From: Bdellovibrionales bacterium
Lineage (GTDB): Bacteria > Bdellovibrionota > Bdellovibrionia > Bdellovibrionales > UBA1609
Length of the DNA stretch: 64,000 nucleotides
Direction: 5' to 3'
Assembly: GCA_965204055.1 (NCBI GenBank)
Contig: OZ241967.1
Coordinates: 322,144-386,143, forward strand
In this document: piece after piece, positions 1 to 64,000 of the stretch
Layout: every line of letters begins with the position of its first letter
How positions within the stretch are numbered: the first letter of the stretch is position 1
The notes under the pieces: generated by a model
The model's database searches: none
Seen by the model: only the letters and a program-made list of their open reading frames with translations
What the model was told of the DNA's origin: nothing
Translations under genes and position numbers: made by a program

Positions 1-1022
1 CGGATGATGTGTCTATGCCTATATCTCCTCGTTTAGCTCTTGTTATTCAACCTGTGAATGAAGTAAAACTCAGAGCTTCTTGGGGTATGGGTTTTAGGGC
101 ACCTTCTTTAGTGGCGATTCATCAAAATGAAACCACCACGCATCCTTTTTCAATTGATTATGTGCAATGTCCTGAGTCATCTTATGACAAAGATGAACCG
201 AAATGTGGAAAATCTCAAAGGGTGTTAAAACTAAGTGGCAACAAGGAGTTAAAACCTGAAAACTTTCATTCTTTTAGCACGGGGCTTGTTCTTCAGCCTG
301 TTGAGCAACTGGCTTTTAATGTGGATTACTTTATAATCAGTAGAGAAAATGTTATAATGTTTTATAATGAAACTTTGGATGACAGTTTGAGAGATGTTTT
401 AAAATATGAACAACAGAACGGAGCGGAAGCTCTTAAAAAGAATTATGATATAACAATAGAAAGAAATAAAGATGGGGCGATTGCACAAGTAAAAGCAAAA
501 CCCTTTAATAGTTCGTATGATTTATCGCATGGTTTTAATTTGGGATTGGATATCTCTCCTATACCTATATGGGTAGGTTGGGACTTGGGTTTTCAATTAG
601 AGCATTCTCATATGATTTATAATGAATATCAAGCTTTTGAAGATTCTGATATTGAAGTCCCTATTCCTTACTATGGCGAAGGAGTGGCATGGGTTAGTAG
701 GCCACGCTGGAGAAATAGAGCAGTTCTTAGTGTAATGAATAAAGATATGGGTCACAATTTTCAATTAATCGTTCATAATATACCTGGACAACAACAGCTT
801 CCTGAGTCTAAAGCAGAGATGGACGACTATTGGCAATTAGACCTGGCAGGAAAAATCGCTTTAGGTAAAAAGACCAGTCTGACAGTAGGTATTCAAAATG
901 TGTTGGGATTAGATCGACCTGAAAACGATGAGAATAATACTGCTACTGGTTATGTGGACTCCTATCTTTACAGTCTCAGAGGAAGGACATTAAACGCAAG
1001 GGTGACCTATAACTTCCAATAA
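1..1022 (+). CDS. TonB-dependent outer-membrane receptor, C-terminal portion (5' end outside window)
   Basis: Open from the window edge (track ORF 9..1022). Beta-barrel-like sequence ending ...GRTLNARVTYNFQ. Lies directly upstream of a DUF3450/ExbB/ExbD/TonB cluster. Confidence 0.7.
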   Translation, partial: DDVSMPISPRLALVIQPVNEVKLRASWGMGFRAPSLVAIHQNETTTHPFSIDYVQCPESSYDKDEPKCGKSQRVLKLSGNKELKPENFHSFSTGLVLQPVEQLAFNVDYFIISRENVIMFYNETLDDSLRDVLKYEQQNGAEALKKNYDITIERNKDGAIAQVKAKPFNSSYDLSHGFNLGLDISPIPIWVGWDLGFQLEHSHMIYNEYQAFEDSDIEVPIPYYGEGVAWVSRPRWRNRAVLSVMNKDMGHNFQLIVHNIPGQQQLPESKAEMDDYWQLDLAGKIALGKKTSLTVGIQNVLGLDRPENDENNTATGYVDSYLYSLRGRTLNARVTYNFQ

Positions 1023-1050
1023 GAAATAACAAAAAAAGGTAGAGTGTTTT

Positions 1051-2334
1051 GTGAATGTATTTAAAACTGGGCTGGCTGTTCTCTTGGCAGTCAGCCCCTT
1101 TTTTTTGTCAGCCAATAAAAACCACAATCCAGGTGGATTAACTGCTTGCGAAAAACCTCTAATTAAGCAGGTGAGTTATCTGTTAAAAGAGCCATTAAAA
1201 GACTCATTTAAAAAAAGAGCTTCTTTGATTCTGGAAAATGAAAAAGCAAATTGTTATCTTCCTGCCCTGCAAAAGTGGGAATCCAGAGGGATAGCAAATC
1301 AGCCCCTGCAAAAGTGGGAATCCAGAGGGATAGCAAATCAGCCCCTGCAAAAGTGGGAATCCAAAGGGATAGCAAATCAAAGTAATTATCTGATCGCAAG
1401 CAATGAAGAAAAGCTCCAAAATGTGATCGAAGAGCAAATTAAAAACCATCAAAAAGCCACCCGCTCTCAAGAAAAAGTTTCTGCTTTAGCAGAGGAAACA
1501 GAAGATATTATAAACGAGTACGAAATAGTCCTGGGCCAAATTGAAAACACCCGAAGCTACAACACACAATTAAAAAAATTGATTGCCGATCAAAAATCAG
1601 AAATGACCTCTATCCGAACACAAATCATAGAGGTCAAGCAAACCAGTAAAAATATTATTCCCCTTATGCTAAAGATGATTAAAAGTCTGGAAAAATTTAT
1701 AACCCTGGATATTCCCTTTCTGTTAGAGGAAAGAAAAAAGCGGGTAGCAGAGATTAAAAAAATCATGGACCGGGCCAATATTTCTATATCGGAAAAATAC
1801 CGCAAACTTATGTCAGCCTATCAGATAGAAAATGAATACGGCAGAACTATAGAGGCCTATCAGGGTTTTCAGGATGTGGATGGAAAAAAAATAAGTGTCA
1901 ATTATCTGCGTGTGGGCCGTATCGCCCTTATTTACCAAAGCTTGGACAAAAAAAAACAAGCTTATTGGAACAAAAACAAAAAACAGTGGGTGGTTCTTCC
2001 CTCCCGATACAGTCGCTCAGTGGAAGAGGGGCTTAAGGTAGCCAGAAAGCAACAAGCCCCCACTTTATTAACTGTGCCTATTCCTGCCCCTATAAAAACA
2101 GCTATCGCCTCTGTAGAGAAAGAAGTAAGAGAGCAATCAGCAGAAGCTCAAGAGTCAAAAGAGAAATCAGCAGAAGAGCAAGAGTCAAAAGAGAAATCAG
2201 CAGAAGAGCAAGAGTCAAGCGAGCAAGCTCAAGAGTCAAAAGAGAAATCAGCAGAAGAGCAAGAGTCAAGCGAGCAAGCTCAAGAAGTAGGAGAGAAAGA
2301 GAAATCAGCAAAAAAGAAAGAGGTAGGTAAATAA
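1051..2334 (+). CDS. DUF3450-family periplasmic protein (TtpB-like, first gene of TonB2-type clusters)
   Basis: Signal peptide MNVFKTGLAVLLAVSPFFLSA. The core ...IPLMLKMIKSLEKFITLDIPFLLEERKKRV...EKYRKLMSAYQIENEYGRTIEAYQG...YLRVGRIALIYQSLD fits DUF3450. Contains 3 x 39-bp repeats (LQKWESRGIANQP, 1267-1383) and C-terminal ESKEKSAEEQ repeats. Confidence 0.8.
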   Translation: MNVFKTGLAVLLAVSPFFLSANKNHNPGGLTACEKPLIKQVSYLLKEPLKDSFKKRASLILENEKANCYLPALQKWESRGIANQPLQKWESRGIANQPLQKWESKGIANQSNYLIASNEEKLQNVIEEQIKNHQKATRSQEKVSALAEETEDIINEYEIVLGQIENTRSYNTQLKKLIADQKSEMTSIRTQIIEVKQTSKNIIPLMLKMIKSLEKFITLDIPFLLEERKKRVAEIKKIMDRANISISEKYRKLMSAYQIENEYGRTIEAYQGFQDVDGKKISVNYLRVGRIALIYQSLDKKKQAYWNKNKKQWVVLPSRYSRSVEEGLKVARKQQAPTLLTVPIPAPIKTAIASVEKEVREQSAEAQESKEKSAEEQESKEKSAEEQESSEQAQESKEKSAEEQESSEQAQEVGEKEKSAKKKEVGK

Positions 2335-2372
2335 ATAAATAAAAAAGGTAATAAGTAAAAAAGGTAATAAAT

Positions 2373-2494
2373 AGTTGGGTGTGAAAAAGTGTGTTGCAAT
2401 AAAGTAAACAGGATTTATTTTATCCCAAAATAGACGAGATTCCCGCTTTTGCGGGAATGACGGCGGGGACAAATGTGGTTTTGCACGGGCGACT
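2373..2494. mobile_element. MITE-like element (core type A) inside the TonB2 cluster
   Basis: Ends are AGTTGGGTGTGAAAAAG ... TTTTGCACGGGCGACT, an inverted repeat like the IS5 ends at 58396/60005. Flanked by AAAT on both sides. Internal hairpin GATTCCCGC-TTTT-GCGGGAATG. No ORF. Confidence 0.75.
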
Positions 2495-2533
2495 AAATAA
2501 CAAAAGATAAATAAATAACAAACAGGAACTATT

Positions 2534-3928
2534 ATGAAAAAATATATCTCTATTATTCGAACTTTTCTATTCCCTTTGATGTATCTGTCTTTTTTTATGA
2601 TTTGCCTGTTTTTGCCACTTATCTTATTTTCTGCTACAGCCAACACTTTAGATGATCTATTAAAAAAAGTTTTGGAAGAAAGACAATTTGAATCAAAAGA
2701 ATTTCAAAAAAGAGAACAGTTATTCAAAGAAAACAAAGATAACCGAAAAAGCCTTTTAATAAAAGCTAAAAAAGAACTAAAAAAAGAAGAACAAATCAGC
2801 CAACGTTTAACCTCTGAGTTTGAAAAAAACGAAAAAGAGCTAACTATATTAGAAAATGAACTAAATATCACAGTAGGGGTTTTAGGAGAGCTTTTTGGAG
2901 TGGTAAAACAAATCGCTGGAGATTTTCGAGGGCAAACCCTTAACTCTTTGGTCTCAGTAGAAATACCAGGACGCGAAAAGTTTGTAGAGACTGTCGCCAG
3001 CCGAAAAAAACTTCCCACTACTAAAGAGTTGCAGAGGCTTTGGTTTGAACTGCAAAGAGAAATGACAGAACAAGGGAGAGTGACCCAATTTCCGGCAGAA
3101 GTGATTACCTTAGATGGAAAAAAATCAAAACAAGCAGTGACCCGTGTAGGGGTATTTAACCTCATAAGCCAAGGAAAATATTTAAACCACCAAGGGAACT
3201 TAGCTCAAATTGTAGAACTACCTAAACAACCAGAACGGCACTTTACCCGTCACATTAAAAAAGTAGAAAAAGCTAAGGCCCACTCTTTTCCTGTGTTTGC
3301 TGTAGATCCTTCCAGAGGATCTTTGATCTCTATTCTTATTAGCGCGCCTGGTTTTTTGGAAAGAATTAAACAAGGTGGAGTGGTGGGCTTGCTGATTATT
3401 ATTATATTGCTTTTTGGGCTGGGTTTAGTGGTGGAGAGAACAATCGTTATTAGCAAAGAAGAGAAAAAAATTAAGGCACAACTCCTAAGTGCTGAACCAA
3501 AAGAAGATAACCCTGTGGGGCAAATTCTTTCCCTGTATGAAAAAAATAAGCTCTTGGATATGGAAACTTTGGAAATGAAATTAAACGAAATAGTAATTAA
3601 ATACCTACCTAAGGTGGAAAAAAGAATAGGTGTTATAAAATTACTTGCAGGGGTGTCTCCCCTTATGGGGCTTTTAGGTACAGTGATAGGGATGATTTTG
3701 ACTTTTCAGTCTATTACCCTGTTTGGCACAGGAGATCCTAAGCTTATGGCGGGAGGGATTTCACAAGCTTTGGTTACCACCATGCTGGGGTTGATTTGCG
3801 CTGTTCCCCTTCTACTTAGCCACAGTTTTATTTCCAGCCGATCCCAAAAAGTGGCACAAATATTGGAAGAACAAATTGCCGGATTGTTAGCTAAAAAACT
3901 GTTAGATAAAAAAAAGGGAGAGAAGTAA
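2534..3928 (+). CDS. Large MotA/TolQ/ExbB-family proton channel protein (TtpC-like)
   Basis: 464 aa. Coiled-coil N-terminal half, then TM helices with the ExbB signature (LLAGVSPLMGLLGTVIGMILTFQSI...GGISQALVTTMLGLICAVPLLL). Size and position after DUF3450 match TtpC of TonB2 systems. Confidence 0.8.
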   Translation: MKKYISIIRTFLFPLMYLSFFMICLFLPLILFSATANTLDDLLKKVLEERQFESKEFQKREQLFKENKDNRKSLLIKAKKELKKEEQISQRLTSEFEKNEKELTILENELNITVGVLGELFGVVKQIAGDFRGQTLNSLVSVEIPGREKFVETVASRKKLPTTKELQRLWFELQREMTEQGRVTQFPAEVITLDGKKSKQAVTRVGVFNLISQGKYLNHQGNLAQIVELPKQPERHFTRHIKKVEKAKAHSFPVFAVDPSRGSLISILISAPGFLERIKQGGVVGLLIIIILLFGLGLVVERTIVISKEEKKIKAQLLSAEPKEDNPVGQILSLYEKNKLLDMETLEMKLNEIVIKYLPKVEKRIGVIKLLAGVSPLMGLLGTVIGMILTFQSITLFGTGDPKLMAGGISQALVTTMLGLICAVPLLLSHSFISSRSQKVAQILEEQIAGLLAKKLLDKKKGEK

Positions 3929-3936
3929 AAAGGGAT

Positions 3937-4461
3937 ATGAATATAATTTATCATTTTTTTGAAACAATACAAAACTTTATGAGCCGGGGAGGCTGGGTTT
4001 TGTATTTAATTTTTTTTACTGTTTTTGTTCTATGGCTTTTAGCTATAGAAAGATTTTGGTATTTGCGATTTAATTTTAAAAAAGACTCAGAGGTTATCTT
4101 AAACAAATGGAAAAGCCATAAAAAAAACACCTTACTTTCTAAGATCCGAAAAGCCGACTTGTCTGCCTTAAATTTATTACTCAATAAAAATCTTTCTTTA
4201 ATTAAAACCCTTGTGGCTCTTTGTCCTCTTTTAGGTCTTTTAGGAACAGTTACAGGGATGATTGCCGTATTTGAAATAATGTCTGCTGTGGGAACAGGTA
4301 ATGCACGGCTCATGGCCAGTGGTGTTTCTATGGCCACTATCCCCACAATGGCGGGTATGGTGGGCGCGCTCTCCGGCATTTATATCAGCCGGGTATTGGA
4401 AAATCGAGTAAACAAGGAAAAACAAAAACTGGTTCATTTTCTAATTGAGGCAGAAACATGA
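3937..4461 (+). CDS. exbB: ExbB/TolQ proton channel subunit
   Basis: 174 aa with three TM segments. Motifs LCPLLGLLGTVTGMIAVFEIM and ASGVSMATIPTMAGMVGALSGI. Confidence 0.85.
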   Translation: MNIIYHFFETIQNFMSRGGWVLYLIFFTVFVLWLLAIERFWYLRFNFKKDSEVILNKWKSHKKNTLLSKIRKADLSALNLLLNKNLSLIKTLVALCPLLGLLGTVTGMIAVFEIMSAVGTGNARLMASGVSMATIPTMAGMVGALSGIYISRVLENRVNKEKQKLVHFLIEAET

Positions 4462-4524
4462 GAAGAATTTTTAAGAAGAGGGTTTTTGGTTATAAATTTT
4501 ATATTTTTCCTTAAAGGCAGAAAC

Positions 4525-4926
4525 ATGAGAAGAATTTTTAAGAAGAAAGAGGAAGAAAGTGGCATTGATTTAACCCCCATGTTGGATGTGGTTTTTATCA
4601 TGCTGATTTTTTTTATTGTTACTACCTCTTTTGTAAAAGAGTCCGGCATTGATGTAAGTCGTCCTTCTGCTAAGACGGCTAAAAAAAAACAAAGAGCCAC
4701 AATATTAGTGGCTATTAGCCAGTCTGGAGAAATATGGATCCAAAAAAGAAAAATAGATATTCGTTCTGTCCAAGCCAATATTGAAAGACTGCATGCAGAA
4801 AGCCCAGAAGGAACAGTAGTCATTCAGGCAGACAAAAGAGCAGAAACGGGTTTGTTAGTGGATGTGATGGATCAAGTGCGACTGGCAGGGGTAAAAAGTA
4901 TTGCTGTTTCTGCAAAAGCAAAATAA
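4525..4926 (+). CDS. exbD: ExbD/TolR biopolymer transport protein
   Basis: From ATG 4525, MRRIFKKKEEESGIDLTPMLDVVFIMLIFFIV... is a canonical ExbD N-terminus. The track ORF start at 4486 is an upstream extension through a duplicated junction. Confidence 0.85.
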   Translation: MRRIFKKKEEESGIDLTPMLDVVFIMLIFFIVTTSFVKESGIDVSRPSAKTAKKKQRATILVAISQSGEIWIQKRKIDIRSVQANIERLHAESPEGTVVIQADKRAETGLLVDVMDQVRLAGVKSIAVSAKAK

Positions 4927-4958
4927 TCTTTTTATGAATCCACTTCAGTTTAATAAGC

Positions 4959-5819
4959 TTATTCCAGGTGTGTTGCGTTATCCAAGACTTTTTGAAATTC
5001 TTTTTTAATAACTGACTCAGCATTCTTAAACTTTCTGTAAGTTTTATAAATAAAAAACAAAGAGAACAAAGGATGATTTTGACTTCCAAAAATGCGATAA
5101 TACTCCAGATCAATCACATAAACTTCTCCTTCTTTAGATACGATAAATTGAAAATCACTTGGAACCACCCCATATTTGATAAACAAATCTCTTAATTCCC
5201 TAAGCTTCCGATAAGTAGTGTTTGTGATGTTATAATTGAGATCAAGACCCTCGGAAAAATATCTACCCAGATGTTGTGGCTTAATTCTAAAAAAAGCCCC
5301 TTCTTGAAACTGGCTGACCATGTAAAACTTTCCATCTGAGGATTTTGTGATCCCCATAAACAAAGTGGGCACACCTCGACTTTTTAAACTGCGAAAGTTA
5401 TTTAATTCCCTTAGATGTTTTTTAACTATTATTATTTTCAGAAAAACTTTTTTGCCATTCCATTCTGCTGTTTTAAACCAACCATTATAAAAAAGTCTAC
5501 TATGAAAGACAGGAGTAAAATTCTGCACAGAGCTTAATTGATCAAAATCAATATCTGGCTTTATATGGCTGGTATCAGCTAAATAGTGTCTTCTGGAAAC
5601 TATTAGTTTTTTCTTACCTCCTCGCATTAAATAATCGTCTTTTTTCGGTCGTCCTCTTCTTAAATTAAATGTTTGGGAAATAGTGTTAAACGCATATTGA
5701 CAGGGATTAGAGGAATGAATTGTTGCATCAGACGACCCTGCCAATACAAAACAAAAACACAAAAAAACTGCACTCTTTATAAAAAGACCTGGGAACCATA
5801 ATAATTTTACTTGGAACAT
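4959..5819 (-). CDS. Secreted hypothetical protein, possible atypical kinase-like fold
   Basis: N-terminal signal peptide (FIKSAVFLCFCFVLAGSS). Weak kinase-like landmarks: NGKKVFLKII, LRELNNF, MVSQFQEG, PSDFQFIVSKEGEVYVIDLE. Opposite strand to the surrounding TonB genes. Confidence 0.6.
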   Translation of the reverse strand: MFQVKLLWFPGLFIKSAVFLCFCFVLAGSSDATIHSSNPCQYAFNTISQTFNLRRGRPKKDDYLMRGGKKKLIVSRRHYLADTSHIKPDIDFDQLSSVQNFTPVFHSRLFYNGWFKTAEWNGKKVFLKIIIVKKHLRELNNFRSLKSRGVPTLFMGITKSSDGKFYMVSQFQEGAFFRIKPQHLGRYFSEGLDLNYNITNTTYRKLRELRDLFIKYGVVPSDFQFIVSKEGEVYVIDLEYYRIFGSQNHPLFSLFFIYKTYRKFKNAESVIKKEFQKVLDNATHLE

Positions 5820-6307
5820 CTTGTTAAAACTCCTGATTTTTTTCTATGGGTATGAGGCTGATAGGCAGAGTGTCACAGTTTTAGCCATAAGTGTCACAGC
5901 TTTAGCCGTAGTATCCTATAGGAATGCCAAACAATTTTCCTCTTAAAAATAGAAAGAGTATATATATTAAGAGTCATTAAATATCAAGTTATTTAGGTCG
6001 TCCTTAATAAATAGGGCAGGTTTTATTTTGCTTCGCGGTAAGTATCAGCCAGGGCTTTTTCAAGACAGACTTTTTAGGGTGTGAAAAAAAATCTTCAACG
6101 CGTTGTGATTATTTGATTTTTTTATAATTTGCTTGGAAAATTGTTTAAGAAAAGACCTTAAACCGTATGTAAAATGTTCATTTATGGTTTGCTGGTCTTG
6201 TTTGATTCCCATTTTCATGAGGGTAGGATTTTTATGTTTCAGGGTATGATTTTCAACAAGAAAGGTCTTTTGAATTGGCTTCCTTTTAAGATTAGGCTGG
6301 TTAAAAA

Positions 6308-8467
6308 ATGAATATGTTACAACTTTTTATTCTTGTTTTTTTTCTCATTCTTTGCAGTTGTGGTGGAGATCCACTTGATGAACAAATAAATAATCAAGAA
6401 AACAGGGAAAAATCTCTTAAATATTTTAGCACAACAGCAGAAACAGAGAAAAAAAAATTAACAATGCGGAGGAATAAGAGCCAACAGAAAACAAGATCTT
6501 TAAACACGAGAGAAATCAACTTGGAGAGAAAACTACGGGAGCTGAACAACTTAGAAAAAAGCTTGCACAGTCGGGAACAGGATTTACAAAACAAAATGGA
6601 GGATTTTTCCAACCAGCAAATCGCGATAGACACACAAAGGGAAGCTTTAAACCAGGAGCAAGAGAATTTAGAAAGAAATAAGCAAACTTTAAAAGCGGAA
6701 CAAGAAAGTTTAGATAAAGAAATACAGGCCTTACGATCTGAGCAAGAGAGTTTAGATCAAGAAACAAAAGCTTTAACAGTGAGTCAGGCCAATGTGATTA
6801 AACAAACGGCGGAGTTAGATAGCCGGTCAGAGATTTTGCGACAAAGACAAAGGGAGTTAGAGGCAAAAGAGGTGGAGTTGCAAAGTCAGGCCGGGAGATT
6901 GAGCACCCAGGAGGTAGGGCTTAGCAAACAGAGGCAAGCTTTACGAGCTGAGCAAGAGAGTTTAGATCAAGAAACAAAAGCTTTACAAGAGAGTCAGGCC
7001 AATGTTGCTAAACAAGTAGCGGAATTAGATAGCCGGTCAGAGATTTTGCAACAAAGGCAAGCAGAGTTAGAGGCAAAAGAGGTGGAATTGCAAAGTCAAG
7101 TAGGGAGATTGAGCACTCAGGAGACGGAGCTGGCCAGGCATAAGCAAGCCTTACGAGCTGAGCAAGAGAGTTTAGATCAAGAAACAAAAGCTTTACGAGG
7201 GAGTCAGGCCAATGTTGCTAAACAAGTAGCGGAATTAGATAGCCGGTCAGAGATTTTGCAACAAAGGCAAGCAGAGTTAGAGGCAAAAGAGGTGGAGTTG
7301 CAAAGTCAAGTAGGGAGATTGAGCACTCAGGAGACGGAGCTGGCCAGGCATAAGCAAGCTTTACGAGCTGAGCAAGAGAGTTTAGATCAAGAAACAAAAG
7401 CTTTACAAGAGAGTCAGGCCAATGTTGCTAAACAAGTAGCGGAATTAGATAGCCGGTCAGAGATTTTGCAACAAAGACAAAGGGAGTTAGAGGCAAAAGA
7501 GGTGGAATTGCAAAGTCAGGCAAGGAGATTGAGCACTCAGGAGACGGAGCTGGCCAGGCATAAGCAAGCTTTACAGCAGGAAAAAACAGATTTAGAGGCA
7601 AAAGAAATAGAGTTACAAAGTTGGGCAGGGAGTTTGGACACGCGAGAGTCAGAGCTTCGGAGTCAGGTAGAGGGTTTGCGTGCGCAAAAAACTGAGTTTG
7701 TAGAGCAAGTGCAAACTTTAGAGGCAAAAACAGCAGAGCTAAACAGTAAAGAGACAGCACTACAAAATCAAACAGAAAGTTTGAGTATGCAAGAGGCGGA
7801 GCTTTCTAAGCAACAGCAAGCTTTAAAAGAAGCACAGGAAAAAGTAGAACAACAAAAACAGGAGAACAAACAAAAGCAAGCAGAATTAGAAGAACAAATA
7901 AAATTACTTGAAAGAATACAAAAAGCTATTGCAAATCATTTGGCAAAGCTGGCTGAAAAAGAGGAAGAAGAAATCACCCCAGAACCTACTTCCTCCATCG
8001 AGAGGGAATTAGACCCTGATCAGTATATTATTTCTCTACAGTTTGATGCGATAAAACATGAATTACCTACTATTCTATTAAAAACAAAAGAAGATGAACA
8101 TTCTTTTTTCTTCAAAAAAACGGGAGATTGCCTAAAACTGACAGAATCTCAATTTAAACATCTGGAAGTGATTATTATTGAAACAGTACCACCCCTCAAT
8201 GTTCCTGTTCGCTTTAATGTACTGTGCTCTTTTGTATGGAAGGAAACTATATGTTCAGTAGGCCATTACAGCATAGAAAAAGCAACAAATGACCAGGTTG
8301 ATGAAATGACAAAAAGAATTGCAATTATGAGAAGAACCCAATCTGAGACTCAAGATAACATAGACCATGAGGAGATTAAGAATGTGGACTATTTCCTTAC
8401 TCCTACACTAATACAGGAAATGAATGGCCTTTCTCTAAAAAACTGCAAAACTGTTCCTTCACAATAG
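6308..8467 (+). CDS. Coiled-coil repeat lipoprotein (719 aa)
   Basis: Lipobox-like FFLILCSC|GG. About 550 aa of Q/E/L-rich coiled coil including 4 x 210-bp tandem repeats. Cys-containing globular C-terminus of about 130 aa. Confidence 0.8.
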   Translation: MNMLQLFILVFFLILCSCGGDPLDEQINNQENREKSLKYFSTTAETEKKKLTMRRNKSQQKTRSLNTREINLERKLRELNNLEKSLHSREQDLQNKMEDFSNQQIAIDTQREALNQEQENLERNKQTLKAEQESLDKEIQALRSEQESLDQETKALTVSQANVIKQTAELDSRSEILRQRQRELEAKEVELQSQAGRLSTQEVGLSKQRQALRAEQESLDQETKALQESQANVAKQVAELDSRSEILQQRQAELEAKEVELQSQVGRLSTQETELARHKQALRAEQESLDQETKALRGSQANVAKQVAELDSRSEILQQRQAELEAKEVELQSQVGRLSTQETELARHKQALRAEQESLDQETKALQESQANVAKQVAELDSRSEILQQRQRELEAKEVELQSQARRLSTQETELARHKQALQQEKTDLEAKEIELQSWAGSLDTRESELRSQVEGLRAQKTEFVEQVQTLEAKTAELNSKETALQNQTESLSMQEAELSKQQQALKEAQEKVEQQKQENKQKQAELEEQIKLLERIQKAIANHLAKLAEKEEEEITPEPTSSIERELDPDQYIISLQFDAIKHELPTILLKTKEDEHSFFFKKTGDCLKLTESQFKHLEVIIIETVPPLNVPVRFNVLCSFVWKETICSVGHYSIEKATNDQVDEMTKRIAIMRRTQSETQDNIDHEEIKNVDYFLTPTLIQEMNGLSLKNCKTVPSQ
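6731..7570 (+). repeat. 4 x 210-bp (70-aa) in-frame tandem repeat
   Basis: TTACGA(G/T)CTGAGCAAGAGAGTTTAGATCAAGAAACAAAAGC recurs at 6731, 6941, 7151 and 7361, an exact 210-bp period. Confidence 0.9.
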
Positions 8468-8594
8468 ATTAAGTTATTATTGTTTTTTTCTTTTAAAAGA
8501 TATAAAGTCAAAAAAATAACAAATAAAGCACAGGTTTTCTTCTTAGTCATAATAAAGTAAAGTGTTGCTTGCCAGATAACAAAACGGGGTTTTT

Positions 8595-9236
8595 ATGAAA
8601 AATGCGATAATAGCACAAAATAAATTTGTGAAACTCAGTGCTTGCACAGGGCTGGCTTTTCTAACAGTTCTGGTTTTATTTTATTTTATGTCTGCTCTTA
8701 TTTCTCGTCCGTCTGACATAAAAAAACAAACAGAAGTAACCAGTTTAGTTGAATTTATAAGATCAAAACCTCGTGATTTCCTGGATGAAAAAAAACGCAA
8801 ACTACCCAAAAAAAAACCAAAAGAAATGAAACCTCCTAAAATGAAAAGACTTTCCTCCGTTTTACCTAAACCACAAAAAATGAACCCGAAAATGAATTTG
8901 CCAGATATCAAATCCCTTTTAAAATCAGGCGGACCAGCCGTAGGAGGGTTAGGATCAGTTATGGGTTCTGGTGTTATGCCCCTTGTGCGTATTGAGCCAC
9001 AATACCCCAGAAAAGCAGCTATGCAAGGTATAGAGGGTTGGGTTCTTTTGCAATTTGATATTACCCCTGCCGGGACTGTGAGTGATGTAAAAGTGCTGTC
9101 TGCAAAGCCTCCCAGAATCTTTAATCGAGAGGCAGTAAAAGCCTTGCGCAAATGGAAGTATCGCCCTAAAATAGAATATGGAAAACCTGTTGAACAAAAA
9201 GGTCTAAAAGTGCATTTGGATTTTAAACTGGAATAG
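8595..9236 (+). CDS. tonB: Energy transducer TonB
   Basis: N-terminal TM helix, Lys/Pro-rich spacer (KKRKLPKKKPKEMKPPKMK), and the C-terminal TonB domain EPQYPRKAAMQGIEGWVLLQFDITPAGTVSDVKVLSAKPPRIFNREAVKALRKWKYRP. Confidence 0.9.
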   Translation: MKNAIIAQNKFVKLSACTGLAFLTVLVLFYFMSALISRPSDIKKQTEVTSLVEFIRSKPRDFLDEKKRKLPKKKPKEMKPPKMKRLSSVLPKPQKMNPKMNLPDIKSLLKSGGPAVGGLGSVMGSGVMPLVRIEPQYPRKAAMQGIEGWVLLQFDITPAGTVSDVKVLSAKPPRIFNREAVKALRKWKYRPKIEYGKPVEQKGLKVHLDFKLE

Positions 9237-9297
9237 TTTTTTTTAGGATATATTTAAGCATACTAATTGCTCTTTATATGGAGGGTAAAAAAATAAA

Positions 9298-9792
9298 ATG
9301 AAAAAAATACATATCTTTTTTTTAGCCATATTCCTAATAATAGCAGGTTTTTTTGTCTGTTGTTTTCAAAATGATGAAAAATATTTAAAAAAGAGCACAA
9401 TAAAACTGCTGAACCTTATATCCCCCTCTGCTCTTTCGCAACCGGCTTTATTCAGAAAAATACATGAAATAACAAAGTATGTGCATTTTTCTGTGGAGTA
9501 TGAAGTCAAGGTAGATCAGTACTTTTATAAAGATCGCTCTTTAGCCAATTTACGCTCCTCTTTAGCCACTTATTTCAGCAGATCTCATAAAAATTGGAAT
9601 ATTGCTATCCCCTCTGCAAAAGAGTTAAATGTTAAAATATTTCAATCTAAAGAAAATAAAACAGCAGAAGTGGCTTTTCCTATCAAAGCCTCTGAAGGAG
9701 ATAAAAAGTTATCTTGTGAATCCCTTGTCCACTGGATAAAAGAAAAAAAATGGCTTATCCAAAAAGTAAAAGTGTTCTCTTGCTCCTACTGA
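9298..9792 (+). CDS. Hypothetical exported/membrane-anchored protein
   Basis: 164-aa ORF with a hydrophobic N-terminus (IFFLAIFLIIAGFFVCC). No recognisable motif. Confidence 0.55.
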   Translation: MKKIHIFFLAIFLIIAGFFVCCFQNDEKYLKKSTIKLLNLISPSALSQPALFRKIHEITKYVHFSVEYEVKVDQYFYKDRSLANLRSSLATYFSRSHKNWNIAIPSAKELNVKIFQSKENKTAEVAFPIKASEGDKKLSCESLVHWIKEKKWLIQKVKVFSCSY

Positions 9793-9812
9793 GTTGATTC
9801 TGAATAAAGAAT

Positions 9813-9958
9813 AGTCCGTGAAAAACCATACTGCAACAAAGTAAGCAGGACTTATTTTGCCATAAAATAGGCGAAATTCTCGCTCAAGGCAGGACTGCAA
9901 AGCCAAGTACTTGGCTTTGCAGTTTAGCGAGGGCGAACAAAGTTTATCACGCTCGACT
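9813..9958. mobile_element. MITE-like element (core type A)
   Basis: Ends AGTCCGTGAAAAACC ... TTTATCACGCTCGACT. Internal perfect palindrome CTGCAAAGCCAAGTACTTGGCTTTGCAG. Flanks are GAAT/ATTC, so there is no clean target duplication. Confidence 0.7.
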
Positions 9959-10068
9959 ATTCAGAAAAATGAAACAGAACCTGACTCAAAAAATCTTCTT
10001 TTATGTTGTTTTTAGAAAAAAATACTGCTATAAATAAGTAACTTTAAAGGAGATATGATCCAGGTAAG

Positions 10069-11520
10069 GTGTTTTTAATGATAAAAATAATTCTCTATCT
10101 TTTCTTTGTTTTGCTTGTTAGCTATTGCCCGGGGATGGAAAAACTTATCCATACACAATCAGCACCTCCACATAAAGAAAATAATACGCGACAGGTAGAT
10201 TCAGAATCTATGGGCAACAGCCAAGCGCAAAGTGCTAAAACGGCTGAAGTAAAAATACCAAAACAATGGGTTGATTTTAAAAAAGAACTCAAAAGCCGAA
10301 GAAACGCACTTACCTCTCCTATAGTTCAAAGGCGACTGGAGCGAATTTATAGAGTGATGGATCAAAAAGATTCCGAAGACAAAACTTTAAAGCTGATCAA
10401 TAAACTGGAAAATGTAGTCCAAAAACGGCCTTTTGAATTAGCGCGTCTTTACAAATTAAAAGCTCAGGTTTATCTCTCTAAAGAGGACTTGAAAAAAGCC
10501 ACTTTATATTACAATAAAGCTATGGATTTAAAAGTTCTCCCCTATAAAGAACATCTGTCTGTTATATACCACATGGCTACATTAAACCTGATGAATAACA
10601 AAGTAAAAAAAGCCTCTTATCTGATAAAACAATTATTTTATCTCTCCGATACCCCTTCTCCTTCTGCCTATATATTAAAAGCCTATATTCTAATAGAGAA
10701 AAAACAAAAAAAGCAGGCATTAGATATGGTAATGAAAGCTATTCAATCCACTTCTAAGCCTAAAGAACACTGGCTGGCTATGGCGGGTAGTTTGAATATA
10801 GAAATGGAAAGATATGTGCCTGCTGTGCGTTTTCTGACAGCACTTACTGCACTTAAGCCAAACAAAAAACAATATTGGAAAGGGCTTTCCAAGGTTTACT
10901 CAAATCTTGACAAGAACGATCGCGCGCTGGCTACTTTAGACTTAGCTTATAAACTGGAGTTTTTAGAAAACGAGCAGGAGATTTTACATCTGGCTGGCCT
11001 CCTTTTACACAAAGGACTTGCTTTTAAAGCGGGTCATTTAATTGAGAAATCCATAAAACTTAAAAAAATAAACCCCACTCAAAAAAACTATGAGGGATTA
11101 GGAGATTGTTGGATAGCGGCGGAAGAAACAGACAAAGCACTAACAGCTTACCAACATGCTTCTTCTTTTGCAAAAGACGGAAAAATATTTGCTAAATTAG
11201 GAGACATTTACATGAAAAATAAGAACTGGAAAAAAGCTCAGCAAAGCTGGACAAAAGCACTTGAAAAAGGCGGGATAAAACATCCAGAACAAATTTACAT
11301 TTCTCTTGGTGCTACACAGGCTTATTTAAAAGATTACAGCAAAGCTATAAAATCTTTTGAACAAGTTATTCATACTAAGGCAAAAGGGCAAGTCATAAAA
11401 ACGGCCAGGCAGTGGATTAATTATACCCAAACCCTTTTAGATAATTTTACTCAAGACATCAGCTCGTTTTCTGCTACTGCCCGCAAAGAATCACCCTCAT
11501 TCTCTCCTTTATCACAATAA
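10069..11520 (+). CDS. TPR-repeat protein (TtpD-like terminal gene of TonB2 clusters)
   Basis: N-terminal signal/TM segment, then multiple 34-aa TPR-like units (e.g. ARLYKLKAQVYLSKEDLKKATLYYNKAMDL, LGDIYMKNKNWKKAQQSWTKALE). The start could instead be ATG 10078. Confidence 0.8.
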   Translation: MFLMIKIILYLFFVLLVSYCPGMEKLIHTQSAPPHKENNTRQVDSESMGNSQAQSAKTAEVKIPKQWVDFKKELKSRRNALTSPIVQRRLERIYRVMDQKDSEDKTLKLINKLENVVQKRPFELARLYKLKAQVYLSKEDLKKATLYYNKAMDLKVLPYKEHLSVIYHMATLNLMNNKVKKASYLIKQLFYLSDTPSPSAYILKAYILIEKKQKKQALDMVMKAIQSTSKPKEHWLAMAGSLNIEMERYVPAVRFLTALTALKPNKKQYWKGLSKVYSNLDKNDRALATLDLAYKLEFLENEQEILHLAGLLLHKGLAFKAGHLIEKSIKLKKINPTQKNYEGLGDCWIAAEETDKALTAYQHASSFAKDGKIFAKLGDIYMKNKNWKKAQQSWTKALEKGGIKHPEQIYISLGATQAYLKDYSKAIKSFEQVIHTKAKGQVIKTARQWINYTQTLLDNFTQDISSFSATARKESPSFSPLSQ

Positions 11521-11551
11521 AATGAGGTAAAAATTTAAAACTACATAAAAT

Positions 11552-11580
11552 TTGACTTATTTTGTGTGATACACTAAACT
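11552..11580 (+). promoter_or_regulatory. Sigma70-type promoter of the repeated unit (also at 12039-12067 and 12547-12575)
   Basis: TTGACT - 17 nt - TAAACT, about 38 nt upstream of each start codon, followed by a GAGGGAG RBS. Confidence 0.6.
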
Positions 11581-11617
11581 GGTAGCAGAATAATCCTTTT
11601 TAAGAGGGAGAAAATTA

Positions 11618-11938
11618 ATGAAATGGATTAAGGACAGTGCAGGTTTGTTTGGCTTAGGTATTTTGCTGAGCGGGGTTTTTCTGTATGGATTAAGCACACA
11701 ACAAAAGATTATGGATGTAAGATTTGAGGCTGTTGATAAAGACATTCAGGAATTAAAGACAGATATTCAGGAATTAAAGACAGATATAGGCCGTTTAGAA
11801 GTTCAGTTAAATCAATTCATTATTTCTCTTGTAGGCAAGAAGAAGGCGATCATCTTAAAAAAGCAAGCGGAGGATTTGCTTGCAAAAAGCTCTCTTCCCT
11901 CCCGCTCTTCAGATAAAACACAGGTTCAGACAAAGTAA
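11618..11938 (+). CDS. Small single-pass membrane coiled-coil protein, copy 1 (106 aa)
   Basis: TM helix GLFGLGILLSGVFLYGL, then a heptad-repeat tail RFEAVDKDIQELKTDIQELKTDIGRLEVQLNQ. RBS GAGGGAG. Confidence 0.7.
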   Translation: MKWIKDSAGLFGLGILLSGVFLYGLSTQQKIMDVRFEAVDKDIQELKTDIQELKTDIGRLEVQLNQFIISLVGKKKAIILKKQAEDLLAKSSLPSRSSDKTQVQTK

Positions 11939-12104
11939 AAATGAATGTATGAAAAATGGTCTCTGCATAAACACAATAAAGAAATGGTCTCTGCATGAAC
12001 ACAATAAAATGAGGTAAAAATTTAAAACTGCATAAAATTTGACTTATTTTGTGTGATACACTAAACTGGTAGAAGAATAATCCTTTTTAAGAGGGAGAAA
12101 ATTA

Positions 12105-12446
12105 ATGAAATGGATTAAGGACAGTGCAGGTTTGTTTGGCTTAGGTATTTTGCTGAGTGGGGTTTTTCTGTATGGATTAAGCACACAACAAAAGATTATG
12201 GATGTAAGATTTGAGGCTGTTTCAGATCGGTTTGAGGTTGTTGATAAAGACATTCAGGAATTAAAGACAGATATTCAGGAATTAAAGACAGATATAGGCC
12301 GGTTAGAAGTTCAGTTAAATCAATTCATTATTTCTCTTGTAGGCAAGAAGAAGGCGATCATCTTAAAAAAGCAAGCGGAGGATTTGCTTGCAAAAAGCTC
12401 TCTTCCCTCCCGCTCTTCAGATAAAACACAGGTTCAGACAAAGTAA
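12105..12446 (+). CDS. Small single-pass membrane coiled-coil protein, copy 2 (113 aa)
   Basis: Same as copy 1 plus one extra SDRFE(A/V)V heptad. Confidence 0.7.
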   Translation: MKWIKDSAGLFGLGILLSGVFLYGLSTQQKIMDVRFEAVSDRFEVVDKDIQELKTDIQELKTDIGRLEVQLNQFIISLVGKKKAIILKKQAEDLLAKSSLPSRSSDKTQVQTK

Positions 12447-12612
12447 AAATGAATGTATGAAAAATGGTCTCTGCATAAACACAATAAAGAAATGGTCTCT
12501 GCATGAACACAATAAAATGAGGTAAAAATTTAAAACTGCATAAAATTTGACTTATTTTGTGTGATACACTAAACTGGTAGAAGAATAATCCTTTTTAAGA
12601 GGGAGAAAATTA

Positions 12613-12975
12613 ATGAAATGGATTAAGGACAGTGCAGGTTTGTTTGGCTTAGGTATTTTGCTGAGCGGGGTTTTTCTGTATGGATTAAGCACACAACAAA
12701 AGATTATGGATGTGAGGTTTGAGGCTGTTTCAGATCGGTTTGAGGCTGTTTCAGATCGGTTTGAGGTTGTTGATAAAGACATTCAGGAATTAAAGACAGA
12801 TATTCAGGAATTGAAGACAGATATAAGCCGTTTAGAAGTTCAATTAAATCAATTTATTATTTCTCTTGTAGGCAAGAAGAAGGCGATCATCCTAAAAAAG
12901 CAAGCGGAGGATTTGCTTGCAAAAAGCTCTCTTCCCTCCCGCTCTTCAGATAAAACACAGGTTCAGACAAAGTAA
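12613..12975 (+). CDS. Small single-pass membrane coiled-coil protein, copy 3 (120 aa)
   Basis: Same as copy 1 plus two extra SDRFEAV heptads. Confidence 0.7.
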   Translation: MKWIKDSAGLFGLGILLSGVFLYGLSTQQKIMDVRFEAVSDRFEAVSDRFEVVDKDIQELKTDIQELKTDISRLEVQLNQFIISLVGKKKAIILKKQAEDLLAKSSLPSRSSDKTQVQTK

Positions 12976-13106
12976 AAACGAGACATATATGAGAAATATT
13001 CATACGGAAGTATTTACAAATAGGTTCAGACAAAGTAAAAACAAGACATATATGAGAAATAGTTTGTATGGAGTAATAACCAATATAAATTTAAGAAAGG
13101 AGTTTT

Positions 13107-13781
13107 ATGATGAAAAAATTACATATATATATAATGATGGCTGTGTTTTTTATGAGTTTTTACGCTCAAGCAGAGTCTTCTTCCGTATCTGAGGTAAAAC
13201 AGCAATCAAACTCGCCAAACTGGCAAAATCGAAAAACTGGATTTTTTTCTGGTGGTGTAAGAAGTGAATTTACCCCATTGGATGAATTTACATACTATGG
13301 TTCTTCTGTAAATTTAAGATACGGACATTATATATCAAAGCACAGTTTTTTTGAAGCTGGTATTGATTCAAATTATTTATCTAAACCTATCTTTTTTCAT
13401 CTTAAATATGGATATGATTTGATAGAAATAGGGCGAACGATCCCTGGAATAGATATTTCTTTATTAGTAGGAGTAGAAAAAAGAAAAAATTTGGGATATC
13501 CTTCTTACCCTTATAAATATAAAAACATGAGTGAAGAAGAATATGTTAGAAGAGTAGAGGATTACGAAAAAAAATCAGAAGAAATAAGAACAGAAGAAAG
13601 CAAGGTGTCTTTAGCTGTTGGTTTTGCCGTGGGAATGTATGTTAAAACTTTTGTCTCTCGATCTGCCGCTTTGGTTTTAAGAGTAGGGGCCACGCACGAC
13701 ACCAGTTCAGGTTTAGAAGACTTTGATCTCTTAGATACCAGAATGTATATGGGCTTATCTGTCCGATGGTATTTATATTGA
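13107..13781 (+). CDS. Putative outer-membrane beta-barrel protein
   Basis: Signal peptide MMKKLHIYIMMAVFFMSFYAQA. Alternating hydrophobic strands. Aromatic C-terminus ...GLSVRWYLY. Confidence 0.6.
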   Translation: MMKKLHIYIMMAVFFMSFYAQAESSSVSEVKQQSNSPNWQNRKTGFFSGGVRSEFTPLDEFTYYGSSVNLRYGHYISKHSFFEAGIDSNYLSKPIFFHLKYGYDLIEIGRTIPGIDISLLVGVEKRKNLGYPSYPYKYKNMSEEEYVRRVEDYEKKSEEIRTEESKVSLAVGFAVGMYVKTFVSRSAALVLRVGATHDTSSGLEDFDLLDTRMYMGLSVRWYLY

Positions 13782-13855
13782 TATTATTAGGTAAAGATGG
13801 CAAGCTTATTTCTGTTAATGGTGAACCAGCTTGCTTGTCCATCTGATTAAGTAAA

Positions 13856-14362
13856 CTAATAAAGACTAATAATAAAAACCATTGCTCCTATTCCTATGAC
13901 CAACACCACTTTTCCTATTGTAACTGTTGGTGGAATCAGGACTAATATACCTCCTACAAGCAATGCTCCGGTAAGGTATTTTATAAGAGAGTGACAATTT
14001 TTGTCCCTAGAGTACATTCCACATGCTATATCTGTCATAAAATCTATTACTGTTGACATTATTTTTGATCCTGATTCAATAAAAGAGAGCTGGAAAACAG
14101 CATCGGTCTGTGTTATAAGAACCTGAAGAGCTTCTTGCTCTTCTAAGTTACACTCTCTTGTTCCTGAACTTTCTAAATTTATATGGCATTTTTCCTCTTC
14201 CTTATCTATAAAAGCAATGCCCTCTCTTGGGATAAGAGCTGTTGTTATTGCTTCCTGGGCAATAGTTAACGAACAAAATACTGAAAAAACAGATAATAAT
14301 AGACAAACTTTAAAAAGTCCGCGAGTTTTCTCAAAAGAAGGGGATAAAGCTTTAATGCTCAT
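13856..14362 (-). CDS. Hypothetical membrane protein
   Basis: 168-aa ORF with an N-terminal hydrophobic segment (VCLLLSVFSVFCSLTIA) and two C-terminal TM helices. Confidence 0.5.
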   Translation of the reverse strand: MSIKALSPSFEKTRGLFKVCLLLSVFSVFCSLTIAQEAITTALIPREGIAFIDKEEEKCHINLESSGTRECNLEEQEALQVLITQTDAVFQLSFIESGSKIMSTVIDFMTDIACGMYSRDKNCHSLIKYLTGALLVGGILVLIPPTVTIGKVVLVIGIGAMVFIISLY

Positions 14363-14420
14363 TTTTTTACCTCCGATGGTTACTTGTTATAATAATTGTT
14401 TTTTCTAAAAGCAACTTCTT

Positions 14421-14658
14421 TATAAGCCAGGCCATCGATCTATATACTTAACTTTTAATTCCATGAAAATATTACACTGATCCTGCACTGTTTTTTGAAT
14501 ATGCTTAATCGATATAAATCAGAAACATTAAAATCGCATAAAACTTGACATATTTTTGTGATATATTAAACTGATAGAAAGAATAATCCATGATAATGAT
14601 GGTGTGCTTTTTATGAGTTTTTACGCTCAAGCAGAATCTTTTTCTGTAGCTGAGATAA
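14421..14658. repeat. Mosaic of duplicated fragments (murB 3' end + small-gene promoter + OMP signal-peptide scrap)
   Basis: 14421-14512 resembles 15389-15480 (the murB 3' end). 14527-14590 resembles the promoter/leader at 11536-11600. 14593-14658 resembles 13131-13196 but has a premature TGA. Confidence 0.75.
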
Positions 14659-14861
14659 GGAGATTCTGTAGCTGAGATAAGGAGAAATTTATTAAGAAAG
14701 TATCCAAATTTTGGACTAAATCTTAGGAATGTGTTCCGCCAGAAACTCATAAGTATCGGAAATCACTCATTTATTACTTGTGGGTTGATTGAATTTGGGA
14801 TAATTAATAAAATTTATAAAAATCTTAAAGGTTTGGCAGGATTGTGCCGATAGGGGATAGT

Positions 14862-15272
14862 ATGAAAGCAATAATTCTTTTTTTCTTTAGTCTTTTAAGT
14901 GTGTCTTGCATGACCAATGGTCTTAATTCTCGGTCTTTGGCCAGTGTCGGATGTAATAAGGATAATTATCTGCATTATATTTATAGAGCAGGTATTTTTG
15001 CGTGTAATTTACGGAAGACGGATGTGCGCTATAGGAATTTTAAAGGAGCAGATTTACGCCAATCTATTGGACAAGGAACAGACTTCCGCTTGACAAATTT
15101 ATATGATGCGCGTTTTGAAGGGGCGGATTTACGGAATGCGGATTTTCGAGGGGCGGATTTGAGACAAGCAGATTTTAGCCATGCAAAAATGAAAGGTGCA
15201 AAAGTGAGTCCTGAACAAGCAAAGTTATTAAAAGCCCAAGGTTTAAGTGGATTTATAGTAATGGATTTATAG
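14862..15272 (+). CDS. Pentapeptide-repeat lipoprotein
   Basis: MKAIILFFFSLLSVSC lipoprotein-type signal. Tandem pentapeptides: FKGADLRQSIGQGTDFRLTNLYDARFEGADLRNADFRGADLRQADFSHAKMKGAKV. Confidence 0.8.
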   Translation: MKAIILFFFSLLSVSCMTNGLNSRSLASVGCNKDNYLHYIYRAGIFACNLRKTDVRYRNFKGADLRQSIGQGTDFRLTNLYDARFEGADLRNADFRGADLRQADFSHAKMKGAKVSPEQAKLLKAQGLSGFIVMDL

Positions 15273-15387
15273 TAAAAAAATAGATCGAATATTTTATTTT
15301 AAAAAGCCTGTTTTTGTCCAGTTTTAACCCCATCCCATTTTTTAAAACCGCATATAGTGCTCATTTTTTGACCTCCAACAACTTTTT

Positions 15388-16314
15388 TTATAAGCCAGAC
15401 CATCGGCCTATATACTTAATTTCTTGTTCTAAAAAAATGCTACATTTATCCTGCACCGTTTTTTGAATATGCTTAATCAATAGATGAATATCCATTGCGG
15501 TTGCCCCTCCCTTATTCAAAATAAAATTAGCATGCTTTTTAGAAACAACAGCTTGACCTATTTCATGCCCTTTTAATCCACATTGCTCAATAAGCGCACC
15601 TGATTTTTCTCCTGTTAAAGGATTTTTAAAAACAGAACCTGAGCTTGCAGATTGCAAAGGCTGGCTTTTTGCTCTGCTTAAAGCCATATCTTTTAAGCGC
15701 AGAGGCAGATCCAGTAAAGGCTCTATAGGCCAACTCATACCCACTTCATAAATTAAACCCGGTGCCCAACCCTGGCTTAAACGATACTCCCATTTTATGT
15801 CTTTACTGGGAATAAAAACAATTTTATCCACTCTAATAACCTTTATCCAATCTACAATGTCTTTAAATTCTCTTGGATCATTATTTTTCACCCTTGCTAT
15901 ACCAGCATTCATTACTACACCGCCCCCTACATCTCCTGGCAAACCACATAAAAATAAGGCAGGTGCTAATTGGTGTTTCAAAAAAAATTGCATAATCTTC
16001 GATTTAGAAACACCAGCTAAAGCACTAACACAAATCCGTCCCTTTTCCTCAAACACACGGCTGGTGTTAAGTTTTCGCAAACCCATAACTAAACCCTCCA
16101 CCCCTTGATCACTAATAAGAACATTTGTGCCTCCACTTAAAAAAGTAACCGGGAGGTTTTTATCTTTAGCCCATCGCAGATAGTAAAAAACTTCTTCTTG
16201 ATTTTTAGGTTCACAAAAAAAATCCGCTTTTCCTCCTACTTTCCAACTATTCAACCCGCAAAGGGGGTGATAGTGTTGCAGTTTTTGTGCATGAATGTTC
16301 ATATTGTTTTTCAC
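15388..16314 (-). CDS. murB: UDP-N-acetylenolpyruvoylglucosamine reductase
   Basis: FAD-binding motifs (GGKADFF, LSGGTNVLISD) and C-terminal SSGSVFKNP...AGALIEQCGLKG. Adjacent to murC. Confidence 0.9.
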   Translation of the reverse strand: MKNNMNIHAQKLQHYHPLCGLNSWKVGGKADFFCEPKNQEEVFYYLRWAKDKNLPVTFLSGGTNVLISDQGVEGLVMGLRKLNTSRVFEEKGRICVSALAGVSKSKIMQFFLKHQLAPALFLCGLPGDVGGGVVMNAGIARVKNNDPREFKDIVDWIKVIRVDKIVFIPSKDIKWEYRLSQGWAPGLIYEVGMSWPIEPLLDLPLRLKDMALSRAKSQPLQSASSGSVFKNPLTGEKSGALIEQCGLKGHEIGQAVVSKKHANFILNKGGATAMDIHLLIKHIQKTVQDKCSIFLEQEIKYIGRWSGL

Positions 16315-16371
16315 CTATCACTTATTCTTTTCACAAGAAACTATTTGCTTGTTTGTGCAACTCCTTACCCT

Positions 16372-17790
16372 CTATTCAGCCTTTTCTTTTTTTTGCAAAA
16401 AGCTCAATAGCTGTTCACCATATTTATATACAGAACCTGCGCCCATTGTAATAAACACATCCCCGGTTTTTAAAATTTGTGGAAACAGAGAAATAATTTT
16501 TTGCTCTGGGCAATATACACAAGAAGAATGTTTTATTTCTTTAGCTAATTTTTCAGAAGAGATACCTTTTAAAGCCTCCTCCCCCGCAGGATAAATATCG
16601 GTTAAAAACACCTGGGTTGCCTCTTTAAAGCAGGTTAAGAAAGGGGACCAACAATCTGCTGTTCTGGTAAAACGATGGGGTTGAAAAAGCACAACCAGTT
16701 TTTTATCCTTTCCAAATCGCTCACGAAAAGCAGAAAGCACGGCCTTAACCTCTGTAGGATGATGGGCATAATCATCGTAAAACTCTATGCCCTTAGCTAT
16801 TCCCTTCTTATGAAAGCGACGATCCACTCCCTTAAATTTATAAAAGCTCTGGCAACACTCCTTAAAGGAAAAACCCAAGGTCATAGCGGTTGCGCAAGCA
16901 GATAAAGTATTTAAAGCATTCATAGAACCAGGAAGAGGAGGGTGCAAAGTTCCTATTTCCTCTTCATTTACAAAAACTTTATATTTTGTGCCAGTTAGAT
17001 TTTGGTTTTGGTTTAGATGGGATGGTTTTTCCAATACAAAATGGTTATCTTTGTTAAAGCCATAAAAAATCACTTTCTGATCTATATTTGACAGTAAATC
17101 TCGTACCCCCTTTTGATCTCCGCATGCTACCACACAACCATAAAACGGAACTTTTAAAACAAAGCTTAAAAAGGCAGACTTTAGTTTTTCAAAAGAGCCG
17201 TAGTAATCTAAATGATCTCTATCAATATTGGTCACTACTGCTATTTCAGGAGATAAGCTTTTAAAACCTCCATCGCTTTCATCTGATTCTGCAATAAACC
17301 ACTCTCCTTTTCCCGGAAAAGCCGTGGATTGAAACAAATGAGATCGGCCTCCAATTACCACAGTAGGTTCTTTTTTATTATGAATAAAAATTTGTGCGAG
17401 CAGGTGAGTAGTGGTGGTCTTGCCATGTGTGCCTGCTACTACAAGCCCTCGCTTAAGCCTCATAATTTCTGCCAAAGCTTCTGATCTTTTAATAACAGGA
17501 AGTTTTAATTTTCTTCCCTCTTGAATTTCAATATTGTTTTCAGGAACTGCACTGGACTGAACTAATATCTCTGCCCCAGTCACATTTTCTTTTTTGTGAC
17601 CAATAGAAACCGCAATGCCTAAGCCCTTAAGCCTTTTAATTTGTTCATTTTCCGTCAGGTCACTTCCTGTGATAGAACTGCCAGAGTGATGTAGCAATTC
17701 GGCCAGACCACACATACCTATTCCACCAATACCCACAAAATGCACCCGGACACCTGAGGTAAAAAGTTCAGTTTGTTTCTGCATAATCAT
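16372..17790 (-). CDS. murC: UDP-N-acetylmuramate--L-alanine ligase
   Basis: VHFVGIGGIGMCGLAELL, the Mur ligase P-loop VAGTHGKTTTT, and DDYAHHPTE. Confidence 0.92.
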   Translation of the reverse strand: MIMQKQTELFTSGVRVHFVGIGGIGMCGLAELLHHSGSSITGSDLTENEQIKRLKGLGIAVSIGHKKENVTGAEILVQSSAVPENNIEIQEGRKLKLPVIKRSEALAEIMRLKRGLVVAGTHGKTTTTHLLAQIFIHNKKEPTVVIGGRSHLFQSTAFPGKGEWFIAESDESDGGFKSLSPEIAVVTNIDRDHLDYYGSFEKLKSAFLSFVLKVPFYGCVVACGDQKGVRDLLSNIDQKVIFYGFNKDNHFVLEKPSHLNQNQNLTGTKYKVFVNEEEIGTLHPPLPGSMNALNTLSACATAMTLGFSFKECCQSFYKFKGVDRRFHKKGIAKGIEFYDDYAHHPTEVKAVLSAFRERFGKDKKLVVLFQPHRFTRTADCWSPFLTCFKEATQVFLTDIYPAGEEALKGISSEKLAKEIKHSSCVYCPEQKIISLFPQILKTGDVFITMGAGSVYKYGEQLLSFLQKKEKAE

Positions 17791-17805
17791 CCCTTTATAA
17801 ATCTC

Positions 17806-19101
17806 TTATTTGTTAAAGCAAATATAATTTTTGCGCAAATAATGAGCCATGTTATCGGCCTTTGCTCCCAACTTCAGCTGATGAATACAGGTGGAGATAT
17901 GTTTTATTTTTTCAGGCTGATTCAGGAGTTTATTTAAAATTTCACCCAGTTTATGCTTGTTAAAATTTTTTTCCTCAATAAGGATAATAGCTGATTTTTG
18001 TTTCAAATTTTGCGCGTTTCTTAATTGGTGTTGATCGGCAGAGCTGGATAGGGGCACTAAAATACCTGCTCGCCCCACTACAGATAGCTCCGCTATAGCC
18101 CCCGCTCCCGCTCTTCCTATCACAATATCAGACCATTCGTAAAACTTATGAATCTCTTGTAAAAAAGGAAATACTCGGACCTGTTTACACTCAGTATATA
18201 ATTTTTTAAAATATTCAAATTCTTTTTCTCCTGTTTGGTGCACAAAAGCAAAACTTTTATTGTGTGAACAAACCTGTTTAGCAATATGAATCTCAGTTTT
18301 TTCCATAGAAGTAATAAACTCAGACACCACTTTGTTAATAAGAGATGATCCTTGACTGCCCCCTAATACCAAGATCCGAAGGGGACTGTCCGGCTTAGGC
18401 TTTGGAGATACTTTACATATCTGAGATCGAACAGGAAAAGGAAATTGAGTTTGTTTTTTCATACCCAAAGGGTATAACTTTTGCATTACTTTTGAGAAGA
18501 GTCTCTTAAGCTCTTTAGACTTGAGAGCTTGAGAACTTAAACCAGCTTGGTATAAATATTTTTTTGTTGAGGGAAATACCACTATCACTTCATTTACAAA
18601 ACGAGAAAGCCAGCGATTGGTTAAACCAGGCAGAGCATTAGGCTCAAAAATAACCGTTTTTTTACAAAGCAAAAAACCCGCTAACAACAAAGGCCCACTA
18701 ACGGCCCCTCCTGTGCCCACTAACAGAGTGGGTTTTACACGCAGGATCAGCCCTAAAGCCTTTAGCAACAAAAAAGGCAAAAAGATAATAGTTTTCCACC
18801 TTTCTTTTCGGCCCACATTTTTTCTTAATCGCCCTACAGGTAAATAGTGAATTTTATACCGATTTCGTGCTCGATCCCTATTTTCACAAGGGCTGGATTT
18901 GTCTTTTTTTGATTTTTTGCTTACTACCTGGCTCGCGCTTTGATCCACTAAAGAATACATACTTTTTTCTAAAGAAGAAGAACCGCTTACAAACTCTATT
19001 TGCAGTTTATTGTCTTGAGCAAGCAAACTTTCTGCTAAGGAAAGGGCTGGCAAAATATGCCCCCCTGTTCCACCTGCGGAAATTAATATTTTTTTATACA
19101 C
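17806..19101 (-). CDS. murG: Undecaprenyl-PP-MurNAc-pentapeptide GlcNAc transferase, with two lineage-specific insertions
   Basis: GGTGGHILPALSLAE, GTGGAVSGP, EPNALPGLTNRWL, RAGAGAIAEL. At 431 aa it is longer than the usual 355-370 aa, with basic inserts near aa 50-85 and 190-235. Confidence 0.88.
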   Translation of the reverse strand: MYKKILISAGGTGGHILPALSLAESLLAQDNKLQIEFVSGSSSLEKSMYSLVDQSASQVVSKKSKKDKSSPCENRDRARNRYKIHYLPVGRLRKNVGRKERWKTIIFLPFLLLKALGLILRVKPTLLVGTGGAVSGPLLLAGFLLCKKTVIFEPNALPGLTNRWLSRFVNEVIVVFPSTKKYLYQAGLSSQALKSKELKRLFSKVMQKLYPLGMKKQTQFPFPVRSQICKVSPKPKPDSPLRILVLGGSQGSSLINKVVSEFITSMEKTEIHIAKQVCSHNKSFAFVHQTGEKEFEYFKKLYTECKQVRVFPFLQEIHKFYEWSDIVIGRAGAGAIAELSVVGRAGILVPLSSSADQHQLRNAQNLKQKSAIILIEEKNFNKHKLGEILNKLLNQPEKIKHISTCIHQLKLGAKADNMAHYLRKNYICFNK

Positions 19102-19162
19102 AATACCTGTATCCCTTTAGTTTAAAAAGTTTCGGACAGCCATAGTCAAACGATCTTATACT

Positions 19163-19207
19163 TTTCTTTGTTTCTTTGTTTCTTTGTTTCTTTGTTTCTT
19201 TGTTTCT
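19163..19207. repeat. Octanucleotide SSR (TTTCTTTG) x 5.5
   Basis: Perfect copies at 19163-19202 plus a partial copy. Lies between the fadJ-like stop (19215) and the murG start (19101). Confidence 0.9.
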
Positions 19208-19214
19208 ACTTATC

Positions 19215-21566
19215 TCATGCACTGGTTCCTTTTAGGGTGTAAAAACCTGTTTCGGCTTTTTTTAATAAAGCAGATGAGGGGTGAAAACGTTTTCCATGTC
19301 TTTCTGAAAAATTTTTCAAACCCGCAATCACACTTTTTAAACTAATTTCATCAGCATACTTAAGCAAGCCTCCTCGGAAAGCAGGAAAACCAACTCCCAA
19401 AGTCAAAGCTAGATCTAATTCAGCAGGTGTGTTCACCACTTGATCTTCCAATACCAGGGCAGATTCGTTTATCATGCGGTAAAGCCCTCTTTCCAAAGAT
19501 TCTGGTTCAGATATTTTTTTGGAAGAGGGTTTTAAGTTTAAGTCCTGATAAATCAGATTATTAACACCAGCCACTTTTAACTTATTATTGTAAATGTAAA
19601 ATCCGTTTTTGTTTTTCTTTCCCAAAAATATGGGCCTTATTTTTAAGGCTTGTTTTGGAAAATGCAAATCCAGTTCGCTGGATGGAAAGGATTTTATCAA
19701 TTTCAAGCATATATCCAAACCCAATTCATCCATGAGTCGAAAAGGCCCCATAGAAAACCCATACGAGTTGTATATCTGATCAATTTGTGGAATGCTGGCT
19801 CCTTCATATAACATCCATAAAGCTTCTGACATTAAAGGTAGAAAAAGCCGGTGAATTAAAAACCCTGGTTTATCTTTTACTATAAAAGGGATTTTTCCTA
19901 TTCGAGTAGTCCAGTAAAGTGCAGAGGTAATGGTGGAGTCGCTGGTTTGCTCTCCGCGCACAATTTCCACCAAGGAAGTTTGATACGCAGGATAAAAAAA
20001 GTGCAATCCAAAAAAGCGGGTGGGATCAGGATGGGCTTTTGCCAACTCAGTAATACGGAAAGAAGAAGTGTTGGTAGCAAATAGACATGTGCTGGAGAGA
20101 TGTTGAGCTGTTTCTGCAATGACTTTCTTTTTAATTTCCAGATCTTCTACTACAGTTTCGATAACCAGATCCACATTTTGAAAACCAGAGTAATCCAGCT
20201 GAGGTCTTATTTTTCGGAATCGTATTTTATTTTCATTAACAGAACTGATGAGTGTGTTATAACTTTGTTTGTTGCTGGGTTGTGTTTTTATATTGGGTAT
20301 AAAAGTGTAGTTATTTTTAAAAGTTAAGGGATGGTGATTCTTAATGGGTGTGCTTTTTTCATCATTTGTTTTTTCGCTTAAAAATTTTTTGAGTAAAGAA
20401 CTTAACCAGTTTGTTTGTGTTTGCTTGTTCCATATAGAGTGTATAGATTTAAGAGCAGAAGTAAGAGAAGGGGGGTGAATATCCTTTAAGAGGACGGGAA
20501 TATGGCCCTTTGTTAGATAATGGGTGATACCTTCTCCCATAATTCCTGCACCCACAACGGCTACTTTTTGAATTTTCTTCTGCGGAAAGATTTTATTTGT
20601 TGTGGGTATTGGTGTATTTGTTGTGGGTGTGGGGTTAACTTTGATCGCTTGTAGGTCTTTTTTCTGACGATGAGTATTGTCCAAGGAAATGAGATGTCTG
20701 GTTACCGAAGAAACAGTGAGATCACAAAAACTGTTGCTTTCCTCTTTGAGAGCCGTTTTTAAAAATTTTGCCGGGTAGGTTTTTTTTATAACCTCCAAAG
20801 CTTTTAAAGGAGCAGGGTAGAAACCTTTTGTTTCTGTGAGAATCTTTTTTTTTGTTCTATGATAGAGAATTTGTTGGTTCATAGGTATTTCAAAAAATTT
20901 ATCTATGAGACGAAGAGGTTTATATTTTCGTGGGGGTTTAGGAGGGATCTGTCCTCTGGCAATTTGTTCCGCCAGAGCGCGTGCTTGTTTTTCTACATCT
21001 AAAGGGTGAACTATATAATCCATTAGCCGGATATGGTAAGCTGAGCGAGCAGAAATAATTTGGCTTTCTAAAATCATTTTCAAAGCTTTTTGAACACCTA
21101 TCAGTCTGGGTAGTCTGATACAGCCTCCAAAACCGGGAATGAGTCCAAAATGAATTTCAGGGAAACCAAAAACAGTATCTTTATTAAAAGTAGCTATGCG
21201 ATAATCACAGGTTAGTGCTAGCTCCAGCTGGTGGCCCAAACAAGCTCCGTGGATGGTTGAAATCCAAGATACATTCGCGCTCTCAATGAGGTTAAATAGT
21301 TCATGCGCTTCATCTAATAATCTTTCCCATTTTTCTCGATCAGGGTTTTTTTTTAACGCTTTTATAAAAGTAGATTCGAAAAACATTTCAGGATTCTGAG
21401 TGTTTTTAAATATAAGTAGAGCTATATGAACAGAAGGGCTTTTGATAATTTTTTGTATATAAGATCTAAATTTCTGCCGTTCTTCATTAGATAGGATAAG
21501 AGGGTGGTTTTGATCCCATTCCAACACTGCCAGATTCTTTTCCATTTTTAGGTTCATGTTTTTCAC
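19215..21566 (-). CDS. Bifunctional enoyl-CoA hydratase / 3-hydroxyacyl-CoA dehydrogenase (FadJ/FadB type)
   Basis: N-terminal crotonase fold (GACLGHQLELALTCDYRIA...FGFPEIHFGLIPGFGG). NAD-binding KVAVVGAGIMGEGI. C-terminal 3HCDH domains. Contains Thr/Pro-rich and Asn-rich inserts. Confidence 0.85.
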   Translation of the reverse strand: MKNMNLKMEKNLAVLEWDQNHPLILSNEERQKFRSYIQKIIKSPSVHIALLIFKNTQNPEMFFESTFIKALKKNPDREKWERLLDEAHELFNLIESANVSWISTIHGACLGHQLELALTCDYRIATFNKDTVFGFPEIHFGLIPGFGGCIRLPRLIGVQKALKMILESQIISARSAYHIRLMDYIVHPLDVEKQARALAEQIARGQIPPKPPRKYKPLRLIDKFFEIPMNQQILYHRTKKKILTETKGFYPAPLKALEVIKKTYPAKFLKTALKEESNSFCDLTVSSVTRHLISLDNTHRQKKDLQAIKVNPTPTTNTPIPTTNKIFPQKKIQKVAVVGAGIMGEGITHYLTKGHIPVLLKDIHPPSLTSALKSIHSIWNKQTQTNWLSSLLKKFLSEKTNDEKSTPIKNHHPLTFKNNYTFIPNIKTQPSNKQSYNTLISSVNENKIRFRKIRPQLDYSGFQNVDLVIETVVEDLEIKKKVIAETAQHLSSTCLFATNTSSFRITELAKAHPDPTRFFGLHFFYPAYQTSLVEIVRGEQTSDSTITSALYWTTRIGKIPFIVKDKPGFLIHRLFLPLMSEALWMLYEGASIPQIDQIYNSYGFSMGPFRLMDELGLDICLKLIKSFPSSELDLHFPKQALKIRPIFLGKKNKNGFYIYNNKLKVAGVNNLIYQDLNLKPSSKKISEPESLERGLYRMINESALVLEDQVVNTPAELDLALTLGVGFPAFRGGLLKYADEISLKSVIAGLKNFSERHGKRFHPSSALLKKAETGFYTLKGTSA

Positions 21567-21614
21567 AGTTATTCCAAATAAATTTTTTATTTTTTTAGGG
21601 ATGGTCCTATTTTG

Positions 21615-22556
21615 TTAAATTTGTGGTGCTGGTGTATGGGGAGTGTTCTCTGGAATAGGGGTTTGTGTAGGAATGTTAGGGTTAGAGGTGCTGGAAGAAC
21701 CTTCTTCAGCTCCACTTTTAGCGGAATCAGCCTCACTCCCTTTCTGGCCTTTTTTATTAGATCCATTGTCTGTGCTATCTTCGCCATTTCCATTGCTATA
21801 AGAAACCTGTAAATAACCTGGCAAATCTTTTGAATGTTTGTAATTCAAAAAAGCCCAATTTTCACAGGAGCTGGAAAATTGTTTCGCAAAAGCAGTTACC
21901 CCTAAAATAAGATCTTTTTTATTTGCCTCCTCATTATTTTCTTCTGTTGGATGGGTAGAATCATCATCTTCGCTATTTTCTTCTTCGTTCTCGCTATTTT
22001 CTGTGTCCTTTCCAGAAACAGCCCGATTCAAGTCTTCTAACTTGGTTCCTTTTTTAATAAAAGATAGTTCAGTAATTTTGCTTTTTTCGTTAATAGTCAC
22101 ATCAAATATATTGTATTCTTTATCCTTGATAATCATCGAAGAATCGGTAAACTTAAAGGACTGCCTTTCTTCGTAATAAAAAATCCCATTCTTATCTGGT
22201 TTGACTGTTTTAGGATGGAAAAGCAAGAGAGACTCCGCTTCCGGTTTATCCTGATGGTTGCTGACCTGCACCAATAAGGGGATGGCTGATTTTTTTAATT
22301 TATTATTTACTGTTTGATCGTTCAAAAAGCGAATACACACATAGAGATAAAACCCTCGTTCTGCGTAGGAGCTGTCCAAGTCACTAAGATCTGTTGTGAC
22401 AAAAAAACCTTCTATCTTTTCTGATTCTTTTTTAAGATCAATTAACTGCCCTTTTGACAAAGGGGGAAATGGATATAAAATTTCCGTTTTTTCTTCCTCT
22501 TCCTCAGAACAGCTAATAAATAGAAAAAATAAAATAAAAATCAATTTTCGTCTCAT
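21615..22556 (-). CDS. Acidic low-complexity lipoprotein
   Basis: Start moved to MRRKLIFILFFLFISC (lipobox), preceded by an AAGGA RBS. The track ORF start at 22598 runs into the upstream repeat array. Acidic EENSEDDD stretch and a Ser/Pro-rich tail. Confidence 0.65.
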   Translation of the reverse strand: MRRKLIFILFFLFISCSEEEEEKTEILYPFPPLSKGQLIDLKKESEKIEGFFVTTDLSDLDSSYAERGFYLYVCIRFLNDQTVNNKLKKSAIPLLVQVSNHQDKPEAESLLLFHPKTVKPDKNGIFYYEERQSFKFTDSSMIIKDKEYNIFDVTINEKSKITELSFIKKGTKLEDLNRAVSGKDTENSENEEENSEDDDSTHPTEENNEEANKKDLILGVTAFAKQFSSSCENWAFLNYKHSKDLPGYLQVSYSNGNGEDSTDNGSNKKGQKGSEADSAKSGAEEGSSSTSNPNIPTQTPIPENTPHTPAPQI

Positions 22557-22560
22557 TTTT

Positions 22561-22793
22561 GTCCTTAATAATAGTGGTTTCATAAAATCCTTTTTCACTC
22601 CATTTGTGCAAAGTGATGGGTGAAGTCCTTAATAATAGTGGTTTCATAAAACCCTTTTTCGCTCCATTTGTGCAAAGTGATGGGTGAAGTCCTTAATAAT
22701 AGTGGTTTCATAAAACCCTTTTTCGCTCCATTTGTGCAAAGTGATGGGTGAAGTCCTTAATAATAGTGGTTTCATAAAACCCTTTTTCACTCC
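22561..22793. repeat. 64-bp tandem repeat x 3.6
   Basis: Units at 22561, 22625, 22689 and 22753. Copies 2 and 3 are identical; copy 1 differs at 2 positions. The array begins 4 nt upstream of the lipoprotein ATG. Confidence 0.92.
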
Positions 22794-22797
22794 CTCT

Positions 22798-22879
22798 AAA
22801 CTGCGTTTTTTTCATTTTTTCTAAACAACACGGGCAATAAACTGCGTTTTTTTCATTTTTTCTAAACAACACGGGCAAT
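22798..22879. repeat. 41-bp tandem repeat x 2
   Basis: AAACTGCGTTTTTTTCATTTTTTCTAAACAACACGGGCAAT at 22798-22838 and 22839-22879. Confidence 0.9.
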
Positions 22880-23017
22880 CTACCTATCAGTCCCTTGAAA
22901 GCGGGAATTTATATGCTACTTTAGAGAGAACCGTTTTTAGTATTTTAGATTTGAAACTGTAAAAATTCAAATCAAACAGTATATTTTACGCAAAACAACA
23001 CAGCCAATTTCCCTAAA

Positions 23018-23182
23018 TAGTCGGTCGGGAAAAAGCCCTGGCTTATACCCCCCGCGCGACGAGTTAGGCCCTTGAACACGTCGCGTAGAAGACGCGGGTG
23101 TGGCAAAATGCATGTCTGAGACCGAGCGGTGGGTATGAGTCAGGGCACGGATACAATCAAATAAACTTTTTCACGGAGAACT
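23018..23182. mobile_element. MITE-like element (GC-rich core type C)
   Basis: Ends AGTCGGTCGGGAAAAAG ... CTTTTTCACGGAGAACT. The core ...CGCGTAGAAGACGCGGG... is related in reverse orientation to 61574-61750. Flanks AAAT/AATT. Confidence 0.65.
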
Positions 23183-23237
23183 AATTGGTGGCCTTTGAAA
23201 AACCCTTTCACCTTCAAATGTAGTGTTCAAAAGGGGC

Positions 23238-24962
23238 TTAAGCTGAAAAATCCTTTCTCATTTCCTTGAAAAAAGAATAACAGATCAAACAAAGCAAAAT
23301 AGAAAAAGGAAAAGCCATAATAATCACCAACAACTCTAAAGACTTCATTCCGCCGAAGTAAATTATTGTCATAGCCAACACCCCTTCTAATAAAACCCAA
23401 TAAATTTTGCTAAATAAGGCAGTTTTGAACCAAATTGGTTTTTCCTCGTGTGTCGTGGGAGGCATTTTTAATAGCTTCTTTTCTTCCAATGATGATTCTT
23501 CATGATGAGTTGGAAAATCGGGATTTTTAAACTGGGTCTGAGTAGTATGAGCAATACAATGCACAACATAAGAGGCGGAATCCGATGAGGTGACAAAAAA
23601 CACCACTATAGCCAGTAGTGCGATTAGGGAAGTTGTTTTTGTGAATGGCAGATGTTTAAAAAACTCAAAAATTATCGTAGAATATTCTGTTTGTAAAAGA
23701 GGCTTTAGATCCATAGTCCCATCAATATGACCTTGAATAGCTGTCCCACCAAAAACTACAAACCAAAAACAGGATAGGACAGTAGGCACAACAAGAGAAC
23801 CTATTACAAACTGTTGAATAGTGCGCCCTTCGGAAATACGAGCGATAAATAACCCCACAAAAGGGGCCCAAGCCATCCACCAGGCCCAATAGAGGATCGT
23901 CCATTGAGCGCGCCACTCTGCCGACCCCAGAGAGTTAACATAAGTCATACTGCTAACCAAGTTTTGCAGATAAGCTCCAGAATACTCTACAAAGGAGTTG
24001 AGTAGAAACACTGTAGGACCGGTAAAAAGAATAAACAGAAGGAGTAAAATACAAATAAAAATATTTAATTCACTAAGTCGGCGTATACCTTTATTTAAAC
24101 CAGAAAGTAAGGATAAACCCGCCATCAGAGTAATAACACAAATAATGCCACTTTGAACAGACTGAGAATAAGACCAGCCAAATAGCTCTTTTAGGCCAGA
24201 GTTGATTTGCAAAGAACCTCTGCCCAAAGTAGTAGCTACGCCAAATAAAATAACAGTTATAGATAAAACATCTACAGAAGTGCTTATTATTGTTTTTATT
24301 TTTTCTTTTATCTGTCCCGGATTTGAGTTTTTTTGCATTGTGTCGTTTTTTTGCACAGACAATTCTTGTAAAGATAAAGGTTTTTGTTGTTTCAGACTCT
24401 TCGCATTTTCCGAATCAGCTCCTTTTATAGGGTAAAGCATAGAGGAAATCCGCAGTGGTAGATTTTTATGAAAGAAAAAATAGGCAATGGCTAAACCCAT
24501 AATGGTATAAACTGTCCAACCAGAAAAACCCCAATGTAAAAAAACAAGCTGAAATGACAAAGTAAGAGATTCTGCTGTGCCTCCTTTCCCTGTATGAGGG
24601 TAAAAGTAATGGTAAAGGGGTTCGTATACTCCAGAAAATATTAACCCTGTCCCCATTCCTGCACTAAAAAGCATGGCTATCCAAGTAAAGTTGTTATATC
24701 GAGCTGTTGTTGTTTTCCCCAAACGCACTTTCCTATAAGGGCCAAAAGCCAAATAAAGACAAGCGCAAAAAAAACAAAAAATCAGCAAAACATAAAACCA
24801 AGAAATATTGAGCACGAAAATACTTTGAACCCAGGACAAAGAATTAAGAAAGAACTTTGGAGTTGTAATTGCGAAAACCAAGATAAAAGAAATTAGAAAA
24901 GAAGAACCGATGAGTATAGGATTCCAAAATATTTTTTTTATTTCCTTAAATAAGTTTTTCAT
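23238..24962 (-). CDS. BCCT-family (betaine/carnitine/choline) transporter
   Basis: 12-TM layout and the signature WTILYWAWWMAWAPFVGLFIARISEGRTI. Hydrophilic insert near aa 180-225. Confidence 0.88.
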   Translation of the reverse strand: MKNLFKEIKKIFWNPILIGSSFLISFILVFAITTPKFFLNSLSWVQSIFVLNISWFYVLLIFCFFCACLYLAFGPYRKVRLGKTTTARYNNFTWIAMLFSAGMGTGLIFSGVYEPLYHYFYPHTGKGGTAESLTLSFQLVFLHWGFSGWTVYTIMGLAIAYFFFHKNLPLRISSMLYPIKGADSENAKSLKQQKPLSLQELSVQKNDTMQKNSNPGQIKEKIKTIISTSVDVLSITVILFGVATTLGRGSLQINSGLKELFGWSYSQSVQSGIICVITLMAGLSLLSGLNKGIRRLSELNIFICILLLLFILFTGPTVFLLNSFVEYSGAYLQNLVSSMTYVNSLGSAEWRAQWTILYWAWWMAWAPFVGLFIARISEGRTIQQFVIGSLVVPTVLSCFWFVVFGGTAIQGHIDGTMDLKPLLQTEYSTIIFEFFKHLPFTKTTSLIALLAIVVFFVTSSDSASYVVHCIAHTTQTQFKNPDFPTHHEESSLEEKKLLKMPPTTHEEKPIWFKTALFSKIYWVLLEGVLAMTIIYFGGMKSLELLVIIMAFPFSILLCLICYSFFKEMRKDFSA

Positions 24963-25246
24963 AGATACTAAAACTTTGACTTTGTCCCCGTTACAGCCTG
25001 TTGATTTCTGGTAAATGGTTCTGATGTATCACAGCTTTTTTCTGGAAACAAGATCCTCTTTGGAGAGATTTTGCTTAAATCAGTTATACTAAAGTTCAGG
25101 TTACATAATTTGATTTTAGAGGTGCCTCCCATCGATGATAGCATTAAATTTAGATTGTGTTCAGTTAAGGAGCAAAATTGGATTTTATAGCAAAATTCTT
25201 TTCATCTTTTTTATTTGTAGCTGTTTTTGAGTTAAGAATCTAAGGG

Positions 25247-25438
25247 GTGGTTGTCAGTTATAACAAAAAAACAGTGCTTCTTGTTCAGGATAATGGAAAC
25301 AAGATAAAAGTGGCTCGATCCCGTATTCCCCAATATTACAAACTCAAAACAGGAATAAGAGTGCATGCTACCTTTGATAGCAAAAACCTGTTAGAAAAAA
25401 TTAGGAAGCAGGAAAAGGAGAAAAAAACGAAAAATTAG
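25247..25438 (+). CDS. Small hypothetical protein (63 aa, GTG start)
   Basis: ORF only. Its stop abuts the 32-bp repeat array. No motif. Confidence 0.3.
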   Translation: MVVSYNKKTVLLVQDNGNKIKVARSRIPQYYKLKTGIRVHATFDSKNLLEKIRKQEKEKKTKN

Positions 25439-25530
25439 TGGTAATTCCGCTGGTTTTTAGGTAAAATTAGTGGCAATACCGCTGGTTTTTAGGTAAAATT
25501 AGTGGCAATACCGCTGGTTTTTAGGTAAAA
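25437..25530 (+). repeat. 32-bp direct repeat x 3 (promoter-like units)
   Basis: AGTGG(T/C)AAT(T/A)CCGCTGGTTTTTAGGTAAAATT at 25437, 25469 and 25501. Each unit reads TGGCAA - 17 nt - TAAAAT. Confidence 0.9.
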
Positions 25531-25564
25531 AGTGGTATCGTCTCTATTACTAAAGGAACCTCTT

Positions 25565-26716
25565 ATGGACATAAAGCGGATTTTGGATCTGAGAGCTTTA
25601 TTGAAAAAAAAGTCCTTTTTTCTTTTTGGGCCACGACAGGTAGGGAAAAGCTATTTGATTCAACAACAATTAAAAAACTCAGCCCTTGTCATCAATTTGT
25701 TGGACAGTGAATTGAACTACAGACTTCAACAGGAACCTTCTTACCTGAAAGCTTTAATCAATAACAAGACAAAGAAACAAAAATATGTTGTTATTGATGA
25801 AATCCAAAAAATACCTGAGCTGTTAAATTTGGTACATTTGCTTATTGAAGAAAAAAAAATACATTTTTTGTTAACAGGAAGCAGTTTCAGAAAATTAAAA
25901 AGAAAAAATGTTAACCTGTTAGCAGGACGAGCATGGAATGCAGAGCTATTTCCTCTTGTTCATATCGAAACCCCTCGGGTTTCCCTTGAGAAAAGACTAC
26001 TTTATGGTTCTTTGCCTTATGTGTACTTGAGTCCGGAACCTTGGGAAGAACTAAAAGCTTATGTCTCTAATTACTTAATGCTGGAGGTTCAGACAGAGGG
26101 GTTGGCCAGAAAACTTCTAAACTTTCATAGTTTTTTAAAAGGTTCTGCTTTAAGCAACACACAAATTTTAAATTTTGCCAAAATAGGAAATGATTATGGT
26201 CTTTCTGCCAGCAGTGTCAGGGATTATTATGATGTTTTGCAGGATCTTCTTTTAGGTTTTATGGTTACACCCTGGAGAAAATCCAGGAAAAGAAAAGCCA
26301 TCAGTAAGTCCAAATTTTATTTTTTTGATACAGGTCTTGTGCACGCGCTGTGCGGAACACGGGTGCTCAATGAGCACTCTGATCTTTATGGAAGAAGCTT
26401 TGAAAACTTTATTGCCAATGAGCTTAAAGCCTATTTAAGTTACTTCAGAAAAGAGGACCCTTTGTGCTTTTGGCAGTCCACTTATGGGCACGAAGTGGAT
26501 TTTATTATCGGGGATCATAGTGCCATAGAGATCAAATCTTCCAAAAGAATATCCCAAACTCATTTCAAAATGTTAAAAATATTGTCTGAGGAACATACTT
26601 TTAAGAATCGCCTGTTGGTGAGTCGGGACAGGATACAAGCTGACTTTGATGGCCTTGTTAGTTTGCACTGGGAGACCTTTTTGAAAAAACTGTGGAATCA
26701 TGAAATCGTGCCCTAA
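25565..26716 (+). CDS. AAA+ ATPase with DUF4143-type C-terminal PD-(D/E)xK-like domain (paralogue A)
   Basis: FLFGPRQVGKS (Walker A), VVIDEIQKIPE (Walker B), LTGSSFRKLK, C-terminal GHEVDFIIGDHSAIEIKSS. ATG 25565 is preferred over the track GTG at 25532. Confidence 0.8.
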   Translation: MDIKRILDLRALLKKKSFFLFGPRQVGKSYLIQQQLKNSALVINLLDSELNYRLQQEPSYLKALINNKTKKQKYVVIDEIQKIPELLNLVHLLIEEKKIHFLLTGSSFRKLKRKNVNLLAGRAWNAELFPLVHIETPRVSLEKRLLYGSLPYVYLSPEPWEELKAYVSNYLMLEVQTEGLARKLLNFHSFLKGSALSNTQILNFAKIGNDYGLSASSVRDYYDVLQDLLLGFMVTPWRKSRKRKAISKSKFYFFDTGLVHALCGTRVLNEHSDLYGRSFENFIANELKAYLSYFRKEDPLCFWQSTYGHEVDFIIGDHSAIEIKSSKRISQTHFKMLKILSEEHTFKNRLLVSRDRIQADFDGLVSLHWETFLKKLWNHEIVP

Positions 26717-26891
26717 AAAGTGTTATTTTGTGATATAAAGCATCTATACATATCGGCACAGACTGAATCAAAAAATGAACATGATCCCCATTCTAAACCT
26801 ATCTCTATACTGACTTATTCAGGACCAACTAAATAGGTTTAAAATATATCAGCAAGCAAAATTAAAGACATTGCCAAAGCCATGAAAAAAA

Positions 26892-27509
26892 TTAAGCTTT
26901 TTTAGCAGTAGCTTCTTTTTTAGCAGTAGCTACTTCTTTAATTTTATCCTCTTTTTTAAGACGAACCTCCAAAAGTTTTCTATAAAAAACCAGTTTCTTA
27001 GAGGCTTGCCTTGTTTTTATATAAAAAGCTAAAACCTTTTTTCCCCAGTCATCTTTTGGTAAACTATCCTCATTTTTTTTGATAAATTCTTCCAAGTCTA
27101 CATTATACTTCTTAGAAATACCCTCATATTTTCTTTTCCAAAATTTGTGTCTTTTTTCCTGTCTCTCAAGATTTCTGATTATATGAAGTATTGCCTCCGT
27201 AGTTAGTTGCTTTTTTTTAGTTTTCTTTTTTTTGTTCAATACGGGTTTTGATTCAGTTACGGGTTTTGATTCAGTTACGGGTTTTGATTCAGTTACGGGT
27301 TTTGATTCAGTTACGGGTTTTGTTTCTTTTTTATCCTCCATTAGCTTTGATTTAACCACGGGTTTTAGTTCAACCACGAGTTTTGATTCAGCACCCATTT
27401 TTGTTTCTTTTTTATCCTCCATTGGTTTTGGTTCAACATCCATTTTAGGTCTAACACGATGATATGAAGAGACTGGTTGGTTGTTTTGAATATCAACAAT
27501 TCTTTTCAT
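26892..27509 (-). CDS. Lysine-rich hypothetical protein with KPVTES repeats
   Basis: 205 aa. 18-bp tandem repeat x 4.5 at 27241-27330. Basic C-terminus ...ATAKKEATAKKA. Confidence 0.6.
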   Translation of the reverse strand: MKRIVDIQNNQPVSSYHRVRPKMDVEPKPMEDKKETKMGAESKLVVELKPVVKSKLMEDKKETKPVTESKPVTESKPVTESKPVTESKPVLNKKKKTKKKQLTTEAILHIIRNLERQEKRHKFWKRKYEGISKKYNVDLEEFIKKNEDSLPKDDWGKKVLAFYIKTRQASKKLVFYRKLLEVRLKKEDKIKEVATAKKEATAKKA

Positions 27510-27702
27510 ACTACCTCCTATTTTTTTGTTTAATGGTTTGGTTGTCTTGCTTTATAAATAAGTACTCCCATAAAAGTCAAGGGTGGCAAAAAAAAATAAA
27601 AGAAGAGAACTGCTGTTCAGAGTGCTAAATTTTATCACAAATAGAAAATCACATCTTGTAATAAAATAACGCATAATGCTAAAAACTATTAGTAAGTTTT
27701 GA

Positions 27703-27731
27703 TTGCAGAACCATCTCCTAAGTGATACAAT
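27703..27731 (+). promoter_or_regulatory. Promoter module P1 (TTGCAG-17-TACAAT) with conserved spacer ATCTCCTAAGTGA
   Basis: -35 at 27703-27708 and -10 at 27726-27731. The same module recurs at 27771 and 29350. Confidence 0.55.
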
Positions 27732-27770
27732 GTTCCAATTTTCTGCACTTTAATGTATTTGCTGTTTTGG

Positions 27771-27799
27771 TTGTAGGGCTATCTCCTAAGTGATAAAAT
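27771..27799 (+). promoter_or_regulatory. Promoter module P2 (TTGTAG-17-TAAAAT), same spacer
   Basis: -35 at 27771-27776 and -10 at 27794-27799. Lies about 100 nt upstream of the Dam-like gene. Confidence 0.55.
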
Positions 27800-27895
27800 A
27801 TAAGCGACATATACGACACAAAACCCCACTAAAGCTATGTAAAAACTTTGTTTTTGGGGTTTATCGAGATTGATGGAATATTTTGAAAAAGGCCT

Positions 27896-29011
27896 GTGAA
27901 TAAGTATATACTGGTCTTTCCATCTTTTTTTGAGGGGGTAAATGTGGCAAAAAGAAAGGACCTTTTAGAGGCCACCAAGGAGCTAGAAAAAGCTCAAATT
28001 GTTATTAGGAAAATCCAGGATCCCATTCAGGCAATGGAGGCCAAAATCATGTTGGCCACCCTTCAAAATCTTTTCTATAAGCGGTGGGAGTTTAAAAATG
28101 CTTTTAAAGCCAGTGAATTGTGGGTTGAGGCCGATCGCAAGCTTTTTACAATGCTTTCTCAGCCTGGGCGGAGTCTTGCAGAGCTTTCAAAATCTTTAGG
28201 AGCTACCTTTAGTGCTCTTCAGAACCTTAAATATGATTTAAAGCGAGCTTATGATAAATCGGAGGAGGAGCTTCAGAGTTTAAAGAAAAAGGCTTTTGAT
28301 TTGGGAGTTTTATTAACTCGTCAGTTTTTTATTCAGCATGGGAAGGGTGTTTTTAGCACCGGTGAACAGGAATGGTATACGCCTCCGTGGGTATATGAGA
28401 GGGCAAGGCATATTATGGGCAGTATTGATTTAGACCCAGCCAGTTCTAAAGAGGCTCAAAATATGGGGAATAAGGCTAAGCGGTATTTCACAAAAGAGGA
28501 TTCTGCCTTAAAGAAGGAGTGGGGGATTTGTGGGAATGTTTTTATTAATCCACCTCATACATTAGATAATGGAAAAAGCGGGGCGATTGCTTTTTTAAAA
28601 AAGCTCATGTCTTCCCATTATAGACAGGCTATCCTTGTCCTTTTAGAGGATTCAGGCACAAGTTACGGACAACTTTTGTGGCCTATTTGTTCTGCCGTGT
28701 TTATTCCAAAAGGAAAATTACATTTTATTTTCGAAGGAGAAGAAGAAGTTGGAAAATCTACAACCTGGTCGACATTGGTTTTTGGAATAGGTGTTGATAC
28801 CTTAAAGTTTTGGCTGGCTTTTAAGGATTTTGGGGAGGTGGTAAGTAAATATAAACATGCCAACCAGCTTTATGTTGAGGCGGAGGAGCGGAGTAAAGCA
28901 CTTAAGCTTTGGCTTAAAAAACTTGAGACATTGCCAAAGCGTCCTCTTGAGACATTGCCAAAGCGTCCTGTGGATCAGATTCAAAAGCCTAAATCATTAG
29001 CACAGCTATGA
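27896..29011 (+). CDS. Phage-type DNA N6-adenine methyltransferase-like protein (Dam, PF05869-like) with NPPH variant motif
   Basis: EWYTPPWVYERARHIMGSIDLDPASS...KRYFTKEDSALKKEWGICGNVFINPPH follows the phage Dam family pattern. About 150 aa of helical N-terminal extension. C-terminal LETLPKRP x 2. The start is uncertain (GTG 27896 or GTG 27941). Confidence 0.7.
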   Translation: MNKYILVFPSFFEGVNVAKRKDLLEATKELEKAQIVIRKIQDPIQAMEAKIMLATLQNLFYKRWEFKNAFKASELWVEADRKLFTMLSQPGRSLAELSKSLGATFSALQNLKYDLKRAYDKSEEELQSLKKKAFDLGVLLTRQFFIQHGKGVFSTGEQEWYTPPWVYERARHIMGSIDLDPASSKEAQNMGNKAKRYFTKEDSALKKEWGICGNVFINPPHTLDNGKSGAIAFLKKLMSSHYRQAILVLLEDSGTSYGQLLWPICSAVFIPKGKLHFIFEGEEEVGKSTTWSTLVFGIGVDTLKFWLAFKDFGEVVSKYKHANQLYVEAEERSKALKLWLKKLETLPKRPLETLPKRPVDQIQKPKSLAQL

Positions 29012-29046
29012 AAAGTGTTGTCATATTTTTTCTTATTACTTTATTT

Positions 29047-29203
29047 ACTTCTCCGTGATAAACCCCATTCATCTCTAAACTGAAAAGCCAAGTTGTTTGG
29101 CCAACTGCAAAGCCAAGTACTTGGCTTTGCAGACCCTTGAAAGCGGGTATCCAGAACCTAAACTGAAAGCCTAAAAGGCTTTCAGCCTTTTTCAAGTAGG
29201 AAT
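29047..29203. mobile_element. MITE-like element (hybrid A/B core, degenerate right end)
   Basis: Left end ACTTCTCCGTGATAAAC. Contains CTGCAAAGCCAAGTACTTGGCTTTGCAG and GAAAGCGGGTATCC. Right end CTTTTTCAAGTAGGAAT. Confidence 0.55.
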
Positions 29204-29349
29204 CCAATCAAAATCTTGGCTGACAGTCCATACAAAAACTGCCTTGTTATGTCTTTTTGATTGTGAGTTGTTTAAAACCCTGCTCAAATGTCTACAAAGC
29301 TCTTATCAGAGCCTATTCCTTAATACAGACCCTAATAATTTGTATTTGA

Positions 29350-29378
29350 TTGCAGGACAATCTCCTAAGTGATAAAAC
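29350..29378 (+). promoter_or_regulatory. Promoter module P3 (TTGCAG-17-TAAAAC), same spacer
   Basis: -35 at 29350-29355 and -10 at 29373-29378. Lies about 310 nt upstream of the ATPase gene, with a MITE in between. Confidence 0.5.
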
Positions 29379-29540
29379 ACCAGTGGTTAAAACACGCCGA
29401 GGAACAGGATTGACTTGAGACCACTGTCAGCCCTGAATACTCGTATAAAAAAAGGTTTTTATTACTTTTATCTGTAAAATCTTAAAAATAGCTTAATTAT
29501 TGACGATGAGTAAATTAAAGGGTTAAAAGTAGGTAACCTT

Positions 29541-29662
29541 AATTCCCTGTGAAACTGGTTCTTGCAACAAAGTAAACAGGGCTGATTTTGCCCTAAAACG
29601 GACGAGATTCCCTCTTCAGGTGCGGGACTGATAAAAAAATAAAGGGTTGTTCACGGGGGAAT
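29541..29662. mobile_element. MITE-like element (core type A, degenerate ends)
   Basis: AATTCCCTGTGAAACTGG...GCAACAAAGTAAACAGGGCTGATTTTGCCC...GGTTGTTCACGGGGGAAT. Sits in the 5' leader of the 29688 gene. Confidence 0.55.
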
Positions 29663-29687
29663 AATCAGTAAAAAGGTAGAAATTCAA

Positions 29688-31193
29688 ATGGAATTTAAAG
29701 TAAAAATTGATAATATTGGCAAATTGAACAAAGCTAATCTTTTGGTGCGCCCTTTAACTGTGTTGGCCGGACCTAATAATACCGGAAAAAGCTTTTTCTC
29801 CAAAACCCTTTACTCTGTTTTTTCTTCTCTAAATACTGAGCCTGTAATGGCGGAAATGGAGTATCACTTAAGACCATTGCAAAAATTATCAGAAAGAATG
29901 ATATTTTTTATAGAGAGAAGAACCAGTATAGAGAGAAGAATCAGTACAGGGACCAGATTGAAAGAGCCTGGAAAAGAAGACAACCAAATACAATCAATAA
30001 AAAAACAGATAAAAGGTTTACGCAAACTTTTTATCAATAAACCAGTTTGTCATTCTATGGAAGATTACCCTAAAGCTATAGAGTTTTTAGATAGAGCTAT
30101 TAATTTATATATGCCTCTATTGTCTGCCTTTGAAGACTTGATTAAAAATTCCGATCAGAAAAGTGAAATGCTTAGTAGTAACATGAACATGCTTCGCGAA
30201 ATGGAAAAAAATATTGCCTCTTTAAAAGTAATTAGACAATCTCCAGTAGAAAAAATATTTTCTGATGGTTTTAACAGGATTTTGAATAACAATCTAAACG
30301 GAAATTTTCAAATTCCTTACCTGGAAAAATTGATAAGGGATCCACAAAAACCAGCCATCATCGATATTGAAGAAATAGGTAAAATAACTATTGATAGAAA
30401 TATACCTACAAGCGACATTGACTCTGAAAAACATAATTTTTCTGAGGATTCTAAGGAAAAGACCCATAAGCACTTAGCAAAAAGCCGTAGGTACTTAGAA
30501 AGAATTGTAGCAGGTGGCTTTAAATTTAGTGCGAAAATTTCTTTTTCTGGATTTGCAAAATTGCAGGATAAATCAAAAACTATATATCTGGAATCTCCCT
30601 CACATTGGAAATTGCGTAATGCTTTGTTGCGTGTGCATCATCCCGGGATTTTTTCTTATAGCAGAAGAAAAAGCTTGTTGGTTCCAAAATATTTTAATGA
30701 TTTAAACTTTATGCTTATGGAGGAGTTATCGGGTGATATAGCTTTCCCAGAAATATTTGAAAGACTAACTAAAGAGCTTATTAAAGGTAAAATTTCTGCT
30801 ACTGAATCCGGTGATCTGCAATTTAGGGAGAGCAAAACAGGAAAGTCACACAGCCTTCCTCTAACAGCTACAGGCATTGTGCAGTTTGGCTTATTAGCTT
30901 TATTGATAGAGAAAAAAGTGTTGGATAAAGGGACTGTCCTTTTTATTGATGAACCTGAAACTAATCTGCATCCTGCCTGGCAAGTGGAAATGATGCGAGT
31001 CCTTTTTGAGCTGGCAAAAGCGGGAGGACATGTAATATTGGCTACTCATAGTGTGGATATGTTAAAATGGTTAGAGGTGCATTTAAAAAACCATCCTGAA
31101 GACATGAAGTTAATTTCCTTGAATCAAATGGTTGCTCAAGAAGATGGCACAGCCTCTGTAGAGCATTCTGATGAAGATGTGTCGGTTTTTTGA
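29688..31193 (+). CDS. ABC-type (AAA_21/AAA_15-like) ATPase, stand-alone
   Basis: Walker A LAGPNNTGKS, about 330 aa of helical insert, signature-like LPLTATGIVQFG, Walker B/D-loop VLFIDEPETNLHP, H-loop LATHS. Ends at tandem TGA TGA. Confidence 0.8.
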   Translation: MEFKVKIDNIGKLNKANLLVRPLTVLAGPNNTGKSFFSKTLYSVFSSLNTEPVMAEMEYHLRPLQKLSERMIFFIERRTSIERRISTGTRLKEPGKEDNQIQSIKKQIKGLRKLFINKPVCHSMEDYPKAIEFLDRAINLYMPLLSAFEDLIKNSDQKSEMLSSNMNMLREMEKNIASLKVIRQSPVEKIFSDGFNRILNNNLNGNFQIPYLEKLIRDPQKPAIIDIEEIGKITIDRNIPTSDIDSEKHNFSEDSKEKTHKHLAKSRRYLERIVAGGFKFSAKISFSGFAKLQDKSKTIYLESPSHWKLRNALLRVHHPGIFSYSRRKSLLVPKYFNDLNFMLMEELSGDIAFPEIFERLTKELIKGKISATESGDLQFRESKTGKSHSLPLTATGIVQFGLLALLIEKKVLDKGTVLFIDEPETNLHPAWQVEMMRVLFELAKAGGHVILATHSVDMLKWLEVHLKNHPEDMKLISLNQMVAQEDGTASVEHSDEDVSVF

Positions 31194-31400
31194 TGAAATT
31201 CGCTCTATTTTGGTAAAAAAATCTATGGAGCGGTGGCCTATTTAAAGCTTTATCAATCCGCAGACATATATGCTATGAGAAAAGGGTTGTTTGGGCTACG
31301 GGGAACAGGGGACAGCGCGCGTATTATCAATAATGAAAATTTTAAACCAGTGGATTTTTCCTCTGTCAGCTAAAAACAACAATAAAGGGTTTTATTCAAA

Positions 31401-31919
31401 ATGAATGCAGGACAATTTTATTATGTTCATAATGTGCTGGGGGTATCTACTGTTATTCAGCCTGAGGGGGTTCGTTCAGCCTATCGCCTGCATAATAATT
31501 CTATAGAAAAACCTGATTTTATATTTTTTTGCGAACAAATAAAAACTGTAGAAGATAAAATATTGATCCAAAAAATCGCAAAAGCTATTGGTTCTTCCAG
31601 AGAATTAATTATAGAGGTTTTAAATAGAAGTGGTTTTATATCTAAAAATGGCACTATATTGGATAACCTTCTCACTCGTATTCTCCCTAAAGGTTTTGTC
31701 ATTTTTGGACAAAGCTTATCTCAGTATTTGATAGGCAATCGGGCAGGAAACTCGGACGGAAAAATTAGTCGGTTACTATTTTTAAGCACGCAAGAAACTT
31801 TGTCTGTTCCCGGATGTGTGTTAAGTCCACTAAATAATTTTACGGGTTTGAACTCAGCAGAAGTGCAAAAAACAAAACAACATGCGTGGACTATCCTCAA
31901 GAAAGTTTTTCCACAATAA
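31401..31919 (+). CDS. Hypothetical protein (172 aa), candidate partner of the ATPase
   Basis: ORF with no diagnostic motif. Its layout is loosely reminiscent of small alpha/beta proteins such as DNA pol III psi (very weak). Confidence 0.5.
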   Translation: MNAGQFYYVHNVLGVSTVIQPEGVRSAYRLHNNSIEKPDFIFFCEQIKTVEDKILIQKIAKAIGSSRELIIEVLNRSGFISKNGTILDNLLTRILPKGFVIFGQSLSQYLIGNRAGNSDGKISRLLFLSTQETLSVPGCVLSPLNNFTGLNSAEVQKTKQHAWTILKKVFPQ

Positions 31920-32113
31920 ATCATACCATCCTGATTTATATAATTATGTTTGTATTGAGGAAATTAGGCGAGCCTGTTGGGATTACTGTGGAGCAGGTAT
32001 AGGGCATTGCACTTTGGAGCTTTTTTGTATCGCAAACTCCTGTGCATATTATTCAAAACCATTGGAATTTAAAGAAGTGCGGAGGTGAACAAGGTTTTTC
32101 ACTAACCACTACT

Positions 32114-33274
32114 TTACTCTAAAAAAATAGATTTGAGGGCGGTTTTCCAAAATAAACACTCTATCCCCTGGATCCTCTTGTCGGTTTTATCCTGTGACCA
32201 CACTTGAGCTTGGTGGTTTTCCGGCCAGTCTTTTTTTAAACGAGATAATGTTTTAACATGTTTTTCCTGAATACTGTTTGTAGACTTAATTTCCACCAGA
32301 AGATCCGGTTTTCCAGGTCTTTCCATAATCAGATCCACCTCTTGCCCCTCTTTAGTTCTTAAGTGGTAAAAATTAAAGTCTTTTCTGGAGTATTCATTCA
32401 AGTAAAAGCATTCCAATATCATTCTATGCTCAAAGGCGTCTCTATAAGCATGAGTCCTTTCCATAAGCGGGATGTTGACTTGTTTGTCTAAAGCTCTCTT
32501 GACACCTGTATCAAAAAAATAAAACTTAGGAGATAAAACATGCTGTTTGCGAAAAGATCTATGATAAGCAGGAAGGAAAAAACCTAAGAGGGTGTCTTCT
32601 AAAACAGAAAAATAATTTTTAACGGTTTTGCTATCTGCCCTTATATCTCCTGCGATATGGGAATAGTTGACAATTTTTCCGTTTTGTTGGCTTGCCACCC
32701 TAAGAAAATCTCGAAAAGGATTTAATTTCCTGATAATTTGTTCCAAAACAATTTCTTCTTTTAAATAGGTTTGCGTATAGCTTTTTAAAAAATCTATTTT
32801 ATCCTGCTTTGTTTTTTTGTTCAAAGTTTCCGGCAAAGAACCAAACTCTAATATATCGTGGATGCTTGTGTTCGCGCTTAATTCAAAAACGGAAAAAGGG
32901 AATAGATAATAGGAAAAAGCTCGACCAGCCAACAGATTGCCAGAACCTCGTTTTAATTTACGCGCGCTGGAACCTGTTAAAACAAATTGAATATGAGGTT
33001 TTTCGCGCATTAATTTTTGCACAATATCCAACAGCTTAGGCACTTTTTGAATTTCATCAATAACCACCTTTTTATAGTGTTTTTGATTTAAGATCAAAAG
33101 TAATTCATCTGGGTTTTGAGAAAACTTTTCCTCTTCCTCATAAAGCAAAAGATCTATCCACAAAGTATTGGGAGAGCGATACCGGCTTTCTATAAGAGTA
33201 GATTTTCCAGTTCCTCTGGCTCCAAATAGGAAAAAGCTGTTATTTGAGTTAAGTTCAGGCATTCTCTGTATCAT
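32114..33274 (-). CDS. AAA+ ATPase with DUF4143-type C-terminal domain (paralogue B)
   Basis: FLFGARGTGKS, VVIDEIQKVPK, LTGSSARKLKR, C-terminal GQEVDLIMERPGKPDLLVEIKS. Confidence 0.8.
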   Translation of the reverse strand: MIQRMPELNSNNSFFLFGARGTGKSTLIESRYRSPNTLWIDLLLYEEEEKFSQNPDELLLILNQKHYKKVVIDEIQKVPKLLDIVQKLMREKPHIQFVLTGSSARKLKRGSGNLLAGRAFSYYLFPFSVFELSANTSIHDILEFGSLPETLNKKTKQDKIDFLKSYTQTYLKEEIVLEQIIRKLNPFRDFLRVASQQNGKIVNYSHIAGDIRADSKTVKNYFSVLEDTLLGFFLPAYHRSFRKQHVLSPKFYFFDTGVKRALDKQVNIPLMERTHAYRDAFEHRMILECFYLNEYSRKDFNFYHLRTKEGQEVDLIMERPGKPDLLVEIKSTNSIQEKHVKTLSRLKKDWPENHQAQVWSQDKTDKRIQGIECLFWKTALKSIFLE

Positions 33275-33571
33275 ATTCCTAAATTATCGGCTGTTTTTGG
33301 AATATAGTCCACTTTTTTTATACTTTTTTCTTCATTATCTCATCTTTTAGCAATCAGAATGGAATGGAAAAAGAGAAAAAACATACCAGGTAAGACAAGT
33401 AAAACTTGCTTTACAAAAAGTTAAAAGAAATAAATAGGGAGAAAACATGAAAGAAATTAAAAAACTAATCAACCAGTATTCCTATCATATTGTGTATAAT
33501 ATTTAATTTATAATAAACAAACTGTAAAAAACGGCTATCCTCTATCAAAAGGAAGAGAAAGAGTTGATACT

Positions 33572-33835
33572 TTACTTCTTAAGGCCCAAGCATTTTTGGT
33601 AATCTGTGTCGCATTGCTTGAGTTTTTGATTAAAATTTCCTGCAGACCAATTAGGATCGGTAAGCATTTTTTTCACACAGGCGGAATCCCCTACACCACA
33701 AGAAGATTTATTGGCTTGACTGTTACACTCTGTTTGTTCTTTGTTGCACTTATCCAACACATCATCAGGCACTGAGGAAGAACATCCTAAAAAAAACAGT
33801 CCAATAAAAAACAAGAGTACGAAGATGAATTTCAT
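33572..33835 (-). CDS. Small Cys-rich lipoprotein
   Basis: MKFIFVLLFFIGLFFLGC lipobox. Eight Cys residues in the mature part. The track ORF start at 33922 is judged an extension. Confidence 0.55.
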   Translation of the reverse strand: MKFIFVLLFFIGLFFLGCSSSVPDDVLDKCNKEQTECNSQANKSSCGVGDSACVKKMLTDPNWSAGNFNQKLKQCDTDYQKCLGLKK

Positions 33836-33939
33836 TTGTGCTCCCTTTGTGTCTCCTGCTGGTTTTTTATTGTGCCAACTAATTAGCCGGTCCTGCATAT
33901 CTACCAGAGCAGGAAAAAGCATTTATTCAGGATGATGAA

Positions 33940-34713
33940 CTACATATATTGCTCAAAATGTAAAAACACCTCGTAAAGCCATTTATGTTGACCTCCACAT
34001 TGGTAATCCCCCTGGCCCCCTTGAGCTCCTTCACACCGATCTTCGTTGTATTTAAAAAGCCTCCAATAAGTGTCATATCGATCGGGGTCTGGATCCCATC
34101 CTCCCCGGTCATGCCAATCCAAAGCTAACCGGCTGTAAGCTCGATAAAGCCCTTTTTGTCCTGCATCTAAGTAAAGGTGATAAGCTATATCCGTGTTGCG
34201 AGACACACCAATACCTTCCTTATAAAAGTGAGCCAACCGGGCTTGAGATCGAAGAGAACCTTTGTCACTCAACACCGCTTGCTGGCAATATTCAAAAGCT
34301 TTAGTCAGATCTTTTTCGATACCATCTGTATCGTGTAATCCTCCGTATAAGTAAATAAGACATTGTTGATGAAGGGCAGGGACATATTCTTGTTCCGCAG
34401 ATGCATTATACCACTTAATAGCTGACTTAGTTTCTGATTGGCTGGCAAAAAAAGCACCATAAACATACATAGCTTTTTCGTGTCCCTTTTCGCTGGCTAT
34501 TTTAATATATTTTTCCCCATTTTCCCTGTCATCAACATGGAAATGGGCCAAAGCCAGCTGATAAGCAGACTCCGCATTGCCCCCTTCCGCAGAGGATATA
34601 AGGTTTTGTGTAATAGATTTGACCTGAGCGTCTATCCGCCGTGCACTACTTATAGAGTCCAATGTGTAGGCAGAAAAACAAAGGAAAAACAAAAGTAAAG
34701 AAAAAAACTGCAT
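33940..34713 (-). CDS. Sel1-like repeat (SLR) protein, secreted
   Basis: GGAGGGG RBS, then MQFFSLLLFFLCFSAYT. Repeated SLR units (AESAYQLALAHFHVDD, GHEKAMYVYGAFF, AIKWYNASAEQEY, ARLAHFYKEGIGV, AYHLYLDAGQKG). Confidence 0.75.
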   Translation of the reverse strand: MQFFSLLLFFLCFSAYTLDSISSARRIDAQVKSITQNLISSAEGGNAESAYQLALAHFHVDDRENGEKYIKIASEKGHEKAMYVYGAFFASQSETKSAIKWYNASAEQEYVPALHQQCLIYLYGGLHDTDGIEKDLTKAFEYCQQAVLSDKGSLRSQARLAHFYKEGIGVSRNTDIAYHLYLDAGQKGLYRAYSRLALDWHDRGGWDPDPDRYDTYWRLFKYNEDRCEGAQGGQGDYQCGGQHKWLYEVFLHFEQYM

Positions 34714-34884
34714 AACAACCCCTCCTTTTTTATGAGTATATTGGCAAATGGCCAAATATAAAAATTTCATTAAAGTTTTTATAGACTCTTGCGACTAAGG
34801 TCGTGGTGCTCTGCCGGTTGTCCACACAAGTAATATAACCAGTATAAAACTATAGTTTTTTTTATAATTCAATTTTATTATTAT

Positions 34885-34922
34885 CTCCCCCTTGGGCCTT
34901 GTGGCCACTGGGGGGAGTTTTT
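34885..34922 (+). terminator. GC-rich hairpin followed by a T-run (terminator-like)
   Basis: CTCCCCC-TTGGGCCTTGTGGCCACT-GGGGGAG then TTTTT. Its orientation relative to the flanking minus-strand genes is odd. Confidence 0.3.
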
Positions 34923-34981
34923 CTTATTGTGGAATAACCCTTATAATTTATCTTCCCGGAATAATCAGCCAGACGATTTTG

Positions 34982-35317
34982 TTATTTGTTTTTTATTAGA
35001 TGATCAAATAGCTTATCAAGACGACTATCTATCTTATTAAAGCGATTATTCATATCATTAAAGCGATTATTCATATCATTAAAGCGATTATTCATATCAT
35101 TAAAGCGATTATTCATATCATTTTCTATCTTATTAAAGCGATTATTCATATCATTGGTAAGGTGATCAATTTTCTTATTTGTGTCTGTAATATGATTATT
35201 AAGATGTTTTTCTACATAATTTATTTTTTGTCCCATTTTAACAAGATAAATTATAATAAACACAATCCCGATAGGGATAGATTGATCAAAAAAAGCTGAT
35301 ATGTCTGATAAGCTCAT
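34982..35317 (-). CDS. Small membrane coiled-coil protein with DMNNRFN heptad repeats
   Basis: TM helix IPIGIVFIIIYLV, then 5 x DMNNRFN. Four perfect 21-bp units at 35037-35120. Confidence 0.65.
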   Translation of the reverse strand: MSLSDISAFFDQSIPIGIVFIIIYLVKMGQKINYVEKHLNNHITDTNKKIDHLTNDMNNRFNKIENDMNNRFNDMNNRFNDMNNRFNDMNNRFNKIDSRLDKLFDHLIKNK

Positions 35318-35519
35318 ATTTTCATTAAAACATTATATATCCTAAAAGTAAAAGAAAAAGTTAGGGATGTTCTGAAATAGCCCCCCGGTCGAGCGCGTGC
35401 TGGTCTTCTTATTTTTTTGCTCCAGCAAATAGGTCTATTTTTACCCAGTTCTCAGATTAAAATCTTTTTTTATCCAATTTTACAGTTATTTAATTTTTAG
35501 AAGTCAAGATGTCATTTTG

Positions 35520-36704
35520 TTAAAAAAGCTCATTTTTCCAAAGTTTTTTCATAAATAGGGAATAAGGCAAAATCTCTATCCCCTGTGTTTTGTCGTTCTT
35601 GGTAAAGCTTTCTGATTCACTTAAAAGTCGAGGCTGAGGTTCTAAACAAACAACAAATCTTTTTTTTAAAGAAGGATATTCTTTTTGGACCTCTTTCAGT
35701 CCTTTTAAATCATGGGAGACAATCTTTTTTTTGGCTTTGGCTTCAATAGCAGTATCCATATTTCCAATAATAAAATCCACCTCTATTCCGTTACTCAATC
35801 TCCAATAAGAAAAATGACAATTCAACTCTTGATAGCTCAGATAAGCTCTTAGTTCATGGTGAACCCAGTTTTCAAAAGCTTTGCCGAAAAAAGGATTGCC
35901 CGGCTGTAAATCCAATCTCCTGGCGAGATGATTAACAATACCCACATCACAAAAATAAAATTTAGGTATAGATCTGGTTCTTCTTTTAGGCTTTTTCCTG
36001 TAACAAGGTAGAAAGGAACCTATTAAAGTATCTCTAAGAATGTAAAAATAATTTTTTGCTGTAACAGCTGAAATACCGCATTCTCTGGCAATATTTGTAA
36101 AACTCACCGGCTCTGTGTCCGATAGAGCTGATAACTCTAAAAAATCATTAAAGACAGAAAAATTTTGAATAAAGCCCTCGTGTGCAATCTCTTCCCGTAA
36201 ATAATCATCACAGTAACTTTTTAGAGCACGTTTCGGGTTTTTAGTGGCAAAAATTCCAGGGAGATAGCCGTTGTTTAACCTATCATTTAAAGAAAAATCT
36301 GACTTTAATTCTGAAGAAACAAAGCCAAATAGTTCAAAACGATCAGCGCGACCTCCCAATAAATTAATGTGCCCCTGTTTAAGACGTTTCGCACTGGAAC
36401 CACAAAGCCCAAACACTAATTTTTTATTTTCAATAAGCCAATGCACTTCATTCAGCAGTTCCGGTACTTTTTGGATTTCATCAATAATAATAAGAGATTT
36501 TTTAAACTGGGGGGAAGAAAGCTCTTGCCTGAGAAGAGAGGGGGTTTTCTTATATCGCACAAATTTATCTGTGTTCAGCAGATCAATGAAAAAAGCATGG
36601 GGATAAACAACCTTAAGAAGGGAGCTTTTTCCTGTTTGCCGTGCCCCCCATAGAAAAAAACTGCGGGAGGGTTTTTTATCCAAAATCAATTTCCGGGTGT
36701 ACAT
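35520..36704 (-). CDS. AAA+ ATPase with DUF4143-type C-terminal domain (paralogue C)
   Basis: FLWGARQTGKS, IIIDEIQKVPE, LCGSSAKRLKQ, C-terminal GIEVDFIIGNMDTAIEAKA. Confidence 0.8.
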   Translation of the reverse strand: MYTRKLILDKKPSRSFFLWGARQTGKSSLLKVVYPHAFFIDLLNTDKFVRYKKTPSLLRQELSSPQFKKSLIIIDEIQKVPELLNEVHWLIENKKLVFGLCGSSAKRLKQGHINLLGGRADRFELFGFVSSELKSDFSLNDRLNNGYLPGIFATKNPKRALKSYCDDYLREEIAHEGFIQNFSVFNDFLELSALSDTEPVSFTNIARECGISAVTAKNYFYILRDTLIGSFLPCYRKKPKRRTRSIPKFYFCDVGIVNHLARRLDLQPGNPFFGKAFENWVHHELRAYLSYQELNCHFSYWRLSNGIEVDFIIGNMDTAIEAKAKKKIVSHDLKGLKEVQKEYPSLKKRFVVCLEPQPRLLSESESFTKNDKTQGIEILPYSLFMKKLWKNELF

Positions 36705-36850
36705 ACAAATCTTTATACAATGATTTTGTGCAAAAACAAATCATTATTTTATTATTACATGAAAAAATAAAATAACACTTTAAAAAAACACCAAGAGGAG
36801 ATTTTATCAAAAAACTGGTTTTTTAACTAGCTTTTTTGATGAAAAACTTT

Positions 36851-37440
36851 TCAAAAGCGGTTTTTAAGCTTTTTAATCTCTTCTTCAGAAAGCCCAGTGA
36901 TTTCAGAAATAAAGGAAATATCCAATTTTTTCTGCATCATATTTAAAGCTACTTTTTGCATACCTTCCTGTCTGCCTTTTTCTAAGCCTTCATCAAAGGC
37001 GTAAGCTTTCTCTGCCTTCTGAAAGAAACTTCTCCCGTGCTTCCTCTTCCCGGCGCAAAACCTCATCTTGTGATAAGTCCCTTAAATGTTCTACCGCTCT
37101 TTTCATCTCCTCCCCTTTGTTTGATAAAATCTCACATTCCCTCACACTTATACTGTCAGATTTCTTTAAAATATAACACCATAAGTCACGAAAATCAAAC
37201 ATATTGTTAAGCTCTGATAAATATTCCCTCTGAAATCGGCTTAACTCCACAAATACTATCCGTAAATCATCACTTAATCCAAAATGAGGCGGATCATCCA
37301 ACCGCAAAGAAAAAGAATTGATAAAATACCTTCTTTCTCTTTGGTTCTTGAGTAACGATTTTTTGCCACCAGATACTTTAAACTGCTCTGGCTTAAATAC
37401 ATCAAAGTCTGTAAAAATGAGAGAATAAACAGGTTCACTT
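36851..37440 (-). pseudogene. Rpn/YhgA-like PD-(D/E)xK recombination-promoting nuclease (putative transposase), truncated and frameshifted
   Basis: Two overlapping ORFs. One carries ...IVFVELSRF...DFRDLWCYILK...; the other carries the family-typical tail AFDEGLEKGRQEGMQKVALNMMQKKLDISFISEITGLSEEEIKKLK. The N-terminal nuclease core is missing. Confidence 0.6.
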
Positions 37441-37602
37441 AATCAAAGGTTTGTCATGGGATCAGGTAAAGGTGATAAGCGGAAATATAGATCAATAACT
37501 CACTTAATCAGTGGTTTTTCGTGGGGGACTGTATATAGAAAGCTTGATTTTAGTTTGAAATCCAAGTAAATTACTACTTATTTCCTTTATGTGAGGTATA
37601 TT

Positions 37603-38517
37603 ATGACTGAACAGGTAAAAAAAATACTGGATTTTTACAAGTCAGAAAACCCAGGAGTGATAAATAATTTAAGCCGGATTTTAAATCATGGCTACTTGGG
37701 CGGAACAGGTAAAATGGTTATTTTGCCTGTAGATCAGGGTTTTGAGCATGGCCCGGTTCTTAGTTTTTCAGAAAACCAAGCTGGTTATGATCCTCATTAT
37801 CATTTTAAGCTATCTATATCTGGCGGTTGCAATGCTTATGCCACCCCGTTGGGTTTTTTACGGGCAGGCGCAAGGGAGTTTGCCGGACAAATTCCTCTTA
37901 TCTTAAAAGTCAACAATTCTGATAGCCTTTACAAAGATTCCGCTGGTCCTGCTCCGGCGTTAACCTCTTCGGTGGAGTCTGCTTTGGAGTTAGGCTGTGT
38001 GGCAGTGGGTTGGACTATTTATCCCGGAAGCGAGCAAAGAAAACAAATGTATGAGGAAGTAGCTCGCGCATCTGAACAGGCCAGGAAATACGGCCTTGTG
38101 GTAGTAATTTGGTCTTACCCCAGAGGAAAAGGAGTAAGCAAACAAGGGGAAACGGCTTTAGATGTGGTGGCTTACTCTGCTCATATTGCATCTCAGTTAG
38201 GGGCGCATATTATTAAAGTAAAACCTCCCTCAAGTTATATTGAAAATGCTCAAGCCAAAGATAAACTGAAAGATAAAAACATAACCACGCTTTCTGATCG
38301 CGTTCGTTATGTAGTTCAATCCGCTTTTAATGGAAAAAGAATTGTGATTTTTAGTGGGGGTCCAGCTAAAGAAAAAGAAATGTTTATTAAAGAGATTAAG
38401 GAATTAGCCAAGGGGGGGTCTTTCGGCAGTATTGTAGGGCGTAATGCTTTTAAACGACCTTTTGATAAAGCAGTTAGCCTGCTTAAGGAAATAATGGATA
38501 TTTACAAAACCACCTAA
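37603..38517 (+). CDS. Class I fructose-bisphosphate aldolase (DhnA/archaeal type, DeoC/LacD superfamily)
   Basis: MVILPVDQGFEHGP, Schiff-base lysine context GAHIIKVKPP, FSGGP...GGSFGSIVGRN. Confidence 0.8.
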   Translation: MTEQVKKILDFYKSENPGVINNLSRILNHGYLGGTGKMVILPVDQGFEHGPVLSFSENQAGYDPHYHFKLSISGGCNAYATPLGFLRAGAREFAGQIPLILKVNNSDSLYKDSAGPAPALTSSVESALELGCVAVGWTIYPGSEQRKQMYEEVARASEQARKYGLVVVIWSYPRGKGVSKQGETALDVVAYSAHIASQLGAHIIKVKPPSSYIENAQAKDKLKDKNITTLSDRVRYVVQSAFNGKRIVIFSGGPAKEKEMFIKEIKELAKGGSFGSIVGRNAFKRPFDKAVSLLKEIMDIYKTT

Positions 38518-38541
38518 AACCTTTAACAGTGATCTCTCCAG

Positions 38542-38802
38542 TTAATGAGTTAATTTTTGAGGAAGTAGATATTTTAAACATTTTCTTAGCTTTGGATCAT
38601 CTGATCTATAATACTTCCCATTAATTTTAAAGTATTTATATTTCTTTTCTTTTTCATCAATATTTTTAGTCTCAGGCACCATATTCTGAATAATACAATT
38701 TTTCTCTTCTCTTGTTAAAATAAGAGGTTCATCAATAATATAATCTTTTTTACAAGCAGAAAACAATAAAAAAACCACAACCCATCTCATTTTAATCATC
38801 AA
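38542..38802 (-). CDS. Small hypothetical lipoprotein
   Basis: MMIKMRWVVVFLLFSAC signal/lipobox. 86 aa. Confidence 0.5.
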   Translation of the reverse strand: MMIKMRWVVVFLLFSACKKDYIIDEPLILTREEKNCIIQNMVPETKNIDEKEKKYKYFKINGKYYRSDDPKLRKCLKYLLPQKLTH

Positions 38803-39507
38803 CTCCTATCAAAATGGGCAAAAGGTTACTCCTTATATCAAAGTTATGGTTATTAAAAAACCTTTCAATGTCTTTGTGTGATGGATAAACTCTTTTCCCT
38901 CGATTAGTACAAGGAAACATAATATTAGCTGAATCCCAAGTATGCTTTAAACCAATAGCATGGCCTAACTCATGCGTCGCAATCGTTAGAAAGTCCATTT
39001 TATTACGATCCACTTCTTTGGGCCAATTCCAGTTGTTGTTTGAAGGGTTTTGTTCCTCAAAATGCCATACTCGATCAGTATTCATATTTATATATACCCC
39101 TTTAATTGTATCAGACACCCAGTACCATTTATTTGATTTGGAAGTAACTTCTCTGATGTCCATATTATATAAGAAGATTCCTTATAATCTGAATAATTAC
39201 CAGTTACAATAAAATAAGAAAATAATTTTTGAGGATATTCTCCTGGTTTTTTTAAATACTTTTCTAAGTAAGTTCTGTAAACTTTATTCCAAATCATTGT
39301 CGCGTAAATATACATTGTTGCTTTTTTCTCCCCTATTCTGGAATCAATAACTACAGGAATTGGAAATAAAGGATAGTGCCAATTCTCTGGCTGATCAGTG
39401 ATTAAGTTCTTTACATCACATTGCTCATTACCTCCACCTCCTATATTTATAGTTTCAGCGTCCACAAATGAAACCCATATAAGAATAAAGGCAATGTATT
39501 TTCTCAT
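38792..39507 (-). pseudogene. Matrixin-like (M10) zinc metalloprotease split by a frameshift
   Basis: The upstream ORF (39088-39507) supplies the signal peptide and pro-region. The downstream ORF (38792-39163) supplies HELGHAIGLKH. The two overlap in different frames near TATATAATATGG (about 39160). Confidence 0.6.
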
Positions 39508-39587
39508 TTCTAACCAGTTTGATTTTGCTTATAAATTTTATAGATTGTTTTTCGTGTCATAACTGTTTTGTTTTACATTTGATTTAT

Positions 39588-39755
39588 TTAAAATTTAATA
39601 TAGGCCCCTCCTCCCAGTTTTTTTATCAGTTTGCTTTTTAGATATTGATGGATAGACTGGGGGCTGATATTATGTGATTCAAACCAAGAGCGTGTATGGA
39701 TGGCCTCATCCTGCCAGTTCAGAAACAATCGGTTTTTTATCGGTTTTCTTTTCAT
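39588..39755 (-). pseudogene. AbiEi-type antitoxin N-terminal fragment (55 codons)
   Basis: MKRKPIKNRLFLNWQDEAIHTRSWFESHNISPQSIHQYLKSKLIKKLGGGAYIKF resembles the N-terminal wHTH of AbiEi_3-like proteins (...SGWL.KLG.GVY). The rest of the gene is absent. Confidence 0.45.
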
Positions 39756-39930
39756 AGGTTATATCCTTGTATAGTTTAAATATATCACAAAAAATCAATA
39801 AATAGTATATAAAATGTAGAAAAAATAAACTTTTTACTTAATTTCAGAAAAAAAGTGCTCTGTTTTGCCCGTCTATAGTCTAATGCGATCGCAGACAAAG
39901 AACCACGGCTTTAGCCGTGGTAGTCTATAT

Positions 39931-40073
39931 AGTGAAACGTGAAAAAGTATGTTATTTTGACTGGATTCTCCTTTGAAAAATGCTAAAAGTCCGTTGGGCT
40001 TTCATTTTAGGTTCTGGATACCCGCTTTCGCGGGTATGACAGCGAAGGAGAATGAGGTTTATCACGGAGGACT
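39931..40073. mobile_element. MITE-like element (core type B)
   Basis: Ends AGTGAAACGTGAAAAAG ... GGTTTATCACGGAGGACT. Perfect 4-bp flanks ATAT/ATAT. Hairpin GGATACCCGC-TTTC-GCGGGTATG. Confidence 0.75.
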
Positions 40074-40208
40074 ATATAATTCAGGTTTTTTTGATTTTTT
40101 TTAAGCAAGATCTTTATAGCTATTTCAAAAAGGCCGATACAGTTCACATTGTGGAGATATCTCAAGGAAATTCATCTCTTTAGGAAAGAGTATTAAGGGA
40201 GGTATATA

Positions 40209-40343
40209 ATGGATATTATTGGTGCTTTGTCAACAAGTAATTTTTTAAATGAAACAGATGTGAGAGAAGACTTTGTAAGTCCATTACTTAAAGCTTTAGG
40301 TTACTCGATTAGACATCTTCTTAATTTACTTGTAGTAGGTTAA
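40209..40343 (+). pseudogene. HsdR_N-like (type I restriction enzyme R N-terminal domain) scrap, 44 codons
   Basis: MDIIGALSTSNFLNETDVREDFVSPLLKALGYS... matches the typical start of the HsdR_N domain (sE.dvr..fi.PlL.aLGy), then terminates. Confidence 0.4.
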
Positions 40344-40384
40344 AGGAGAAGGATTTTAAATTCTAAAGTTAAAGGAAGTAAAAA

Positions 40385-41860
40385 ATGAGTATAGAAAAAA
40401 AAGAAAATATTTTAAAAGAAGAAAAGAAAAGAAAGTTAAATCTGCTTTTAGAAAAAAACCTCAACCCCTATCCTCACAATTTTAAGCGCGCCCAGGTAAG
40501 CTCTCAAATTAAAACCCAGTATGCGCATTTAAAACCGGGTGAGTCCGCAGAAGAGCCAACAAAAACCGCTGGTCGGTTAATGCTTAAAAGAAGTATGGGT
40601 AAAGTGGCCTTTTTCAATATTCAAGATCAAGAGGGAGATTTGCAGTGCTATCTTAAGATTCAAGAGTTAGATAAACAGTCCGCTCAGTTTTTTTCTTTGG
40701 TGGATATTGGAGATATTGTAGGAATGCAGGGGACTGTGTTTCGTACTAAAAGAGGGGAGCTGACTTTGCGCTGTTCGGAATTTCAAATTTTGTGTAAAAG
40801 CCTGGAACCTCTTCCTGAAAAATATCATGGTGTAGAAGATAAAGAACTAAAATACCGCCGAAGGTATTTAGATTTGATTATGAATCCTGATTCTAAAAAA
40901 GTGTTTCTTATTCGATCAAAAGTGATAAAGGAAATTCGTGCCTTTATGGATAAGCGGGGTTTTTTAGAGGTGGATACCCCTGTTCTTCAACCTCTTTATG
41001 GTGGGGCGGAGGCCCGGCCTTTTTCTACTCATCATCACGCTTTGGACTCTCATTTATATTTAAAAATATCTCCTGAGCTTTACCTAAAACGATTGATTAT
41101 AGGTGGGTTTGAGAAAGTTTACGAGTTAGGAAAAAACTTTAGAAACGAGGGCATTGATCGCTCCCACAACCCAGAGTTTATGATGTTAGAATATTACGAA
41201 GCTTACACAGATTATTTGGATCAGATGAAGCAGTTTGAAGAATTAGTTTGCCATGTAGTTAAAAATGTCCGGGGCAGTTTAAAGTTTGAGTATCAAGGCC
41301 GGGTTTTAGACTTTACTCCTCCTTGGAAAAGGATTAATGTATTAGAGGGGATTACACAACACGCTGGTTTTTCTTTAGAGAAAATGAGTAATAAAGAATT
41401 ATTTGATAAAATAAAATCCCTGGGGTCAGATATGGAAAAAGAAACCAGCCGGGGAGCTATGATTATGGAGGCTTTTGAGTTAACTGTAGAAAAGCATATT
41501 TGGCATCCGGTGTTTATTACTGATTTTCCGAAAGACATATCCCCTTTAACCAAAGAGCACAGGAGCGAAAAAGATCTGGTAGAACGATTTGAGCCGTATG
41601 TAGCAGGTATGGAATTAGGTAATGCCTATACAGAGTTAAACGATCCAGTGGATCAAAGAAACAGATTAGAGGAGCAAGAGAGAAAAAGAAAGTTAAATAA
41701 AGAGGCCCATGCTATGGATTATGAGTTTGCTCGTGCAGTGGATACAGGTATGCCTCCCACAGGGGGTGTGGGTTTGGGGGTAGAGCGTCTCATTCTTTTA
41801 TTGGCTGATCAACGTAGTATTAGAGACATTATTTTATTCCCCACTTTAAAATCTCTTTAA
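40385..41860 (+). CDS. lysS: Lysine--tRNA ligase (class II)
   Basis: OB-fold N-domain, class II motifs (FLEVDTPVLQ, FRNEGIDRSHNPEFMMLEYY, GGVGLGVERL). 491 aa. Confidence 0.93.
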   Translation: MSIEKKENILKEEKKRKLNLLLEKNLNPYPHNFKRAQVSSQIKTQYAHLKPGESAEEPTKTAGRLMLKRSMGKVAFFNIQDQEGDLQCYLKIQELDKQSAQFFSLVDIGDIVGMQGTVFRTKRGELTLRCSEFQILCKSLEPLPEKYHGVEDKELKYRRRYLDLIMNPDSKKVFLIRSKVIKEIRAFMDKRGFLEVDTPVLQPLYGGAEARPFSTHHHALDSHLYLKISPELYLKRLIIGGFEKVYELGKNFRNEGIDRSHNPEFMMLEYYEAYTDYLDQMKQFEELVCHVVKNVRGSLKFEYQGRVLDFTPPWKRINVLEGITQHAGFSLEKMSNKELFDKIKSLGSDMEKETSRGAMIMEAFELTVEKHIWHPVFITDFPKDISPLTKEHRSEKDLVERFEPYVAGMELGNAYTELNDPVDQRNRLEEQERKRKLNKEAHAMDYEFARAVDTGMPPTGGVGLGVERLILLLADQRSIRDIILFPTLKSL

Positions 41861-41878
41861 ATTAAAGTGCAGGTAAAG

Positions 41879-43438
41879 ATGAAAAAGAAATATAAAAAAT
41901 CAAAGCTGGAAAAAGAACCTATAGAAAAAAAACTGTGGCGGTCCGCAGATAGCTTGAGAAAAAATATTGATGCCGCTGAATACAAGCATATTGTGCTGGG
42001 GTTAATTTTCCTAAAATATATTTCTGATTCTTTTGAGGCCCTTTACAGTAAACTTAAAAAAGCACGAGGTAAATACGCAAAGGCTGATTTAGAAGATCGG
42101 GACGAATACAAGGCAGAAAATGTTTTTTTTGTGCCTCCTTTAGCTCGTTGGTCTTATTTACGCTCTCGTGCTAAAATGCCAGAAATTGGTCGGGACATTG
42201 ATTCAGCAATGTCTGCCATTGAAAAAGATAACCCTGCATTAAAAAATGTTCTTCCAAAGGTATATGCTAAAGGTAACTTAGATCCGATAAGCCTTGGGAA
42301 ACTTATTGATGAGCTGAGCAATATTGATATGGAGTCTGCTAAAAATCACAGTGCAGATATTTTAGGCCATGTGTTTGAATATTTTTTAGGTCAATTTGGC
42401 CTGGCAGAGGGTAAAAAGGGTGGGCAGTTTTACACCCCTCGCTCTGTTGTAAAACTTTTGGTGGAAATGCTTAAGCCTTACAAGGGTAAGGTGTTTGATC
42501 CTTGCGCAGGAACAGGCGGTATGTTTGTGCAGTCGGAAGAATTTATTAAAGAGCATCAGGGGCGCATTAATGATATTTCCATTTACGGACAGGAGAGCAA
42601 CCAAACCACTTGGCGACTATCTAAGATGAACTTGGCTATTCGTGGGATTGAAAGTTCAAAGGTAAAATGGAACAGTGAAGGTTCTTTTTTGAAAAACGCT
42701 CACCCGGATTTAAAAGCGGATTACATTATTGCTAACCCACCTTTTAACGACAGCAGTTGGGGCCAGGCTTTGCTTAAACAGGATGGACGGTGGAAGTATG
42801 GTTTGCCACCAGAGGGGAATGCTAATTTTGCCTGGATCCAGCATTTTATTCATCATTTAAAACCTCCGGCAGAAAATCAACCAGGTGGTCAAGCGGGCTT
42901 TGTGATGGCTAAAGGTTCTTTAACTTCTAAATCTTCAAACGAAGATAAAATCCGAAAAAACATGGTCGAAGATCATCTTATAGACTGCATTGTAAATTTG
43001 CCTGCAAAACTTTTTTTAAACACTCAAATTCCTGCATCTCTTTGGTTTTTAAGAAGGGGGAAAACTTATCGTCGAGATCAAATTCTTTTTATTGACGCCA
43101 GAAATAAGGGGCGTCTTATCAACCGCCGAAACCGCGTGTTGGACGATGAGGATATTCATAAAATTGCTCATGTATATCGTAGCTGGTTAGCAGAAGGGGA
43201 GAGTCCTTTACTTTACACAGATGAACCAGGTTTTTGTGCTTCTGTTTCTATTCAAAAGATCCGGGAGTTAGATTACATTTTAAGTCCGGGTCGTTATGTA
43301 GGGTTACCGGAGGAAGACGATGACTTTAATTTTGCAGAAAAATTTACAGAATTAAAGGGCCGTTTAGATCAGCAAATGAAGGAGGAGGCAAAATTAAACA
43401 GTCGCATTAAAAAAAACCTCTCTCGCATTGATATATGA
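41879..43438 (+). CDS. hsdM: Type I restriction-modification methyltransferase subunit
   Basis: HsdM N-domain (LWRSADSLRKNIDAAEYKHIVLGLIFLKYISD), GQFYTPRSVVKLLVEML, DPCAGTGGMF, catalytic IIANPPFN. Starts 18 nt after the lysS stop. Confidence 0.9.
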   Translation: MKKKYKKSKLEKEPIEKKLWRSADSLRKNIDAAEYKHIVLGLIFLKYISDSFEALYSKLKKARGKYAKADLEDRDEYKAENVFFVPPLARWSYLRSRAKMPEIGRDIDSAMSAIEKDNPALKNVLPKVYAKGNLDPISLGKLIDELSNIDMESAKNHSADILGHVFEYFLGQFGLAEGKKGGQFYTPRSVVKLLVEMLKPYKGKVFDPCAGTGGMFVQSEEFIKEHQGRINDISIYGQESNQTTWRLSKMNLAIRGIESSKVKWNSEGSFLKNAHPDLKADYIIANPPFNDSSWGQALLKQDGRWKYGLPPEGNANFAWIQHFIHHLKPPAENQPGGQAGFVMAKGSLTSKSSNEDKIRKNMVEDHLIDCIVNLPAKLFLNTQIPASLWFLRRGKTYRRDQILFIDARNKGRLINRRNRVLDDEDIHKIAHVYRSWLAEGESPLLYTDEPGFCASVSIQKIRELDYILSPGRYVGLPEEDDDFNFAEKFTELKGRLDQQMKEEAKLNSRIKKNLSRIDI

Positions 43439-43462
43439 TGTCCCGCTCGGTTTAAAAAACCC

Positions 43463-43491
43463 TTGACTTTTTATACTTAAAAGGATATAAT
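43463..43491 (+). promoter_or_regulatory. Consensus sigma70 promoter (TTGACT-17-TATAAT)
   Basis: -35 at 43463-43468 and -10 at 43486-43491. Followed by a leader of about 165 nt before the 43660 gene. Confidence 0.6.
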
Positions 43492-43659
43492 GTTTACTGT
43501 TTTATTTTGACTCTCAGTGTTATAGAAATAGGATTTCTGTTTTTTTTGAGTATTAGCTATAAAGTGGAAATCCCTTAATCAGACAGCTAAATTTCAAACT
43601 GGTTGGGTTTGATGAAGCTATAAAAGGTAGGGGTTGCAAACCAATAAAAAAATTAAGAG

Positions 43660-44220
43660 GTGGTAATGACTTTAGCCAGTAAAAAATTAAAAGAGCTTAT
43701 TGATGAAGCAACATCTAAAAAATCCGGAGTGGACTGGGATAGGGTTTTAGTGGAATGGAAAAGCCATGTCCACCATTTGTATAAACAAGTTGAAATCTGG
43801 ATAAGAAAGTCAGGTGCGTTTAATAAAATACAATTGGATAAGCGGGAAATAACAATTTCTGAAAACCACATTGGTTCTTATCAAATAGATCAGCTGATAT
43901 GGACAGTAGGTGGTCATATTATCAACTTTATTCCTCAAGGAAGATTGATTATAGGTGCCAAAGGTAGGGTGGACATCATTTGTGGTAGCCGAAAAGCACT
44001 TCTTTTGCTGTTGAGCAAAGATGGGCAACCCTCTATAAAAACCCAGGAGTTTAATACAGAACTTGAATATGAAAAGTACAAAGAGCGCGAAAGCAAAAAG
44101 ATAAAAAAACACAGATCACAAGATCTGGTATGGAAAATCTCAAGGCAAATACCAACAACTGGGGTAAGTCTCTTTACTGAAAATGAATTTACAGAAGTTT
44201 TTGAACAACTGATTGCTTAG
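43660..44220 (+). CDS. Hypothetical protein embedded in the hsd locus (186 aa)
   Basis: ORF with a GAGGTGG RBS. No recognisable motif. Confidence 0.6.
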   Translation: MVMTLASKKLKELIDEATSKKSGVDWDRVLVEWKSHVHHLYKQVEIWIRKSGAFNKIQLDKREITISENHIGSYQIDQLIWTVGGHIINFIPQGRLIIGAKGRVDIICGSRKALLLLLSKDGQPSIKTQEFNTELEYEKYKERESKKIKKHRSQDLVWKISRQIPTTGVSLFTENEFTEVFEQLIA

Positions 44221-44330
44221 GATGAGTGTACTCTGGTTTTAACAACCTTTAGTCACTTTTTATTTCAATACTTTATTTTATAATAACAGGAATACGGTAT
44301 AATTAATTTAAGCAAATGGAATAGGTTGGA

Positions 44331-44882
44331 ATGATAAAAATAAATATATTTTATGATATAAATAGTTGTTATATTCATTCTCGATTAGCTTTAACCCGGC
44401 TTGAGAGAACAATAAAAACGCGCCCTGATGATATAAATGAATTACAGGACTTTTTAGGTATGACTGAAAATGAAGCCAGACAGTATTTTCAAAAATTACA
44501 AGATGAATTGGAAACAGCGTATGTTTTTAAAATTGTGTCTGCTATGGAAGCAGTTTTTAGGCAGGATTTTAATAAACGGGTGAGAAAACGAAAACTAAGC
44601 CAAGAACCAAATAAAAGTTTTAAAAAAATATTTAAAAAAAAAGCCACCCTTAGCAGAGTTCATTTGAAAGAAGATATATTGGAAATATGGAAAAAGAAGG
44701 TGCATGGTGTACATAAACCCACTATTTCCAAATTTTATGAACTTATAAATTATCGCCATTGGATAGCGCATGGGCAATATTGGTTATATCAGCAAAAAAA
44801 ATTTGATATACCATCAACTATAACAATTGTAACAAGTGTATTTAATGAGTGCCGACGTGTAGCACCTGATTTTAGTCATTAA
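44331..44882 (+). CDS. Predicted HEPN-domain protein (RiboL-PSP/Swt1-like)
   Basis: C-terminal Rx4H motif in ELINYRHWIAHGQYW. All-helical look. Located between hsdM and hsdS. Confidence 0.55.
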   Translation: MIKINIFYDINSCYIHSRLALTRLERTIKTRPDDINELQDFLGMTENEARQYFQKLQDELETAYVFKIVSAMEAVFRQDFNKRVRKRKLSQEPNKSFKKIFKKKATLSRVHLKEDILEIWKKKVHGVHKPTISKFYELINYRHWIAHGQYWLYQQKKFDIPSTITIVTSVFNECRRVAPDFSH

Positions 44883-44892
44883 GGAAGAGCAA

Positions 44893-45309
44893 ATGAGCAA
44901 TATCAATTATGAAAAACTAAAAAAATCTCTTGAGAAATTGGAAGAACAATATGAAAATTTTCTCACATTGGATAAAAAAAATATATCCGATCTTGATAAA
45001 GAGGCTATTAAAGAATCTGTTATACATAGGTTTGAAGTTTGCTATGACATTTTTTTTAAAAGTTTGAAAAAATATCTCCAGAAAGAAGGATTAACTGTGG
45101 ACTCAAGTGCCCCAAGAGCTATCCTTCGTAAAGCTAATGAAAGCGGTTTGATAGATCAGGAAACATTAGATAATTGGTTTGCCCATATTGAGTTAAGAAT
45201 AGGAACAGCTCACGACTACAGTTTAGAGAAAGCAGAACAAGCTTTAAGAAAAATAAGTGATTTTATTGAAGATGTGAAAGATATTTACAAAGTGATGTGT
45301 TCTTTATAA
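44893..45309 (+). CDS. HEPN-domain protein, HI0074 family (nucleotidyltransferase substrate-binding protein)
   Basis: ESVIHRFEVCYDIFFKSLKKYL and the Rx4H motif ELRIGTAHDYS. 138 aa. Followed by an MNT domain. Confidence 0.75.
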   Translation: MSNINYEKLKKSLEKLEEQYENFLTLDKKNISDLDKEAIKESVIHRFEVCYDIFFKSLKKYLQKEGLTVDSSAPRAILRKANESGLIDQETLDNWFAHIELRIGTAHDYSLEKAEQALRKISDFIEDVKDIYKVMCSL

Positions 45310-45338
45310 TTTCAAGTACTATTAGGAATAAAAATAAA

Positions 45339-47444
45339 ATGGTTAAAGAGAATTTAATAGATCTGGATAGAAAGCAACTTAAGCTTTTACAGGCAATCAT
45401 TAAAACTTGTATTCCCGGTAAAACAGTTTGGGCTTATGGTTCTCGTGTTTTTTGGAAAGCAAGAGAAAACTCTGATTTGGATTTAGCTGTTTTTGGTTGT
45501 TCTTCCAGGCAAATATATAATTTTAAGGAGGCTTTAGAGGAAAGCAATTTGTTAGTTTCTGTTGATGTAATGGACTGGGAAAGTATACCTGAAAGCTTTA
45601 AAGTCAATATCAAAAAAAAATATGTAGTTTTACAGAAAAGCGAAGATATATTAGACTCACAGGAAAACAATATTGAAATTTCTATTAGCCGGGAGCATGC
45701 AGTTTATGCCAGAGATATAGAAAAATGTTTTGGTGTATTGAATGTAAAAGTCCAGCCTAATTTTTGTCGAAAGTCAATAGACGAGCTTCCGATGAAGATT
45801 ATAATTTTTCTTACAGAAGTAGTTGTTACAGGTGCATTCTGGGAGTTACTAAAGGCAGGAATTAAAAAAGTTTTCAAAAACTTTAATCAAGTTAATATGG
45901 ATATTGATGATAATAGGCCAAATAAGAATCCTAATATAATGCGCTATACAATAGATAGTGATGGAAATGTTTTTGTATATGCGGATTCTTCTGAAAAAAT
46001 AAAAGAATATTCATATATAAAAACCATTGATGATTTATTAGAACATTTGAAAAATCAAGCTTCACAAAGCAAGTCCGCTTCAGGAGGCAAGTCATCTTCT
46101 GGAAACATGTTATCCTCAGGAAGTAAGTTATCTTCAGGGAGCCAGCCATCTTTAAGAAGTTTGTCATTCCCGCGAAGGCGGGAATCCAGTCAAAAAAAAA
46201 TTTTCTCTGGATTGACTGATCAACCTATGTTAAAAGGCTGGCGCAAAGTGAAACTTAAGGAAATAATTAACTTAATAGGAGGAGGTACACCTAAGACTAA
46301 TATACCGGAATATTGGAATGGAAATATTCCATGGCTTTCAGTGACAGATTTTAATACGGGCAGAAAATATGTGTATAGCACTGAAAAATATATTACCAAT
46401 CTTGGGTTACAAAAAAGCAATACAAAAATCCTTAATAAAGATGACATTATTATTTCTGCAAGAGGAACTGTAGGGGTTGTTTCTATGACAGGAAAAGAAA
46501 TGGCCTTTAATCAATCATGTTATGGAATAAGGGCTAAAGATGAATCGTTTAATGAATATATTTACTACTTGTTAAAAAATACCGTAAATCAGCTACAACA
46601 TATTTCTCATGGTGGGGTGTTTGATACAATTACAAGAGATACCTTTAATAAAGTTGAAGTGCCTCTTCCTCCACTTCTTGAGCAAAAAGCGATTGCAGAG
46701 GTCTTGTCCAGTTTGGATGATAAAATTGAACTATTGCATGAGCAAAACAAAACTTTGGAAGAAATAGCTCAAACCCTTTTCCGCAAGTGGTTTATCCAGG
46801 ACGCCAACCCCCATTGGCCACAAAAACCTTTAGATGAATTGCTAAGTACAATCGAGTCTGGTTCACGGCCAAAAGGAGGAATTAATCCAGAGTTAAAACA
46901 AGGGATACCTAATATAGGGGCTGAAAGCATAAATGGTATAGGAAGATTTGACTTTTCAAAAACAAAATATGTAACAGATGAATTTTTTAAAAATATGAAA
47001 AAAGGGGTTGTAAAAGATTATGATGTTCTAATCTATAAAGATGGTGCTTATATTGGCAAAAAAGCAATGTTTGGCAACGGATTTCCTTTTAAGAAAATGG
47101 CTGTCAATGAGCATGTTTTTATTTTAAGAACCAACAGTAAAGCAGATCAATTTTTTCTTTATTTTTCACTGGAACAGAAAAAGTTATCAAAACTAAATGC
47201 TAATTCCGCCCAACCGGGCTTAAATCAAAAATCTATGAAGTCTCTTAAGATCATTATCCCACAAAAAGATATAATAAATAATTTTCAGAATACTGTTAAG
47301 CCGTGGATTGATAAGATACTTTTTAACAGTAATCAAATCAGAAATCTTGCAGATCTTCGCAACACCCTCCTACCCAAGCTAATAACCGGTCAAGTCCGAG
47401 TAACTTTTAAAAATAAAAAAACACAAATAAGTTCATCTTGTTAA
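45339..47444 (+). CDS. hsdS: Minimal nucleotidyltransferase (MNT) domain continuous with a type I specificity subunit (apparent MNT-linker-HsdS fusion)
   Basis: MNT motif GSRVFWKARENSDLDLAVFG...VDVMDW. No stop codon up to TAA 47444. Ser/Gly linker from 6 x 18-bp repeats (46069-46176). HsdS part begins at MLKGWRKVKLKEIINLIGGGTPKT (46227), with central LPPLLEQKAIAEVLSSLDDKIELL and C-terminal LADLRNTLLPKLITGQVRV. Confidence 0.65.
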   Translation: MVKENLIDLDRKQLKLLQAIIKTCIPGKTVWAYGSRVFWKARENSDLDLAVFGCSSRQIYNFKEALEESNLLVSVDVMDWESIPESFKVNIKKKYVVLQKSEDILDSQENNIEISISREHAVYARDIEKCFGVLNVKVQPNFCRKSIDELPMKIIIFLTEVVVTGAFWELLKAGIKKVFKNFNQVNMDIDDNRPNKNPNIMRYTIDSDGNVFVYADSSEKIKEYSYIKTIDDLLEHLKNQASQSKSASGGKSSSGNMLSSGSKLSSGSQPSLRSLSFPRRRESSQKKIFSGLTDQPMLKGWRKVKLKEIINLIGGGTPKTNIPEYWNGNIPWLSVTDFNTGRKYVYSTEKYITNLGLQKSNTKILNKDDIIISARGTVGVVSMTGKEMAFNQSCYGIRAKDESFNEYIYYLLKNTVNQLQHISHGGVFDTITRDTFNKVEVPLPPLLEQKAIAEVLSSLDDKIELLHEQNKTLEEIAQTLFRKWFIQDANPHWPQKPLDELLSTIESGSRPKGGINPELKQGIPNIGAESINGIGRFDFSKTKYVTDEFFKNMKKGVVKDYDVLIYKDGAYIGKKAMFGNGFPFKKMAVNEHVFILRTNSKADQFFLYFSLEQKKLSKLNANSAQPGLNQKSMKSLKIIIPQKDIINNFQNTVKPWIDKILFNSNQIRNLADLRNTLLPKLITGQVRVTFKNKKTQISSSC

Positions 47445-47472
47445 AACTAATAAACCGTCAAGTGGAGGTAAA

Positions 47473-48291
47473 GTGTCATCATTAAAAATGCACGAGAAAA
47501 CTATTTTTGAAAAATTATTTAATCGTGATGGATATGTCCTTAATTTTACTGATAGAACTTTTGCTGAGTTCTTTAGAGAACATAGAATAAACATTGAAGA
47601 CAATAAATATCATATTAACGGTAGATCAAAAATGAAGAGGCTTAGGGCTTTTTGGGAAATTGAGTCAGACAAAACTGTTGGTCAAGTACTACAATCCTTG
47701 CTTGAATATGCTTGCAATATAGACAGTGTTAGCCCTGATGCTAAGGACAATGCTATGAAAATAGTTTCACGATTATTACAAAAAGAAAATCGAGAACAAA
47801 TCACAGAACAGGAACCGGAGGATATTTTTCTAAAACAAGAATTTAAAGACATTGCTATTGAGAAACTGAATCTAAATATTGAGATGCAAGAAGTGATTAA
47901 AATGAGAATAGAAGAAATTAAAAAATGTTTAAAGTTAAAAGCATCACTGGCAACAATTTTTTTATGTGGAAGCACTCTTGAGGGGATACTACTTTCCGTT
48001 GCAGAAAATCATGCTGATAAATTTAAAACCATAGCTAAAGATAAAAAATGGAAAGTTTTACCATTTCATAAATGGACTCTTGGTAATCTTATTGATGTTT
48101 CTAAAGGAATTGGATTATTACATGAAGACGTAAAAAACTTTAGTCATTCATTAAGAAAGTTTAGGAATTACATTCATCCATATCAACAAGCTGTTGAAAA
48201 TTTTAACCCAGATGAAAATACTGCTAAACTATGTTGGCAAGTTTTAAAAGTAGCCATTGTTCAAATAAGTAAAAATAGCAAAATAAGATAA
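47473..48291 (+). CDS. AbiJ-like protein: AbiJ-NTD-like N-terminus + HEPN-type C-terminus
   Basis: GGAGG RBS. N-terminus FEKLFNRDGYVLNFTDRTFAEFFREHRINIEDNKY...KRLRAFW. C-terminal motif LRKFRNYIHP (Rx6H). Confidence 0.5.
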   Translation: MSSLKMHEKTIFEKLFNRDGYVLNFTDRTFAEFFREHRINIEDNKYHINGRSKMKRLRAFWEIESDKTVGQVLQSLLEYACNIDSVSPDAKDNAMKIVSRLLQKENREQITEQEPEDIFLKQEFKDIAIEKLNLNIEMQEVIKMRIEEIKKCLKLKASLATIFLCGSTLEGILLSVAENHADKFKTIAKDKKWKVLPFHKWTLGNLIDVSKGIGLLHEDVKNFSHSLRKFRNYIHPYQQAVENFNPDENTAKLCWQVLKVAIVQISKNSKIR

Positions 48292-48295
48292 AAAA

Positions 48296-48616
48296 TCAAG
48301 AGACATCAAATGTTAAATCAATTTCAGAGTAAATGTGGGTCAGATACTGAACCAGTTTTTCAACAGTAAATTCGTCAAAATGGTAATGTAAAATTTTATT
48401 CATTAATTCTGGTTCTATATTTACTTTTTGAGCCAGAGCTTTAAGGGTTAGCTTATGAGTGTTTTTATAGATCATAAATTTTTCACAAATTCGAAATTTT
48501 ACTCGATCTATCGCACTGGCTGATCTTGAAAGAGGACGAGAGGCAATATTATTTTCTAAAAGCTCTCTATTTGCTTTTAATTCTGTTTGTGATGGAAACT
48601 TTTGCATATTACACAA
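48296..48616 (-). CDS. HTH (XRE/HTH_37-like) putative antitoxin
   Basis: KLTLKALAQKVNIEPELMNKILHYHFDEFTVEKLVQYL resembles HigA2/HTH_37 antitoxins. Downstream of a small toxin-like gene. Confidence 0.5.
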   Translation of the reverse strand: MCNMQKFPSQTELKANRELLENNIASRPLSRSASAIDRVKFRICEKFMIYKNTHKLTLKALAQKVNIEPELMNKILHYHFDEFTVEKLVQYLTHIYSEIDLTFDVS

Positions 48617-48709
48617 CTCACTTTATTTGAAGGTTTATTTTTTTATTTTAATTTGACTTAACTTAACTTAAAATGTTTATTACTATTTTTTTCTTATCTG
48701 CTCTTTTAA

Positions 48710-49009
48710 TCATTTGCTTTTAATTCTAAAAGCATTTATTACCCTTAAAAAATCATCATAAATATACAGCAACAAAATCAATCGATAAGGTTTGTCTTTA
48801 TAGACAACTGGTTCAATGACAAGATATTGAAAACCATCTTTTTCTTTATCTATAGGAAAGTGTCCTCCGTTTAATTGTCGAACTAACAAAAGAATTAGCC
48901 AGTCGTTGATTTCAGGGTGTTTTAATTTGTAATGTTGATCAATAATTACTCTTTTTATTTGTCGGTTGTTAATTTTTAAGCTAAGTGGATATTCTCTGCG
49001 TTCCGACAT
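48710..49009 (-). CDS. DUF4258-like putative toxin
   Basis: 99 aa. IDQHYKLKHPEI...KPYRLILLLYIYDDFLRVINAFR recalls the DUF4258/BrnT-type small RNase fold. Paired with an HTH gene. Confidence 0.4.
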   Translation of the reverse strand: MSERREYPLSLKINNRQIKRVIIDQHYKLKHPEINDWLILLLVRQLNGGHFPIDKEKDGFQYLVIEPVVYKDKPYRLILLLYIYDDFLRVINAFRIKSK

Positions 49010-49555
49010 GCTTATATGTGTAATACACTACTTCCCCCCCTGTCAACCTATTTGTTTTAATCAGATTCAGATTCAAATTCAGAAATTATAAACCAGATTC
49101 CCGATTTCACAGGAATGATAATCTCAATTTTATATGATTATAAGGTATTCCTGACTTCCGCATTTTAGAGATGGTTTGAGAAAGGTCCAGTAAAAAAAAG
49201 CTTATCATTCCATTGAGTTATATTTTTTTAAAATCAGGACAAAATGTAGTGGCCATTGTAGTGGACAAGCCCTCTTAATGCTCTTATAACGAACCCATGT
49301 TTGTTAGAGCTGTCAAAAAAAATAATGACCACCGTTACAATATGCGACATTTGTTTTTTGTCCCGCGCGCGTCTTCTGTCCGTGGTGTGTTTAAAGCCTT
49401 TTTGTGGGGCTTTATTTGCAAAATAAAGATGGGCAACCTCAAAAAAACTACTTTTTTTTAATCAATTTTCTAAAGTTTTCTCTCACTAAGCCGATAAGTG
49501 ATGTATGAAAGTATAGTTCCTTAATACATACTAAAGAGAAACAAGGAGTGAAAAA

Positions 49556-51370
49556 GTGAGAAAAAACCCATTTTACCCCCCCCCCCCCCCGCACCGCGTC
49601 ATTCTTAGGGTTCTTAAGAGGGCCTTGTTTAACAAAAAAGGCATTGGACTAATGGAAACCCTGATGGTTAGTGCTTTAGGCTTAACCATCAGCTATGGCG
49701 TTTTTAAAGTGAATGAAGTTTCTATGTACACCGCAAAGGTAGTCAATAGTAATTTGGATCAGAAGGATTTAAGAGGCACTATTTATAAAACTTTAGGTAA
49801 TAAAGAGGCTTGCGTTCATAACTTAAAGAAGCCGGCCAGCTCTTCCCCAAAAACTTCTATAACTTCTTTACAGGCCAAGAGTGGGGCAAATTGGATTAAC
49901 TTAATTAACAGTCAAGCAAATCAAAACCTATTTAAAAATAGTTTAAGAATCCAGAAATTTGAATTTAAAAATAGCAAAGATTTTATTATTCATTACAGCA
50001 AAGAGGGTTTAGGTAGGCACGAGACTTTGGCCAAGTCAGATGGGACAAAGGGAGTTTGCACTAAAACAGACACCACAGATTGTTACTCCGTAGAGTGTAA
50101 AATAGATTTTTCCTGTAGTAATAATGATTGTGATGGGTCTGGTGATAGGTGCTCACTTTTAGATTGCACAGGCGGGGCAGAAGGGGGCGGTGGTGCAAAC
50201 TGCTATCAAGTGGATAACACAGGGCCAGATAAAGCTAAAACCCTTATTGGTTGTGGTGGAGCGCACAAAGCCAAAGGAGAAAAGGTCACTGTTTTAGGTT
50301 TTGGCGCGGGTAAAGTTAACGAGGGCGATAATAACACTTTTTTAGGAGCTTATGCGGGATATAGAAACACCAGTGGGGACCGTAATGTTTTTGTAGGGGA
50401 AGTGGCCGGGAAGGTTAACACCAAAGGGAAACAAAACACTTTTATAGGTGTTGCCAGTGGGCATAAAAACCTCACTGGGGCTTATAATACTTTTGTAGGG
50501 ACATGGGCCGGGGCAAGCAATGTCACAGGGACAGATAACACCTTTATTGGACAAGATGCGGGCAGACACAACACGTCAAATTTTAACACTTTTGTTGGAA
50601 AAAAAGCTGGCCTTAACAATGCGGGTGGGGGGGGTAATACTTTTATAGGAGAAAGGGCAGGAGAGAGTAACAATTCTGGTTACCACAACACTTTTATTGG
50701 TTCTGGTGCAGGTTTAACCCATAAAACAGGGCACGATAACATTGTTATAGGGAGACATGTAAAGCTTGATTCAGCCACTGGTAGTAACCAGATTAACATT
50801 GGTAACATAATAAAGGCTGGTTCAGGTTTCTTACAAATATGCGATAGCACCGGAAATAACTGCTTAAAAATAAGTAAAGCAGGGCTTAAATGTGATGAGA
50901 ATCATTACTTTAGAGGGATAGATAATGACGGCAATCCTATGTGTCATTCTTTACATACAGTAAGATTTTCTGGTCATTGTGGGGGAAATCAATATCTTTA
51001 TGGAATATCAAGCTCTAATAGGCCGATGTGCAGAAATCTCCCCTCTGGTGGTGGTGGTGGCACACCCGGACCAGCCGGGCCACGCGGACCAGCCGGACCA
51101 GCCGGACCACAAGGACCACAAGGACCTCCTGGTGAAGCAGGAACAACCGCTGAATTAAAACGGAAAGTTTTAGGAAATACCAGTTGTCCAAGTGGACAAA
51201 TATTTCAAAACAGGTTTGATGCTAATGGAAATATGGTATGTATAACAAGAGCGCAAAAATGTAGTAATGATGGTGGTAGATGGTGTATGAGAAGAAATAG
51301 ATGTCTTTATTGCTCGCCTTGGGAAATTACGGATATGAGTGAGTGTAGATGTTTTGATAATAGTAGATAG
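49556..51370 (+). CDS. Prepilin-leader protein with tail-fibre-like repeats, collagen run and Cys-rich C-terminus
   Basis: AAGGAG RBS 7 nt before GTG 49556. Leader ...ALFNKKG|IGLMETLMVSALGLTISYGVF, with Glu at +5. About 9.5 x 17-aa NTF(I/V)GxxAGxxNxxG units (50333-50810). GTPGPAGPRGPAGPAGPQGPQGPPGEAG. Confidence 0.8.
   Translation: MRKNPFYPPPPPHRVILRVLKRALFNKKGIGLMETLMVSALGLTISYGVFKVNEVSMYTAKVVNSNLDQKDLRGTIYKTLGNKEACVHNLKKPASSSPKTSITSLQAKSGANWINLINSQANQNLFKNSLRIQKFEFKNSKDFIIHYSKEGLGRHETLAKSDGTKGVCTKTDTTDCYSVECKIDFSCSNNDCDGSGDRCSLLDCTGGAEGGGGANCYQVDNTGPDKAKTLIGCGGAHKAKGEKVTVLGFGAGKVNEGDNNTFLGAYAGYRNTSGDRNVFVGEVAGKVNTKGKQNTFIGVASGHKNLTGAYNTFVGTWAGASNVTGTDNTFIGQDAGRHNTSNFNTFVGKKAGLNNAGGGGNTFIGERAGESNNSGYHNTFIGSGAGLTHKTGHDNIVIGRHVKLDSATGSNQINIGNIIKAGSGFLQICDSTGNNCLKISKAGLKCDENHYFRGIDNDGNPMCHSLHTVRFSGHCGGNQYLYGISSSNRPMCRNLPSGGGGGTPGPAGPRGPAGPAGPQGPQGPPGEAGTTAELKRKVLGNTSCPSGQIFQNRFDANGNMVCITRAQKCSNDGGRWCMRRNRCLYCSPWEITDMSECRCFDNSR
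49576..49590 (+). repeat. Poly-C tract (15 nt) inside the 5' end of the ORF
   Basis: Fifteen consecutive C at 49576-49590, encoding YPPPPP 20 nt after the start codon. A G8 run lies at 50627-50634 in the same gene. Confidence 0.95.
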
Positions 51371-51534
51371 AAAATAAGATTTAAGCTTTGCTTTCCAGCT
51401 TTTCAATGCGCTTTTCCAGTTTTTCTATATAATCCAAACGATTGTCCAATATTTTTTCAATCGTTTTAAACTCTTCAGCATGCAACAATGATCTTGGACT
51501 TGGGATTGTGGCTGTGGCGGGGGTCCAGGTAATC

Positions 51535-51650
51535 AAAACGGAAATACTTATTGTCCTTAGCATACTGGGGATAGTCGGCGGGATAGCGACTATTTCATAT
51601 AAAGGTTATAATTTAAGTGTTCAAAAGAAAGATTTAAAACTATCAGGGGA
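51535..51650 (+). pseudogene. Type IV pilin N-terminal helix fragment, truncated by IS fragment
   Basis: VIKTEILIVLSILGIVGGIATISYKGY aligns with the pilin consensus FTLIELLIVIAIIGILAAIAIPQY, but lacks a proper Gly-1 and leader. It abuts IS-derived sequence at about 51651. Confidence 0.4.
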
Positions 51651-52126
51651 GCCGGCCCTTTCTGATGTGCAAAGTTTAACAGGAGTTTGTTTAAAGCGAG
51701 TGTTTGTAGATAAAGGCTATAGGGGGGAGAAGCATCATCCTGAAGGATTGGAGGTTAATGTAAGCGGTCAGAGACCATCACCCAGTCGTTATCATCGCCG
51801 TTTGGCACGTCGAAGGAACAGTGTAGAGGCAGTGATAGGTCATTTGAAGGGGGATTGTCGTATGGAGAGGAATTTTTTACATGGTGAGCTGGGTGATGGA
51901 GTGAATGCTTTACTTTCTGGAAGTGGATACAATATAAGGAGATTGATAAGAGAAGTAAATGGGTTGCCTTCTTTTTTTGTTCTTTTTATCAAGAGGTTTT
52001 TTACTATGTTATTTTGTTTTTCGGCAAAGCCTTAAGTGGTGAGGGTCCAAGCGTTATCGTCCCGAACAAGCTTAAGGTTTTGCAGACCACAGCTTAAACT
52101 TAAAAGAGGTTTTTTCACGACCGATT
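51651..52126 (+). mobile_element. 3' fragment of the IS5-family element (last ~125 codons of the transposase + right end)
   Basis: Near-identical to 59505-60005 (PALSDVQSLTGVCLKRVFVDKGYRG...), with a small internal deletion. Ends ...GGTTTTTTCACGACCGATT. Confidence 0.85.
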
Positions 52127-52191
52127 TTTTAGTTTGCCAACGATTTGTTTTTTCAGTTTAGCGGACCAAAAGATTTATCACAGATGGGCAA

Positions 52192-52740
52192 TTATTGATT
52201 AGACACATATTGAATGGTAATGTTTTTTGCGTGGGTAGCCCACTTTCTTTCTATATCTTCTGCAGTTATGGGCTGGGGTGTAAAAATACGAAGTGTGGGC
52301 CGGTTTAGGGAATGCCATATTTGATAGGCCCCACTCAGCCATTCCGGGGTATAGGGCAACTCCACAGTCCATAGATTGGGAAAGTAAAACGAACTTTCTA
52401 CTAATATAGGATGGGATTTAGGGGAGGTAGGGAAATCAGGGTAAATGGACTTTGTGAGGCTTTTCCAATTTGAAATCTCAGGGGCTTTTTGCTTTTTTTC
52501 TTTATAGGGGGGCAAGTTTTTTAATTGCTCTTTTAATTCCTTATAGGTTTTTTCTAAACTCGCGCGCGCCTCCGTAGAAATGCTTTTTATTTTTTGGGAT
52601 TTGATTTTTCGCATAAGAAAACCCGTATGCCAGTCTATTTTATAGCTCCAAGAGCTATGCTCAGGATCACTAACAATCCATAAGTCTGCTCCACTTTTAA
52701 AAGCTTGAGCAGGAGAAATAGTTTTCATAAAAGGGTTCAT
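52192..52740 (-). CDS. Hypothetical protein co-transcribed with nusB
   Basis: 182-aa ORF. Its start overlaps the nusB stop by 4 nt. Confidence 0.55.
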   Translation of the reverse strand: MNPFMKTISPAQAFKSGADLWIVSDPEHSSWSYKIDWHTGFLMRKIKSQKIKSISTEARASLEKTYKELKEQLKNLPPYKEKKQKAPEISNWKSLTKSIYPDFPTSPKSHPILVESSFYFPNLWTVELPYTPEWLSGAYQIWHSLNRPTLRIFTPQPITAEDIERKWATHAKNITIQYVSNQ

Positions 52741-53285
52741 ATTCTTTTTGATAAGGTGTCTAAAATTCCATTTATAAATTTTGTAGAGTTTTCTGTGCCG
52801 TAGATTTTGGCCATTTCCATTGCTTCATTAATACATACTTTAAAAGGCACAGGAGGAGTGGAGCAAAGCATTTCATAAACGGCTATCCGCATAATGTTTA
52901 AATCTATAAGGGAAATTCTTTCCATTTTCCAAGACTGGCTGGTTTGTTTAATAAGGCTATCGATTTTTTTTTGGTGTGTTTTTATCCCATTTAATAAAGT
53001 GTGTGCGTAGTTTTGTGTGGCCTTGTTTATAGAGGGGGTATTTATATCCTTTTGGTGTAAAATATAAGGTTTACTTTTAGAATTTTCTAAGAGGGAAATA
53101 TTAATTGTTTTTTTAGAAAATTCAGTAAGTTTATCTGGATCATTAAGATTTTCTGTAGAATGATTAAACTCTTTTTCGTAAAGAGTTTTTAAAGTGAACT
53201 CCCGTGCCTGGCTTTTGTCCGTTCGATGTGATGAAGACGACTTTAAGGCATCCTCTTTCTCTTGTTTTTTTTCTCTTGTTTCCAT
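52737..53285 (-). CDS. nusB: Transcription antitermination factor NusB (with N-terminal extension and insert)
   Basis: AREFTLKTLYEKEF...; C-terminal WKMERISLIDLNIMRIAVYEML...INEAMEMAKIYGTENSTKFINGILD. Confidence 0.8.
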   Translation of the reverse strand: METREKKQEKEDALKSSSSHRTDKSQAREFTLKTLYEKEFNHSTENLNDPDKLTEFSKKTINISLLENSKSKPYILHQKDINTPSINKATQNYAHTLLNGIKTHQKKIDSLIKQTSQSWKMERISLIDLNIMRIAVYEMLCSTPPVPFKVCINEAMEMAKIYGTENSTKFINGILDTLSKRI

Positions 53286-53324
53286 TTTATTATGTCCTAT
53301 ATTTTATTTATTATATTATAAAAT

Positions 53325-54059
53325 TTAAAGGTGATTGTCCAGACCTAATTGCACTATTAAGCCCGATCGGAATTGTTGTTTTAAACGGGCCTTAGCCCCC
53401 CATTGGAAATAAAGCCTGTGATGGCCTGCTTTAGGCCCAATAATATGCGTGAATAAAAGCCGGGCTTCTAATGCCCATTTTTCCATTTTAAAAGAGAAAT
53501 TAAGAGGAACAGAAACCCCCGCCAAAAACTCAACATGAAAAAGACGCAAGTCATGGCTGGTGGGGTATCGGATTCCCGCCAAGGTGTGTATTCTACTATT
53601 ATAGTTTTGTTTAAAGAGAGATTCATAATGAAAAGAAAAAATAATGGGAATTTTAGTGCTTCCCCATTTTTCTCTTCGGTAATTGAGGTAAGCAGTAAAA
53701 GGGTAGGCTGTGGTCTCAAAAGGGTAAAAAGACTCAATCAGGGTAAGTCCTATTCCAAAATCTAAAAAATGATGGAGGGGCCTTTCACGCTCTATAAAAT
53801 ACTTTTGTGCTTTTTTGTAGTAATTAGTTTTAGCCACCACAGTCGTGCTTTTTTCTTGGTCAGTAGCAGAAAAGTTTTTGAAATAACTTGCTTGGCTTGT
53901 TTGAGAGAGCGAGGGAGGAGGGGCAAAACCACTTTGAAAGGTATTAGCTTGCGTCCTCATCAGTGGACGACCAGCAACAGTAGCATGAAAAGTCAGGAAC
54001 AAAAAGGGCAAGAAGAGTAAATATTTTAATAAAATCATTATGGGACTAATATTTACCAT
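53325..54059 (-). CDS. Hypothetical exported (outer-membrane-like) protein
   Basis: Signal peptide ILLKYLLFLPFLFLTFHATVA. Beta-rich alternating pattern. Confidence 0.55.
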   Translation of the reverse strand: MVNISPIMILLKYLLFLPFLFLTFHATVAGRPLMRTQANTFQSGFAPPPSLSQTSQASYFKNFSATDQEKSTTVVAKTNYYKKAQKYFIERERPLHHFLDFGIGLTLIESFYPFETTAYPFTAYLNYRREKWGSTKIPIIFSFHYESLFKQNYNSRIHTLAGIRYPTSHDLRLFHVEFLAGVSVPLNFSFKMEKWALEARLLFTHIIGPKAGHHRLYFQWGAKARLKQQFRSGLIVQLGLDNHL

Positions 54060-54098
54060 ATTTTATATGCCTCGGTAAAGACTCAAAAGACTTTAGGA

Positions 54099-55454
54099 CT
54101 ACTGGGGTTTAGAAAACAAAACCCCTTGCCCTTTTGGAGGGCCTATTAGCTCATCTTCCCGCATAGCCCACTTTCCATTTAGCAGAACCGCCACAGGCCA
54201 TCCCGTTGTTTCCTGATTTTCAAAAGGAGACCAACTACATTTAGAGGCCAACCACTTTTGGGTGATTTTTCGTGTTTTCTTTAAATCTACCAAGGTAAGG
54301 TTGGCTTTAAAGCCTTCCCGAATCAGGCCCTGGTTTTTTATGCCGTAGTAACGATAGGGGTGTACGGCTATTAGTTCTGTAAGCCTTTTTAAGCTGAGCT
54401 GTTTTGCATGAACATGGTTCAGCATTAAGGTCAGCATGGTTTGCGTGCCAGGCATGCCCGCAGGAGAATGAGGATAAGTTTTTTGCTTTTCCTGGAGGGT
54501 GTGGGGTGCGTGGTCCGAACCTAACATAGTCACTACACCGGACTTAACCCCTTGCCAAAGGGCTTGGCGATGTCTTTCTTCCCGGATGGGGGGGTTCATT
54601 TGCGCCAAAGTGCCTAAGCGATCATAACACTCCGGGGCTTTAAGGGTAAGGTGTTGAGGGGTAACTTCTACAGTAGCGTGTGCTTTTTGTTGAGAAAGAA
54701 ACTGTATTTCCTCTTCTGTAGTGACATGCAAGATATGCACCTGTCGCTGGTGTGTCCTGGCCAGCTCTACAATTTTTTTTGTGGAGATAAGGGCCGACTC
54801 CGGATCTCTCCATTCCGGGTGCAGATGGACTTTTCCTGGTTCTGATAGCACGATTTTTTTTCTCTCTCTTAAGCGATTTTCGTCTTCACTGTGGATAGCT
54901 ATTTTTTGGGGCACAGTTTTAAGGACTAAGTTTAATTTATCTGGTTCATGCAGTAAGAGAGAGCCTGTAGAGCTTCCCATAAAGATTTTAACCCCAGGGC
55001 AATGTTGTTCTTGAGCAAGGGAGGGAAGGTTCTGAATATTCTCTGGGGAGGCACCAATAAAAAAAGCAAAATCACACCAAGAGACCTCTTGTGCTTTTTT
55101 TAATTTATAGTGTAAAGCCTCTTTGGTGACAGTGGGGGGGTGTGTGTTGGGCATTTCAAAAAAAGTGGTCAAGCCACCTAAGAGGGCCGATCGACTTCCT
55201 GACTCTATATCTTCTTTATGCTCCATACCCGGTTCACGAAAGTGCACTTGAGTATCAATAAGACCTGGCAAAATATGTAATCCATCTGCTTTAAAAATTT
55301 GTTTCGCATTTTGTGTTTTTAAAGAACCAATTTTTAGGATGTGCCCTTTGGCGATACCTATGTCTTGAGACTCCTCCACCAGTGTGTAAGGATCGCTTGG
55401 GTGAGAAAGCAACGCGCTTCCCCCTTTTATAATAAGATCAAAATATGTGTTCAT
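54099..55454 (-). CDS. pyrC: Dihydroorotase (long, multifunctional-complex type)
   Basis: GLIDTQVHFREPG, VKIFMGSSTG, IAIHSEDE, HILHVTT, GSDHAPH. Confidence 0.88.
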   Translation of the reverse strand: MNTYFDLIIKGGSALLSHPSDPYTLVEESQDIGIAKGHILKIGSLKTQNAKQIFKADGLHILPGLIDTQVHFREPGMEHKEDIESGSRSALLGGLTTFFEMPNTHPPTVTKEALHYKLKKAQEVSWCDFAFFIGASPENIQNLPSLAQEQHCPGVKIFMGSSTGSLLLHEPDKLNLVLKTVPQKIAIHSEDENRLRERKKIVLSEPGKVHLHPEWRDPESALISTKKIVELARTHQRQVHILHVTTEEEIQFLSQQKAHATVEVTPQHLTLKAPECYDRLGTLAQMNPPIREERHRQALWQGVKSGVVTMLGSDHAPHTLQEKQKTYPHSPAGMPGTQTMLTLMLNHVHAKQLSLKRLTELIAVHPYRYYGIKNQGLIREGFKANLTLVDLKKTRKITQKWLASKCSWSPFENQETTGWPVAVLLNGKWAMREDELIGPPKGQGVLFSKPQ

Positions 55455-55717
55455 TTGGTTGAGAAAGATAGTAACTGATTCAACTTAATTGTAATTTCTT
55501 TTACTTCTGTTTGAATTTCTTTTACTTCTGCTTTCATTTCTTTTACTTCTGCTTCAATACGTACTTGATTGTCTTTTAGTGGTTCAATTTTTGCGCTTAA
55601 CATGGCATTAACTCCCTTTAAAAGGAAGGCTTGAAAAGCTAATAAAAAAACACCGCCTGTCAATAAAACAGCTATTAAACTAAACAATATTGGTAATAAA
55701 CTTAAAATGGTTTCCAT
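55451..55717 (-). CDS. Small membrane coiled-coil protein with EVKE heptad repeats
   Basis: GGAGGTG RBS, then METILSLLPILFSLIAVLLTGGVFLLAF. Tail EAEVKEMKAEVKEIQTEVKEITIK (3 x 21 bp at 55493-55555). Overlaps the pyrC start by 4 nt. Confidence 0.65.
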   Translation of the reverse strand: METILSLLPILFSLIAVLLTGGVFLLAFQAFLLKGVNAMLSAKIEPLKDNQVRIEAEVKEMKAEVKEIQTEVKEITIKLNQLLSFSTK

Positions 55718-55876
55718 AAAACACCTCCAGCATTTATCACAATATATCATACTCTCTAAAGAGTCAAGTGTTATTGAACTTTAATTGTTCTTTGCTTGTT
55801 ATTGGGAAAAATTAGGTTAAGTTATTGATATTACTTGTTTTAAAGGGGTGTCAAGTGAAAAACAACGGTGCTAAAT

Positions 55877-56021
55877 AGTAGAGCGTGAAAAAATCTGTTG
55901 CAATAAAGTAAACAGGATTTATTTTATCCTAAAACAGGCGAGATTCCCGCTCAAGGCGGGACTGTAAAGCCAAGTACTTGGCTTTACAGTTGGAGATGAA
56001 CAGGGTTTATCACGGGCGACT
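55877..56021. mobile_element. MITE-like element (core type A)
   Basis: Ends AGTAGAGCGTGAAAAAA ... GGTTTATCACGGGCGACT. Perfect 4-bp flanks AAAT/AAAT. Palindrome CTGTAAAGCCAAGTACTTGGCTTTACAG. Confidence 0.8.
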
Positions 56022-56067
56022 AAATATTAAAAAAATGCAAAAGTCAGGTGTTCAAAATCTTGCACTT

Positions 56068-56997
56068 TTAAAAAAAACCTCTCTCTAATGCCTTTTTTTC
56101 ATTAATATTTTGTAAGGCTATCATATTGCGAATGTGTGTTACGATCTTCATAATTACCTCGGAATTTATAGGGTGTGCTTTTATTTGCTCTATATAAGTG
56201 TTCCTATATTTTTTTCTCCCTAATGTGGTGTTAAAGTGTTCTCGTATATTAGCCGATATTCTTTTTGCTTTTCTTAAAATTAAAACTAAATCGATATCTG
56301 TAACAGAAGTGTCAATGGGTGGCATATCTAGCCATTCACAAACTAAAAAGTATTTAGATCCTATTACCATCTTTTTTAAATCTGTAGCTGTAGAGAGTGC
56401 TTCCTGAAACATTGTTTTGTCAAGATTAGTTTTGCATTCCGTCGCAATAAAGCTCAAATGTGTTTTAATCTCAGATGAATCGGAGTAGTCAGAATTGTGT
56501 GACACTTTTAAAAATAATTTTTTAGATATTGAAAAATCTTGATCTTTTTCTTTGGCATATAAACTCGCCCCAGTATAAATACCAGAGATATTTGATTTAA
56601 ACTGTAAATTGGAAAGAGATTTAATGGGGCCTATTATCACTTGTTTTTGATCAAAATTTCCAATAATGGACGGATGAACTAATCTTGGTAAAAATTCCTC
56701 TATTACACTGCTACCCAGTTTCATTTGACCTTTTTGGCGATATAGAAAATCATTTTTTGAATCATAAATAAGATCAACATCTATATTATTTTTATATTTA
56801 TTAAGAGCTTCAACGAGCAGATAAATTTTTTCATATACGGTGATTTTTTTTATATTGTAAATTGTTTCAATTTCAGATATCCATTTTTTATACAGTGTAC
56901 AAGCTTTTTTTAAACGTTGTACTTCAGTTGAGGGCACTTTTTTATTTTTTATTGTTGCTATTAATTTGTCTTTATGGGTAGTGGGGTATTTAATCAT
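56068..56997 (-). CDS. Putative type II restriction endonuclease
   Basis: 309-aa ORF 26 nt downstream of a DNA methyltransferase gene. Weak PD-(D/E)xK candidate (DQDF ... IATECKT). No other family motif recognised. Confidence 0.5.
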   Translation of the reverse strand: MIKYPTTHKDKLIATIKNKKVPSTEVQRLKKACTLYKKWISEIETIYNIKKITVYEKIYLLVEALNKYKNNIDVDLIYDSKNDFLYRQKGQMKLGSSVIEEFLPRLVHPSIIGNFDQKQVIIGPIKSLSNLQFKSNISGIYTGASLYAKEKDQDFSISKKLFLKVSHNSDYSDSSEIKTHLSFIATECKTNLDKTMFQEALSTATDLKKMVIGSKYFLVCEWLDMPPIDTSVTDIDLVLILRKAKRISANIREHFNTTLGRKKYRNTYIEQIKAHPINSEVIMKIVTHIRNMIALQNINEKKALERGFF

Positions 56998-57023
56998 TGT
57001 TTATCCTTTTTATAGCATAAAAA

Positions 57024-58271
57024 TTATAGTATAAAAAACGGTTCTTGTAAAAATTCTTTTGGCCTCTGATATATAGGGGAACAGTTTATTAGATCGATTG
57101 ATTTAATGGCATCAGATAGAAATTTTTGTTCTTCTTTAGGCACACGATTGTTTGCTTCTATTAATGTGTAATAAGCAATTTGTCTGGGATCAATATTGTA
57201 TTTTAAAGACGTAGTTGGATTCTCAATTATTAATATATCTTCTTTTATTGATTTACCATAGCGATTTTTAAAACATCTTTCGTGTCGACATTTAATATTA
57301 AAGCTGAATACCTGTTTAGCAATGTTGGAGATAATTTCGCTATTAAAAAAAATGGTTTTTTTTATAGTGGATTCACGGCCAACTATAAAAATTAATTTAG
57401 CTTTAGGCTTGCAAACTCTACCTAATTCATACATTACCATTGCCATGTCTAAACAGTATTGTATGACTGTAAGATATCTGTTATTTCTGTGTTTTCGGTT
57501 TGATCCTATTTCAGATTTTGCAATTGATAAAATATTCCATCCCATTGCTTCTATAGAAGCTCTTTTTTGTTGATGATAATTAAATACATTAATGTATGGT
57601 GGAGATGTGATTACTAGATCAATAGAATTTTTTTCAAGTGGTATTTTCCGACAATCACTATTGAATATTCTGATCTCAGTTTTAGTATAAGGTAGATTAA
57701 TAATCAAAAGTTTTAATTTATGCCAAATATGTCGAGCTTTTTTTGTAGTTAATTGGTTTTCTTTAGGATCAATTAGAACCAGATAAGTTTCCAGGACTAA
57801 TAAGGCTTCTGGGGTCTTTATATCATCAATCACTTTTTTCAGTTTAGAAAACAGATCAAACGAGTTTGTGTCAGAAGTATGGAATGATTTATTAAATAAA
57901 GGCATGTCTTCAAAGATAATTAAGTTAATTTTGTTTTCAATATTCATAATGTATTTTTTTCTGTTTTCTACGGTAATACGAGTGAGAAGATAAATTTGAG
58001 CTATTTTTATAGCCGCAGGGTTTAGTTCAATACCTATTGCATTTAACTTCATTAGAACAGCTTCATATAAAACTGTGCCACTTCCCATAAAAGGATCTAA
58101 TATTCTATCAGTTTTATAAGAGTAAGTTTCTAATAAAAACTGTATTAGTTGGGGTGAAAACTGGCCTTTCCAAGGTAAGAAGTTAGTTCTTTCCTTGTTT
58201 ACTATATCCAGTTTTTCTTGAGAAATAGTTATATTATCACAGTTTATTGTTTTTAGTTTAATTGTTTCCAT
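57024..58271 (-). CDS. DNA amino-methyltransferase (N4-C or N6-A), motif order I then IV
   Basis: AdoMet motif ILDPFMGSGTVLYEA and catalytic LVITSPPYINVFNY. Confidence 0.75.
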   Translation of the reverse strand: METIKLKTINCDNITISQEKLDIVNKERTNFLPWKGQFSPQLIQFLLETYSYKTDRILDPFMGSGTVLYEAVLMKLNAIGIELNPAAIKIAQIYLLTRITVENRKKYIMNIENKINLIIFEDMPLFNKSFHTSDTNSFDLFSKLKKVIDDIKTPEALLVLETYLVLIDPKENQLTTKKARHIWHKLKLLIINLPYTKTEIRIFNSDCRKIPLEKNSIDLVITSPPYINVFNYHQQKRASIEAMGWNILSIAKSEIGSNRKHRNNRYLTVIQYCLDMAMVMYELGRVCKPKAKLIFIVGRESTIKKTIFFNSEIISNIAKQVFSFNIKCRHERCFKNRYGKSIKEDILIIENPTTSLKYNIDPRQIAYYTLIEANNRVPKEEQKFLSDAIKSIDLINCSPIYQRPKEFLQEPFFIL

Positions 58272-58395
58272 AAGTGCTCTTTTTTGATATTCATCTTCAG
58301 GACTGACTGTATTTAAAGATAAACTGTTTTAAAGGGGTGTCAAGTGAAAAACAACGGTGCTAAATATTAAAAAATAAGGCTGTTTATTGATATTT

Positions 58396-60005
58396 AGTCG
58401 GTCGTGAAAAAGCAGTTAACGCATTGTTATCACTTGATTTTTTTATAAAATGTTTGGAAAATAATTGCACTAAAAGTCCTAAGTATAGGACTTTTAGTTT
58501 TCCATAAACCTCTTATTTTCTTGCAAAATTAAGGAAAGGAAAAAGCACCATGATCCCAAGGAATAATCCTCACAGCGGGCAATATAATCTGTTTAAAAAA
58601 AGAACAGACGAGGTAGCCCATAAAGATCACCCTCTGGTCATTTTATCAAGAGCCTTTAATTGGGATATGTTTGATAAGTCTTTTGGGGAGAAGTTTCACC
58701 CTGATAACGGACGTCCCGGTCTTGCTACCCGTTTAATGGTTAGGTCTTCATTACATCAAGTATGCCTATAATTTAAGCGATGAGGTTTTAATAGAGAGAT
58801 TTAAAGAAAATCCCCAGTGGCAGTATTTTTGTGGTTTAGAGTATTACACAAACAAAGCTCCTTGTGATCGGAGTTCTTTAACCCGTTGGAGGCAGAGGAT
58901 GGGAGAGGATAAGCTTAAGCTGTTATTGCAAGAGACGATAGAAGTAGCTAAAAGAGGGGGTTTGTTGAAGAGGGGGGAGCTCAAGACCGTTGTAGTAGAT
59001 ACAACCATTATGGAGAAAGCCATAGCTTTTCCAACAGACAGCCGTCTTTACTTTAAGTCTTTGCAGTCTTTGGTTCGTTTTTGTAAGAAGTCAGGGATTA
59101 AGCTAAGACAGACTTACAAGAGGAAGTCAAAAAAGAGTTTATTTAAGCAGGCCCGATTAGCCCACTTGAGACGATTTCGTCAGGCCCAAAGGGAACAAAG
59201 GAGGTTAAAAACTTACTTAGGTCGTGTGATGAGAGATATTCAAAGGAAGTGTCCCTCTTGGAAGGATAATGTTCGTTTGCGCAAGCTATTGGAGATAAGC
59301 CAAGCGGTGTTTGAGCAAAAAAGAAGTGATCAGGATAAAGTGTATAGTGTTCATGCTCCAGAGGTGAAGTGTTATTCTAAGGGAAAAGCCCATAAGCGGT
59401 ATGAGTTTGGCAGTAAAGTGAGTGTGGTTGTTTCTGCAAAGACTTGCTGGGTATTGGGAGTTAAGTCCTTTACAGAGAGTGTGCACGATGTATTAACATT
59501 AAAGCCTGCGCTATCTGATGTGCAAAGTTTAACGGGAGTTTGTTTAAAGCGAGTGTTTGTAGATAAAGGCTATAGAGGGAAGAAGCATCATCCTGAAGGA
59601 TTGGAGGTTAATGTAAGCGGTCAGAGACCATCACCCAGTCGTTATCATCGCCGTTTGGCACGTCGAAGGAACAGTGTAGAGGCAGTGATAGGTCATTTGA
59701 AGGGGGATTGTCGTATGGAGAGGAATTTTTTACATGGTGAGCTGGGTGATGGAGTGAATGCTCTACTTTCTGGAAGTGGATACAATATAAGGAGATTGAT
59801 AAGAGAAGTAAATGGGTTGCCTTCTTTTTTTGTTCTTTTTATCAAGAGGTTTTTTACTATGTTATTTTGTTTGTCGGCAAAGCCTTAAGCGGTGAGGGTC
59901 CAAGCGTCCAACGAGAAGCCCTATCCGTAGGGCTTCTCGCCCGAACAAGCTTAAGGTTTTGCAGACCACAGCTTAAACTTAAAAGAGGGTTTATCACGTG
60001 CGACT
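58396..60005 (+). mobile_element. IS5-family insertion sequence (1610 bp) with 4-bp ATTT target-site duplication
   Basis: IRL AGTCGGTCGTGAAAAAGC; IRR (complement) AGTCGCACGTGATAAACC. ATTT at 58392-58395 and 60006-60009. Encodes a DUF772 + DDE transposase. Confidence 0.85.
58550..59888 (+). pseudogene. IS5-family transposase, interrupted by a +1 frameshift near 58742
   Basis: ORF1 ...GRPGLATRLMV and, one base later, GLHYIKYAYNLSDEVLIERFKENPQWQYFCG... (DUF772 motif), continuing into the track ORF 58899-59888 (VDKGYRG, RRRNSVEAVIGHLK). Confidence 0.75.
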
Positions 60006-60065
60006 ATTTAGTAATAAGCTGATCCCTTACGGTTTGCGGAGCATATTGACGATCAAGGTCTAAGT

Positions 60066-61502
60066 TTATTGATATTCAGTAATTAGCTGATCCCTTACGG
60101 CTTGTGCATAAGCTAAAGCTTGGTGGTATTGGGCATTAATCCTGGTTTTTTCCATTTTTGAAACCAAAGAAAGCTCTTTTGCGGAAATAAGTTCAAATAC
60201 ACTCAGCCGGCCTTGCAAAAAAGCTTTTCGTATTTCTTTGTAAGAGCGTGCCCTAAGCTTATGTATTTTTTCGGAACTGCTAAGGGCAGAATGCAAAGCC
60301 AATAGGTTTTTTTGTGTTCTGTTGATAAGCCGGTTAAATTCTTTTTCTGTAATTTTTGTTTGTAACTCAGAGGCAAAAACTGCTTGCTCATTAATGTCAA
60401 TGCGCTGACTCCTAACTCGTGAAGAGGGCAGAGGGTAGCTGAACTTTATTCCAAAAGAATGATTTTGGTTTTTTCTTTCGGTCAGCCCCTCAAAAGCAGA
60501 TGAAAAGTTTGTGTCGTATCCGCCTATCTCATAAGAACCAAATAATTTGAGTGTGGGCCAAGTATTGGATTTTTGAATTTCAAGCTTTTGCTTTTGAATA
60601 AAAAGGTTTTTTTGCATTAGTAAAACTTTTCTGGGTGTTTGTTTCAAACTGCTACTTAAAACAGGAAGGGAAGGGAGTTTGTTTTGCAGGACAAAATGAA
60701 CAGGGATATTTTCTTCCTGAATATTTAAGAGATTAAGTAATTTTTTAAGTTGTTCGGCATAATCTGTTTTTTGCAAAATCAGCTCTTGTTTTGTTTTTTC
60801 CTGTTCCGCCAGTATTTGACCAAGTTCTCCTGGTCTCACATATCCGTATTGGCTTTTTTCCTTTGTGATACGAGCCAGTTCGTTATAGTCTTTTTTTTTT
60901 GCGATTTTTAACTCAAGTGAAAGATAACTAATATAAGTGGTCCAAAATTGTTGAATAGCCTGAAGGATTAAGTCTTCTGTTTTTTCCAACAGTTTTAAGT
61001 TTTGTGATATTGCTTGTGCATTTGCTATGTTGAGTCTCATTCTATCTGCATAACCAAAAATATTTCTTAAGATGTCTTGTTCCACTTCCAATCCTAATTT
61101 TTGCCGGAAAGTGGTGTCTGGAGAGGTGCTTATTTTTTTAAACTCCGGGTTAAAGTCTTTTTCAAATTGAAAGTGGGAATATTGTATTTTTATGTAAGTA
61201 CCAGTGAGAAACTTTTTTTCCACACCGGAGAAAATAGTCCAGCTTTTTTGAAAAGGGTTTTCAAAAAAATTTAAAGTGTTTTGCTCCTCTGAATTAAAAC
61301 GAGCTTGTGCAAACAAGTGCCAATCTAAAAAAGCCTCTGACTCTATAAGATTTTGCTCACTGGCTTTTTGTTCAGTTTTGATTTTTTGATACTCTAAAGA
61401 ATTTTGTAGGACCGCCTTCACCACTGAATTTTGAGAGAGACTGAGAGAGTAAGAAAAAAGGGGAGTAGCACTAAAAAAAAGAGAAATAACGGACTTTTTC
61501 AT
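60066..61502 (-). CDS. TolC-family outer-membrane efflux protein
   Basis: Signal peptide. 478 aa with a two-repeat helical/beta layout. The N-terminal LSLSQNSVVKAVLQNSLEYQ pattern is typical of OEP family members. Confidence 0.65.
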   Translation of the reverse strand: MKKSVISLFFSATPLFSYSLSLSQNSVVKAVLQNSLEYQKIKTEQKASEQNLIESEAFLDWHLFAQARFNSEEQNTLNFFENPFQKSWTIFSGVEKKFLTGTYIKIQYSHFQFEKDFNPEFKKISTSPDTTFRQKLGLEVEQDILRNIFGYADRMRLNIANAQAISQNLKLLEKTEDLILQAIQQFWTTYISYLSLELKIAKKKDYNELARITKEKSQYGYVRPGELGQILAEQEKTKQELILQKTDYAEQLKKLLNLLNIQEENIPVHFVLQNKLPSLPVLSSSLKQTPRKVLLMQKNLFIQKQKLEIQKSNTWPTLKLFGSYEIGGYDTNFSSAFEGLTERKNQNHSFGIKFSYPLPSSRVRSQRIDINEQAVFASELQTKITEKEFNRLINRTQKNLLALHSALSSSEKIHKLRARSYKEIRKAFLQGRLSVFELISAKELSLVSKMEKTRINAQYHQALAYAQAVRDQLITEYQ

Positions 61503-61573
61503 AAGTAACTATTTTAGTCCAGGGTATAAAAAAATTCAAGTTTCAGATGGGCAAAGCCGACAATATACTTAAT

Positions 61574-61750
61574 AGCCTGTGAAAAAGCTCTTGCCCATAC
61601 TCAATGTTCGGTCTCAAACAGGTGTTTTGCCAAGCCCGCGTCTTGCAGACGCGACATGCTCAAGGGTTTAACTTGCTTCGCGGTAAATATGGGCAAAAGC
61701 ACTTTACTTGTTGAGCATATAGATCAGGAATGACGGTTTTTCGCGAGAAT
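61574..61750. mobile_element. MITE-like element (GC-rich core type C)
   Basis: Ends AGCCTGTGAAAAAGC ... GGTTTTTCGCGAGAAT. The core ...CCCGCGTCTTGCAGACGCGAC... is the inverse of the 23018-23182 core. Confidence 0.6.
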
Positions 61751-61770
61751 AATAAACCAAAGGAGAAATA

Positions 61771-62895
61771 GTGAGTCAGGATAATCAGGGTAGTGTTTTT
61801 GAGTCTGCCATTAAAAACTTTTTATCCCCTATATGGGGTCTTCTTAAGGATGAAAGTGTGACAGAGGTAATGATTAACCGGCACGATGAAATCTGGGTTG
61901 AAAAAGCTGGAAAGGTGCATAAATCAGACGCTCATTTTCCTGATGAGGATTCTGTGCGTGCGGCGGCTAATAATATAGCTCAAAGTGTAGGCCGGAGAAT
62001 TGATGACAAAAATCCCCGTTTAGATGCTCGTCTCCCTAATGGTTATCGTATTCATGCTGTTATTCCCCCTTGTGCCAGAAAGGGAACCACTATAGCTATT
62101 CGTAAATTTTCCACCACGCAGTTTACTTTTGAGGATTATATTCGTTTTGGCACAATGACCCTGGATGTGGCTCGTTTTTTAGATATTTGTATGAAGCTTG
62201 GGAAAAATGTTTTGGTTAGTGGAGGCACGGGTTCTGGAAAAACTACTTTGCTTTCCGTTTTGTGCAACCGGATCCCTAAAGGGCAAAGAATTATCGTGAT
62301 AGAGGATTCCAGTGAATTGCAAATAGAATACGAGCATGTTGTGTTTTTTGAAACCCGCATGGCCAATGAAATAGGAGAAGGGGAAGTGAATATTCAAGAT
62401 CTGTTAAAAAGCTCTCTTCGTTTAAGACCGGACAGGATTATTGTGGGGGAAGTGCGAGGTGGTGAGGCTTTAGAATTAGTGCAGGCTATGAACACTGGGC
62501 ACAAAGGATGTCTGGGAACTGTGCATGCTAATTCCCCGCATGATGCCATTGTTCGGCTGGAGGCTTTGGCTCAGGGGGCGGACTCGCAACTGAGTGAAAA
62601 AGCTTTGCAACACCAAATCAGCTCTGCCATAGATGTTATTGTGCAGATCTCTCGATACCCAGATGGTTCCCGCCGTATTGGATCTGTTGCGGAGGTTTTA
62701 GGGGTGAATGACAAAGGAGTGTATCAGGTAAGAGCTATGTACTCTTTAGATCGTTTGGTAAAACAAGCTGATGGCCGTTATGCTGGTGTTATTCAACCTA
62801 CGGGGGAAGAACCCAGCTTTATGAAAGAAATAATAGATCATCAGTTTAATTTTCCAAGAGAAAAATTTAAAAAACAGCTTCGCAAAGCCAGCTAA
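61771..62895 (+). CDS. CpaF/TadA-VirB11-type secretion ATPase
   Basis: Walker A SGGTGSGKTT, Walker B IIVIEDSSEL, RPDRIIVGEVRGGEA, TGHKGCLGTVHANS. Confidence 0.8.
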   Translation: MSQDNQGSVFESAIKNFLSPIWGLLKDESVTEVMINRHDEIWVEKAGKVHKSDAHFPDEDSVRAAANNIAQSVGRRIDDKNPRLDARLPNGYRIHAVIPPCARKGTTIAIRKFSTTQFTFEDYIRFGTMTLDVARFLDICMKLGKNVLVSGGTGSGKTTLLSVLCNRIPKGQRIIVIEDSSELQIEYEHVVFFETRMANEIGEGEVNIQDLLKSSLRLRPDRIIVGEVRGGEALELVQAMNTGHKGCLGTVHANSPHDAIVRLEALAQGADSQLSEKALQHQISSAIDVIVQISRYPDGSRRIGSVAEVLGVNDKGVYQVRAMYSLDRLVKQADGRYAGVIQPTGEEPSFMKEIIDHQFNFPREKFKKQLRKAS

Positions 62896-62899
62896 ACTA

Positions 62900-63067
62900 T
62901 GGAATATTGATAAATCTATTCAGGTGTTAGCCTCTACAAGTACAGACAAGAAAAACCTGTGTTTTGATGAGCGAGTGCGGTATATTCTGGAAAATACAAA
63001 AAAAGCAGGCGTTATAGCACTAACTTTTACCAATAAAGTGATAGAAGAGATGAGAAAAAGACTCTGA
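62900..63067 (+). pseudogene. UvrD/Rep-type helicase N-terminal scrap
   Basis: ...VLASTSTDKKNLCFDERVRYILENTKKAGVIALTFTNKVIEEMRKRL*. Motif Ia (ALTFTNK...EM..R) is intact and Walker A is degenerate (ASTSTDKK for GAGSGKT). 55 codons only. Confidence 0.5.
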
Positions 63068-63102
63068 TTCAGTGTGTCCGTGGTACTCTTTACTTTTGAG
63101 AG

Positions 63103-63801
63103 GTGGTTTTTATGTTATCTGACTTTTGTAGAAGAATACATAATACTGTTTCGTATTTTAGACCTTTGTTTGTGGTGTTTTTTTTATCAGCTTCTATTTG
63201 TGTAAGTTGTTGGACAGACCCTTCTTCTGAAAGTAGCTTGATAAATGCTGATTCCGTAAGTGCCTCTATAGACGCTGATTCTAATAAAGAAAAATATTAT
63301 TTTTTTTGTGACTATTGGGGTGTGCCTTTAATAGATAAAACTAATCATTCCCACACTACTTTTGACCGGGTTTTTTCTTATGAAAAATTTCCTGTTGGTT
63401 TTAAAGCTGATTTTAAAGAGTCCACTTTGCAACCCGTTAAAGAAAAGCAGAAATTTTTATATACTTCTTTTTCTGCTGGACAAGTTTGTGCTGAATGCGC
63501 TCATTGGAAAGTTTTTAATGTCTATCGGTTTAATAGGGAAACTGGGACCCTTACCCACTCTTTTGTTTATTATACCCCGAAAGAAGATTATGAAAACAAA
63601 CTTACAGAGCAGAAAAACAATCCGTATGCTATTCCTTATAGCCAAGGGCCTTTGGAATTTATAGAAAGGGATAAATCCACACCAGCAAATTATGTCCAAT
63701 TTGGTTTTGACAAAAGTGAATGGCGTTGTCAGGAAATATCTCTCCTTAGATACCAATGGAAACGGATCATTTTAGGGATATTACGCTCTCTTGCTATATA
63801 A
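63103..63801 (+). CDS. Hypothetical exported protein
   Basis: 232-aa ORF with a hydrophobic N-terminus (FRPLFVVFFLSASICVSC, lipobox-like). Confidence 0.5.
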   Translation: MVFMLSDFCRRIHNTVSYFRPLFVVFFLSASICVSCWTDPSSESSLINADSVSASIDADSNKEKYYFFCDYWGVPLIDKTNHSHTTFDRVFSYEKFPVGFKADFKESTLQPVKEKQKFLYTSFSAGQVCAECAHWKVFNVYRFNRETGTLTHSFVYYTPKEDYENKLTEQKNNPYAIPYSQGPLEFIERDKSTPANYVQFGFDKSEWRCQEISLLRYQWKRIILGILRSLAI

Positions 63802-63811
63802 AAACCTAATT

Positions 63812-63890
63812 AGTGGCCCGTGAAAGAGGGTGTTATTTTGACTGGATGCTCACTTGAAAAACGTTGAAAGCCTTTTAGGCTTTCATTGTT
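63812..63890. mobile_element. Truncated MITE-like element (core type B)
   Basis: Left end AGTGGCCCGTGAAAGAGG, and a core GTTATTTTGACTGGATGCTCACTTGAAAAACG...GGCTTTCATT matching 39950-40010. The right half is missing. Confidence 0.55.
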
Positions 63891-64000
63891 TCTCACTTTA
63901 GTTAAATTTTATTTTGTCCTCTTTTAAAGGCTTTGTGTGAAATATTTACACTCCTGATTATTTGTCCTTGTTTTTTTATAATTTAACAGGTTTTTTTATT

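Follow-up and report, generated by a model that had tools for sequence, protein, structure and literature searches.

Toxins in restriction-modification (R-M) operons are known, including PrrC, RloC, Ronin, and many HEPN genes, and their control by the R-M complex is understood in few cases. PrrC (EcoprrI) and RloC are anticodon nucleases whose genes lie within type I hsd loci, where they act as latent RNase toxins. Orphan type I methyltransferases made of M and S subunits are known, and so are split type I systems. In the Ronin system, an hsdR-less hsdMS is combined with RonA, a toxin that HsdMS holds in check and that Ocr or ArdA set free (Silas et al., bioRxiv 10.1101/2023.04.06.535777). Several HEPN families found in R-M operons (DUF4145, AbiJ, Abi2/AbiD/F, AbiU2) have been proposed to be PrrC-like back-up suicide RNases; in the same survey, HEPN fusions involved only nuclease, helicase, or ATPase subunits, and the minimal nucleotidyltransferase (MNT) was almost always located 5' of HEPN (Anantharaman et al., 2013, PMC3710099). 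The AMPylation mechanism of HepT-MntA is established for type VII toxin-antitoxin systems (PMC11586414).

In this study, we analyzed a 64-kb stretch of DNA from a Bdellovibrionales bacterium (the window). With a probability of roughly 55%, its type I locus is an hsdR-deleted derivative of a widespread type I R-M subtype, in which a HEPN gene is located between hsdM and an MNT::hsdS fusion. The subtype, a HEPN gene plus an antitoxin fused to HsdS in many bacteria, is apparently new as far as we found: neither an MNT-HsdS fusion nor a HEPN gene placed between hsdM and hsdS is described in the literature searched, which lay mostly outside subscription journals. The genes named in the preliminary description lie where it placed them, except that the MNT and HsdS share one ORF. 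The features of the locus are as follows.

40209..40343, + strand: 44-codon HSDR_N-like scrap of doubtful relevance (HSDR_N E 0.008, below the cut-off)
40385..41860, + strand: lysS, lysyl-tRNA synthetase, housekeeping neighbour (Pfam tRNA-synt_2 E 5e-91)
41879..43438, + strand: hsdM, type I m6A DNA methyltransferase subunit, 519 aa (HsdM_N and N6_Mtase)
43463..43491, + strand: sigma-70-like promoter ahead of the ORF186/ORF183 cassette (TTGACT-17-TATAAT, 11/12; a consensus match only)
43666..44220, + strand: ORF186, 184 aa from ATG, first gene of a probably mobile two-gene cassette
44331..44882, + strand: ORF183, putative HEPN-like protein (Rx4H), second cassette gene
44893..45309, + strand: ORF138, candidate HEPN toxin, HI0074/HepT-like, 138 aa (NTase_sub_bind, TIGR01987)
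45339..47444, + strand: MNT::HsdS fusion, single ORF, 701 aa (Polbeta and two Methylase_S matches)
45339..45638, + strand: MNT (Pol-beta nucleotidyltransferase) domain of the fusion (GSx10DxD; Polbeta E 3e-10)
45639..46226, + strand: lineage-specific in-frame insert of ~196 aa at the MNT/HsdS linker
46227..47444, + strand: HsdS specificity module, two target-recognition domains (TRDs) plus conserved regions (Methylase_S E 3e-48)
47488..48291, + strand: ORF272, 267 aa from ATG, two domains, the C-terminal one DUF4145-like (HEPN-type)

The catalytic motifs of HsdM, the HEPN protein (Rx4HxY), and the MNT (GSx10DxD) are intact. In the Pfam profile search, HsdM_N and N6_Mtase matched hsdM at E 1e-103, and both its NPPF and DPCAGTG motifs are preserved. 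The HsdM protein is 61-64% identical to HsdM of hsdR-bearing loci and is present in exactly this form in public collections, while the gene is undisrupted and 97.5% identical to hsdM of L002, the nearest relative. Membership in the MADS system was considered and rejected: the PADLOC mad2 and mad5 matches reflect generic HsdM/HsdS similarity, and the NCBIfam MAD2 and MAD5 equivalog models gave 57.9 bits against the 720 needed and 62.9 against 400, respectively. As the preliminary description claimed, only 18 nt separate the lysS stop from the hsdM ATG (41879), and no terminator-like site was found between the two genes. The lysS products of the window and L002 share 98% amino acid identity, and L002 has the same locus downstream. 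However, this arrangement is common only to L002 and is absent in L001, so that the 'fusion behind lysS' is incidental. The lysS gene is a housekeeping neighbour outside the system.

ORF138 was assigned to the HI0074 family in the preliminary description, and profile searches agree (Pfam NTase_sub_bind, E 3e-23; TIGR01987, 63.4 bits with a cut-off of 55.8). Its Rx4HxY motif reads R102-IGTA-H107-D-Y109 (RIGTAHDY, residues 102-109), and the protein is 44-61% identical to the products of HEPN genes preceding MNT::hsdS in other species. The HepT-MntA pairs of Shewanella (SO_3166/SO_3165) and Haemophilus (HI0074/HI0073) are alike in that a HEPN protein with Rx4HxY is encoded beside a GSx10DxD nucleotidyltransferase, and ORF138 passes the HI0074 subfamily model. 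Unlike the free antitoxin protein of ~100 aa in HepT-MntA, the antitoxin of the window is the N-terminal domain of HsdS; the HEPN gene comes first, which is the reverse of the classical order, and hsdM and hsdS flank the pair. Because the window pair scored far below the NCBIfam cut-offs of 60 bits (HepT_toxin, 26.0 bits; MntA_antitoxin, 36.3 bits), it is a distant relative of the studied HepT-MntA systems; this and the reversed gene order speak against our reading of the locus. Compared with the L001 and L002 pair, the window HEPN and MNT are only 27% identical or cannot be aligned; the two were swapped together. Such a joint exchange, with hsdM and the conserved regions of HsdS nearly unchanged, argues for a functional pair.

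The MNT had been listed apart from the HsdS module, but it is no gene of its own. Its identity as a nucleotidyltransferase was confirmed by the Polbeta match and by the GSx10DxD motif (GSRVFWKARENSDLD), but it is fused to HsdS: the MNT, the insert, and HsdS form one uninterrupted ORF of 701 codons in DNA of ~31% GC, and the exact 701-aa fusion is on record in public collections as a single protein. The two Methylase_S stretches cover residues 313-710 of the 715-aa GTG-start form of this ORF that was used as the query. The central and C-terminal conserved regions of HsdS are nearly identical to those of L001 and L002, whereas the two TRDs differ. The insert is absent from all other fusions, and its junction was mapped. 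No homologues or domains were found for it, and comparison with the HEPN and MNT of L001 and L002 revealed no similarity in any frame. Its last ~135 nt consist of an 18-nt tandem repeat (46059-46152) and a REP-like palindrome (ATTCCCGCGAAGGCGGGAAT, beginning at 46166), related copies of which occur elsewhere in the window. This insert and its REP element, unique to the window fusion, could impair the fusion.

Homologous fusions are widespread. Most close MNT homologues (81 of 92) are Polbeta and Methylase_S proteins of at least 450 aa, and the window MNT is 60-77% identical to the MNT of these 81 fusion proteins. The fusions are about 482-510 aa long and occur in at least 40 species of several phyla. 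In public annotation, such proteins go by no more than 'restriction endonuclease subunit S', a name that conceals the link to toxin-antitoxin systems. In a sample of 40 loci from 40 species, retrieved by the MNT domain, the HEPN gene overlaps the fusion start by 4 nt in ~27, usually directly after hsdM, and Rx4HxY and GSx10DxD are conserved among the retrieved fusion loci. The order hsdM-HEPN-MNT::hsdS is thus kept in other genomes and across phyla, a co-occurrence that the preliminary description had proposed to check and whose lack would have counted against its reading. An Acetobacter plasmid carries an unfused operon of overlapping genes, hsdM-HEPN-MNT-hsdS-hsdR, and the Zymomonas plasmid pZMOB01 carries the fused MNT::hsdS version followed by hsdR. 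The hsdRMSp genes of Zymomonas ZM4 (PMC8432527) were also suspected to hold an embedded HEPN gene, since the locus tags skip a number from hsdM to hsdS, and had seemed to offer a viable hsdS deletion alongside it. This was dropped after the record of pZM32 gave a plain hsdR-hsdM-hsdS with a 420-aa S subunit, without HEPN or MNT.

Within the window, tblastn with three cognate-family HsdR proteins gave nothing at E<=1, no ORF matching ResIII or HSDR_N was found, and the sole two ORFs of at least 700 aa that emerged from the hsdR check of the 64 kb were RNase_Y_N-like and FadB-like. Over this length, the earlier description of a type I locus that lacks hsdR and carries several HEPN-type genes and an MNT is correct. 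The 44-codon scrap that had been noted as the only trace of HsdR does match HSDR_N, but weakly. The idea that it derives from the cognate hsdR was rejected: the scrap aligns to residues 4-22 of cognate HsdR at E 0.3 only, and it lies in an unrelated 1.8-kb insertion that is absent from L002, with lysS between it and hsdM. It is therefore uninformative. Full-length hsdR was found within 10 kb in 19 of 24 fusion loci of other species, the count being restricted to loci with complete 10-kb flanks; in relatives, hsdR belongs to the same locus and lies at most about 7 kb away. L001 keeps a C-terminal hsdR remnant of 58 codons downstream, which is found in neither the window nor L002. Because the hsdM-HEPN-MNT::hsdS triad is normally hsdR-positive elsewhere and L001 retains the hsdR tail, the hsdR-less state of the window is a secondary deletion. 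The earlier suggestion that HEPN RNases have replaced HsdR disagrees with the coexistence of the triad with full-length hsdR in these 19 loci and on the cultured Zymomonas and Acetobacter plasmids, as well as with the hsdR debris in L001.

Downstream of the fusion, ORF272 had been called a HEPN protein, and this call is moderately supported. DUF4145 (PF13643) matches 36 of 52 ORF272 homologues at E<=0.1 (best E 1.4e-5), mostly under the Pfam cut-off; ORF272 itself scores 14.8 bits with a gathering cut-off of 23.1, and two homologues carry a precomputed PF13643 tag. The invariant motif R226-N-x-I-H230-P has Rx3H spacing. An AF2 model of pLDDT 86 gave weak Foldseek matches to HEPN folds (E>2, target-normalised TM ~0.5), and a sequence search of PDB chains returned nothing. 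The AbiJ-NTD-like N-terminus was not recovered: no match to the three profiles compared, AbiJ_NTD3, NTD4, and NTD5, was obtained with 52 members at E<=0.1. ORF272 has 1729 homologues, and some directly follow hsdS in complete type I operons elsewhere. It is an accessory gene of a type that sits within R-M operons. A 273-aa protein downstream of the fusion in L007 was ruled out as an ORF272 homologue (22% identity). ORF272, being DUF4145-like, and possibly ORF183 resemble the HEPN families surveyed in R-M operons; unlike the surveyed arrangements, the MNT of the window is fused to the specificity subunit and the HEPN gene lies 5'.

Between hsdM and the HEPN gene, ORF186 and ORF183 probably form a mobile two-gene cassette. 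No Pfam, PADLOC, NCBIfam, or PDB match was obtained for ORF186, in line with the earlier remark that it has no recognisable motif. Its own consensus promoter, also proposed earlier, is the best promoter-like site in 39.5-49.5 kb. ORF186 has 957 representative homologues, and its AF2 model (pLDDT 91) revealed no PDB fold analogue and no significant Foldseek match. For ORF183, the proposed Rx4H motif (YRHWIAHG) is conserved in all full-length homologues, but HEPN profile hits stay below threshold (HEPN_MAE_28990 and RiboL-PSP-HEPN at E 3e-3, in 2 members only). It has only 6 homologues, its sequence matched no PDB chain, and hhalign between the ORF183 and ORF272 families was not significant. Homologues of the two cassette genes are paired in L001 and L054, with ORF183 of L001 broken into 113 and 49 aa; ORF186 is absent from L002, and elsewhere the cassette adjoins a TIR-domain gene. 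The three HEPN-type genes are not one system: elsewhere, the HEPN/MNT pair, ORF272, and the cassette are each found without the others. ORF272 and the cassette are independent defence-island accretions and not parts of one machine.

We propose the following mechanism for the subtype. A HepT/HI0074-like candidate toxin gene lies between hsdM and hsdS, translationally coupled to both, and its cognate MntA-like nucleotidyltransferase antitoxin forms the N-terminus of HsdS. By analogy with HepT-MntA, the MNT tethered to the M2S complex would AMPylate the tyrosine beside Rx4H and keep the RNase silent. The toxin would thereby come under the control of the presence and state of HsdS. Growth would stop through the freed RNase once the locus is lost, or once HsdS is depleted or is blocked by, for instance, anti-restriction proteins of phages. 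In this way, the HEPN/MNT pair would serve the R-M complex as an addiction or guard module. With R gone from the window, what is left would be an orphan M+S methyltransferase that its built-in toxin-antitoxin keeps in place, and perhaps still a Ronin-like tripwire. A guard function against anti-restriction proteins is drawn purely from analogy. In its full form, with the HsdS antitoxin reporting the integrity or occupancy of M2S, DNA mimics or HsdS loss unleashing the RNase, and the remnant in lineages without hsdR serving as a Ronin-like decoy that works purely by abortive infection, self-guarding is a tentative idea that we consider possible but rather unlikely.

The coupling of a toxin to HsdMS in the manner of PrrC or Ronin is a reasonable reading, and the idea of HsdMS as an anchor, raised in the preliminary description, is strengthened by the physical MNT::HsdS fusion. 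As with PrrC and RloC, a latent RNase toxin would reside inside a type I R-M operon and presumably be silenced by R-M proteins. In contrast, no ORF of 43.4-48.3 kb has an ATPase or PrrC-type Pfam match, silencing would be enzymatic through the fused nucleotidyltransferase, beyond mere binding, and hsdR is missing. The window shares with Ronin an hsdM/hsdS without hsdR (within the window) that is closely linked to a toxin. However, its effector is a candidate HEPN RNase and that of Ronin a 61-aa membrane peptide, so that the locus is at most an analogue; its antitoxin is covalently fused to HsdS, and its family is normally hsdR-positive. Like orphan M+S methyltransferases, the window keeps hsdM and hsdS without hsdR, but here retention may be enforced by the built-in toxin-antitoxin.

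The idea of the preliminary description can also be read as a dedicated abortive-infection or decoy system, in which HsdMS would be kept only to sense anti-restriction proteins and the HEPN RNases, selected for this role, would act as the one effector arm. Ronin is a precedent, as decoy immunity arises there from a toxin combined with hsdMS that lacks hsdR. No hsdR was found in the 64 kb, in L002, within 10 kb of locus L024 (Bdellovibrionales), or upstream of L017, which agrees with such a system, as does the intactness of every ORF and motif after the loss of R. We regard it as unlikely, since the triad is ancestral and normally stands alongside hsdR, L001 holds plain hsdR deletion debris, and ORF183 is already broken there. 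Intact hsdM and hsdS would also suit a complete type I system with an hsdR acting in trans from elsewhere in the 2.3-Mb genome and the HEPN/MNT pair as a passenger toxin-antitoxin, and our inspection covered 64 kb of that genome. This is improbable given that the relatives carry hsdR in the same locus and that hsdR of L001 was deleted in situ, not moved.

It is also doubtful that the locus is a decaying, functionless remnant, eroding since the loss of hsdR and left with a fusion inactivated by the insert and REP element. The hsdR deletion, the REP/tandem-repeat element and the 196-aa insert inside the S gene, the in-frame repeat insertions in L001 hsdM and L025 hsdS, the pseudogenised ORF183 of L001, and the junk-rich insertion upstream of lysS point in this direction. 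On the other hand, none of the six ORFs is broken in this AT-rich DNA, where ~190 stop-free codons would arise by chance with a probability of ~5e-8 (a rough estimate from base composition), the catalytic motifs and hsdM are undamaged, and the insertions keep the reading frame and sit in linkers. An hsdR-deleted derivative of the widespread subtype thus remains our preferred reading.

Covalent attachment of a type VII antitoxin enzyme to the specificity subunit is a simple and testable wiring. Dozens of species from several phyla have conserved it, and related versions on plasmids of cultured Zymomonas and Acetobacter make genetics and biochemistry feasible. The locus also illustrates a way in which an orphan M+S methylase may become stabilised once its restriction subunit is lost.

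The features of the locus and its flanks are given below, and every gene of the finding lies on the plus strand.

38792-39163, minus strand: Peptidase_M10-like ORF of 123 aa, within a 1.8-kb insertion
39588-39755, minus strand: AbiEi_3_N-like ORF of 55 aa, within the same insertion
40385-41860, plus strand: lysS
ATG at 41879, plus strand: hsdM (519 aa; HsdM_N and N6_Mtase, E 1e-103; NPPF and DPCAGTG motifs intact)
43463-43491, 3' of the hsdM stop: sigma-70-like site TTGACT-17-TATAAT, the best in the surrounding 10 kb
43666-44220 (from ATG), plus strand: ORF186
44331-44882, plus strand: ORF183
44893-45309, plus strand: ORF138, HI0074/NTase_sub_bind HEPN (Pfam E 3e-23; TIGR01987 63.4 bits)
ATG 45339 to stop 47444, plus strand: MNT::HsdS, a single 701-codon frame
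ATG at 47488, plus strand: ORF272 (267 aa from this ATG)
48296-48616, minus strand: HTH_37 protein of 106 aa, directly 3' of ORF272, convergent
48710-49009, minus strand: 99-aa protein with no Pfam match, partner of the HTH_37 gene

As the preliminary description stated, hsdM starts 18 nt past the lysS stop (41860 versus ATG 41879) with no terminator-like site found in the 18-nt gap, a consensus promoter stands ahead of ORF186, and an HI0074-family HEPN gene lies between hsdM and hsdS. Its product, the toxin candidate HEPN138, carries the motif RIGTAHDY (Rx4HxY) and scores above the TIGR01987 cut-off of 55.8 bits. The adjacency to lysS also stands, but not its significance: only L002, the nearest related locus, shares this position, which is incidental. 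The G+C content falls from ~0.39 across lysS-hsdM to ~0.31 across 44-48.5 kb.

The antitoxin candidate MNT (a Pol-beta nucleotidyltransferase domain) and HsdS had been described as separate genes, but they share one uninterrupted frame, which comprises an MNT domain with GSRVFWKARENSDLD (GSx10DxD), ~196 residues, and a complete HsdS with two target-recognition domains (TRDs) beginning at the ...GWRKVKL... junction. By a rough estimate from base composition, ~190 stop-free codons would occur by chance with p near 5e-8 at this A+T content, and an identical 701-aa protein is already present in public collections. The 196-aa insert is located exactly at the MNT/HsdS linker, and sequence and domain searches returned neither homologues nor domains for it. 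In its final ~135 nt, tandem copies of an 18-nt unit (46059-46152) precede the palindrome ATTCCCGCGAAGGCGGGAAT, and related palindromes are found at other window sites. The 735-aa fusion of the Bdellovibrionales locus L025 contains 21-nt repeats and the same palindrome in frame, with insertions in the MNT/HsdS linker and between the two TRDs, and hsdM of another related locus, L001, has a similar repeat-rich in-frame insertion of ~65 aa (L001:5460-5680). Since the repeats are in frame in all three, the inter-domain linkers of these proteins appear to tolerate repeat-element insertion in these genomes.

A REP-like palindrome, ATTCCCGC-N4-GCGGGAAT with variants, recurs in the window (2439-2460, 40017-40040, 46166-46185, and 55946-55975) and in L025 (10300-10700 and 11227-11535). 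Tandem repeats of 18 or 21 nt often precede it, and its insertions within genes keep the reading frame: it is translated as SFPRRRESS in the window fusion and, twice, as VIPAKAGIQ in that of L025. This is reminiscent of the palindromic elements that sit in frame in Rickettsia genes.

The fusion is widespread. When the first 296 residues of the ORF were used as the query, 81 of the 92 best proteins had at least 450 aa, almost all contained both Polbeta and Methylase_S, and MNT-domain identity to the best homologues was 60-75%; where named, these proteins are called only "restriction endonuclease subunit S". Scanning one genome per species with an alignment of the MNT domain gave 40 loci, in Nitrospirales, Gammaproteobacteria (Ca. 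Spongiihabitans, Poriferihabitaceae), Bdellovibrionales, Oligoflexia, Spirochaetota, Thermodesulfobacteriota, Brocadiaceae, Ca. Scalindua, and others. The order hsdM-HEPN-MNT::HsdS recurs in other species: hsdM lies immediately 5' of HEPN and the fusion, the MNT-starting ORF typically has 482-510 aa, Rx4HxY and GSx10DxD are kept, and in ~27 loci the start of the fusion ORF overlaps by 4 nt (ATGA) with the end of a HEPN gene of 137-145 aa. The plasmid collection added two forms: on plasmids of Acetobacter an unfused operon, hsdM-HEPN-MNT-hsdS-hsdR, in which each gene overlaps its neighbour, and on pZMOB01 of Zymomonas mobilis ATCC 10988 the series HEPN, a 527-aa MNT::HsdS, and hsdR. Stand-alone pairs, HEPN then MNT, were found in L035, L037, and pZA1001. 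It is likely that a HEPN-first HEPN/MNT pair was inserted between hsdM and hsdS and that the MNT stop codon was lost later.

In Ca. Oxydemutator (L038:9998-14065) the MNT-starting ORF has 1355 aa, with a second MNT-like match upstream, and may be a larger fusion. In several loci the gene immediately 3' of MNT::hsdS or of the ORF272 homologue encodes an AAA_15/AAA_21 (OLD/DUF2813-like) ATPase (L006:11479-13392; L025:12193-13914; L001:11278-13257), and Fic-domain genes are often 5' of hsdR. Each seems to be an accessory gene that recurs in R-M loci of this subtype.

The comparison with L002 (deoC-lysS-hsdM-HEPN139-MNT'::HsdS of 501 aa-ORF265, without ORF186 and ORF183) revealed a mosaic structure. 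Protein identity is 98% for lysS and 97.5% for hsdM, and the DNA identity of ~98% stops exactly at the hsdM stop; past this point it is seen again solely in the central conserved region of HsdS and from position 47333 on. HEPN138 is 27% identical to HEPN139 of L001/L002, and the MNT domains do not align, whereas the HsdS conserved regions are almost identical, showing that HEPN and MNT were swapped together as one module, as would be expected for a cognate toxin-antitoxin pair. L001 also retains a 75-nt remnant of the window-type MNT 5' of its own HEPN139, an 86% identical counterpart of ORF186, and ORF183 split into 113 + 49 aa.

The absence of hsdR reported earlier holds within the 64 kb. 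With three cognate-type queries, tblastn gave no match at E<=1 in the window or L002, and the only two window ORFs of at least 700 aa are RNase_Y_N-like and FadB-like. HsdR of 1061-1070 aa (HSDR_N, ResIII, SWI2_SNF2, T1R_D3-like, T1RH-like_C) is encoded in the same locus in L005-L007, and it is of the cognate type because the HsdM of hsdR-bearing loci is 61-64% identical to that of the window. Of the 24 genome loci in which the ORF is fused and the flanks span the full 10 kb, 18 contain a complete hsdR, in one more hsdR runs off the end of the locus, one (L016) has only a remnant, and in four no hsdR lies within 10 kb. The same tblastn detected in L001 a 58-codon C-terminal hsdR remnant (60-70% identity) at the canonical position, ~4 kb 3' of the ORF272 homologue. 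The presence of hsdR in most family loci, together with this remnant and the absence from the window and L002, marks the R-less state as a secondary deletion in the window lineage, which, judging from named relatives, is probably Bdellovibrionota/Oligoflexia. The earlier proposal that HEPN RNases replaced HsdR is unsupported, since the full gene coexists with the module in those 18 loci.

The deoC-lysS interval of the window contains an insertion of 1.8 kb (38526-40371) that L002 lacks, in which gene fragments, the HSDR_N-like scrap, and a REP palindrome occur. The 106-aa/99-aa pair 3' of ORF272, probably a toxin-antitoxin system in its own right, shows 95% conservation in L002. Further along the window are a 604-aa ORF (49556-51370) with a hydrophobic N-terminus, a Gly/Pro-rich collagen-like stretch, and no Pfam match, and, after it, a 197-aa ORF (51442-52035) with weak DDE-transposase similarity.

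The ORF272 family comprises 1729 proteins, >50% identical, across phyla. The proposed AbiJ-NTD-like N-terminus was not recovered, as none of the AbiJ_NTD profiles used (NTD3, NTD4, and NTD5) matched ORF272 or its homologues. Its HEPN-type assignment is partly sustained: the C-terminal domain matched DUF4145 in 36 of 52 members and R226-N-x-I-H230-P is invariant, but the profile matches are sub-threshold (best E 1.4e-5) and the AF2 model (pLDDT 86) gave weak HEPN matches (HepT 6m6u, sacsin HEPN; target-normalised TM ~0.5, E>2). Homologues lie 2-3 nt 3' of hsdS in complete type I operons (hsdM-hsdS-X-AbiEii-hsdR) and also in non-R-M contexts. As an accessory gene, ORF272 follows the pattern that was described for DUF4145 within R-M operons (PMC3710099). 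For ORF183, with only six homologues, the Rx4H motif (YRHWIAHG) is conserved but HEPN profile matches are sub-threshold; a HEPN assignment is plausible. ORF186 has 957 representative homologues and matches nothing in Pfam or PDB; AF2 models it confidently (pLDDT 91) as a helical hairpin and a beta-sheet, a fold without an analogue in the PDB, and the protein is predicted to represent a common fold, uncharacterised so far. The ORF186+ORF183 pair recurs in L054 beside a TIR-domain gene, outside any R-M system, indicating that it is an independent cassette.

The window pair belongs to the HI0074/HEPN-MNT superfamily but falls below both HepT/MntA equivalog cut-offs, and its gene order is not the usual one. 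HEPN domains tied to R-M were described as fused to nuclease, helicase, or ATPase subunits, and MNT as almost always 5' of HEPN (Anantharaman et al., 2013; PMC3710099); with HEPN upstream and MNT on HsdS, the fusion lies beyond that survey's description. No account of an MNT-HsdS fusion was found in a literature search with subscription journals mostly outside it, and the locus is a variant of the toxin-in-R-M theme without an earlier account found. The descriptive part of this reading covers the conserved architecture, the intact motifs, the joint exchange of HEPN and MNT, and the loss of R, and has a probability of about 0.9.

The mechanism as a whole is more tentative, and we would put it at somewhat below even odds. 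In HepT-MntA the toxin is nucleotidylated by its antitoxin (PMC11586414), and by analogy to this system, PrrC, and Ronin, the MNT domain, tethered to the M2S complex via HsdS, would keep the HEPN RNase modified and silent. In its proposed mode of action the locus resembles PrrC/EcoprrI and Ronin, yet it belongs to neither: it lacks a PrrC-type protein, and its candidate effectors are HEPN proteins. HsdMS may anchor the toxin module, a sharper form of the earlier suggestion. If HsdS were removed, depleted, or blocked, the RNase would be released, which would stabilise the locus (addiction) and possibly provide a back-up response to phage that have put the R-M complex out of action. In the window, the methylase and the toxin-antitoxin pair would be all that is left.

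Follow-up and report, generated by a model that had tools for sequence, protein, structure and literature searches.

A predicted MNT nucleotidyltransferase domain fused to the type I specificity subunit HsdS, in a hsdM, HEPN, MNT::HsdS operon family

Does a reading frame that begins as an MNT nucleotidyltransferase and ends as the specificity subunit of a type I restriction-modification system encode a single protein, and what could such a protein do? Much is known about type I restriction-modification and about HEPN/MNT toxin-antitoxin modules taken separately; the linkage of HEPN genes with restriction-modification operons was reportedly noted in 2013, and PrrC is said to be the sole worked example of functional coupling. 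We analysed the locus within a window of 64,000 nucleotides, by which we mean the whole stretch of DNA considered here. The source organism is an uncultured relative of Bdellovibrio. The features concerned, in window positions, are the following:

40385-41860, lysS, directly 5' of hsdM (tRNA-synt_2, E 4.6e-91)
41867-43438, + strand, hsdM, type I N6-adenine DNA methyltransferase subunit (Pfam N6_Mtase, E 1.4e-103; HsdM_N, E 3.1e-25)
43660-44220, + strand, orf186, embedded gene with no match in Pfam, NCBIfam or PADLOC
44331-44882, + strand, orf183, weak HEPN-like protein with NYRHWIAH, which fits Rx4H
44893-45309, + strand, candidate HEPN RNase toxin of the HI0074/NTase_sub_bind family (PF08780, E 3.4e-23)
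45339-47444, + strand, single MNT-X-linker-HsdS reading frame, 701 codons from ATG 45339 to TAA 47444
45339-45641, + strand, MNT (MntA/HI0073-like) nucleotidyltransferase domain (PF18765, E 2.5e-10)
45642-46061, + strand, domain X, conserved alpha/beta domain accompanying HsdS or DNA methylases (40 representative clusters)
46062-46226, + strand, disordered Ser/Gly-rich linker with 18-bp tandem repeats, a hairpin core and an A9 tract
46227-47444, + strand, complete HsdS module, two target-recognition domains and two long conserved helices (PF01420 twice)
47473-48291, + strand, orf272, probable DUF4145-like HEPN protein with RKFRNYIH (family tags and similarity to the fusion protein P0069)

Taken together, the evidence argues that the frame at 45339-47444 is probably a genuine gene whose product is a specificity subunit of three modules, namely an N-terminal MNT domain of MntA/HI0073 type, the accessory domain X and an entire HsdS, with flexible linkers between them, and that it belongs to a widespread operon family of the type hsdM, HEPN, MNT::HsdS. 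The first-pass annotation had read the frame as uninterrupted from the ATG to the TAA and had proposed the same order of domains, and both readings hold. An alternative in-frame GTG at 45297 would lengthen the frame to 715 codons. The nucleotidyltransferase (Polbeta/MNT) occupies residues 28-100 and two Methylase_S target-recognition domains follow from residue 299 onward, with a Pfam E value of 2.8e-48. The region between the MNT and HsdS parts (45642-46226, 585 nt, GC 33.5%) has zero in-frame stops, and the other two frames of the same region contain 17 and 19. That some 580 nt of AT-rich non-coding DNA would hardly stay free of stops had been argued already, and the figures agree: none of 200,000 shuffles was stop-free and the analytic P is 5.9e-8. 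In the model of the whole protein, MNT and HsdS are folded (pLDDT >90) and the linker is disordered, and the MNT, X and HsdS modules all keep their family-invariant residues and have confident predicted folds. The approximately 296 extra N-terminal residues relative to an ordinary HsdS amount to two folded domains plus the linker.

Along its whole length the HsdS part shares 62-67% of its residues with ordinary HsdS proteins (393-408 aa), and its model shows two target-recognition domains and long helices at residues 446-487 and 643-683 (pLDDT >90); with hsdM on the same strand in one operon, these features identify it as an HsdS. Assignment to the MADS subunit Mad5 was rejected, the NCBIfam MADS5 model giving 63 bits for an equivalog cut-off of 400; the top PADLOC match, mad5 (E 5e-91), was no better than generic type I specificity models. 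Three HsdR queries found no hsdR in the 64-kb window (tblastn, E <= 1). Elsewhere in the genome (1717186-1720455) there is a solitary hsdR, flanked by neither hsdM nor hsdS, whose identity to its counterparts in two related loci (L002 and L064) is 71-73%; given this likeness, it is the probable source in trans of the R subunit. Lacking an hsdR of its own, the locus might instead act solely as a methyltransferase.

As for the toxin-antitoxin side, among solved structures the MNT domain matches HI0073 best (1NO5; domain profile, E 5e-26), and the domain carries YGSRVFWKARENSDLDL, which fits GSX10DXD. A HEPN gene had been placed just upstream, at 44893-45309, and its product is confirmed as an NTase_sub_bind/HI0074-type protein: it is a single domain of 138 aa, passes the NCBIfam model of the HI0074 subfamily (TIGR01987, 63.4 bits for a cut-off of 55.8), contains RIGTAHDY, which fits RX4HXY, and has TTHA0048 and HI0074 as relatives in the PDB. 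GSX10DXD and RX4HXY are the motifs shown to mediate the AMPylation of HepT by MntA (PMC7641770). Among related proteins, GSX10DXD is intact in 124/124 fusions and RX4HXY is kept in 40 of the 43 HEPN partner genes. The NCBIfam equivalog models score below their cut-off of 60 (36.4 bits for MntA_antitoxin, 26 for HepT_toxin), and judged by these profiles the pair is HI0073/HI0074-like and is no equivalog of the pair characterised in Shewanella.

Domain X, of about 130-140 aa, had been described as a middle region with a hydrophobic helix. The AlphaFold2 model (pLDDT 87, pTM 0.81) corrects this description: it is a soluble alpha/beta domain in which the hydrophobic segment makes up a buried strand and helix, and a membrane anchor in this region was thereby ruled out. 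Forty representative clusters match X, with E values down to 3.8e-24, and in them it occurs either as a standalone protein of 130-170 aa just 5' of hsdS or at the N-terminus of HsdS proteins of about 530-560 aa. It matches nothing in Pfam, NCBIfam or PADLOC, and its fold has no significant counterpart either, the best Foldseek hits being tautomerase/MIF-like in the PDB (E 0.06, TM 0.34-0.38) and reaching E 0.018 in BFVD. A conserved partner gene for X was considered and rejected: orf266, which lies 5' of a standalone X (P0261), resembles neither orf183 nor orf272 and has no Pfam match.

The linker that joins X to HsdS is predicted with a pLDDT of 25-30 over residues 243-289. Six 18-bp repeats had been counted in it; Tandem Repeats Finder gives 4.8 copies of period 18 at 46067-46152, with 72% matches, and within this genome such repeats are confined to the present locus. 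Further on, the A9 tract (46192-46200) is preceded by a hairpin, ATTCCCGC-GAAG-GCGGGAAT, which is exact at 46166-46185 for a chance expectation of 0 matches. This hairpin had been called MITE-type; the palindrome is only the core, about 30 nt long, of a repeat family with 45 copies in the genome, 17 of which fall within frames that stay open for 200 codons or more. A full MITE in the linker was rejected, since only the core aligns with the elements of about 145 bp at 39931-40073 and 55877-56021 and no element ends are present. The extra length of the gene would thus come from domain X and from an in-frame linker generated by local 18-bp duplications and the palindromic repeat core, and the gene would exemplify how palindromic-repeat and tandem-repeat DNA can be recruited as an in-frame protein linker.

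Relatives of the protein also speak for a genuine fusion. MNT::HsdS fusions make up at least 113 protein clusters and are found in at least 44 species genomes of seven or more phyla, with hosts in Gammaproteobacteria, Nitrospirales, Bdellovibrionales/Oligoflexia, Spirochaetota, Thermodesulfobacteriota and Planctomycetota. All 113 clusters of related MNT proteins of 417-891 aa also contain PF01420, and in about 36 of the 44 species-genome loci the order is hsdM, HEPN, MNT::HsdS with no stop separating MNT from HsdS. The fusion to HsdS and the same type of operon are shared by three divergent MNT subgroups. A stop or frameshift separating the two parts in orthologues would have spoken for two genes; this is the exception, seen in the few loci where MNT stands alone (e.g., L053, L054, L056 and L061, as well as G007, G010 and G013). 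The position of the HEPN gene before MNT had been taken as a reversal of the usual order; in this subfamily it is the norm, the HEPN frame touching or overlapping the MNT start in most related loci, by 4 nt of the called HEPN stop in L001 and L002. The linker is generally short (<20 aa in 110 of 120 fusions), and a methionine near the MNT/HsdS junction is present in only 19 of the 120.

The operon family, in which hsdM, HEPN and MNT::HsdS are followed by optional extra genes and hsdR, is without a specific name. A full-text search did not find a description of the MNT::HsdS fusion in the literature it covered, a result that does not prove that none exists. Within the family the present copy is unusual by its inserted domain X and its disordered Ser/Gly linker built of repeats, and there are in-frame precedents for each arrangement: MNT-X-HsdS in one protein (P0103), X-HsdS in another (P0018) and MNT-linker-HsdS in two (P0003 and P0004). 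The same genome contains a second MNT::HsdS operon. Other domains are fused to HsdS on its C-terminal side in relatives, namely TIR-STAND and an orf272-like domain, the latter at the end of P0069 (32% identity, E 1e-11). A homologue of orf272 also lies 3' of the fusion in L030; its family is large (1729 clusters), with a few members carrying the PF13643 tag. The two genes between hsdM and HEPN, orf186 and orf183, have zero homologues among 47 related loci, including two that carry X (L002 and L019), and the Pfam matches of orf183 are sub-threshold (HEPN_MAE_28990, E 0.0032; RiboL-PSP-HEPN, E 0.0037).

A long frame could nevertheless be tolerated by a cell that makes two products from it, either because HsdS is translated from the internal ATG at 46227 or because slippage on the A9 tract ends the upstream frame at a TGA (46213-46219), 8-14 nt before that ATG, and MNT-X would then be a free antitoxin. 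The ATG falls exactly at the canonical start of HsdS (MLKGWRKVKL), unlike in most fusions, so that a separate 45-kDa HsdS is conceivable; both shifted frames stop just 5' of it, and a minority of related loci do have the standalone MNT mentioned above. We regard this reading as unlikely on several grounds. The pattern of Shine-Dalgarno sequences noted earlier proved correct, with AAGGAAG ahead of 44893, GGAGG ahead of 47473 and nothing similar ahead of 46227, and internal promoter-like sites are not enriched (26, for a shuffle expectation of 21.6 +/- 4). An off-frame stop within 10 codons is what chance predicts at 33% GC. A close relative on an independent metagenome contig (L064) has the same linker in frame, an in-frame gap of 432 nt where X sits, and hence no X, an ATA at the codon of the internal ATG, and A7 in place of A9; the frame has been maintained through a repeat-rich linker and through the indel of X. 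This contig also bears on whether the fusion is an artefact of sequencing or assembly, or a pseudogene in decay where two genes were joined by loss of a stop. The genome is a single-contig MAG and the linker is rich in repeats, both of which count in favour of such an origin, but an independent contig with the same in-frame linker, three modules that retain invariant residues and fold confidently, a second fusion in the same genome and the size of the wider family make this explanation highly improbable.

A different doubt accepts the fusion and concerns the MNT/HEPN pair, which may not act as a toxin-antitoxin module here: the HEPN protein would be a substrate-binding partner, and the pair would nucleotidylate a restriction-modification subunit, DNA or a small molecule so as to regulate restriction or methylation. 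The closest solved relatives, HI0073/HI0074, were indeed first described as a two-subunit nucleotidyltransferase (PMC3710099), and the MntA and HepT scores lie below their cut-offs. However, the HEPN partners retain Rx4H and the acceptor tyrosine in all but three of the 43 loci, and PF08780/PF01909 pairs with both motifs have been assigned to the class I HepT/MntA modules and tested as such (PMC7641770), and we consider this regulatory role quite unlikely. On balance, the comparative evidence supports the earlier proposal of a covalent MNT-HsdS protein that would link a HEPN/MNT pair to the specificity subunit of a type I system.

If the single three-module protein is made, its action can be outlined after HepT/MntA and PrrC/EcoprrI. 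By extension from HepT/MntA, the MNT domain would modify the upstream HEPN RNase with AMP from ATP, on the tyrosine of RIGTAHDY, and the AMPylated RNase would stay silent. Because the neutraliser is part of HsdS, control of the toxin would be physically coupled to the M2S (and R2M2S) complex, by analogy with PrrC/EcoprrI. By the same analogy, loss of hsdS, or a phage anti-restriction factor that disturbs the complex, would free the RNase and lead to arrest or death of the cell. By this comparison, the toxin neutraliser is likely tethered to the type I methylase/restriction complex in a PrrC-like guard or addiction logic, and MNT::HsdS may couple DNA restriction to a fallback of cell suicide or arrest. 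An antitoxin::HsdS fusion that is conserved across phyla also points, in the "Rosetta stone" sense, to two systems that act in one complex. It runs counter to the general view that HEPN-linked modules associate with the nuclease and helicase components of restriction-modification systems alone, leaving out the modification side; the present copy adds to this an uncharacterised HsdS-associated domain, X, and a genome with two MNT::HsdS operons. A more tentative extension, which we hold to be possible rather than likely, is that HsdS serves as a general docking hub for second-line effectors (MNT and sometimes X, to which relatives add a DUF4145-like HEPN or TIR-STAND at the C-terminus). If phage anti-restriction proteins disturbed the complex, or if it were lost, several abortive-infection effectors would then be set free together, and X would be a novel module that senses or neutralises a further partner.

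The known systems closest to this locus each share a part of it. The C-terminal 405 aa match an ordinary type I HsdS, a protein of about 390-410 aa with two target-recognition domains: they form a complete HsdS with the expected fold. Rickettsia palindromic elements are repeats inserted in frame into coding genes, and the palindromic repeat core lying in frame within this coding sequence is comparable in that respect; here only the core of about 30 nt is present, in a disordered linker. The HepT/MntA type VII toxin-antitoxins (Shewanella oneidensis SO_3166/SO_3165, PMC7641770; Haemophilus influenzae HI0073/HI0074, PDB 1NO5 and 1JOG) have the same small RX4HXY HEPN protein adjoining a GSX10DXD minimal nucleotidyltransferase, but their antitoxin is a free protein of about 110-140 aa, whereas here it would be the N-terminal domain of HsdS, with the HEPN gene first and the pair embedded between hsdM and hsdS. 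In fused single-chain MNT-HEPN toxin-antitoxins, MNT likewise has a covalent partner module, and AMPylation is affected by the linker (PMC13000451); there MNT is carried by its own toxin, and here by a restriction-modification subunit, with the toxin separate. PrrC, finally, is a HEPN RNase whose gene lies within a type I hsd operon and which is kept latent through its complex with EcoprrI (PMC3710099), and a candidate HEPN RNase in an hsd operon, with a proposed control by physical association with the restriction-modification complex, is what the present locus shares with it. Membership in the PrrC/RloC anticodon nucleases was rejected, as no ABC-ATPase is fused to the single-domain HEPN protein. 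PrrC combines ABC-ATPase and HEPN in one protein (ABC-ATPase::HEPN) and its contact with EcoprrI is non-covalent, whereas here a separate MNT enzyme, covalently part of HsdS, would chemically neutralise a small HEPN protein: the two are analogous in logic and have no homology of parts.

The frame that joins the MNT domain to HsdS is open from ATG 45339 to TAA 47444, over 701 codons (715 if read from the upstream GTG 45297), and the features needed to follow its analysis are these:

41867-43438: hsdM (Pfam/NCBIfam)
44893-45309: HEPN gene of NTase_sub_bind/HI0074 type, 5' of the fusion (Pfam/NCBIfam)
aa 28-100 of the fusion: Polbeta/MNT nucleotidyltransferase (Pfam)
45642-46061: domain X, the N-terminal 140 aa of the additional residues
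from aa 299 of the fusion: two Methylase_S target-recognition domains (Pfam)
G000:C1:1286210-1300720 (L015 3210-17721): second complete type I operon of the same genome

The first-pass annotation had argued that the stop-free middle is coding, and this was upheld. The MNT-HsdS interval of 585 nt (33.5% G+C) has no in-frame stop, all 200,000 shuffles contained at least one (the analytic probability of a stop-free interval is 5.9e-8) and 17 and 19 stops occur in the remaining two frames; the interval is therefore coding in the MNT-HsdS frame. What had been said of Shine-Dalgarno sequences at the window genes also agreed with the sequence on re-reading.

Judged by sequence comparison, the MNT::HsdS fusion is a family and no accident. 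Many matches to the whole protein are annotated with both PF18765 and PF01420, and when only the MNT part was scored and only long proteins were admitted, 113 clusters of 417-891 aa were obtained, all 113 with PF01420 and 88 with an MNT domain 62-80% identical to the window copy. Where the source names these fusion proteins at all, the only name is 'restriction endonuclease subunit S', and a full-text literature search found no description of the fusion. An MNT-domain profile retrieved 44 loci from species-representative genomes, with many sponge-symbiont Gammaproteobacteria, Nitrospirales, Bdellovibrionales and Oligoflexia among the hosts, together with Spirochaetota/Leptospiria, Thermodesulfobacteriota and Brocadiaceae/Scalindua. 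After ORF calling and phmmer scoring, the order hsdM, HEPN, MNT::HsdS was found in about 36 of the 44, in most of which the HEPN stop-to-stop frame extends up to or into the MNT frame; an hsdR gene is frequently close by, and gene calls for single loci were consistent with this survey. A standalone MNT, again with the HEPN gene first, occurs in a few loci only (L053, L054, L056, L061), and the orthologues support the fusion first proposed from the window alone. Three divergent MNT subgroups are each fused to HsdS in an identical operon arrangement. Of the 120 fusions whose junction could be recognised, fewer than 20 residues separate the MNT end from the conserved Trp opening HsdS in 110, and only 19 have a Met within -12 to +8 of this Trp, so that in most members HsdS is obtainable solely as the fusion. 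Many fusions (loci L020-L063) come from sponge-associated MAGs of Candidatus Spongiihabitans, Poriferihabitaceae and Porifericomitaceae; one locus, L026, has several HEPN copies in tandem 5' of the fusion.

The usual length of MNT::HsdS is 480-510 aa, and the window copy is about 200 residues longer. The first 140 of these residues are a true domain, X, for which there is no Pfam model. An exhaustive search found homologues in 40 representative clusters (P0221-P0260; E down to 3.8e-24), either standalone (130-170 aa) or N-terminal in proteins of about 530-560 aa, of which both scanned were HsdS. One standalone X lies in the order hsdM, orf266, X, hsdS, orf259, hsdR with overlapping gene ends, and another immediately 5' of an N6_N4 DNA methylase gene. 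P0018 is an X::HsdS protein whose operon also holds separate MNT and HepT genes, while P0103 is MNT::X::HsdS, the architecture of the window gene; P0222 and P0235 carry X with other C-terminal regions. The AlphaFold2 model (20-sequence alignment) is alpha/beta, with pLDDT 87 and pTM 0.81, and the supposed 'hydrophobic helix' of the middle region turned out to be a buried strand plus a helix. Foldseek with this model found nothing significant, either in the PDB or among viral models. Near the N-terminus, invariant Ser, Glu and His hint at a putative binding or active site.

The last 55 extra residues form a linker, for which the full-length model predicts disorder (pLDDT 25-30). Its 18-bp repeats, found nowhere else in the genome, are present as first described, but their number is not six, Tandem Repeats Finder giving 4.8 copies. 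The perfect hairpin reported at 46166-46185, of the form ATTCCCGC-N3-5-GCGGGAAT, is there; the core of about 30 nt that surrounds it occurs 45 times in the genome (2.31 Mb), also at 2439-2458 and 40018-40037 of the window. Seventeen of the 45 lie within frames free of stops for 200 codons or more, one of them another HsdS-like ORF (885069-886661), and palindromic repeats may often have been inserted in frame in this genome. The same core is borne by MITEs of ~145 bp, whose ends are missing from the linker.

The closest relative, contig L064, which encodes P0003, aligns with the window DNA over MNT and for eight codons into X; a gap of 432 nt, exactly 144 codons, follows, after which the alignment resumes in the common linker, hairpin included. 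The codon at the position of the internal ATG 46227 is ATA in L064. An in-frame indel of a whole domain, an in-frame repeat insertion in two lineages and the loss in L064 of the only candidate internal start together indicate, at the level of sequence, selection for read-through into HsdS.

The window MNT domain carries the GSX10DXD motif (YGSRVFWKARENSDLDL), found in 124 of 124 fusions examined, and the HEPN protein the RX4HXY motif (RIGTAHDY), found in 40 of 43 partner genes. In HepT/MntA of Shewanella and Thermococcus, both motifs mediate AMP transfer from ATP to the motif tyrosine, by which the RNase is silenced (PMC7641770). Among solved structures, HI0073 is nearest to MNT (E 5e-26), and TTHA0048 and HI0074 are nearest to the HEPN protein. 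Because the scores stayed below the NCBIfam equivalog thresholds of MntA and HepT and the HI0074 subfamily model was passed, we assign the two proteins to class I HEPN/MNT of HI0073/HI0074 type and do not treat them as equivalogs of the Shewanella proteins. The neighbouring orf183 (44331-44882) has an Rx4H motif (RHWIAH) and sub-threshold matches to the RiboL-PSP and MAE_28990 HEPN families, so the island may hold three HEPN-type genes.

The window contains no hsdR. A solitary hsdR, with neither hsdM nor hsdS beside it, lies 1.35 Mb away (G000:C1, 1717186-1720455) and, being 71-73% identical to hsdR of the related loci L002 and L064, probably encodes the R subunit acting in trans. The second operon has the order HTH-hsdM, orf360, HEPN (147 aa), MNT::HsdS (728 aa), OLD-like AAA_15 ATPase, AAA_21 with DUF4276, DUF4143 ATPase and hsdR. 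By its MNT domain the fusion falls in a different subgroup from that of the window; low-complexity inserts enlarge the linker, which has one copy of the hairpin core, and the stretch between the two target-recognition domains. Several of 14 congeners have long frames that encode MNT::HsdS or X::HsdS, and three have a standalone MNT; the exact MNT-X-linker-HsdS architecture was seen in none of the 14.

A less likely reading, for the window copy, is that HsdS is made separately from ATG 46227, possibly aided by slippage on the A9 tract of the linker (46192-46200; A7 in L064). Both shifted frames stop 8-14 nt before this ATG (TGA 46213-46215 or 46217-46219), and slippage could switch between fused and split products; the ATG has no Shine-Dalgarno sequence, the promoter signal is not above background and L064 lends no support. 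That MNT/HEPN is a regulatory nucleotidyltransferase with no toxin-antitoxin function is possible but fits poorly with the conserved RNase motif. An artefact or pseudogene is unlikely, since all modules are intact, and L064 and the second operon also speak against it.

HsdS may also serve as a hub. Three relatives of 845-891 aa (P0069, P0070, P0193) are extended at the C-terminus: the terminal domain of P0069 is 32% identical (E 1e-11) to the C-terminal half of orf272 (47473-48291), the gene downstream of the window fusion, and P0070 and P0193 (849-891 aa) have long extensions. The orf272 family comprises 1729 clusters, among them a few that bear a tag for the HEPN family DUF4145. A Candidatus Oxydemutator gene (L057 5995-10062) encodes MNT::HsdS::TIR::STAND, of 1356 aa. 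Independent fusions of this kind hint that the effectors whose genes surround hsdS act on, or together with, the complex that contains HsdS.

The fused architecture and its operon setting are established, as are its conservation and the intactness of the motifs. As in the characterised family, the MNT domain would silence the HEPN RNase by AMPylation. By analogy, tethering this neutraliser to HsdS would link control of the toxin with the type I complex, through its presence or its state, either as addiction stabilising the hsd genes or as a guard firing once phage anti-restriction factors disturb the complex. The window locus adds domain X, an in-frame linker built of repeats with an in-frame indel in a relative, two operons within a single genome, an unlinked hsdR and C-terminal effector fusions. 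The guard form would resemble, by analogy only, PrrC with EcoprrI, a guard triggered when the complex is disturbed (PMC3710099), in that an RNase is released upon disturbance. According to the same review, the subunits to which HEPN domains linked to R-M systems are fused are nucleases, helicases and ATPases and not methylases (PMC3710099), whereas in the window locus it is the HEPN controller, and not HEPN itself, which joins the modification/specificity side.

Follow-up and report, generated by a model that had tools for sequence, protein, structure and literature searches.

A C15 tract in the leader-coding region of a Bdellovibrionales pilin-like fibre gene is a probable translational phase-variation switch

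A gene for a pilin-like fibre protein in an uncultured Bdellovibrionales bacterium carries an uninterrupted run of 15 cytosines within the codons of its predicted leader peptide. This run is very probably an on/off switch, because all 12 of the related genes compared here carry such a run, of differing length, and include both in-frame and out-of-frame examples. The gene lies in a 64,000-nucleotide stretch of contig OZ241967.1, referred to below as the window. From sequence comparison, we put at about 0.78 the probability that a contingency switch operates here, with the tract as its hypermutable element and translational phase variation as the outcome. The same reading had been proposed in the original prediction, made from the letters of the window alone, and it is backed by the cross-locus comparison, in which tracts at 12 of 12 loci, open frames and both ON and OFF states were found. 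More broadly, this clade appears to hold a family of putative pilus-anchored, tail-fibre-like adhesin genes, each with a candidate poly-C switch and a sigma-28-type promoter.

The perfect C15 run (49576-49590, forward strand) starts 20 nt inside an open reading frame (ORF) of 604 amino acids (aa), whose translation across it reads M-R-K-N-P-F-Y-P5-H (Table 1). Position and translation agree exactly with the Y-P5 leader segment described originally, and the AAGGAG Shine-Dalgarno sequence reported 7 nt ahead of GTG 49556 is present. The tract had been called an extreme outlier, and it is one: in this window of 36% G+C, the longest C run after it measures 7 nt and the longest G run 8 nt, and runs like C15 are expected by chance at about 1e-7, by arithmetic from the window's base composition. 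The length of the tract falls within the range of contingency loci (G/C runs of about 8 or more), as does its location inside an ORF where length decides the product. Among simulated tracts of C11 to C19, only C12, C15 and C18 gave a full-length product (603-605 aa); C13, C16 and C19 gave 16-18 aa, and C11, C14 and C17 gave 30-32 aa. Loss or gain of one C would thus abolish the 604-aa product, as had been claimed, leaving 16-32 aa. The further claim that the gene is currently in frame holds for the tract as called, C15 being in frame with the pilin, and is only as sound as a homopolymer call in what is probably a long-read assembly.

CCC accounts for just 21% of the proline codons in the window's ORFs. 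Since this codon is so little used and the run is pure C in every locus, we regard the run as a DNA-level feature, and selection for polyproline was rejected as its origin on codon usage. The two other repeats noted in the same gene, G8 and (GGT)4, are both present (Table 1). The G8 run is a possible secondary slippage site; the peptide that it helps to encode, NNAGGGGNTF, is also found in the paralogs P0002 and P0003 and is absent from P0004. The (GGT)4 element is a trinucleotide repeat and cannot shift the frame.

TABLE 1 Features of the fibre gene and its upstream region. Positions are those of the window.
Feature	Position	Strand	Basis or remark
Sigma-28 (FliA)-type promoter, TAAAGTTT-N11-GCCGATAA	49471..49497	+	Zero-mismatch consensus match, the only one in the window
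Shine-Dalgarno AAGGAG	49543..49548	+	Sequence; 7 nt ahead of the start codon
GTG start codon of the 604-aa ORF	49556..49558	+	Sole pre-tract start with a frame open into the tract; in frame with the pilin
Whole ORF, modular pilin-like fibre protein, 604 aa	49556..51370	+	Translation, domains of relatives, model
Leader-peptide coding region M1-G29 (MRKNPFYPPPPPHRVILRVLKRALFNKKG), holds the tract	49556..49642	+	Translation; predicted prepilin peptidase cut at G29/I30
C15 homopolymer, proposed slipped-strand switch, ON at 3n (C12, C15, C18)	49576..49590	+	Sequence, simulation, homologous tracts in 11 other loci
Conserved 13-mer GCACCGCGTCATT, abuts the 3' side of the tract	49591..49603	+	Flanks the tract in nine pilin-fibre loci and in L003/L004
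Alternative in-frame TTG, would give the short leader MFNKKG	49625..49627	+	Sequence; not conserved
Predicted mature N terminus, hydrophobic pilin-type alpha-1 helix	49643..49795	+	AlphaFold2; weak TcpA profile match
NTFxG..AG..NT repeats	~50333-50755	+	Inside ORF 49556..51370
G8 run in the repeat region, encodes AGGGG	50627..50634	+	Sequence
(GGT)4, then GGC (Gly5)	51047..51058	+	Sequence; trinucleotide repeat, frame shift impossible
Collagen-like (G-X-Y)8	51068-51142	+	Inside ORF 49556..51370

The sigma-28 consensus ends 78 nt upstream of the tract, and we found no sigma-70-like site near or spanning the tract. The tract therefore belongs to the transcript and not to a promoter spacer, and, being transcribed, it would act on the reading frame. 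A promoter-spacer switch of the Bordetella fim type was rejected on the same observations, together with the location of the tract inside an ORF. The transcription start is predicted near position 49505, which would place the tract at about +70 in the mRNA. The sigma-28 motif occurs at the same relative place in two relatives (twice in L001, once in L002); L006 shows its -10 part, and L011 has a variant. This pattern suggests that the gene is transcribed from the sigma-28-type site. An RNA element at the tract was also considered and rejected: there was no Rfam match around the tract or anywhere in the window, and predicted folding of the 5' region is weaker than that of shuffled controls (z +1.66). 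In Bdellovibrio bacteriovorus, two thirds of attack-phase promoters are FliA-type (PMC3627812).

The encoded product is most likely a modular type IV pilin-like protein with a tail-fibre-like and collagen-like shaft and a Cys-rich tip, acting as a surface adhesin. From the N terminus, its modules are a leader, a pilin-like domain that has conserved Cys, the NTFxG..AG..NT repeats, the collagen-like triplets and a Cys-rich C-terminal domain. The N terminus has the marks of a class III signal, KKG/IGLMETLMVSALGLTISYGVF, with Gly at -1, Glu at +5 and then a hydrophobic stretch; the G/IGLME motif fits G/[FILMV]G[LIV]xE, as it does in all relatives, and prepilin peptidase is predicted to remove the leader at G29/I30. 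All close relatives share this prepilin motif, and so do 77 of 141 library representatives, with classical leaders of 4-6 aa in many of them. In the tract-bearing family, leaders run from 29 to about 240 aa, which is unusual for substrates of prepilin peptidase. The class III motif, the relatives with short prepilin leaders and the N_methyl matches among relatives all speak for the pilin-like product proposed originally.

The window protein had no Pfam match (E up to 1) and no NCBIfam match. Among 20 aligned relatives, four matched N_methyl (PF07963; best E 2e-5) and five matched Peptidase_S74 (PF13884), a domain that the window protein did not match. AlphaFold2 placed a long helix at residues 32-80 of the full-length model and at residues 3-52 of the domain model (pLDDT 73), where 50 helical residues are followed by six strands. 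Foldseek searches against the PDB with both the full-length and domain models returned no significant match, and in a profile search the TcpA pilin matched weakly over its residues 1-50 (E 0.11). At least five mosaic paralogs are present in the window's genome, and several such loci per related genome each have their own tract.

The fibre gene sits among restriction-modification and toxin-antitoxin-like genes. Downstream of it, an ORF at 51442-52035 has the look of a transposase fragment by eye and has no Pfam match. A PilT/PilB-type ATPase gene (PF00437; 61771-62895) is the sole type IV filament machinery gene seen in the window. In the related loci, N_methyl genes adjoin the fibre gene in L001, L002, L006 and L008, and Rpn-type nuclease genes also adjoin fibre genes.

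The comparison of tract lengths that the original prediction had proposed was carried out across homologous loci. The 12 family loci comprise the window, L001, L002, L005, L006, L007 (two), L008 (two), L009, L010 and L011; they come from at least eight assemblies, one of them a short-read scaffold (L006), and the own-genome paralogs P0002-P0005 were left out. All 12 have a poly-C tract 5' of the prepilin motif, with lengths of C10, 12, 13, 14, 15, 15, 15, 16, 19, 19, 20 and 31, and both in-frame and out-of-frame states are represented. In every locus, an ORF with a start codon enters the tract from upstream; L006 has the same GTG start as the window gene, and purine runs resembling a Shine-Dalgarno sequence precede the upstream starts of L002, L006, L007a, L009, L010 and L011. 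Reading back from the motif, the pilin frame meets no stop as far as and through the tract in any of the 12 loci, even where the linker measures 200-693 nt. Over the 864 codons of the 12 tract-to-motif linkers, this frame has 0 stops, versus 42 and 41 in the other two. Promoter, 5' untranslated region (UTR) and Shine-Dalgarno sequence are conserved among relatives. Protein-pattern scans found no relatives in the genome_contigs set or among JGI metagenome contigs, and a scan of JGI metagenomes and IMG/VR for the DNA pattern gave no match.

The upstream ORF is in frame with the pilin in three loci, namely the window (C15), L001 (C12) and L007b (C20), and out of frame in the other nine; this variation is among loci and species, not among isolates of one strain. 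The downstream ORFs are intact at 500-1000 aa, and L005 has a truncated pilin fragment behind its C31. Other assemblies contain called proteins that begin at the upstream start and continue through 3-8 prolines into the pilin. Four locus types seen out of frame have fused in-frame versions there, with runs of three to seven prolines: L008a (P0121), L008b (P0127), L009 (P0166, which is 84% identical to P0069) and L010/L011 (P0172 and P0198, the latter 86% identical to P0065). Homopolymers longer than about 10 are often miscalled in long-read assemblies, and most of the loci come from assemblies of that style (contig_N names, Mb-size contigs), so that single ON/OFF calls may be off by one. Three in-frame loci of 12 is about one third, which is also what random length errors would yield. 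Seven of the nine OFF loci would need one more C; this phase bias was weighed as a hint of systematic under-calling and is not significant (two-sided binomial, ~0.18).

We consider it unlikely that the tract is instead a graded regulator, acting through polyproline ribosome stalling with dependence on EF-P or through RNA polymerase slippage that gives mixed frames. ON alleles do encode several consecutive prolines (five here), most loci are nominally out of frame and yet keep long downstream ORFs, and a stretch of 15-31 C suffices for slippage during transcription, a process established for long homopolymers and best documented on A/T runs. Selection for polyproline, however, would predict mixed proline codons, against the CCC usage given above, and the frame across the tract is not kept among loci. 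Intact ORFs in OFF loci are just what reversible contingency loci show, and a graded effect would add to DNA slippage instead of displacing it.

It is less probable still that translation of the pilin starts past the tract, at a TTG that would give the leader MFNKKG, in which case the tract would belong to the 5' UTR or to a small upstream ORF, and expression would depend little or not at all on how long it is. The original prediction had named such a codon near 49626; an in-frame TTG does exist, its exact position being 49625-49627. A purine run (AAGAGGG) lies just ahead of it, comparable downstream starts occur in L001 and L005, many distant family members have classical 4-6-aa leaders, and the public gene call, P0001, passes over the upstream start and begins at M33. 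Against this, a mere 2 nt separate the purine run from the TTG. Between tract and motif, L002 and L006 lack any in-frame start, so that in these two loci no canonical start other than the upstream one could supply the leader. In none of the 12 loci does a stop break the pilin frame of the linker, over as much as 693 nt, which would be needless for a UTR; an ORF with an upstream start codon running into the tract is kept in every locus, and other assemblies contain fused full-length gene calls. With the upstream ORF entering the tract throughout and the downstream start not conserved, GTG 49556 is probably the genuine start of the long ORF. Internal-ATG gene calls (P0001-P0005) conceal both the prepilin signal and the switch, a practical lesson for annotation.

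That the tract is a neutral mutational by-product or assembly artefact, without regulatory function, in a gene family that is decaying or silent is highly improbable: long-read homopolymer errors, the truncated fragment in L005, and the restriction-modification and toxin-antitoxin-like surroundings with a transposase-looking ORF could be cited for it, but all 12 loci have the tract even though the LysRS proteins of these genomes are only ~72-74% identical, point mutation would erode a neutral pure run of 10-31 nt, downstream ORFs, promoter, 5' UTR and Shine-Dalgarno sequence are all preserved, and the tract is also seen in the short-read scaffold L006.

As a translational phase-variation switch, the locus would work as follows. 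Transcription from the sigma-28-type promoter, ~80 nt upstream of the tract, would give an mRNA on which initiation at GTG 49556 reads the tract as proline codons and continues into the KKG/IGLME cleavage motif and a 575-aa mature protein. Slipped-strand mispairing at replication would add or remove one C, bringing a stop after 16-32 codons and no fibre protein, and a further slip would bring the fibre protein back; switching within a population would thus be reversible. Because the tract lies in a leader that is probably cleaved by prepilin peptidase, changes of 3n and the leader sequence itself would be immaterial to the mature protein, and only frame would count. With a tract of its own at each such locus, the family could generate a fibre repertoire that is combinatorial and stochastic in its expression. 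A strict ON/OFF behaviour might be softened if RNA polymerase slips on C15.

The 13-mer that abuts the tract was found only beside tracts within the fetched loci. It is read in all three frames, depending on the locus, so the leader peptide sequence is not what is conserved, and a conserved peptide was ruled out on this ground. A conserved 12-mer beside the tract is also common to a second, unrelated phase-variable gene pair; in a related metagenome-assembled genome this pair is ON with G9 (610 aa, continuous) and split with G14, which indicates that homopolymer frameshifts recur in the clade. The Cys-rich L004 protein has no Pfam match. Tract and 12-13-mer are kept at the DNA level regardless of frame and are found, oppositely oriented, in two or more unrelated families of surface-protein genes. 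One could go further and see in the combination (Cn-GCACYGCGTCAT) a portable hypermutation module, beyond an inherited flank, that forms with the Rpn-type nucleases and mosaic paralogs a dedicated surface-fibre diversification system; we regard this as speculative and unlikely. Such a module might be installed, or its slippage tuned, by a dedicated factor or by template switching from one tract to another.

Among the closest known systems is Neisseria pilC, where a poly-G tract in the signal-peptide coding region switches a pilus-associated adhesin by frameshift when one nucleotide is gained or lost. The window gene likewise has a G/C homopolymer a few codons past the start, in a leader that is removed (here by prediction). 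It differs in the poly-C on the sense strand, the sigma-28-type promoter, the Bdellovibrionales lineage and relatives' leaders of up to ~240 aa; moreover, PilC is a Sec-exported pilus tip protein, whereas the window protein is itself pilin-like, with a class III signal. The Neisseria opa genes carry CTCTT repeats in the signal-peptide region, form mosaic paralogs by recombination and are mostly OFF at any time. As with opa, a genome has several mosaic surface-protein paralogs, every one of them bears a separate repeat where the leader is encoded, and most loci as called are OFF, but the repeat here is a homopolymer instead of a pentanucleotide, and the products are predicted to be pilin-anchored fibres instead of outer-membrane beta-barrels.

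In Bordetella pertussis fim2 and fim3, a poly-C run between promoter elements acts on transcription. The resemblance lies in a run of ~13-15 C, variable in length, in several paralogous fimbrial genes; the tract described here is ~80 nt past the -10 box and inside the ORF, and not in a promoter spacer. The R64 shufflon varies the C-terminal segments of the minor pilin PilV by site-specific inversion, and the variable part of PilV sets partner specificity. Both are pilin-type adhesins varied by a stochastic DNA-level mechanism, a frameshift in the leader here and a C-terminal inversion in PilV.

Simple-repeat phase variation is known mainly in host-adapted pathogens, and a full-text literature search found no reports of it in Bdellovibrio or its relatives. 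To our knowledge, it is also not a described feature of modular type IV pilins. The protein architecture resembles such pilins, for example Streptococcus sanguinis PilB, in which a functional adhesion module is grafted onto a pilin moiety with a class III signal and a long N-terminal helix (PMC8179133). The large grafted module of the window protein is of another kind, made up of a shaft of tail-fibre-like repeats, collagen triplets and a tip rich in Cys. Some of its relatives share a C-terminal Peptidase_S74 module with the chimeric MAT fibres of B. bacteriovorus, a family marked by a trimeric fibre with an S74-type capping domain. The N-terminal domain of the MAT proteins is described as invariant and lacking any structural homologue, and their surface anchor as unidentified (PMC10769870). 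The window protein is set apart from the MAT proteins, as so described, by its prepilin-like N terminus. That paper reports no homopolymer switch and does not contain the word "pilin"; the 24 uses of "phase" in the 12 of 25 passages covered refer to attack phase, microscopy or crystallographic phasing.

If these bacteria are predators or epibionts, the loci offer a testable handle on population bet-hedging in prey or host recognition, which parallels the variation of phage tail fibres. Contingency loci have recently been proposed in phages as well (PMC12633550), a parallel to the switching of fibre genes suggested here. Taken together, the proposed mechanism is of the classic Neisseria pilC/opa type, while the lineage and the gene class are new.

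Direct reading of the window sequence confirmed a perfect C15 run at 49576-49590, which the original prediction had placed behind a Shine-Dalgarno sequence and GTG 49556; the tract, the AAGGAG and the 604-aa ORF were all verified. The window has a G+C content of 36%, and a run scan found no other C run longer than 7 and no G run longer than 8. Because base composition gives an expectation of about 1e-7 for runs of this type, the C15 tract is not a product of chance. It is translated as Y-P-P-P-P-P, and when tracts of C11 to C19 were substituted in silico, the full protein was obtained solely at C12, C15 and C18, with peptides of 16-32 aa at every other length, as expected from the claim that gain or loss of one C would abolish the product. 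The G8 run and (GGT)4 reported earlier are both present, and the in-frame TTG that had been placed near 49626 exists, one nucleotide away from that position.

Coordinates of features in the window and of Rpn-type nuclease genes in related loci
Feature	Position	Strand	Remark
Sigma-28 consensus TAAAGTTT-N11-GCCGATAA	49471-49497	+	zero mismatches
Shine-Dalgarno AAGGAG	49543-49548	+	7 nt upstream of GTG 49556
ORF, 604 aa	GTG 49556 to 51370	+	translation
12-13-mer GCACYGCGTCAT(T)	49591-49603		directly 3' of tract; also in L001, L002, L005, L006, L007, L010, L011
Alternative start TTG, in frame	49625	+	sequence
G8 run	50627-50634	+	sequence
(GGT)4	51047-51058	+	sequence
Rpn-type gene	L001 6783-8012
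Rpn-type gene	L007 13193-14167
Rpn-type gene	L008 13035-14051
Rpn-type genes	L009 5200-6303 and 7834-9243
Rpn-type genes	L010 8644-9150 and 12637-13395

The original prediction had proposed comparing tract lengths, and we did so on homologous loci. The window was set beside 11 family loci from other, related assemblies (L001, L002, L005, L006, two in L007, two in L008, L009, L010 and L011), with the paralogs in the window genome (P0002-P0005) set aside. A pure C run lies 5' of the prepilin motif in all 11 further loci, and thus in 12/12 with the window, at lengths of C10 to C31. Upstream start and pilin share one frame in 3/12 (window, C15; L001, C12; L007b, C20) and are out of frame in 9/12 (L002, C14; L005, C31; L006, C10; L007a, C19; L008a and L008b, both C15; L009, C16; L010, C13; L011, C19). 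For locus types seen out of frame, gene calls in a library of representatives at 50% identity fuse the upstream peptide through a proline run to the pilin: P0127 (MKFLYKKHSY-P7, L008b type), P0121 (P6, L008a type), P0166 (MKSPVIIGKIH-P6, 84% identical to the L009 protein), P0172 (P5, L010/L011 type) and P0198 (P3, 86% identical to the L010 protein). P0139 (P6) and P0149 (P8) likewise read through the run. Conserved architecture, varying repeat number and both phases among relatives are what a contingency locus is expected to show.

Homopolymers of such length are often miscalled in long-read assemblies, and most of the 12 loci belong to assemblies that are named in long-read style and have contigs of Mb size; L006, with its out-of-frame C10, is a short-read scaffold. 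Each single phase call, including the C15 of the window, may be off by one, and an in-frame share of one third is also what noise would yield. The case is therefore built on three features, namely the conserved architecture, the stop-free linkers from tract to prepilin motif, and the occurrence of fused alongside unfused forms; exact tract lengths are not part of it. Reversible length switching inside one population is inferred.

Followed back from the prepilin motif through the tract, the pilin frame stays open in 12/12 loci, across linkers of 24-693 nt. Over the 864 linker codons of the 12 loci, this frame has 0 stops, versus 42 and 41 in the two other frames. A short ORF from an upstream ATG or GTG enters the tract in 12/12 loci, with an SD-like purine run before most. 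No in-frame start lies between tract and motif in L002 or L006, so a start downstream of the tract is not conserved across loci. These results support the upstream start originally proposed. The long linkers of L008 (4522-4935, 9449-10141) and L009 (9795-10126) contain palindromic REP-like units and tandem copies. These linkers are still open in the pilin frame, which gives predicted leaders of 110 to ~240 aa; to our knowledge, known prepilin leaders are far shorter, and we know of few prepilin peptidase substrates with leaders of 29 to ~240 aa. Prepilin peptidase would presumably cleave them. The switch may also be overlaid by a graded effect, from slippage during transcription or from stalling at the prolines.

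Selection for polyproline as such is rejected: CCC makes up just 21% of proline codons in 40 window ORFs, yet every family locus has a pure C run. Selection thus appears to act on the DNA run rather than on the peptide. The 13 nt 3' of the tract are conserved as DNA in most loci, yet are translated in three different frames depending on the locus, giving A-[PL]-R-H at six loci, P-H-R-V-I in the window and L006, and R-T-A-S-F in L002, and the peptide around the tract is consequently not conserved. This fits a cleaved leader required solely to hold frame.

The sigma-28 site is the sole zero-mismatch one in the window, and the element recurs at equal distance in L002 and, in two copies, in L001. 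Two thirds of the attack-phase promoters of B. bacteriovorus bear a FliA-type motif, TTAAG-N16-CCGATA (PMC3627812). Given the sigma-28 promoter predicted in the window, the tract begins ~70 nt from the 5' end of the transcript. A Bordetella fim-type switch, which acts on promoter spacing, is rejected, as the tract is within the transcript and no sigma-70-like site was found near it; an RNA element is likewise rejected, the 5' region having no Rfam match and no extra structure relative to shuffled sequence (z +1.66). The switch would therefore seem to work on the reading frame. Among the window, L001, L002 and L006, whose proteins share ~50% identity, conservation of the 5' UTR (49498-49555, -10 box to start codon) exceeds that of the coding region, which suggests an additional regulatory role. 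Upstream of the promoter, the window (~49340-49440) and L001 (~3400-3560, partly duplicated) share a ~100-nt block that includes a terminator-like hairpin, AAAGCC-TTTTTGT-GGGGCTTT, followed by ATTT.

In the fetched loci (~170 kb), 10/10 occurrences of the 12-mer GCACYGCGTCAT directly adjoin tracts; it is absent elsewhere in the window, and it does not flank the tracts of L008 and L009. On OZ251471.1, a mid-gene G run with the same 12-13-mer, in opposite orientation to the gene, occurs at two further loci (L003 5827-5852, L004 3198-3218). These genes encode paralogous Cys-rich secreted proteins without a Pfam match, unrelated to the pilin loci, and form a putative second phase-variable gene pair; the G9 copy has a continuous 610-aa frame and the G14 copy is split (493 + 169 aa). 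The shared flank could have a DNA-level function or be carried along via template switching between long tracts, with a small chance that the module of tract and 12-mer reflects something more unusual.

The product begins with MRKNPFYPPPPPHRVILRVLKRALFNKKG before and IGLMETLMVSALGLTISYGVF after the predicted cleavage point, a type IV prepilin-like class III signal (Gly -1, Glu +5, then a hydrophobic helix). There follow an invariant-cysteine domain, ~9 NTFxG..AG..NT repeats, 8 collagen G-X-Y triplets and a Cys-rich end. The protein has no match in Pfam or NCBIfam; among 20 aligned relatives, four match PF07963 (N-terminal methylation motif) and five the tail-fibre capping domain Peptidase_S74. 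AlphaFold2 modeled an N-terminal helix of 50 residues, a six-stranded sheet (domain pLDDT 73) and a regular repeat shaft. Foldseek returned no significant PDB match to the models, and a profile search matched TcpA pilin residues 1-50 weakly (E 0.11); we call the product pilin-like by its signal motif, the fold being unconfirmed. The family defined by the N-terminal domain is a small one, with 175 representatives at E <= 1e-3 in a search of 1.84 billion proteins, and many distant members have classical prepilin leaders of 4-6 residues. Public calls of the window gene (P0001) and its paralogs begin at an internal ATG (METLMV...; window 49652, M33) beyond the predicted cleavage site, dropping the prepilin motif and concealing the tract, a systematic annotation error in this fibre family.

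The window gene shares its 2.31 Mb contig with the four paralogs. In the alignment, its protein matches P0004 at 100% identity in columns 1-100 and P0003, again at 100%, in columns 101-400, while identity to P0002 is 91% in columns 601-650; such mosaic blocks point to probable gene conversion within the family. Rpn-type PD-(D/E)XK nuclease genes (Pfam Transposase_31 / PDDEXK_2) adjoin fibre genes in five related loci, and a link to the mosaicism is possible. Elsewhere in the window, a type I restriction specificity subunit ORF (45297-47444) joins two Methylase_S domains to an N-terminal Polbeta nucleotidyltransferase domain; the fusion is an unusual one, or else two ORFs have been merged. AAA_14/DUF4143 ATPase genes occur as three paralogs within 11 kb (25532-26716, 32114-33274, 35520-36704), and genes of this kind also adjoin tract-bearing loci L003, L005 and L011. 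The lysyl-tRNA synthetase encoded in the window shares 74% identity with its counterpart in OZ251471.1 (a MAG of 2.0 Mb with the title 'Bdellovibrionales bacterium') and 72-74% with those of the L008- and L010-bearing genomes; named matches at 63-65% are likewise Bdellovibrionales MAGs. That this clade may be predatory is read solely from its name.

Taken together, the 12/12 tracts, the open linkers and the in- and out-of-frame forms support phase variation to the limit of sequence comparison, through what would be a homopolymer frameshift switch of the classic kind, located where the leader is encoded. A full-text literature search yielded no description of phase variation by repeats in Bdellovibrio or relatives. 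What is new is the setting: a family of tail-fibre-like, predicted surface proteins, putatively sigma-28-driven and pilin-anchored, in an uncultured Bdellovibrionales clade, with one candidate switch per gene. In design, the window protein is like the 'modular pilins' of Streptococcus sanguinis (PMC8179133). Its shaft is like the tail-fibre-like MAT fibres of Bdellovibrio bacteriovorus, which have a different N-terminal domain (PMC10769870). Neisseria pilC and opa bear repeats within signal-peptide regions, and the leader tract of the window follows the same logic.
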